Positions 1 through 21,382 are shown, counted from the first letter of the stretch. The stretch is DNA of 21,382 nucleotides from Myxococcota bacterium (GCA_041288095.1 JBGGMJ010000032.1:1-21382); one strand, 5' to 3'. Made by a program: numbers and translations. The notes: generated by a model not told the origin, from the letters alone.

Positions 1-241
1 CGGAATCACTCTTGTTTTCTTCTCCTGCGGGTACTGAGATGTTTCACTTCCCCGCGTTCCCTCCCACCGTCCTATACATTCAGACGGCGGTGACACCCCA
101 TGACGGGTGCCGGGTTACCCCATTCGGACACCCTCGGATCAAAGCTTGCTAGGCAGCTCCCCGAGGCTTTTCGCAGCCTTCCACGTCCTTCATCGCTCAC
201 TAGCGCCAAGGCATTCACCGTACGCCCTTACTAGCTTCAGC
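1..241 (-). rRNA. rrl: 23S rRNA, 5' end (partial, runs off window)
   Basis: Reverse complement reads GCTGAAGCTAGTAAGGGCGTACGGTGAATGCCTTGGC...GCGATGAAGGACGTG...CCGAATGGGGTAACCC...GAAGTGAAACATCTCAGTACCC, the conserved 23S 5' domain. The 5' end was placed by eye against the E. coli start GGTTAAGCGACTAAG. Confidence 0.97.
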
Positions 242-599
242 GGGTCTGTTTTTCTGGCAGATGGCCTTGCGGCCGCCTGCTTCGAATAATCGACGCAGCT
301 CGAAGCTAGATCTCAAAACGTAGCTTGTTCTTTCGAACTAATGAATGCGTATGGTCTTTCGACACATTCGCTTCCAGACTTCGTCCTCTGCCACCTAAGT
401 CTCACGACTTTGATGTTTGCTCCACTGCCCGTCTCACGACGAGGGGAGTGCAGTGACGATAAACAGTGAGAATCGTTCGCTTCTAAAGAGTATTGTTCTT
501 TACGTGTCGTTTGATCCGCTTTCGCGCACCAAACACACTCGCGTTTGATTCGATATCGATTTGCCGCCTCACATGGCGGCAAATTTTCGTCTTACTATT

Positions 600-615
600 C
601 AGTTTTCAAAGAGCA
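600..615 (-). promoter_or_regulatory. boxA-like rRNA antitermination element
   Basis: Minus strand TGCTCTTTGAAAACTG between tRNA-Ala and 23S, matching the rrn boxA core TGCTCTTT. Confidence 0.75.
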
Positions 616-730
616 CTTCGAAACCATCCGAGCACATGCCCATGAAGAGCATGGCCGGATCTGTATCGATTTGGTTGTCACGTGTGCTGACGTCGCCTAT
701 CCCCTGCTCCGCCGCGACCCAGAGGGTCGA

Positions 731-806
731 TGGTGGAGCCGATGGGGATCGAACCCACGGCCTCAGGCTTGCAAAGCCCGCGCTCTCCCAGCTGAGCTAC
801 GGCCCC
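731..806 (-). tRNA. tRNA-Ala(TGC)
   Basis: GGGGCCGTAGCTCAGCTGGGAGAGCGCGGGCTTTGCAAGCCTGAGGCCGTGGGTTCGATCCCCATCGGCTCCACCA: cloverleaf, TGC anticodon, G3:U70 alanine identity pair, encoded CCA. Confidence 0.98.
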
Positions 807-893
807 GTCTCTCAACCCGAAGGTTTTCGAGGTGGTTCACATCGACATCACCGACGGGCATTGGGTTTCGCCCGTCGTTTTCGTGAGCCGCGC

Positions 894-923
894 GTTCTAG
901 CTGCGATGCTCACTTGCTGTCAA
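894..923 (-). promoter_or_regulatory. sigma70-like promoter (P2) between tRNA-Ile and tRNA-Ala
   Basis: Minus strand TTGACA (918-923), 18-nt spacer, TAGAAC (894-899), then a GC-rich discriminator GCGCGGC. A-tracts lie upstream. Confidence 0.65.
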
Positions 924-1020
924 CCTCTTTTTCGCCTGCCGTCGTTTTTGTTCGATCGGCTGCTCGAGGTTGGCCGCGGTCCCTTTTACGGAACGTTCGC
1001 GACGCGGATGCAGGACTGAA

Positions 1021-1094
<74 letters not shown>

Positions 1095-1206
1095 GCGATC
1101 GGTATCCCAACGGGACGCCCGAATCCGCTTGCAACACACATGTTTTCGAACTCAAAGAGCTTTGCGGCGTGACCCAACTTGGGAGTCCGTCGCAACGAGG
1201 TGCGCG

Positions 1207-1235
1207 GGTATAAATGTCTGCTCCGACGCCGTCAA
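1207..1235 (-). promoter_or_regulatory. sigma70-like stable-RNA promoter (P1)
   Basis: Minus strand TTGACG (1230-1235), 17-nt spacer, TATACC (1207-1212), GC-rich discriminator CGCGCACC. Upstream A-tracts and a boxA-like GCTCTTTGA about 50 nt downstream. Confidence 0.72.
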
Positions 1236-1285
1236 CAGTTTTCTCGAGTGATCCCAAAGCTTTTTTGGATCGTCGCTAAAACCGC

Positions 1286-2404
1286 TCAGACGCGGGTTTT
1301 GAGCGTGTCTACGAGATCATCCATGTAGTGGCTGACGGGCGGACGCAGCAGACTCCCGGCCATGGCGTCGGCGATCAGCTTCCCAGCGCGACCCGAGGAA
1401 GCATAGGCGCGACTGCCGCTGACCACGAGGCCATCCGAGGCCGCCGCGAGCGCGCTGCGGGCCGCGAACGTTTTCGCGCTCTTGGCGCGCGTGAGGTTCC
1501 GAGCCGCGAACGGCCAACCGTCCGCCATTGCGACCGATTCGACGAAGCCCCACGCGGCGTCGAGCGCCAGCGCGTGCTCCGCGAGCTTGCCGCGCGCCCA
1601 TACCGCCTCGTTGCTGACGGCTTCAGCACCCAAAGCGAGCGCGCCATCGCCGATACCGACGAAGACGGCGGCGAACAGAATCGTCGACCAGTGTCGCGCG
1701 TTGATGCCCGAGAGCGAGCCCGGGTGTCCGTAATAGCTGGCTGCTTCGGCGCCCTCGAGCGTGAGCCCAACGCTCGCGGTCGAGCGCATGCCCCAAGCGT
1801 TCCAAGCGCTGTCGAGCGTCAGGCCCTTGGCGTCGCGGGCCACGAAGAAGCCGTCGACGACATCGCCGTTGCGCGCGGCGCACAGGAAGTAATCGGCGTC
1901 GGGTCCGAAGGTCGCGAACGCCTTGCGTCCGCTCAAGAGGATTCGGTCGTTGTCCGCCTTGGCGGTGCTCTTCGTCTGCTGCAGATCGCCGTGCGAGCCG
2001 GGCTCGGCGTTGGCGACCGCGAGGATCTTGCCGGCGCGCACCGCGGCGGCGACCCACTCCGAGGACTTCCGTTGCTCGGCGCGCTGACCCGGCGCGATGG
2101 CTTCGGCCGGCAGGCGCGCAATGGCGGTGTTGCCCCAAGGCATGGCGAGCGCGAGCGCCGTCGAGGGCGCGTATCTCGCGAGCTTGCGCATGGCCTCGCA
2201 GCATTCGAACAGCGTGGCCCCCCAGCCCCCGAGCGCCTCGGGCAGCGGCGCCTTCAGTACTCCGCTATCACGGAGTCCGGCGATGATTCCCGGGTCGAGC
2301 CGCGTGGCCCCCTTGTTCTCGGCCGCGAGCTCGAGGTCGCCCCATCGGGGCGCGAGCTCGGCGAGCACCGCGCGCACATCGTTCTTCTCCGCCGTATTCT
2401 TCAT
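1286..2404 (-). CDS. acyl-CoA dehydrogenase-fold flavoprotein
   Basis: Motifs LPEALGGWG, AEPGS, LSGRKAFAT, WNAWGMRSTAS. Start overlaps the dusB stop (ATGA). Confidence 0.85.
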   Translation of the reverse strand: MKNTAEKNDVRAVLAELAPRWGDLELAAENKGATRLDPGIIAGLRDSGVLKAPLPEALGGWGATLFECCEAMRKLARYAPSTALALAMPWGNTAIARLPAEAIAPGQRAEQRKSSEWVAAAVRAGKILAVANAEPGSHGDLQQTKSTAKADNDRILLSGRKAFATFGPDADYFLCAARNGDVVDGFFVARDAKGLTLDSAWNAWGMRSTASVGLTLEGAEAASYYGHPGSLSGINARHWSTILFAAVFVGIGDGALALGAEAVSNEAVWARGKLAEHALALDAAWGFVESVAMADGWPFAARNLTRAKSAKTFAARSALAAASDGLVVSGSRAYASSGRAGKLIADAMAGSLLRPPVSHYMDDLVDTLKTRV

Positions 2405-3405
2405 CCAAGGGCCGCCCGGGTGTCGAATTCGACCGCTTCATCGTCGTTCGACGCCGCCGCGGTCCCGTAGAACTCTTCGCAAGCCGCGATGAGCGTGGTC
2501 AGATCGTCGATACGCGTCGCGCGCTCACGAAACGCCCTCGCCCCCGCGAGACCATGGGCATACCACATGAGGTGCTGGCGAAAACGTCGGATCGCCGTCA
2601 GCTCGTCACCCACGAACATGATGTGGTCGTCCAAATGACGCCGCACTAGCGCCCAACGTTCGGCGGCGGTCGGCGGCTTCGTGCCTGGTTTCACGAGCTG
2701 CTCGAAGATCCATGGATTGCCCAAGGCGCCGCGGCCGATCATGACGGCGGCGCAGCCGGTTTCGCTCCGCATCTTTCGAGCGAGCTCCGGCGTGTAGGCG
2801 TCGCCATTGCCGATGACCGGAATCGGCGAGGCCTCGACCAGGGCCGAGATGAGCGACCAGTCCGCTTTACCGGAGTAGCCCTGGGCGCGCGTGCGGGCGT
2901 GCATGGCGATGGCGACGGCGCCTGCGTCCGCGACCGACTTCACCATGTCGCGGAAGTTGAGCGTAAAGGCGTCCCAACCGGCGCGAATCTTCACGGTCAC
3001 CGGCGCGCCCGTGCGTTTGGCGATGGCGGCCACGATCTCACCGGCTCGCGGCGGGTCGCAGAGCAAGGCGGAGCCGGCGCCGTTCTTGGTCACCTTCTTC
3101 ACGGGGCAGCCCATGTTGATGTCGATGATCTTGGCGCCGAGCTCGACGGCTCGCGCGGCACCCTCCGCCATCGACGGGGCGTCACCACCGAAGATCTGCA
3201 CCCAGAAAGGCTGCTCGGTCGCGCCGTGCGTCACATAGCGGGCGGTGCGCGCCTGGCCGTAGAGCAAGCCCTTGGCGCTGACGAGCTCCGTCGGGGCCGC
3301 GCCGGCGCCGAGCTCACGGGCGATGACACGAAACGGCATCTCACTGACACCCGCCATCGGCGCCAGGATCCAGGGATTCGGCAATACGTAGGGACCGAGC
3401 TGCAT
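2401..3405 (-). CDS. dusB: tRNA-dihydrouridine synthase B
   Basis: LAPMAGV, QIFG, IDINMGCPVKKV..GAGSALL, PVTVKIRAGW, HARTRAQGYSGKADW, PVIGNGD, VMIGRGALGNPWIF. Confidence 0.95.
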   Translation of the reverse strand: MQLGPYVLPNPWILAPMAGVSEMPFRVIARELGAGAAPTELVSAKGLLYGQARTARYVTHGATEQPFWVQIFGGDAPSMAEGAARAVELGAKIIDINMGCPVKKVTKNGAGSALLCDPPRAGEIVAAIAKRTGAPVTVKIRAGWDAFTLNFRDMVKSVADAGAVAIAMHARTRAQGYSGKADWSLISALVEASPIPVIGNGDAYTPELARKMRSETGCAAVMIGRGALGNPWIFEQLVKPGTKPPTAAERWALVRRHLDDHIMFVGDELTAIRRFRQHLMWYAHGLAGARAFRERATRIDDLTTLIAACEEFYGTAAASNDDEAVEFDTRAALG

Positions 3406-3729
3406 TTACTCCTGCGCCATATCCGCGGGCGCGGGATCTGGCGAGGGCTCAACGCTGTCCTGGAACCGTGACACGACGCTCATCACCGCCGTTTCGATCT
3501 GGGGCAACGCGAAGCGCGCCGCGACCGCGAGCAGGGCCTTCCCCGTCCGCGATCGTAGGCCACCGCCGAGCAAGAAGCCCAGGCCAACGGCCGCTCCGAG
3601 CGCGACGTAGGGATGCTGACGCGTCGCCCGCACCACTTGTTTCGTGAAGCTACGGGCGGCGCGCGCCATCTCCTCGATGTCGTAGTCGTCGAATGGTTCG
3701 CGAGCTGTCATGCGCGACTGCTTTCGCAT
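3406..3729 (-). CDS. small membrane protein, DUF883/ElaB-YqjD-like segment
   Basis: RQHPYVALGAAVGLGFLLGGG hydrophobic motif. Stop abuts the dusB ATG. Start could instead be 3711. Confidence 0.7.
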   Translation of the reverse strand: MRKQSRMTAREPFDDYDIEEMARAARSFTKQVVRATRQHPYVALGAAVGLGFLLGGGLRSRTGKALLAVAARFALPQIETAVMSVVSRFQDSVEPSPDPAPADMAQE

Positions 3730-3762
3730 GTCGGCCGCGGGAAGTCGACGGCTCCCACCCCG

Positions 3763-4017
3763 TTACGAAGCGGCCTTGTCGACGCCTTCGCCCCCGAAGC
3801 GGTTGCGCAGCTCGTCGAAGCGACCCGCGAGGTCGTTGCGCAAGTCACCACCGGCCTTGGGTGCGAATGCGAGCCCGAGCGCGGTGCCGACCAAGATGCC
3901 CAGCCCGAAGACACCGACGGCCTGACCGACCATGGCGTAAGGATTGTGCCGCTCGATACCGAGCGCTTCGAGGATCTGGTCGCGGCCGAAGCTCTTCATC
4001 AAATCTTTACGAGTCAT
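3763..4017 (-). CDS. YtxH-like domain protein
   Basis: FGLGILVGTALGLAFAPKAGGDLRNDL matches the YtxH pattern. Start trimmed to ATG 4017 (GGGGA upstream; 4023 also possible) because the longer ORF overlaps the upstream gene. Confidence 0.75.
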   Translation of the reverse strand: MTRKDLMKSFGRDQILEALGIERHNPYAMVGQAVGVFGLGILVGTALGLAFAPKAGGDLRNDLAGRFDELRNRFGGEGVDKAAS

Positions 4018-4060
4018 CGTCATTCCCCATGCCGCCCGGCGTGAGCGGCGCATGCCGCGG

Positions 4061-4345
4061 TTAGCGGCGGACGTTTTCCAACAGCTCACTGCCGAGGTTC
4101 GCGATCACGTATCGTCCCGCTACCGCGAGCCCGAGGCGCGTGAGGCGACTCGAGAGGCCACCGGCCAATAGGTAGCCGACCGCGAATGCCCCCGCGATGG
4201 CGACGTAAGGCCGCGTCTCCATGATCTCAGTCAAGGCACCGCGCGCCTGGTCGGTGAATGCGCTGACCGACGAAGCGAGCTGTTTGGCATCTTCGCGAAG
4301 ACGGGTGCCGGCTTCCAAGACCTGACCGTTGTCGATGCTGGTCAT
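4061..4345 (-). CDS. small membrane protein, DUF883/ElaB-YqjD-like
   Basis: Amphipathic N-terminal helix then TRPYVAIAGAFAVGYLLAGG. AAGGAG Shine-Dalgarno 6 nt before ATG 4345. Confidence 0.72.
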   Translation of the reverse strand: MTSIDNGQVLEAGTRLREDAKQLASSVSAFTDQARGALTEIMETRPYVAIAGAFAVGYLLAGGLSSRLTRLGLAVAGRYVIANLGSELLENVRR

Positions 4346-4356
4346 CTTTTTCTCCT

Positions 4357-4566
4357 TCACCGTGAAACGATGCGGCCGAGAACGTAGCCGACGAGCAACG
4401 CGCCACAGACGACGACGAGCGGGCGCTCACGAGCCATTGTCCGCAATTGCGTATCGACGGTGGCCAGGCGCTCACGGATTTCGTCGGCTTCGATGCCCAG
4501 CATTTCGATAGGCTGCTGCTCATGGCCGTTTTTCTTCTTACGGCCGACTTCTTTTTCGTTTTGCAT
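4357..4566 (-). CDS. small tail-anchored membrane protein, DUF883/ElaB-YqjD-like
   Basis: C-terminal ERPLVVVCGALLVGYVLGRIVSR with a basic N-terminus. AAGGA upstream. Confidence 0.72.
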   Translation of the reverse strand: MQNEKEVGRKKKNGHEQQPIEMLGIEADEIRERLATVDTQLRTMARERPLVVVCGALLVGYVLGRIVSR

Positions 4567-4735
4567 GTTGGGTGTCCTTGGGGACGGAAGTTTCTGCAGC
4601 CCCAGCCGCGACGCAAGCCCCTCCCCCCGAAGGTGCTCGCGCCGCGGCGGGCGTCAGCTATGTATTCTATTCGCCCGCCGGACCCACCGGCTCTCCCCCC
4701 GAATCACCGGTGGCGGCGTGCATGCCGGAACACTG

Positions 4736-4751
4736 AGCACGGGGCGTGCCA
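4736..4751 (-). promoter_or_regulatory. sigma54 (-24/-12) promoter candidate
   Basis: Minus strand TGGCACG-CCCC-GTGCT versus consensus TGGCACG-N4-TTGCW, with correct GG/GC spacing, intergenic and oriented toward the 4566 gene. Confidence 0.65.
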
Positions 4752-4847
4752 CGTCGATCGATCGCGCTGAACCGTGTTCTGACGAGGGAGCGGCCTCGCG
4801 CTGCCACTGGGTCAGGGGGACCACGATGCCACCGTTGAGGCAAAAAG

Positions 4848-5420
4848 CTACAGGACGCCGAGATGACTCTGATCGTTCCAGCGGATGATCGCCGGGCGAC
4901 CATGCTCGAGCCCAAGCACGCCGATGCTCGCGGTGCCGATCCCGAGGTGATGGCCCCACGCCGGTTGTTCGCCGAGAAATACCGCCGTGAAAATGCGTAG
5001 CAGATGTCCGTGGGCGACCAGCGCCGTCGTGTCGTCGCCGGTGAGCAATGCGAGGACGCGAGCACAGCGCTCACCAACCTGCGCCAAGGTCTCGCCACCG
5101 TGCGTGCCATGGGTGAAAAAATGCCACCCTGGATGATCGCCGCGAATCTCGGGCGTCGTCCGCCCTTCGTCGCTGCCGTAGTCGACCTCGGCGAGGTCGT
5201 CGATGACCGTGTACGGGGTCAGCCCCGCGATCTCGGCGGTCTTGATGGCGCGCTGCAGAGGACTGACCAACGTCCGCGCGATACGCTCGCGTGACAGTGC
5301 GCCTCCCAACGCTCGGGCTTGCGCAATGCCCGCGGACGTGAGCGGTAGGTCCGTCCTTCCGGTGTGGCGCCCCGCCTCGCTCCACTCGGTTGCACCATGA
5401 CGGATCAGAAGAATTCGCAT
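4848..5420 (-). CDS. histidine phosphatase (phosphoglycerate mutase-like) family protein
   Basis: MRILLIRHGATEWS..GRTDLPLT, SPLQRA, LAEVDYG..EG, LVAHG. Real start taken as ATG 5420; the upstream extension is antisense to the next gene. Confidence 0.92.
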   Translation of the reverse strand: MRILLIRHGATEWSEAGRHTGRTDLPLTSAGIAQARALGGALSRERIARTLVSPLQRAIKTAEIAGLTPYTVIDDLAEVDYGSDEGRTTPEIRGDHPGWHFFTHGTHGGETLAQVGERCARVLALLTGDDTTALVAHGHLLRIFTAVFLGEQPAWGHHLGIGTASIGVLGLEHGRPAIIRWNDQSHLGVL

Positions 5421-6446
5421 GAGCTTTCCGTGCAACCGGCGCGACCATGGCCGCGCGGGCTGCGCATCGCCTTGGTTCTTTGCATCTCGCTCGGTGCACA
5501 CGCCAGCCTCTTGTGGCTCGCGAGCTCGCATTTCGTGCGCGAGGTCCCCAAGCGGAAAAGCCAGCCCATCAGTCTGGTGATTCGCGAGCGTCCGAGCGTC
5601 GAGACGCCGCGCATCGAGACGCCTCCGCAGCCGCCGGCCCAGGCGCCGACGCCGGAGGTGGTGACGCGCGCGCCCGAAGCACGCCCCGACAAGCCGCGCG
5701 ATAAAGGCCCTGCCGGGATCCTCGACTTTCCAGAGCTGGCGCCGGCACGCGAACCGACCGTTGGGGGTCAACGCGACGCGGCCGCCGGCAAGGACAGCGT
5801 GGCGAGCGGCGAGCGACCGACGGGCCCCGGCGCCGGCGACATGAGCCTCTTCGACGGAAAAGCCGCGAGCGGCGCCGCGGGCACCTTCTCCAAGCCCGAG
5901 GACACCACCGAGGGGCCCAATCTTCCCCAGCGCGGCGAGCTCACCGCGACGGAGCGCGCCGAAGACGCACTCGCCCGGATGAAAGTCGATCAGGCCGCGG
6001 AGCAGCACGCGAAGAAGCCGGCCGAGGCCCCGCCCGAGCTGGTCTTGGCGCAGGCGGAAGCCGATCGCGCCTGGAGTCCGCCGTCGGCCGCGGTCGCCGG
6101 CTCGCGCCAGAAGTGCAAGACGTGCCAGCACGAGGTCGGCAGGCTGTCCGCTATCGTCGACGTGTCGCGAAGTGAGGGCGACAGCGAGGCGACGATCATC
6201 ATCGCGCAGCCCTCCGGAGACCCAGTGTTCGACAAAAGCGCCGTCGAAGCGGTGAAGGCGGCTTTACCATCGGCGCCCAAGGCTTATGTTTGGTCGCGCT
6301 GGCGCTTCAACGCCGAAGTCTATCGCTGGAGCGCCTCGGACATGTTACTCGACCCATCGTTCAAACCTCCGGGACGCAAGCTACCCAGCTCAGGGCTCGG
6401 AGCGATGTCGATGACCACGAGCGTCCGGCTCGTGGCTTTCCGCTGA
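5397..6446 (+). CDS. TonB/TolA-like periplasm-spanning protein
   Basis: N-terminal TM with SLGAH (SxxxH motif), Pro-rich linker, C-terminal QPSGDPVFDKSAVEAV typical of TonB/TolA C-domains. Start is ATG 5397 or GTG 5430. Confidence 0.7.
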   Translation: MTDQKNSHELSVQPARPWPRGLRIALVLCISLGAHASLLWLASSHFVREVPKRKSQPISLVIRERPSVETPRIETPPQPPAQAPTPEVVTRAPEARPDKPRDKGPAGILDFPELAPAREPTVGGQRDAAAGKDSVASGERPTGPGAGDMSLFDGKAASGAAGTFSKPEDTTEGPNLPQRGELTATERAEDALARMKVDQAAEQHAKKPAEAPPELVLAQAEADRAWSPPSAAVAGSRQKCKTCQHEVGRLSAIVDVSRSEGDSEATIIIAQPSGDPVFDKSAVEAVKAALPSAPKAYVWSRWRFNAEVYRWSASDMLLDPSFKPPGRKLPSSGLGAMSMTTSVRLVAFR

Positions 6447-6462
6447 AACGTGGGGGAATGGA

Positions 6463-7230
6463 ATGAAGCTTCGTTATCTCGCTCTGGTTGCGGTGTTGTT
6501 GGCTCCGACATCCGCGTTCGCCGTCATCGAGCCCTTCACCGGCTTCGACACCACGAGCAGCCTGGACTACGCGATGCGCGACAGTGGGCTGACGCTCTCG
6601 TCGCACACCGCCGAGCTTTCCCTCCGCGCCCAATGGGTCCTCCTCGACGACGCACCCAACCTGTTCGCGCTGCGGCCCGGCTTCGCTTTCGGCATCACCG
6701 AAGACCTCGAGCTCGGCGCCGAAGCCATCGTCTTGATCGAGCCCGGTTCAGACGTGCTTTTCGTGCCACGCCTGGTGTTCACGATCATCGAGGGCAGCAC
6801 GGTCGACGTCGCCTTGAGCGGCTTGCTGGTGTTCGACTTCGACGACAACAACGACAACCTGTTGCCGACGCGCCAGTTCGGTGTGCCGATTCGCATCAAG
6901 CTGCTCGATAGCCTGTCGATCTTCACGGGCAACAACTTGATCACCTGGCAGCACGTGGGTGACGACGACTTCATCGACCTGAACGTCAATGTCGGCCTCG
7001 GCTGGCAGATGTCGCGCGACATGGCGCTGCGCTTCGACACCCAGCTCCTCGCCGTCAACCTGATCGGTGACCGCGAGTCGACGACCATCAGCGACATTTT
7101 CCCGCTGGGCTTCAGCCTCCTCTACGGCGTGGCGAGCCGCGTCGATATCACCGCCGGCGCGACGTACTACGCGGTGGACGGCGGCAACGACTTCCTGGCG
7201 CTCGACGGCGGCCTGCTGGCTCGCTTCTGA
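6463..7230 (+). CDS. putative outer-membrane beta-barrel protein
   Basis: Sec signal peptide ([20 protein letters not shown]), alternating amphipathic beta strands, C-terminal Phe (GGLLARF). Confidence 0.7.
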
Positions 7231-7232
7231 CG

Positions 7233-7670
7233 ATGCGCTACCTTCACACCATGGTGCGCGTCTCGAACCTCGAGGCGTCCCTCGACTTCTTTTGCAATCT
7301 CCTCGGCATGGTCGAGGTGAGTCGCAAGGTGAATGAAAAGGGGCGCTTCACCCTGGTCTTCTTGGCGGCTCCGGAAGACGCGGAGCGCGCCAAGATCTCG
7401 GGCGCGCCGTTGGTCGAGCTCACGCACAACTGGGATCCCGAGGTCTACACGGGCGGCCGCAACTTCGGGCACCTCGCCTACCGCGTCGATGACATCTACG
7501 CGGTCTGCGACAAGCTCATGAAAGCGGGCATCACCATCAACCGGCCGCCGCGTGATGGACACATGGCATTCATAAAAACGCCAGACGGCGTCTCGATCGA
7601 GCTGCTGCAAGATGGAGCGCTGGCCCCCAAGGAACCCTGGGCCTCGATGCCCAACACGGGAACCTGGTAG
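7233..7670 (+). CDS. gloA: lactoylglutathione lyase (glyoxalase I, VOC family)
   Basis: [56 protein letters not shown]. Confidence 0.9.
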
Positions 7671-7676
7671 ACCGCC

Positions 7677-8204
7677 ATGGCGGACGTGGTCGAGGTCGCG
7701 TCGAGTGGACGCGCCAAGTGCCGAGGCTGCACCAAGCCCATTCCCAAGGACGACCTGCGTTTCGGTGAGCGCGTGCCCAACCCCTTCGCGGAAGGCGAAG
7801 CCGAGCTCACCTATTGGTTCCATGTCCGCTGCGCCGCTTTTCGCCGCTGCGAGCGCTTCGTTACGCTGACGCCCGAGCAGCTCGAAGGCATCCCCGATGC
7901 CGCGGTGCTCAAGGAGCGCGCCGAATTCGGTGTGGCGCATCATCGCTTGCCACGCATCGACGGCCTCGAGCGCGCCAAGTCCGGCCGCGCCAAGTGCAAG
8001 CAGTGCAAGGAGAGCATCGACGCCCAGGTGCCGCGCATCGTCCTCGCGTTCTGGGAGGAAGGGCGCTTCGGGCCGATGGGGTTCGTGCATCTCAACTGCG
8101 CGCCGGCCTACTTCGAGACCCCCGCGATTGTTCCGTGGCTCACGCATGCGGCGCCCGAGGCCACCGCCGACATGGCGAGCGAGATCGCCGCCGCGCTCGC
8201 ATAG
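7677..8204 (+). CDS. protein with two PARP-type zinc fingers
   Basis: VEVASSGRAKCRGC...LRFG...WFHVRC and LERAKSGRAKCKQC...FVHLNC are two copies of the E.A.SGRA.CxxC...HxxC zf-PARP signature. Confidence 0.85.
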   Translation: MADVVEVASSGRAKCRGCTKPIPKDDLRFGERVPNPFAEGEAELTYWFHVRCAAFRRCERFVTLTPEQLEGIPDAAVLKERAEFGVAHHRLPRIDGLERAKSGRAKCKQCKESIDAQVPRIVLAFWEEGRFGPMGFVHLNCAPAYFETPAIVPWLTHAAPEATADMASEIAAALA

Positions 8205-8269
8205 GGGACACACTCCATTTTCCGCAAATAGAGACACTCATCCTCCGAGGGAAAATGGTGTGTGTCCCC
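8204..8269. repeat. 20-bp inverted repeat, REP/REPIN-like doublet
   Basis: GGGGACACACTCCATTTTCC (8204-8223) and GGAAAATGGTGTGTGTCCCC (8250-8269) are 19/20 complementary with a 26-nt spacer. Confidence 0.75.
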
Positions 8270-8296
8270 ATTTCGACGCCGTGCTATTGCTGCACC

Positions 8297-8542
8297 GTGC
8301 CCCTCTCCGAGCTCGAGGCCGCTCTCGTCGCCGCCATCAAGCCGTTCGTCGGCGAGGTGATGGCATCGGCTTCCGTGAAGTCGTTCTCGAAGAAGCTCGG
8401 CCTCGCCGGCAGCATCGCGATCCCTGAGCGTGCAAAGCTCATCGACGCCGTCGGCCTCGGCCTCAACGTCTTCATCGGCAAGGTGAAGACCACCGAGGTC
8501 CTCACCGAGCTCAAGGCCAAGCTCTTGAAGGAGCACAGGTGA
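8297..8542 (+). CDS. small helical hypothetical protein (81 aa)
   Basis: GTG start; GC3-biased codons (PLSELEAALVAAIKPFVGEVMA...). Contains the AAGGAG SD for, and overlaps (GTGA), the next gene. Confidence 0.7.
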   Translation: MPLSELEAALVAAIKPFVGEVMASASVKSFSKKLGLAGSIAIPERAKLIDAVGLGLNVFIGKVKTTEVLTELKAKLLKEHR

Positions 8543-9327
8543 GGACACGTTTCGCGGGTGGCGTCCTCTTGTTCGCGGTCATCGCCTGTGCCGCGTTCCT
8601 CATCGGCGCGTCGCTCCGCGACGATCTCACCTTCGTCAGCCGCGCCGGCACCTCGTTGTGCAAGCTCGCCTGCTTGCTGATCGGGGCCGCCTTCTCGGTT
8701 GCCAGCGCCCGCGCCTTCGAACCGGGCTCGCCGGCGCGCCGCGGTTGGATCGCCTTCGCCGTGTTCCAGAGCGCATGGACCTTGGCTCAGCTCTGGTTCT
8801 GCTTCGTGGTCATCGTGCGGCGAGCGGAGGTGACAGTGCCGTCGGTCGCCGACGTTCTCTTCGTCGGCGGTCAGCTCGCCGCTTTCTTCGCGCTCTTCAC
8901 CTTCATCGAAGCCTGGAGAAGCTCGGGCCTGGTCGCGCCGCCATCGTGGAGCCAGCGGTTCGCGGGGGCGGTCACCGCGCTCTCCGTCGTCGTCGCCGCC
9001 GGCATGACCGCGCTCGCGCACCATGGCGTCCTCCCGGCCGCGGACAGCATCGTGGTGAGCATCTACCCGGTGCTCGACTGCGCTCTCCTCTGGCCGCTCG
9101 TCCTCCTGCTGGCGATGTCGCGCGGCATGGGCGAAGGCCGTGTCGCGGTGGTCTGGCGCCACGTTCTCCTCGGCGTCCTTGCTTGCGGGGTCGGCGACTT
9201 CGCCTATGCGTTCTTCGCCCAGCTCGGTGTCGCCTCGCTCGATCCCCTGATCGATTTCGCGTTCTGTGCGAGCTACGCCTACATCGGCTTCGGCGCCGTG
9301 CGGCAAGACGCCCTGGCGAGCGCCTAA
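8539..9327 (+). CDS. multi-pass membrane protein, stand-alone sensor-like domain
   Basis: About 7-8 hydrophobic segments with PSVADVLF, IYPVLD, GDFAYA, DPLIDFAF motifs resembling the N-terminal membrane regions of GGDEF/kinase sensors. No output domain. Confidence 0.7.
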   Translation: MRTRFAGGVLLFAVIACAAFLIGASLRDDLTFVSRAGTSLCKLACLLIGAAFSVASARAFEPGSPARRGWIAFAVFQSAWTLAQLWFCFVVIVRRAEVTVPSVADVLFVGGQLAAFFALFTFIEAWRSSGLVAPPSWSQRFAGAVTALSVVVAAGMTALAHHGVLPAADSIVVSIYPVLDCALLWPLVLLLAMSRGMGEGRVAVVWRHVLLGVLACGVGDFAYAFFAQLGVASLDPLIDFAFCASYAYIGFGAVRQDALASA

Positions 9328-9369
9328 TCACGAGGCGCGGTGCCCACTTGGGCGCGCGCAATTATTTCG

Positions 9370-9398
9370 TCGCCGAGTCGCCGCCGGCGGCCGTAGTG
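9370..9398 (+). promoter_or_regulatory. candidate ECF-sigma promoter, copy 1
   Basis: TCGCCGA-N13-GCCGTAGTG, with the same boxes and spacing as 10318-10346. Confidence 0.55.
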
Positions 9399-9431
9399 CC
9401 GGGGAAAGGGAGCACGAAGCCCCCGGAGAAC

Positions 9432-10256
9432 ATGATGAAATTATCGAAGGCACTTCTCGTGACGGGCGCGTCCCTCATCCTTATCGCCTGCGGCAACGAC
9501 GGCGACTCACGCGTCTCCCTCGCGGTCGCGGTCAGGGGCAGCAACGCCAATGCGCTGTCGGCCGAGGTCGTCAGCACACCCGGCGGCGCCGGTCTCACGC
9601 TTTCGGATGGCACCAACACTTTGCTGATTACCGCCGCGGAGGTCGTGTTGCGTGAGATCGAGCTGGAGCGCGACGACGTCACCGATTGCGACGGCGACGA
9701 CGATGGCCGCGACGGCTGCGAGAAATTCGAGACCGGCCCGCGTCTCGTCAGCCTGCCGCTCGACGGCGGTGTCGCCGAGCAGGTGATCACCGCCGTGCCC
9801 GAAGGCACCTACGATCGCCTCGAGCTCGAGATTCACAAGCTCAGCGACGACAACGGCAGCGACATCTTGCGCGAGCGGCCAGATCTCGCGGACGTGAGCA
9901 TTCGCGTCGTCGGCACCTTTAACGGCGCGGCCTTCGTCTTCGTGAGCGACGAGTCGTTCGAGCAACGCGTCGAGCTCGACCCGCCGGTTGTCGTTGGCGC
10001 GGGCAACGCCGACGTCAACGTGACCCTGTCAATCGATCTCGCAAGGTGGTTCTCGACCGCGGCGGGCATGCTCGTCGACCCGAGCCAGGCGGCCGACACC
10101 ATCGAAGAAGGCATCGACGGTACCTTCGCTTGCTTCGAGGACGACGACCATGACGGTGACGACGATGGCCCGCTGCACGACGTCGGGGACGACCACGGCG
10201 GCGATGATGACGCCGGAGACGACGACTCCGGCAGCGACGATGCGGACGACTACTGA
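9432..10256 (+). CDS. lipoprotein, DUF4382-like beta-sandwich, paralog A, with Asp/His-rich tail
   Basis: GGAG SD, MMKLSKALLVTGASLILIAC lipobox, VPEGTYDRLELEIHK, acidic C-terminus. Confidence 0.78.
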   Translation: MMKLSKALLVTGASLILIACGNDGDSRVSLAVAVRGSNANALSAEVVSTPGGAGLTLSDGTNTLLITAAEVVLREIELERDDVTDCDGDDDGRDGCEKFETGPRLVSLPLDGGVAEQVITAVPEGTYDRLELEIHKLSDDNGSDILRERPDLADVSIRVVGTFNGAAFVFVSDESFEQRVELDPPVVVGAGNADVNVTLSIDLARWFSTAAGMLVDPSQAADTIEEGIDGTFACFEDDDHDGDDDGPLHDVGDDHGGDDDAGDDDSGSDDADDY

Positions 10257-10281
10257 GACAGGCGCCGACATCGACCCACCC

Positions 10282-10312
10282 TGTGTCCGCTTCGGCGGAC
10301 ACAAGTGTTTTT
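10282..10312 (+). terminator. hairpin/intrinsic terminator candidate
   Basis: TGTGTCCGC-TTCG-GCGGACACA is a perfect 9-bp stem with a UUCG loop, followed by AGTGTTTTT. Confidence 0.6.
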
Positions 10313-10317
10313 AACAA

Positions 10318-10346
10318 TCGCTGAACGAAGGACGACCGCCGTAGTG
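10318..10346 (+). promoter_or_regulatory. candidate ECF-sigma promoter, copy 2
   Basis: TCGCTGA-N13-GCCGTAGTG, matching 9370-9398. Confidence 0.55.
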
Positions 10347-10387
10347 ATGAAAGAGGCTCACCCCAGAGCCAATTGGAGATTGTAGCA

Positions 10388-11128
10388 ATGCGACACTTCC
10401 CCCTGATTCTTGCTTCGTGCGTCTTGGCCACCGCGGCCGCTTGTGGCGACGGCACACCCGAGGTGCGCATGGCCCTGGCCGTGCGTGGCACGAACGCCAA
10501 TGGCCTGTCCGCCGCGGTGACGGCGACCGCTGGCGCCGGCGGCTTGGCGCTCGAGGACGGTGCCAACACCATCCTCATCACCAGCGCCGAGATCGTCCTC
10601 GAGGAGATCGAGCTCAAGCGCACCGAGGCGAGCGCGTGCCCCGAGGTTGGCGACGCCGACGATGATAGCTGCGAGAAGTTCGAGACCGGCCCGCGGCTCG
10701 TCGCTCTACCGCTGGACGGCAAGGTCACGCACGAGCTCGCAACCGTGGTTCCCACTGGGAGCTACGACGAGCTCGAGTTCGAGATCCACAAGCTCGAGGG
10801 CTCGGGTGGCAGCGACATCCTGCGCGACCGACCCGACCTCGCCGGCCTCAGCATGCGAGTCGCCGGTACGTACAACGGCACCCCCTTCGTGTTCGTCAGC
10901 GAGGAGTCGCAAGAGCTCGAGCTCGAGCTGTCGCCACCGCTCGTCGTCGACGCGGACGGGTCCGACGTCAATCTCACGCTCTCAGTCGACCTCGCCGCGT
11001 GGTTCACGACGGGCGCGGGCCTGCTAGTGAATCCGACGGTGCAGAGCAGCGCCGATATCATCGACAACAACATCGACCAGTCGTTCGAGTGCTTCGAAGA
11101 CGATGACCACGATGGTAGTGACGACTAG
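10388..11128 (+). CDS. lipoprotein, DUF4382-like, paralog B
   Basis: GGAG SD, MRHFPLILASCVLATAAAC lipobox. Long near-identical stretches with paralog A (CEKFETGPRLV.LPLDG, GSDILR.RPDLA, CFEDDDHDG). Confidence 0.78.
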   Translation: MRHFPLILASCVLATAAACGDGTPEVRMALAVRGTNANGLSAAVTATAGAGGLALEDGANTILITSAEIVLEEIELKRTEASACPEVGDADDDSCEKFETGPRLVALPLDGKVTHELATVVPTGSYDELEFEIHKLEGSGGSDILRDRPDLAGLSMRVAGTYNGTPFVFVSEESQELELELSPPLVVDADGSDVNLTLSVDLAAWFTTGAGLLVNPTVQSSADIIDNNIDQSFECFEDDDHDGSDD

Positions 11129-11156
11129 AGCCACAGTGAAAGACGCGTAGGTCCTG

Positions 11157-11840
11157 ATGTCCTGCATCTTGTCCGAAGATCGAGCCTTGCTCGACCGCTT
11201 CCGCGGAGGTGAGCGCGACGCGCTGACGGTGGTGTTCACGCACTACGCGCCGCACGTCGCCTCCCTCTTGAAGAGCGGCTTCGGATTTTCGGCCGGCGGG
11301 CAGCGCGTCCGCTTTGGCGGCTACAAGCGGGTGTTCGAGCTGGAGGATGCCTTGCAAGAGGTCTTCAAGCGCGCCTTCTCGGAGCGAGCTCGCATGAGCT
11401 ACGACGGCCTGCGACCGTACGCCGCGTACATGGCCGTGATCGCGCGCAACCTGGTGATCGACCAGTATGCGTCCCGCCGGCGAGAGCTCTTGCACTTCAA
11501 CTTCGAGGACAGCACCACGGCCAACGACGACGACTCGCCGGCCCCGGGGGGCAGACCCGAGCGAGAGCTCCTCGCGAGCGAGCTGCGCGGCGTCATCGAC
11601 GACTTTCGCGCGAAGCTGGACGAGCGCGAGCAGACCATCTTCAAGCTACGCTTCGAAGAGAACCTGTCACATGCCGGCATCACCGAGCGGACCGGGCTCA
11701 CGGCATCGCAGGTCAAGACGACGGAAGCCAAGCTGCGCGGCGCTCTCATGCGGCATCTGCGCAAGCACGGCTACCTCGACGAACGAGCAGCTCACGTGAC
11801 GCCCGCGGCCGAGGTCGCGCCGTCAGGAGAACACCGATGA
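11157..11840 (+). CDS. ECF-type sigma-70 family RNA polymerase sigma factor
   Basis: DRALLDRFRGGERDAL, EDALQEVF..AF, YDGLRPY..Y...IARNLVID (region 2), LDEREQTIFKLRFEENLS...I...G.T...VK (region 4). Confidence 0.92.
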   Translation: MSCILSEDRALLDRFRGGERDALTVVFTHYAPHVASLLKSGFGFSAGGQRVRFGGYKRVFELEDALQEVFKRAFSERARMSYDGLRPYAAYMAVIARNLVIDQYASRRRELLHFNFEDSTTANDDDSPAPGGRPERELLASELRGVIDDFRAKLDEREQTIFKLRFEENLSHAGITERTGLTASQVKTTEAKLRGALMRHLRKHGYLDERAAHVTPAAEVAPSGEHR

Positions 11841-12658
11841 ATCACAACCGCGCGTTGCGCGACACACGAATCCTGGTCTCGAAGGGACTGCCTCCACGAC
11901 GGCATCGCCGCCTGCGCGAGCACCTGCGCGGCTGCGATGATTGCTTGCGGCACTACGAGCGTCTGCGAGCCGTCGAAGATGCGCTGACGCCGGCGGCGGT
12001 AATGTCGGCGGCGGCGCTCGAGCGCATCGGCGCCTTGGTGATCGACGATTCGGGCCTCGAGCGGGCACCGCGGCGCGGCTGGGCCATGCTGGGAAGCCTC
12101 GCGACAGCGACCGCGCTGGCGGTGACACTCGTGCTGGTGATGCCACGCGGTGGCGACGACGAGCTCACACCACGAGGCACCGGGCTCGCCAGGACGGCGC
12201 ACGGCCTTGGGGCCTTCATCGTCGATCCGGCACACGCCGAAGTCACGCGGCCGGCGCTCGTCGCCGGTCGGCGGATCGTGGTGCCCGAGGGCAAGGTCGT
12301 GCAGCTCGCCTACCGCAACTCCGCGTTTCGCTACGTGGTCGTCGTCGGCATTGATGCGACCTACGAGATGCAGTGGTACCATCCGAGCGAAGTCGAGCGA
12401 GCCTCGGGTGGCGTCGCGCTCGTCGCGGGGGCGGTGGATGAACCGCTGCCGGGCGCTTGGAGCATCGACCGCGACATGACACCGCAGCGCCTTTTCGCGA
12501 TCTTCGCCGATGCGCCGATTGCCGCCGATGTGGTCGAGCGGGCGGCCCTTCGTCTCCGCGAAAGCGGACAAGCGCCGATCGACGTCGAACGGTTGCCCGG
12601 CCTTGCCTACGCCCAGGACAGTCTCGTCCTCGTCGCCGAGGAGCACCCGCAACGTTGA
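11837..12658 (+). CDS. zinc-binding (ZAS) membrane anti-sigma factor with extracytoplasmic domain
   Basis: HLRGCDDC (HxxxCxxC) at 11921-11944, single TM (WAMLGSLATATALAVTLVLVM), beta-rich DUF4384-like C-domain. ATGA overlap with the sigma gene. Confidence 0.82.
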   Translation: MNHNRALRDTRILVSKGLPPRRHRRLREHLRGCDDCLRHYERLRAVEDALTPAAVMSAAALERIGALVIDDSGLERAPRRGWAMLGSLATATALAVTLVLVMPRGGDDELTPRGTGLARTAHGLGAFIVDPAHAEVTRPALVAGRRIVVPEGKVVQLAYRNSAFRYVVVVGIDATYEMQWYHPSEVERASGGVALVAGAVDEPLPGAWSIDRDMTPQRLFAIFADAPIAADVVERAALRLRESGQAPIDVERLPGLAYAQDSLVLVAEEHPQR

Positions 12659-13506
12659 TGAGCTCGTCGCGCGCCATATCCACGCTCGCCGCCGCCTTGG
12701 CGATCGTCGCCACCGCGTGTGGCCTCGACCTCACGCGCCGCGACGGTGAGCTCTCGGTCGTGTTGCTCGACAACGAATCGTTTCGCGATGCGGAAGCGGT
12801 CATTCGGGTCGAGCACGACGACGTTGCATCGGAGACGCGTCACGACGTCGCCAACGAGATCTTCCTGGAGTCGGTGCCCGCCGGCAGCTGCCGAGTAAGC
12901 GCCGTCATCACCGGCCACGCGCTGGTCTCCAATCGCCAGCGGGTCTACATCTACGAGACCACGCGCGCGAGCATCGGCCTGACGTTCTTCGCCGCGTCCG
13001 CCGGAGCGGACGACGACGACTCCGATGGCGTCGACAACCTCGAGGACAACTGCATCACCGTCGCCAATCCCGAGCAGAGCGACGAAGACCACGACGGCGT
13101 CGGCGATGGCTGCGACAATTGTCCGGCGTTCCCTCATCCGCTGCAGACGAACAGTGACGGCGACGTTTTCGGCGACCTGTGCGATCCCGACATCGACGGA
13201 GACGGAGCGCTCAACGTGCAGGACGCCTGTCCGCGCGACGCCGGCGGCAGCATCGATAGCGACGGTGACCGCGTCTGCGACGGCAGCGATACCTGTCCCA
13301 ACCGAGACAATCCAACGCAGGACGACTGCGACGACGATGGTCTCGGCGATGCGTGCGACACGGACATCGACGGCGACGGTATCGCCAACGACGCCAGCGA
13401 CAACTGCCCATTCGCGTGGAATCCTAGTCAGCAGGACGGCAACGGTGACGGCATCGGCGATGCTTGCGTGACCGACGCCAATGCTTGCGTGTCGGAGGCA
13501 CCATGA
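12658..13506 (+). CDS. lipoprotein with thrombospondin type 3 (Ca-binding) repeats
   Basis: TGATG coupling; lipobox IVATAC; repeated D.DGDG..D.CDNCP...NP.Q units. Confidence 0.88.
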   Translation: MSSSRAISTLAAALAIVATACGLDLTRRDGELSVVLLDNESFRDAEAVIRVEHDDVASETRHDVANEIFLESVPAGSCRVSAVITGHALVSNRQRVYIYETTRASIGLTFFAASAGADDDDSDGVDNLEDNCITVANPEQSDEDHDGVGDGCDNCPAFPHPLQTNSDGDVFGDLCDPDIDGDGALNVQDACPRDAGGSIDSDGDRVCDGSDTCPNRDNPTQDDCDDDGLGDACDTDIDGDGIANDASDNCPFAWNPSQQDGNGDGIGDACVTDANACVSEAP

Positions 13507-14096
13507 GACGGGGCATGTTGTTGTTGGCCTTGTTCCTCGCGGCTTGCGGCGACGAGGCGCCGGAGGGCGATGACCCACCGGATGGCGAAAACCTCATACG
13601 CGTGTCCCTGGGCGTCACCGGTAACGACGATGGACGCATCTATGCGCTCCTCATGCGATGCTCGCGCGTAATCGTCAAAATGAGCGACGGCGACGATATC
13701 GTGGGACCCGCCTGGAACGCCGACGTGTTGCGCGGCGCCTTCCTCCTCGAGCGCCGCAGCGACGCCCTCCCCCGCGAGGTCGAGCTGCGGTTCGAGCATC
13801 CACCCGACGGCAGCGGTGTCGTCCCGGGTGAAGAGCTCGCGGTATTCGTCGGCGGCCTGGTCGAGGAAGAAGCATTCGAGTACCGGGCCGAGGAGCTCGA
13901 GAGCGCCAGCGTCACCGTGACCACGCCGCGCATCGACCTTCGCTTCGACGTTTCGCGGTGGCTGAATGGGCTCACGCGTGCCAGCTTCGAGGGCCAACAG
14001 CCCTACCGCGTGGATGAGCAGAACAACGAGCAGATCGCGCAGGACCTCGAGGAGGTCATCTCGGACTCACTCACCGTATGCAGCGAATGCGACTAG
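13503..14096 (+). CDS. lipoprotein, possible distant DUF4382-like paralog
   Basis: MRRGMLLLALFLAAC lipobox. IDLRFDVSRWL resembles TLSIDLARWF of paralogs A/B. ATGA overlap. Confidence 0.7.
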   Translation: MRRGMLLLALFLAACGDEAPEGDDPPDGENLIRVSLGVTGNDDGRIYALLMRCSRVIVKMSDGDDIVGPAWNADVLRGAFLLERRSDALPREVELRFEHPPDGSGVVPGEELAVFVGGLVEEEAFEYRAEELESASVTVTTPRIDLRFDVSRWLNGLTRASFEGQQPYRVDEQNNEQIAQDLEEVISDSLTVCSECD

Positions 14097-15595
14097 CCAC
14101 CCTCATCGCCACCCTAGCGATGCTCCCGCGCGCGGCGTTCGCGGACGAGGGCATCCGTGTGTTCGTGGTCATCGTGGCGAATAACGGCAGCTACGATGGG
14201 ACGCGCCCGCCGCTGCGCTTCGCCGACGACGACGGCGTGCGCTATCGCGAGCTGTTCCGGCTCTACACGGAAGACGTCGAGCTCTTCACGGTGATGGACG
14301 CCGACACCCAGCAAACGTTCGCCGACGCCGTGCCCAACGCGAAGCTGCCGCGTCGTAGCGAGCTCTTCGAGGGACTGCAGCGGACCTTCGACAAGATCCG
14401 CGCGGCGCGCGCGTCCGGCGCACGCACCGCCTTCTATTTCATCTACTCGGGACACGGCGATGTCCGCGATGGCGTTGGCTTCGTGCACCTCCTCGACGGC
14501 CCCCTGACGCGTCAGGACCTCTACGCCAAGGTGATCGAAGCCTCCCCCGCCGACGTCAACCACGTGGTCGTCGACGCGTGCAACGCCTACTTCATGGTCG
14601 CGAGCCGCGGCAAAGGCGCGAAGGCCGCCGGCGACTACGCCGGGCTCGTGAAGACGCTGGTGAGCCGCGAGACCCTCGACGCCCACCCGAACACCGGCGT
14701 CGTGCTCGCGACGACCACCGCGGCCGAGGTCCACGAATGGAGCCGGGTCGAGGCCGGCGTCTTCTCCCACGAGCTGCGCACGGCGATGAGCGGCGCCGCC
14801 GACGCCAACGGAGACGGCGCCGTGAGCTACGACGAGGTCGCGGCGTTCCTCGCGGCGGCGAATGGCGGAGTGCCCGATCCCAAGGCCCGCGTGCAGGCGC
14901 TCACGAGACCGCCGCGTCAGAACCTCGCCGAGCCTTTCGTGCGCGTGACCACCCAGGGGTCGGCCGCGGTGTTCCCGAAGGAATGGAAGGGACGCTTTTA
15001 CGTCGAGGACGACCGGCGCGTGCGTTTTGCCGACCTCAACAAGGCCGCCGGCCAGGACCTGACCCTGCATCTCGTACCGCGACCCACGTACTATGTGCGC
15101 GCGGGCGATCGCGAGTACCGCCTGGGGCAGACCAACGCGGGGACGAGCCACGATCTGGGCAGCACGCCAGCCGATCCGATCTCCGTCGCGGCTCGCGGGT
15201 CAGCCGAGGATCAACTCGACGCCCATCTGTTCGCGGTCCCCTATGACGGCGAGTACGCGCGCGGCTTCGCGCAAGCACGCGCGCTCTCCGACGACCCGCT
15301 GGCGGTGACGCTCGACGCGCCGGCACCGCCACCGGCGGATCGCCTTGCACCGTGGAAGATCGGCGCCTTCGCGGTCGCCGGCAGCACCGCAATCGCCGCG
15401 ACGGTGCTCGAGATGATGGCGCGCCACGACGCCGAGCTCTACCGGGACTCCGCCGGCAGTCGCGAGGACGTGCGCGCCCACCGTGAGCGGGCGGATGCGC
15501 AGCACGACGCCGCGGTGGTCCTGGGCGCCGTCGCCGGCGGTGCGCTGCTCTCGGCCGGGGGCATGTACTTGTATCAGTGGCTCGCGGAGGACTGA
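14087..15595 (+). CDS. exported caspase-fold (peptidase C14 / orthocaspase-like) protease
   Basis: Signal peptide MRLATLIATLAMLPRAAFA; LRFADDD; catalytic dyad YSGHG (His 14453) and VDAC (Cys 14579); EF-hand-like DANGDGAVSYDE; C-terminal pair of hydrophobic helices. Confidence 0.88.
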   Translation: MRLATLIATLAMLPRAAFADEGIRVFVVIVANNGSYDGTRPPLRFADDDGVRYRELFRLYTEDVELFTVMDADTQQTFADAVPNAKLPRRSELFEGLQRTFDKIRAARASGARTAFYFIYSGHGDVRDGVGFVHLLDGPLTRQDLYAKVIEASPADVNHVVVDACNAYFMVASRGKGAKAAGDYAGLVKTLVSRETLDAHPNTGVVLATTTAAEVHEWSRVEAGVFSHELRTAMSGAADANGDGAVSYDEVAAFLAAANGGVPDPKARVQALTRPPRQNLAEPFVRVTTQGSAAVFPKEWKGRFYVEDDRRVRFADLNKAAGQDLTLHLVPRPTYYVRAGDREYRLGQTNAGTSHDLGSTPADPISVAARGSAEDQLDAHLFAVPYDGEYARGFAQARALSDDPLAVTLDAPAPPPADRLAPWKIGAFAVAGSTAIAATVLEMMARHDAELYRDSAGSREDVRAHRERADAQHDAAVVLGAVAGGALLSAGGMYLYQWLAED

Positions 15596-16113
15596 TCCGT
15601 CGCGAGCGCGGCGCCAGCGCCTGCACCCACGAGTCCGAGCACGCGGGCGATGGCCGGCTCATGCGCGGCCATGGCTTCGGCGGTTGGCCGCGCCGTGACC
15701 ACGAGATTCACGGCGGCTTGCTCGACGAGCCCCTGCCATGCGGGCTGCCAAGCTTTGTTCCAGCGCGTCCACGGCATGAACGTCGTGCGCAGAATGGTTC
15801 CCATGCCGCCGGCGCTATCCTGGCGCAGCATGTCGTCGGAATAGGTCACGGCGTGACCCGCGACGTTGCCGTAAGCATCGATGGCGCGGTGGGCCGACAA
15901 GGTCACGGCCTTCACCGTGTGAATGATAGCGGACCCGAGCGGCGCTCCCGCGGCGCGCGCATCCGCCATTGCGGACTTGGGGCTTACGAAGCTGGCGCGC
16001 CAGATACCGAACGGCTTACTCGCCGCCGTCTGGGCGGCGCGAAACTCGGCGACGGCCGCATCGGAGCGGCTCCAGTCGTAGGGGCGCGTTAGGGGTGTGA
16101 GTAGGGTCGTCAT
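15574..16113 (-). CDS. hypothetical protein (179 aa)
   Basis: GAGGAG SD before ATG 16113. 3' end overlaps the caspase 3' end by 22 nt. No recognised domain. Confidence 0.6.
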   Translation of the reverse strand: MTTLLTPLTRPYDWSRSDAAVAEFRAAQTAASKPFGIWRASFVSPKSAMADARAAGAPLGSAIIHTVKAVTLSAHRAIDAYGNVAGHAVTYSDDMLRQDSAGGMGTILRTTFMPWTRWNKAWQPAWQGLVEQAAVNLVVTARPTAEAMAAHEPAIARVLGLVGAGAGAALATDQSSASH

Positions 16114-16123
16114 CGCGGTCTCC

Positions 16124-16519
16124 TCAGGTGACGTTATCGACGTAGTCGCGAACGTCGCCGACAGCCGCGCGAACGCTCTCCGCGAGCGGCGCGAGGTCGG
16201 GGCGCGCGGCGGCAATGCGGGTCAGCGTGCGACTCACGGTCGCGGCGTGAATGCCCGCGAGTTGGGGGAACTTCGACCAACGTTCGATGTCGCCCGCCTT
16301 CGCGGCAAAGCTATCGAGAGCGGCCGTGGAATCAACGGGCGCGCCCGAGAGGCCATTCAGCAACGCGTTCGATGCGGTCCCGAGCTTCTCGAGCTCGCCG
16401 TCGAAGTCCTTGGCGTTCGCGCTCCGAGCGATGTCAGCCACGTGCGGCGCGATCGAGGCGTTGAAGCGGGTGAGGCGGGTGTACAGAGCTTGCGCCAATT
16501 TATCGTTGGTCACGGTCAT
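16124..16519 (-). CDS. hypothetical helical protein (131 aa)
   Basis: Protein-like composition; fills the gap, 10 nt upstream of the next gene on the same strand. Confidence 0.65.
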   Translation of the reverse strand: MTVTNDKLAQALYTRLTRFNASIAPHVADIARSANAKDFDGELEKLGTASNALLNGLSGAPVDSTAALDSFAAKAGDIERWSKFPQLAGIHAATVSRTLTRIAAARPDLAPLAESVRAAVGDVRDYVDNVT

Positions 16520-16541
16520 AGGGCGGTTATCGCGAGAACGG

Positions 16542-16556
16542 GTGACACGTTGTCAC
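16542..16556. promoter_or_regulatory. palindrome GTGACA-N3-TGTCAC, candidate operator
   Basis: Perfect 6-bp inverted repeat in the divergent intergenic region. Confidence 0.4.
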
Positions 16557-16571
16557 TATTTCGGAAGCACG

Positions 16572-16589
16572 ACCTACCGATCGGTAGGT
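16572..16589. promoter_or_regulatory. perfect 18-bp palindrome, candidate TetR-family operator
   Basis: ACCTACCGATCGGTAGGT is its own reverse complement and lies 59 nt upstream of scoA. Confidence 0.7.
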
Positions 16590-16648
16590 ATTCCATTGCG
16601 CATTGCGTTGAATTGCTCTAATGGCGTGCGCGTTAGGGAAAAGAAACA

Positions 16649-17347
16649 ATGGCGAAAAAACTCCATGACGATGCCGCGCACGCCCTCAAAGGGTTGTTGT
16701 TCGACGGCATGACCATCGCCGCCGGCGGCTTCGGCCTCTGCGGCATCCCCGAAACCCTGATCCTCGCGATCCGCGATAGCGGCGTGAAGAATCTCACCGT
16801 CATCTCGAACAACGCCGGTGTCGACGAGTGGGGCCTTGGTCTGCTTTTGCGGACACGCCAGATCAAGAAGATGATCTCGTCCTACGTCGGCGAGAACAAA
16901 GAGTTCGAGCGTCAGTTCCTGGCCAAGGAGCTCGACCTCGAGTTCAACCCGCAGGGCACGCTGGCCGAACGTTTGCGCGCGGGTGGCGCCGGTATTGCCG
17001 GCTTCTACACCCGCACCGGCGTCGGCACCGTGGTGGCCGACGGCAAAGACTCCAAGGTCTTCAACGGCGAGACGTACATCCTCGAGACCGGCTTGGTCGC
17101 CGACCTCGCCATCGTCAAAGCCTGGCGCGGCGATTCCTTCGGGAACCTCCTGTACCGAAAGACCGCGCGGAACTTCAATCCGATGGTCGCGACCTGTAGC
17201 CGCAACACCGTCGCCGAAGTGGAAGAGCTCGTGCCGTCGATCGACGCCGACGTCGTCCACACGCCGAGCATCTACGTGCGTCGCATGATCAAAGCGGTGT
17301 CCAACGAGAAGCGCATCGAGAAGCGCATTACCCGCAAGGAGGCGTAA
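16649..17347 (+). CDS. scoA: 3-oxoacid CoA-transferase subunit A
   Basis: [47 protein letters not shown]. Confidence 0.93.
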
Positions 17348-17348
17348 C

Positions 17349-17987
17349 ATGCCTTGGGATCGCAACCAGATGGCGGCGCGCGCGGCGCGCGAGCTCAAAG
17401 ACGGCTTTTACGTGAACCTGGGCATCGGCATCCCGACCCTCGTCGCCGCCAACATCCCCGCCGGGATGGACGTCACGCTGCAGTCGGAGAACGGTATCTT
17501 GGGCCTCGGTCCCTACCCGCTCGACAAGGAAGTCGACGCCGACCTGATCAACGCCGGCAAAGAGACCATCACCGAGATCGCCGGCTCGTCGTACTTCTCC
17601 TCGTCGGACAGCTTCGCGATGATCCGCGGCGGCCACATCGACCTGTCGGTGCTCGGCGCCATGGAGGTCGCCGAGAACGGTGACATCGCCAACTGGATGG
17701 TGCCCGGCAAGATGGTGAAGGGCATGGGCGGCGCGATGGACCTGGTCGCCGGCGTGCGCCGCATCGTCGTGCTCATGGAGCACGTAAGCAAGGACGGCAC
17801 CTCGAAGCTCCGCAAGAAGTGCACGCTGCCGCTGACCGGCGCGAACGTCGTCGACATGGTGATCACCGATCTCGCGGTCTTCGCGCGCGACGGCCGCAAG
17901 GGACCATTCAAGCTCATCGAGCTCGCGCCTGGGGTCACACCAGAGCAGGTGAAAGCTTCGACCGAAGCGCACTACGTCAGCGGCTGA
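17349..17987 (+). CDS. scoB: 3-oxoacid CoA-transferase subunit B
   Basis: [10 protein letters not shown], catalytic [35 protein letters not shown]. Confidence 0.93.
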
Positions 17988-17994
17988 GCACGGC

Positions 17995-19437
17995 ATGCAC
18001 CCGGCGCTCGGGCCACTCGATCGGTTCCTGAAGACGGCGCTGTCGGCCCTCGACGCGCCACCGGGAGACGGTCGCGCGGAGGCGGAGGCGCTCTACCGTG
18101 ATGTCCGCGAAAGCGTCCCGGCATACCGCGCCTTCGTGCCCGGCGCGCCCGCCTTCGACGCCCTGCCGCTCGTCACCAAGGACGATTACATCAAGAAGTT
18201 CCCCTTGGCGGAGCGCTGCCGCGAGGGCCGCATCGCGCCGAGCGACTTCCTGGCGCTCTCATCGGGCTCGACGGGCGAGCCCACCGTCTGGCTGCGCTCG
18301 GTGGCGCACGAGATGCCCGTTGCCGTCCGCTTCGAGCAAGTGCTCGCCGATACCTGCGGCGCGCGCGACAAGAGCACGCTAGGCGTCGTCTGCTTCCCGC
18401 TCGGCACCTGGGTCGGCGGCATGTACACCACGCTCGCGTGCCGCTGGGTGGCGCTGAAGGGCTACCCGCTGACCCTGGCGACACCCGGCAACAACGTCGG
18501 CGAGATCTTGAAGGTCGTGCGCGAGCTCGGCGCGAGCTTCGACCAAGTCGTGCTCTTCGGCTATCCACCATTCCTCAAGGATGTCGTCGATAGCGGACAC
18601 AGCCAAGGCCTCGACTGGCCGAAGCACCACGTGAAGCTCGTGCTCGCCGGCGAGGTCGTGAGCGAATCTTGGCGCACGCTAATGGCGGAGCGATTGGGCC
18701 AGCGCGACATCCTGCGGGGCTCATCGTCGCTCTACGGCACCGCCGACGCCGGAGTCCTCGGCTGCGAGTCGCCGGTGTCGATCGCCATCCGACGCTTTCT
18801 CGCCGAGCGCGCCGACCTCGCGCGGAGCATCTTCGGCAAGACGCGCCTCCCGACCCTCGTGCAATACGATCCGCGCGTGCGCTACTTCGAGGTCCACGAG
18901 GGCACCCTCGTCGTCACCGCCGACGGCGGGACGCCGCTCGTCCGCTATCACATCGCCGACGATGGTGGCGTCTACGGCTTCGAAGAGCTGCTCGAACGCT
19001 GCCGCGTGGCCGGTTTCGATGCTCGCGCCGCGGTCGGTGATGCCCCGGTGCGCCCGCTCCCCTTCGTCTACGTGTTCGGCCGCTCGCGCTTCGCCCTGTC
19101 GATCTACGGCGCCAATGTTTTTCCCGAGACCATGGCGCTTGCTCTCGAGCAACCGGCGGTCGCGGCGCAGGTCACCGGAAAGTTCGTCATGCATGTGCTC
19201 ACGGACGCCGAGCAGAACAAGCAGCTCGCCGTGGCGGTGGAGCTCGCGACCGGTGTCGAAGCGCACGCCGAGCTCGAGGCGCGGGTCACGCTCGCCATCA
19301 CGCGCGAGCTCGAGCAGCGCAACAGCGAGTACTGGAGCTACGTGCCGGCCGCGCGTCGCGTGCCCAAAGTCGGGCTCTACCCGCGGCAGCATCCCGAGTG
19401 GTTCCCGACCGGTGTAAAGCATCGCTATTCGCGCTAG
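17995..19437 (+). CDS. phenylacetate-CoA ligase (PaaK)-like adenylate-forming enzyme
   Basis: LPLVTKDDY, P-loop SSGSTGEPT, GYPPFLKD, LYGTADAG, PLVRYHIAD, FGRS...YGANVFPE. Confidence 0.85.
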   Translation: MHPALGPLDRFLKTALSALDAPPGDGRAEAEALYRDVRESVPAYRAFVPGAPAFDALPLVTKDDYIKKFPLAERCREGRIAPSDFLALSSGSTGEPTVWLRSVAHEMPVAVRFEQVLADTCGARDKSTLGVVCFPLGTWVGGMYTTLACRWVALKGYPLTLATPGNNVGEILKVVRELGASFDQVVLFGYPPFLKDVVDSGHSQGLDWPKHHVKLVLAGEVVSESWRTLMAERLGQRDILRGSSSLYGTADAGVLGCESPVSIAIRRFLAERADLARSIFGKTRLPTLVQYDPRVRYFEVHEGTLVVTADGGTPLVRYHIADDGGVYGFEELLERCRVAGFDARAAVGDAPVRPLPFVYVFGRSRFALSIYGANVFPETMALALEQPAVAAQVTGKFVMHVLTDAEQNKQLAVAVELATGVEAHAELEARVTLAITRELEQRNSEYWSYVPAARRVPKVGLYPRQHPEWFPTGVKHRYSR

Positions 19438-19624
19438 AGGTCCGAGAGAAGCGCCGGCCCGGCGGCATGGCCGAGCTTGACCTCATCACCTTGGGCCCCC
19501 AAGTGGGGGCCGCGCTCGGGGGCGGAAGTAGGTCTGGGTTTCGTTGCCCCCGTTGTGTGGGGCGCAGCCGGCACTCGGAATCGTGGTGCCCCCGCGAAAC
19601 TGGCGATAAAACAAAGAGTCTCGA

Positions 19625-19640
19625 TGGCGCGCGTCTTGCG
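19625..19640 (+). promoter_or_regulatory. sigma54 (-24/-12) promoter candidate
   Basis: TGGCGCG-CGTC-TTGCG with correct GG/GC spacing, just upstream of ATG 19657. Confidence 0.55.
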
Positions 19641-19656
19641 TGCCTCCTGACCCGGC

Positions 19657-21273
19657 ATGCGGCGGCATCAAATCATCCTTCCCATGGCGCTCCTGTTCGC
19701 GGGCGCTTGCACCGGCGAGATCGGTGACACGGGCCCGTCGACGCTGACGCCCGAACCACTCGTGCTCATGGCGCCACAGGTGCGGCGACTCACGGCGCTG
19801 CAGTACGGCAACACCGTCCGCGCGGCTCTCGGCGACGTCTTCCAGACGGCGGACTTCCCGTTGTTCAACGACGATATCCCGACCTTAGGCTTCGCCAACG
19901 ACGCACGGATCCTGCGAATCAGCGACACCAACATCGAGTCCCTCTACAGCCAGACCTCGGGCCTCGCGGCGCGCGCCGTGGTCGCGGTGCCGCGGCTCGC
20001 TGCCTGCGTGTCCGCGACAACCGACACGTGTTTCGGGACGCTGCTCGACGAGCTCGGGCCGCGCTTGTGGCGACGACCGGTGACCCAGGAAGAGCGCGAC
20101 GACCTCCTGGCGACCGTCGCTGGAGTCGCCGCGTCGACCACGCGAGCGGAGCGCGTCGAGTTGCTCGCGCACATCCTCCTCGCGTCGCCCCACCTCCTCT
20201 ACCGCACCGAGCTCGGCGTCCTCGATGAGAGCCTGGCGTCCCTCACCGATTACGAGATTGCGAGCGCCCTGTCATACGCCCTCTGGAACGGCCCCCCCGA
20301 CGACGAGCTCTTCGACATCGCCGCCGGCGGCGCGCTTCACGACGAAGCGACGCTCTTGTCTCAGGTGCAACGTCTCACCGACGACGAGCGTTACGTCGAG
20401 GCGCTCACCGAATTCTATATCGACTACCTCAAGCTCGACACCCTGCTGACGAAGACGAAGCTACCGTCGCTCGGCCTCACGCCCGAGGTCCGCGCCGCCC
20501 TCATTGCCGGTGCCCGCGAGGACATCCGCGCCACCTTCCGGCAAAGCGGAGCGACTCTCGCCGACCCCTTCGCATCGCAAGCCGCGCACATCAATTCTCT
20601 CACCGCGCCATTTTTCGGGATGACCTCGGGCTCGGCGGCGCTGCAGAGCGTGGCGCTTCCGCCAAGTGAGCGACACGGCGTCCTCACCCATCCGGCGTTC
20701 CTCTCGGTCCACGCAGGTGAAGGCGAGAGCGGTATCGTCAAGCGCGGTGTCTTCACGCTCGAGCAACTCTTGTGCTTCGGCTTGGGCTCACCGCCCGACA
20801 ATGTAACGCCGCTCACCGAGCTGCCCCCCGGCTTCGACCCCGCGAACGAGACCTCGCGACGCGTGCTCTTCGTCCAACACACCTCGCAAGCCGCGTGCAT
20901 CGGGTGCCATCAGATCATCGATCCAGCTGGCGCGGGCTACGAGAACTTCGACGCCGCTGGCCGCTATCGCACCACCGAAAAAGCGGCGAACCTCCCCATC
21001 GATGCTTCGGGCGAGCTGCGCATCGGCGAGGAGGTCCTCACCTTTGCCAACAGCGTCGAGTACGCCCAGGGCCTCGCGGGCTCGCAAGGCCTGCGCAGCT
21101 GTCTGGCCGAGCGTTTCGCTACTTATCTATTCGGCGGGCCACCCAACGACGTCGAGCGCTACCGCTTCGTGGACGCTGTCCGCGAAGCGAGTCCGGACAT
21201 CAAACGTATCGCCGAGCTCCTCGTCGCGAGCCCCAGCTTCGTCCAGCGCGAGCTACCGAGGAGCACCCCATGA
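19657..21273 (+). CDS. DUF1592/DUF1588/DUF1595-type lipoprotein with CxxCH motif
   Basis: Lipobox FAGAC; RRLT..QY.NTV; SPHLLYRTELG; LTDYEIASALSY.LW..PPD; GVLTHPAFL; CIGCH (20896-20910); ENFDAAGRYR. Confidence 0.88.
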   Translation: MRRHQIILPMALLFAGACTGEIGDTGPSTLTPEPLVLMAPQVRRLTALQYGNTVRAALGDVFQTADFPLFNDDIPTLGFANDARILRISDTNIESLYSQTSGLAARAVVAVPRLAACVSATTDTCFGTLLDELGPRLWRRPVTQEERDDLLATVAGVAASTTRAERVELLAHILLASPHLLYRTELGVLDESLASLTDYEIASALSYALWNGPPDDELFDIAAGGALHDEATLLSQVQRLTDDERYVEALTEFYIDYLKLDTLLTKTKLPSLGLTPEVRAALIAGAREDIRATFRQSGATLADPFASQAAHINSLTAPFFGMTSGSAALQSVALPPSERHGVLTHPAFLSVHAGEGESGIVKRGVFTLEQLLCFGLGSPPDNVTPLTELPPGFDPANETSRRVLFVQHTSQAACIGCHQIIDPAGAGYENFDAAGRYRTTEKAANLPIDASGELRIGEEVLTFANSVEYAQGLAGSQGLRSCLAERFATYLFGGPPNDVERYRFVDAVREASPDIKRIAELLVASPSFVQRELPRSTP

Positions 21274-21382
21274 AGCCCATCGACCGCCGCCATTTCTTGA
21301 AGGGCCTCACCGCGGGCGCGGGCGTCGCCAGCATGTTCTTCAACTCGCCGGTGGCCCGCGGCCAAACCACCGTGGCGCCGGT
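21270..21382 (+). CDS. Tat-exported protein, partial (probably DUF1552 family)
   Basis: ATGA overlap; MKPIDRRHFLKGLTAGAG twin-arginine signal. DUF1552 is inferred only from its usual pairing with DUF1592 genes. Confidence 0.7.
   Translation, partial: MKPIDRRHFLKGLTAGAGVASMFFNSPVARGQTTVAP

Follow-up and report, generated by a model that had tools for sequence, protein, structure and literature searches.

In classical regulated intramembrane proteolysis (RIP) of anti-sigma factors (RseA/DegS/RseP, RsiW/PrsW/RasP), an extracytoplasmic site-1 cut of a single-pass anti-sigma licenses a site-2 protease, and the site-1 enzyme is a serine protease or metalloprotease whose gene lies elsewhere. These pathways are summarised in sections of a paper on DdvS/DdvA of Myxococcus xanthus (Sci Adv 2024; PMC11506125), which there proposes an initial caspase-like cut ahead of RseP and shows that removal of the DdvA periplasmic domain lets RseP act. 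As described in those sections, DdvS/DdvA combines a myxobacterial ECF sigma factor with a single-pass ZAS anti-sigma whose periplasmic part includes a caspase-fold module, carrying a His-Cys dyad, that faces a flexible linker by the membrane helix. This module is a fused TPR-CHAT part of ~900 residues with an incomplete active site, for which action in trans between dimer partners has been proposed, and the regulon is a CBASS/CRISPR island. The gene association itself was reported earlier: in the passages of Asplund-Samuelsson et al. (2012) on these operons, 4 of the 5 metacaspases of M. xanthus DK1622 lie in predicted operons with sigma-70-family factors, with further metacaspase-sigma operons in Anaeromyxobacter, Haliangium, Sorangium, Ralstonia and Fibrobacter (PMC3501461). 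The term "anti-sigma" is absent from the main text of that survey, whose passages on these operons give co-occurrence only and no topology, cleavage site or mechanism.

Caspase-fold proteases also control sigma factors through inhibitor cleavage in the Csx29/Csx30/CASP-sigma and SAVED-CHAT/PCaspase systems, which are described as cytoplasmic, RNA- or cyclic-oligoadenylate-triggered and CRISPR-encoded. In the ECF54 group of Actinobacteria, the conserved neighbourhood contains caspase-fold (CHAT) and CarboxypepD_reg proteins, and proteolytic control has been proposed (Casas-Pastor 2021; PMC8999054).

The locus described here, at positions 9370-15595 of the window (the whole 21,382-nt stretch analysed), comes from a soil myxobacterium and brings sigma, anti-sigma and exported caspase-like protease genes together in one operon. 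The first-pass annotation, which knew of no mechanism established for such clusters, did not have the nearest precedents, namely the metacaspase-sigma operons of 2012 and DdvA, a fused periplasmic caspase-like anti-sigma for which self-cleavage was proposed in 2024. New here are a conserved periplasmic Arg-Gly in the anti-sigma and a similar loop motif, together with a DxC motif, in the protease. Whereas DdvA carries its caspase-like module within the anti-sigma, the protease here is encoded by a gene of its own, as a C14/metacaspase-type protein that has a signal peptide, an EF-hand and a membrane hairpin, and the anti-sigma has only a small DUF4384-like sandwich. A DdvA-type anti-sigma was rejected on the basis of the separate protease gene, the 273-aa length of the anti-sigma and a comparison of anti-sigma and protease profiles that found no similarity. 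In contrast to the DdvS regulon, the scanned window ORFs include no Cas family or defence gene named by Pfam. A CRISPR type III caspase-sigma system was likewise rejected, given the absence of Cas families from these ORFs and the signal-peptide-like protease N-terminus; the inhibitor cleavage proposed here would take place in the periplasm. As in classical RIP, the anti-sigma is single-pass with an N-terminal sigma-binding domain and the genome encodes RseP homologues, but the proposed site-1 enzyme is a caspase-fold cysteine protease from the same operon. ECF54 shares an ECF sigma with a caspase-fold neighbour; it differs in phylum, in lacking an anti-sigma and in having CHAT with TPR and subtilase, and it is not described as involving a periplasmic C14 protease.

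Operon layout and conserved core

Five genes between 11157 and 15595, all on the + strand, overlap one another when ORFs and junctions are inspected. The ECF (group 4) sigma gene (11157-11840) ends in an ATGA at 11837, where its stop overlaps the ATG of the single-pass anti-sigma (11837-12658); a TGATG at 12656-12660 combines the anti-sigma stop with the start of a TSP3-repeat (calcium-binding type) lipoprotein (12658-13506), and an ATGA at 13503 combines the stop of the latter with the start of a fourth lipoprotein, lipoD (13503-14096). The protease gene (14078-15595) starts at ATG 14078, with an alternative ATG at 14087, and overlaps the lipoD stop (14096) by 19 nt. These junctions are as the first-pass annotation had them and support a single operon-like array.

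Two lipoprotein genes lie upstream on the same strand. At its 5' edge (9370), the studied region opens with a promoter-like motif and not with a gene: the bipartite TCGC-N17-CCGTAGTG (9370-9398) precedes lipoA (9432-10256; lipobox LIAC, Asp-rich acidic tail), which is followed by a terminator-like hairpin and T-run (10282-10313; 9 pairs, 6 of them G-C, then TTTTT) that is also present in L024 in an upstream-region alignment. A second motif copy (10318-10346) precedes lipoB (10388-11128) and the sigma operon. The sigma ATG (11157) follows just 28 nt after the lipoB stop (11128), and lipoB probably heads the sigma operon rather than being a target of its own. The two lipoproteins are 59% identical paralogues, each with a lipobox; a Pfam search with lipoA found no match, and a lipoA homologue at L029 scored 24.3 bits for DUF4382, just below the cut-off of 25. 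Across the genus (four genomes), the motif is kept 5' of 6/6 lipoA/B-type genes. A loose version of the pattern has five matches genome-wide, two of them at this locus, and a reversed control pattern has 12, so the specificity of the motif rests on conservation rather than rarity. Since lipoA and lipoB share it, both look like regulon or operon members, and the motif is a putative promoter predicted to be recognised by this sigma. We looked for a conserved Arg motif in lipoA/B and found none; the pair thus bears no sign of being cut by the protease.

The conserved core is sigma, anti-sigma and caspase, usually in the order sigma, single-pass membrane protein, caspase. Caspase similarity was the sole criterion in selecting 109 non-duplicate loci. 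An ECF sigma lies no more than 3.5 kb upstream in 93 of them (77 on the same strand, 16 divergent), seven have none and nine have too little DNA, giving 93 of the 100 informative loci; the loci come from related genomes and are hence not independent samples. As a control, an ECF sigma occurs downstream in only 2 of 89 loci. A reciprocal survey, starting from the sigma factor, found a linked caspase for 15 of its 17 closest homologues, and the caspase is therefore kept beside homologous sigma/anti-sigma pairs, as the first-pass annotation supposed. Sigma and caspase distances correlate over 53 triads (r = 0.76), with a contribution from shared phylogeny. The TSP3 lipoprotein (TSP_3, 88.4 bits) is found in closer relatives only, sometimes 3' of the caspase there, and lipoD, for which a Pfam search found no family, gave tblastn matches only in L024-L026. 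Together with lipoA/B, these are genus- or order-confined additions outside the core, which modifies the system as first described. Accessory proteins vary by lineage while the core order stays, and many triad loci have large secreted neighbours (TSP_3, CarboxypepD_reg, FG-GAP, PQQ_2, RCC1). Window ORFs at 15574-16215 (scanned, no match) and 16124-16519, among several others, are without family.

The exported caspase-fold protease

By sequence alone, assignment of the protease to Peptidase_C14 (PF00656) is borderline (21.5 bits against a cut-off of 21.4), and an NCBIfam search found no match. The structure model (pLDDT 83.7) has the caspase-haemoglobinase fold, with Foldseek matches to MALT1, AtMC9, Yca1, TbMCA2 and GSU0716 (E 2.9e-7 to 8.2e-5), and the protein is a divergent C14 subfamily. 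The catalytic His of SGHG (His126, 14453-14455) and Cys of DAC (Asp166-x-Cys168, 14573-14581) are invariant in 36/36 and 150/150 homologues, bearing out the intact dyad noted previously; residue numbers in the alignments count from ATG 14087, giving H123, C165 and R370. The DxC Asp, Asp49 and Glu217 are each invariant as well (150/150), and SGHG and DxC align with their counterparts in GSU0716, a caspase homologue from bacteria (YSGHG and DSCHSG; sequence E 0.014). This pattern fits a metacaspase-type DxC motif and a predicted active enzyme. From the motifs and the invariant acidic residues D47, D49, D163 and E217, which we take to resemble S1 residues of MALT1 and TbMCA2 (metacaspase/paracaspase), we infer a P1 preference for Arg/Lys, of the metacaspase type, rather than Asp. 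Orthocaspases cleave after basic residues (PMC6426788).

Between flanking helices, the protease has a 12-residue DxNxDGxxxxxE loop, DANGDGAVSYDE (14801-14836), whose profile matches solved EF-hands (EF-hand 1 of Entamoeba calcium-binding proteins, E 1.1e-5) and whose loop residues are kept in 147-150 of 150 homologues. It is a putative calcium site, and both this loop and the TSP3 lipoprotein carry the calcium-binding-type motifs ascribed to them in the first-pass annotation. Hydropathy and the structure model predict a signal peptide (14078-14143) and, after a beta-sandwich (~14954-15181), two C-terminal hydrophobic helices (~15353-15421 and ~15509-15583). A hydrophobic N-terminal extension before strand 1 occurs in 143 of 150 family representatives, and the C-terminal hydrophobic segment is absent in 34 of 150. 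Protease and anti-sigma C-domain are thus predicted to lie on the same extracytoplasmic side, in keeping with the earlier proposal. A flexible segment of the protease (pLDDT < 50 at 369-376) contains its own (A/S)-(R/K)-G motif, here A-A-R373-G-S (15188-15202), which is basic in 150/150 homologues and has Gly in 141/150. The caspases of Myxococcaceae/Archangiaceae lack membrane helices and yet keep their Arg-Gly motif, which cannot therefore be simply a release-from-membrane site.

A conserved Arg-Gly in the anti-sigma

The sigma factor contains only regions sigma-2 and sigma-4 and exceeds the ECF family threshold (TIGR02937, 70.6 bits against 42.9; Sigma70_r2 and Sigma70_r4 also matched). It is predicted to form a cognate pair with the anti-sigma, whose gene lies directly 3' and whose four N-terminal helices carry the ZAS motif HxxxCxxC (H29-x3-C33-x2-C36; 11921-11944), as in class I anti-sigmas. 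The zf-HC2 score is below cut-off (20.3 against 22.2 bits), and 11 of 23 homologues match this family. According to the model (pLDDT 82.5), sigma-binding helices (3-71) would be followed by one membrane helix (~12083-12142), a low-confidence linker (87-116) and a folded domain (121-267, pLDDT > 90; ~12197-12637), a periplasmic sandwich of ~150 aa. Scores for DUF4384 (PF14326) are all below the cut-off of 27 bits (12.3 in this protein; 16-21 in 9 of 23 homologues), so we call the domain only DUF4384-like; its structure neighbours in the Atlas include clusters with zf-HC2 + DUF4384 architecture. A fold search with the sandwich gave no match at E <= 1e-3, and its weak likenesses are to RhoGDI/UNC119-type sandwiches and a Bacillus proteinase inhibitor (E 4.6e-3 to 3.4e-2).

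The most conserved position of the anti-sigma is Arg113 (Arg113-Gly114, 12173-12178), within the low-pLDDT juxtamembrane linker. In an independent set, 43 of 45 sequences have R here; pooled over 58 anti-sigmas, the column is basic in 57 (R 54, K 3), followed by G (44) or S (9), preceded by A (31) or P (13), and situated a median of 13.5 residues past the hydrophobic core of the membrane helix. Within the studied genome, the motif occurs after the membrane helix in 2/2 caspase-linked anti-sigmas and in 1 of ~17 other sigma-adjacent membrane proteins. These observations are consistent with Arg113-Gly114 as a concrete candidate site for site-1 cleavage, which the first-pass annotation had suggested without a position; its interpretation as a whole is partly supported. 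Two sigma/anti-sigma pairs of this family (L151, L152) keep the motif with no caspase in the 2.8-5 kb of downstream sequence available, suggesting either a caspase acting in trans or another role for the Arg. High-GC proteomes are rich in Arg, Gly and Ala, and conservation of Arg-Gly could have a structural reason.

A proposed pathway and its alternatives

We propose that the locus is an envelope signalling module whose protease, predicted to be an exported, membrane-tethered, EF-hand-bearing metacaspase-type cysteine protease, acts as site-1 protease on its operon's anti-sigma at Arg113 and thereby releases sigma, a reading to which we give an even chance. Upon a periplasmic cue, the protease would cut after Arg113, ~10 residues outside the membrane, within the motif [D/E]-hydrophobic-x-[A/P]-R-G (between R and G), shedding the beta-sandwich domain and leaving a short anti-sigma stub that could become a substrate of the site-2 protease RseP. 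Freed sigma may then act at the common promoter before lipoA and before lipoB-sigma-antisigma-TSP3-lipoD-caspase, in positive autoregulation. The protease's own (A/S)-(R/K)-G loop could be an autoprocessing or pseudosubstrate site, its EF-hand could impose a calcium requirement as in metacaspases, and the TSP3 and acidic lipoproteins may be lineage-specific outputs or modulators. The prerequisites of RIP are present: a single-pass anti-sigma, a flexible linker with a conserved Arg-Gly, and RseP-type Peptidase_M50 genes. The occurrence of DUF4384 in fusions with orthocaspases (PMC7475262) and the motif common to the lipoA and lipoB upstream regions also count in favour of this reading.

Alternatively, the protease could be an output of the sigma regulon, co-transcribed because sigma controls it. 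It might then process or shed proteins of the envelope (TSP3, CarboxypepD_reg-type and other large secreted neighbours) or bring about envelope damage or cell death, with the anti-sigma inactivated by another protease or by a ligand of the DUF4384-like domain. Operon membership alone is compatible with this, as are the large secreted proteins of varied families that adjoin the triad in many loci and the Arg motif of caspase-less pairs, and the 2012 survey, in the parts concerned, treats prokaryotic metacaspases mainly via cell death (PMC3501461). Such a role is nonetheless somewhat unlikely: accessories change between lineages while the order of sigma, anti-sigma and caspase is constant, the best-conserved anti-sigma residue matches both the basic P1 expected of the protease and its own loop motif, and lipoA/B have no conserved Arg motif.

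It is improbable that the signal runs in reverse, with the anti-sigma sandwich inhibiting or docking the protease, the Arg-Gly linker as bait or pseudosubstrate and sigma release as a side effect signalling that the protease has become active. The DUF4384-orthocaspase fusions known elsewhere (PMC7475262) would suit this arrangement, as would the inhibitor-like and RhoGDI/UNC119-like fold matches; these, however, fall below the usual significance level, and a sigma factor is always in the module, which argues that transcription is its purpose. That the genes lie side by side but are functionally unrelated, with the Arg-Gly columns structural or compositional, is very unlikely. The borderline Pfam score of the caspase and the abundance of Arg and Gly in the genome speak for it; an upstream sigma in 93/100 informative loci against 2/89 controls, the start/stop overlaps and catalytic residues invariant in 150/150 speak against it.

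The site-1 reading may extend to a large family of periplasmic calcium-dependent metacaspases serving as dedicated site-1 proteases of operon anti-sigmas, with a shared A/P-R-G site (cut between R and G) also used in self-processing; we hold this tentatively, at slightly less than an even chance. If true, it would provide the first defined physiological substrates for bacterial orthocaspases and give them a role in signalling instead of death. The protease family is mainly from Myxococcota (1,262 clusters at 50% identity, E <= 1e-30), and the module occurs in multiple copies per genome, the highest number of caspase matches in a single genome being 11.

Gene array and its conserved core

Seven genes occupy positions 9432-15595, all on one strand. 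The paralogous lipoprotein genes lipoA (9432-10256, +) and lipoB (10388-11128, +), which match no Pfam or NCBIfam family, precede an ECF sigma factor (11157-11840, +; TIGR02937, 70.6 bits versus a cut-off of 42.9) and a ZAS-type anti-sigma factor (11837-12658, +) in which H29-x3-C33-x2-C36 is present and zf-HC2 scores 20.3 bits, below its cut-off of 22.2. These are followed by a TSP3-repeat lipoprotein (12658-13506, +; TSP_3, 88.4 bits), a fourth lipoprotein, lipoD (13503-14096, +; no Pfam or NCBIfam family), and a caspase-fold protein of 505 residues (14078-15595, +) that matches Peptidase_C14 at 21.5 bits against a cut-off of 21.4. The overlaps reported among the last five genes by the first-pass annotation were all seen, as ATGA, TGATG, ATGA and 19 nt. 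A relationship of lipoD to lipoA and lipoB was considered and rejected: their BLASTP similarity comprises the signal peptide and first strand alone (E 0.012), and since the MAFFT alignment is unconvincing, no kinship is claimed.

The genome to which the window belongs, as contig C32, measures 5.85 Mb, is 90% complete and has 64-71% G+C over the studied region; its nearest relatives in a public genome collection are MAGs with labels such as Myxococcota, 'Deltaproteobacteria' and 'uncultured Bdellovibrionales'. The window also encodes a 175-residue protein with two PARP-type zinc fingers (7677-8204, +; zf-PARP, 73.5 bits), a domain uncommon in bacteria, and a lipoprotein-like protein (19657-21273, +) with the PSD3/PSD5/PSD4/PSCyt3 (DUF1587/1595/1592/1588) domain set known from Planctomycetes.

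Caspase loci were drawn from two sets: 40 loci centred on caspase homologues in a group of 41 related genomes, of which 26 (own genome counted) contain a caspase match, and the best 80 from a scan of a species-level genome collection with an 8-sequence alignment, which gave at least 599 pattern matches, 422 being confirmed among the matches listed. Removal of 11 duplicates left 109 loci. An ECF sigma gene lies within 3.5 kb upstream on the same strand in 77 of these (median gap 937 nt) and is divergent in 16; seven, including L079 and L088 with a sigma/ZAS pair further upstream, have no sigma in that range although 2.5 kb or more of upstream sequence is available, and in nine the upstream sequence is too short. 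The recurrence of the caspase beside homologous sigma/anti-sigma pairs, as the first-pass annotation had described it for myxobacteria, is therefore borne out, with an upstream sigma in 93/109 loci versus 2/89 in the 3.5 kb downstream of the caspase, used as a control. The gene between sigma and caspase almost always encodes 200-330 residues with one hydrophobic helix near residue 85-110. A reciprocal search of the same 41 genomes found 59 sigma homologues at E ≤1e-15, and comparison with the caspase matches places 26 of them immediately upstream of one, among them 15 of the 17 best. A second sigma group (~36% identity, mostly one per genome and also in caspase-free genomes) is not caspase-linked; its three examined members (C203:33349-34032, +, in the window's own genome, and loci L153 and L154) lack both a nearby caspase and an adjoining member of the anti-sigma family.

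The five-gene system originally proposed stands in its sigma/anti-sigma/caspase core but not in its full extent: TSP3 genes occur in closer relatives only, sometimes downstream of the caspase, and lipoD is confined to the genus. The lipoA/B type is found in the genus and one other genome. Among the loci listed from the genome collection, the family is present in Myxococcus, Corallococcus, Pyxidicoccus, Hyalangium, Archangium, Haliangium, Nannocystaceae, Polyangia and Bradymonadia.

Several individual loci deserve mention. At C188:116591-118936 (+) the window's own genome may hold a third, divergent module: a more distant sigma, a single-pass protein in which 'VKGS' comes after the membrane helix, and a caspase homologue with a weak match (E 2.7e-7). 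Three caspase-linked sigma genes in related genomes (G015:C21:35230-35898, G025:C25:70263-70895 and G032:C48:44856-45476) each contain one in-frame TGA, and could be pseudogenes, assembly errors or cases of read-through.

The caspase-fold protein

The AlphaFold2 model of the protease, built from 36 homologues (pLDDT 83.7, pTM 0.74), comprises an N-terminal helix corresponding to the signal peptide, an alpha/beta domain (24-275), a beta-sandwich (290-365), a low-confidence loop (369-376) and a long helical hairpin (417-501). Foldseek matched it to MALT1 caspase-Ig3, Arabidopsis metacaspase 9, yeast Yca1, T. brucei MCA2 and Geobacter GSU0716, with E-values from 2.9e-7 to 8.2e-5; by sequence profile the caspase part reaches GSU0716 at E 0.014 only, SGHG pairing with YSGHG and DAC with DSCHSG. 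A profile search of 1.84 billion cluster representatives returned 14,435 homologues at E ≤1e-3, 4,752 at ≤1e-10 and 1,262 at ≤1e-30. In the best 150, the catalytic His and Cys, the Asp two residues N-terminal of the Cys, Asp49 and Glu217 are each invariant (150/150), and the EF-hand positions are kept in 147-150; the loop itself matches EF-hands in solved structures of calcium-binding proteins from Entamoeba (profile E 1.1e-5). A hydrophobic stretch occurs in the extension preceding the first strand in 143 of these homologues, and past residue 300 there are two hydrophobic segments in 88, one in 23, three in five and none in 34.

Because of this fold, the invariant His, Cys, Asp and Glu residues, the EF-hand match and the hydrophobic segments, we read the window protein as a predicted exported, usually membrane-tethered, active, calcium-binding protease of metacaspase type, whose activity may depend on calcium. 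Export and topology are predicted from hydropathy and the positive-inside pattern only. In locus L032 (2483-4246, -) and its duplicate L073, a caspase homologue has, in place of the helical hairpin, a longer C-terminal region whose last residue is aromatic and which may be an anchor of another kind (outer-membrane?); the homologue is followed by a very large TSP3/TIG protein.

The protease carries an Arg-Gly motif of its own. Arg370 of the alignment (Arg373 of the 505-residue protein) lies in the low-confidence loop between sandwich and tether; the position is Arg or Lys in 36/36 and 150/150 sequences, followed by Gly in 141/150 and preceded by Ala or Ser in 105/150. In some metacaspases, such as AtMC4, the enzyme's own cleavage site occupies the active site as long as calcium is absent, and by analogy we read the motif as a candidate site of autoprocessing or a pseudosubstrate. 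The caspases of Myxococcaceae and Archangiaceae stop shortly past the Arg motif, and the membrane hairpin is carried there by the next gene, which is lipoprotein-like; since these untethered forms keep the motif, it is not simply a shedding site. In seven such loci (L097, L102, L119, L128, L133, L138 and L140; for example L119:1791-3829) the sigma/ZAS pair is divergent from the caspase, which has about 420-450 residues and no membrane helices, and the product of the overlapping lipoprotein-like gene terminates with a two-helix hairpin that resembles the C-terminal part of the window caspase. Protease and anchor appear to be naturally separated in this arrangement.

The anti-sigma linker site and related systems

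The anti-sigma model (pLDDT 82.5) has four N-terminal helices (3-71), a low-confidence stretch comprising membrane helix and linker (87-116) and a beta-sandwich (121-267, pLDDT >90). The sandwich appears weakly DUF4384-like: the window protein scores 12.3 bits and nine of 23 homologues score 16-21 bits, all below the cut-off of 27, and Atlas structure neighbours from Myxococcota, Fibrobacterota and Acidobacteriota have a zf-HC2 plus DUF4384 architecture. Foldseek against the PDB gave no match for this C-terminal domain at E ≤1e-3. At E 4.6e-3 and weaker, the sandwich (window 12197-12637) weakly resembles lipid-binding RhoGDI/UNC119/PDE6-delta sandwiches; with four lipoproteins in the locus, one may speculate, but no more than that, that it senses acyl chains or lipoproteins.

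Arg113, in the flexible linker, is among the five columns that reach 90% in a 23-sequence alignment of ~20% identity. In an independent set of 53 sigma-adjacent proteins, 46 of which fit the family profile, this column ranks first in conservation across the protein (R 43/45; zinc-motif cysteines, 36/44). Counted outward from a proposed cut after P1 in 58 pooled sequences, P1 is R in 54 and K in three, P1' G in 44 and S in nine, P2 A in 31 and P in 13, P4 F/L/W/Y in 45 and P5 E in 23. Between the hydrophobic core and the site there are a median 13.5 residues (range 6-30), and a median 147 residues follow the site. Within the window's own genome, 2/2 caspase-linked anti-sigma factors have the motif past the membrane helix, versus 1/~17 other sigma-adjacent membrane proteins.

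The observations of the first-pass annotation (genes, overlaps, fold and catalytic residues) are confirmed, but its interpretation, a caspase acting as site-1 protease on the anti-sigma, is supported in part only; it is the best-supported reading, now with a defined site at Arg113. The exported protease, presumably with a preference for basic P1 residues, would cut the anti-sigma after Arg113, RseP (gene present in the own genome) would cut the remaining stub, and the freed sigma would induce the operon and lipoA. Set against this mechanism are two family sigma/anti-sigma pairs that retain the Arg motif without a nearby caspase, the persistence of the protease motif in untethered forms and the sub-threshold DUF4384 assignment. 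Complex prediction with alignments for protease 22-400 and anti-sigma 104-273 gave scores of 0.18 and 0.02 against a mark of 0.32, which speaks neither for nor against binding. Profile comparison found no domain shared by protease and anti-sigma, and across 33 of 53 loci P1, P1' and P2 of the two motifs showed no pattern of covariation, nearly all being R-G in both. The lipoproteins lipoA and lipoB were rejected as protease substrates, the 'AVRGS/T' of the window having Arg in only 4/7 sequences of this type.

The role of bacterial caspase homologues is a long-standing open question, discussed mostly in terms of cell death, and to our knowledge few of their substrates are known. Here, neighborhood, topology and the conserved Arg-Gly site yield a precise, testable hypothesis, naming protease, substrate, scissile bond and read-out promoter, in a family also present in tractable Myxococcus species. 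No new principle is involved; what it offers is an unusually concrete proposal for the substrate of a large bacterial caspase-homologue family. If true, ECF signaling would gain site-1 enzymes of a cysteine-protease class. Even if it is false, the module identifies a large uncharacterized ECF sigma group in which a three-gene core is fixed.

Asplund-Samuelsson 2012 (PMC3501461) placed four of the five M. xanthus metacaspases in predicted operons together with genes for sigma-70-family factors, and noted the same in several other genera; the consulted part of that study describes the same gene association without giving a mechanism, and the M. xanthus operons enter here by its description only. 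As far as the consulted part of the 2024 DdvA study (PMC11506125) goes, it solved a M. xanthus ZAS anti-sigma whose own periplasmic domain is TPR-CHAT, and proposed caspase-like self-cleavage ahead of RseP. Compared with that account, the window module is a split, C14-type counterpart, CRISPR-independent, calcium-loop-bearing and far more numerous; if the mechanism is true, the fused and split designs would be two solutions to one problem. In the literature searched, no description was found of an anti-sigma being the target of a separate C14 protease in the periplasm. More distant parallels, from partly consulted sources, are ECF54 (CHAT neighbors, no anti-sigma) and EACC2-caspase/ECF neighborhoods. 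The words 'caspase' and 'C14' are absent from the main text and part of the supplement of Casas-Pastor 2021, elsewhere in which the sigma's group may be described. Large secreted CarboxypepD_reg-domain proteins recur beside the triad (loci L031, L038, L040 and L045), and the actinobacterial ECF54 neighborhood, as described in the consulted sources, likewise has CarboxypepD_reg proteins alongside CHAT proteins.

Promoter-like motif and operon structure

A bipartite motif, TTTCGTCGC and CCGTAGTG separated by 17 nt, lies 35-45 nt 5' of the lipoA and lipoB start codons, and upstream of all lipoA/B-type genes in the own and three sister genomes (6/6). A loose promoter pattern had five matches in the whole genome versus 12 for a reversed control and is thus not rarer, so only the conserved copies are used as evidence; the sigma factor may recognize these. 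Given the shared motif, a terminator-like hairpin 3' of lipoA and the 28-nt gap between lipoB and sigma, we infer that lipoA is a single-gene unit and that lipoB to caspase form one autoregulated operon. The promoter-like motif also occurs ~90 nt upstream of a gene for a secreted DUF4215 cysteine-rich-repeat protein in the same genome (L148:184-1605, contig C114), a candidate regulon member; the protein has Gly-Cys plus a hydrophobic C-terminal tail, which we take to be MYXO-CTERM-like.
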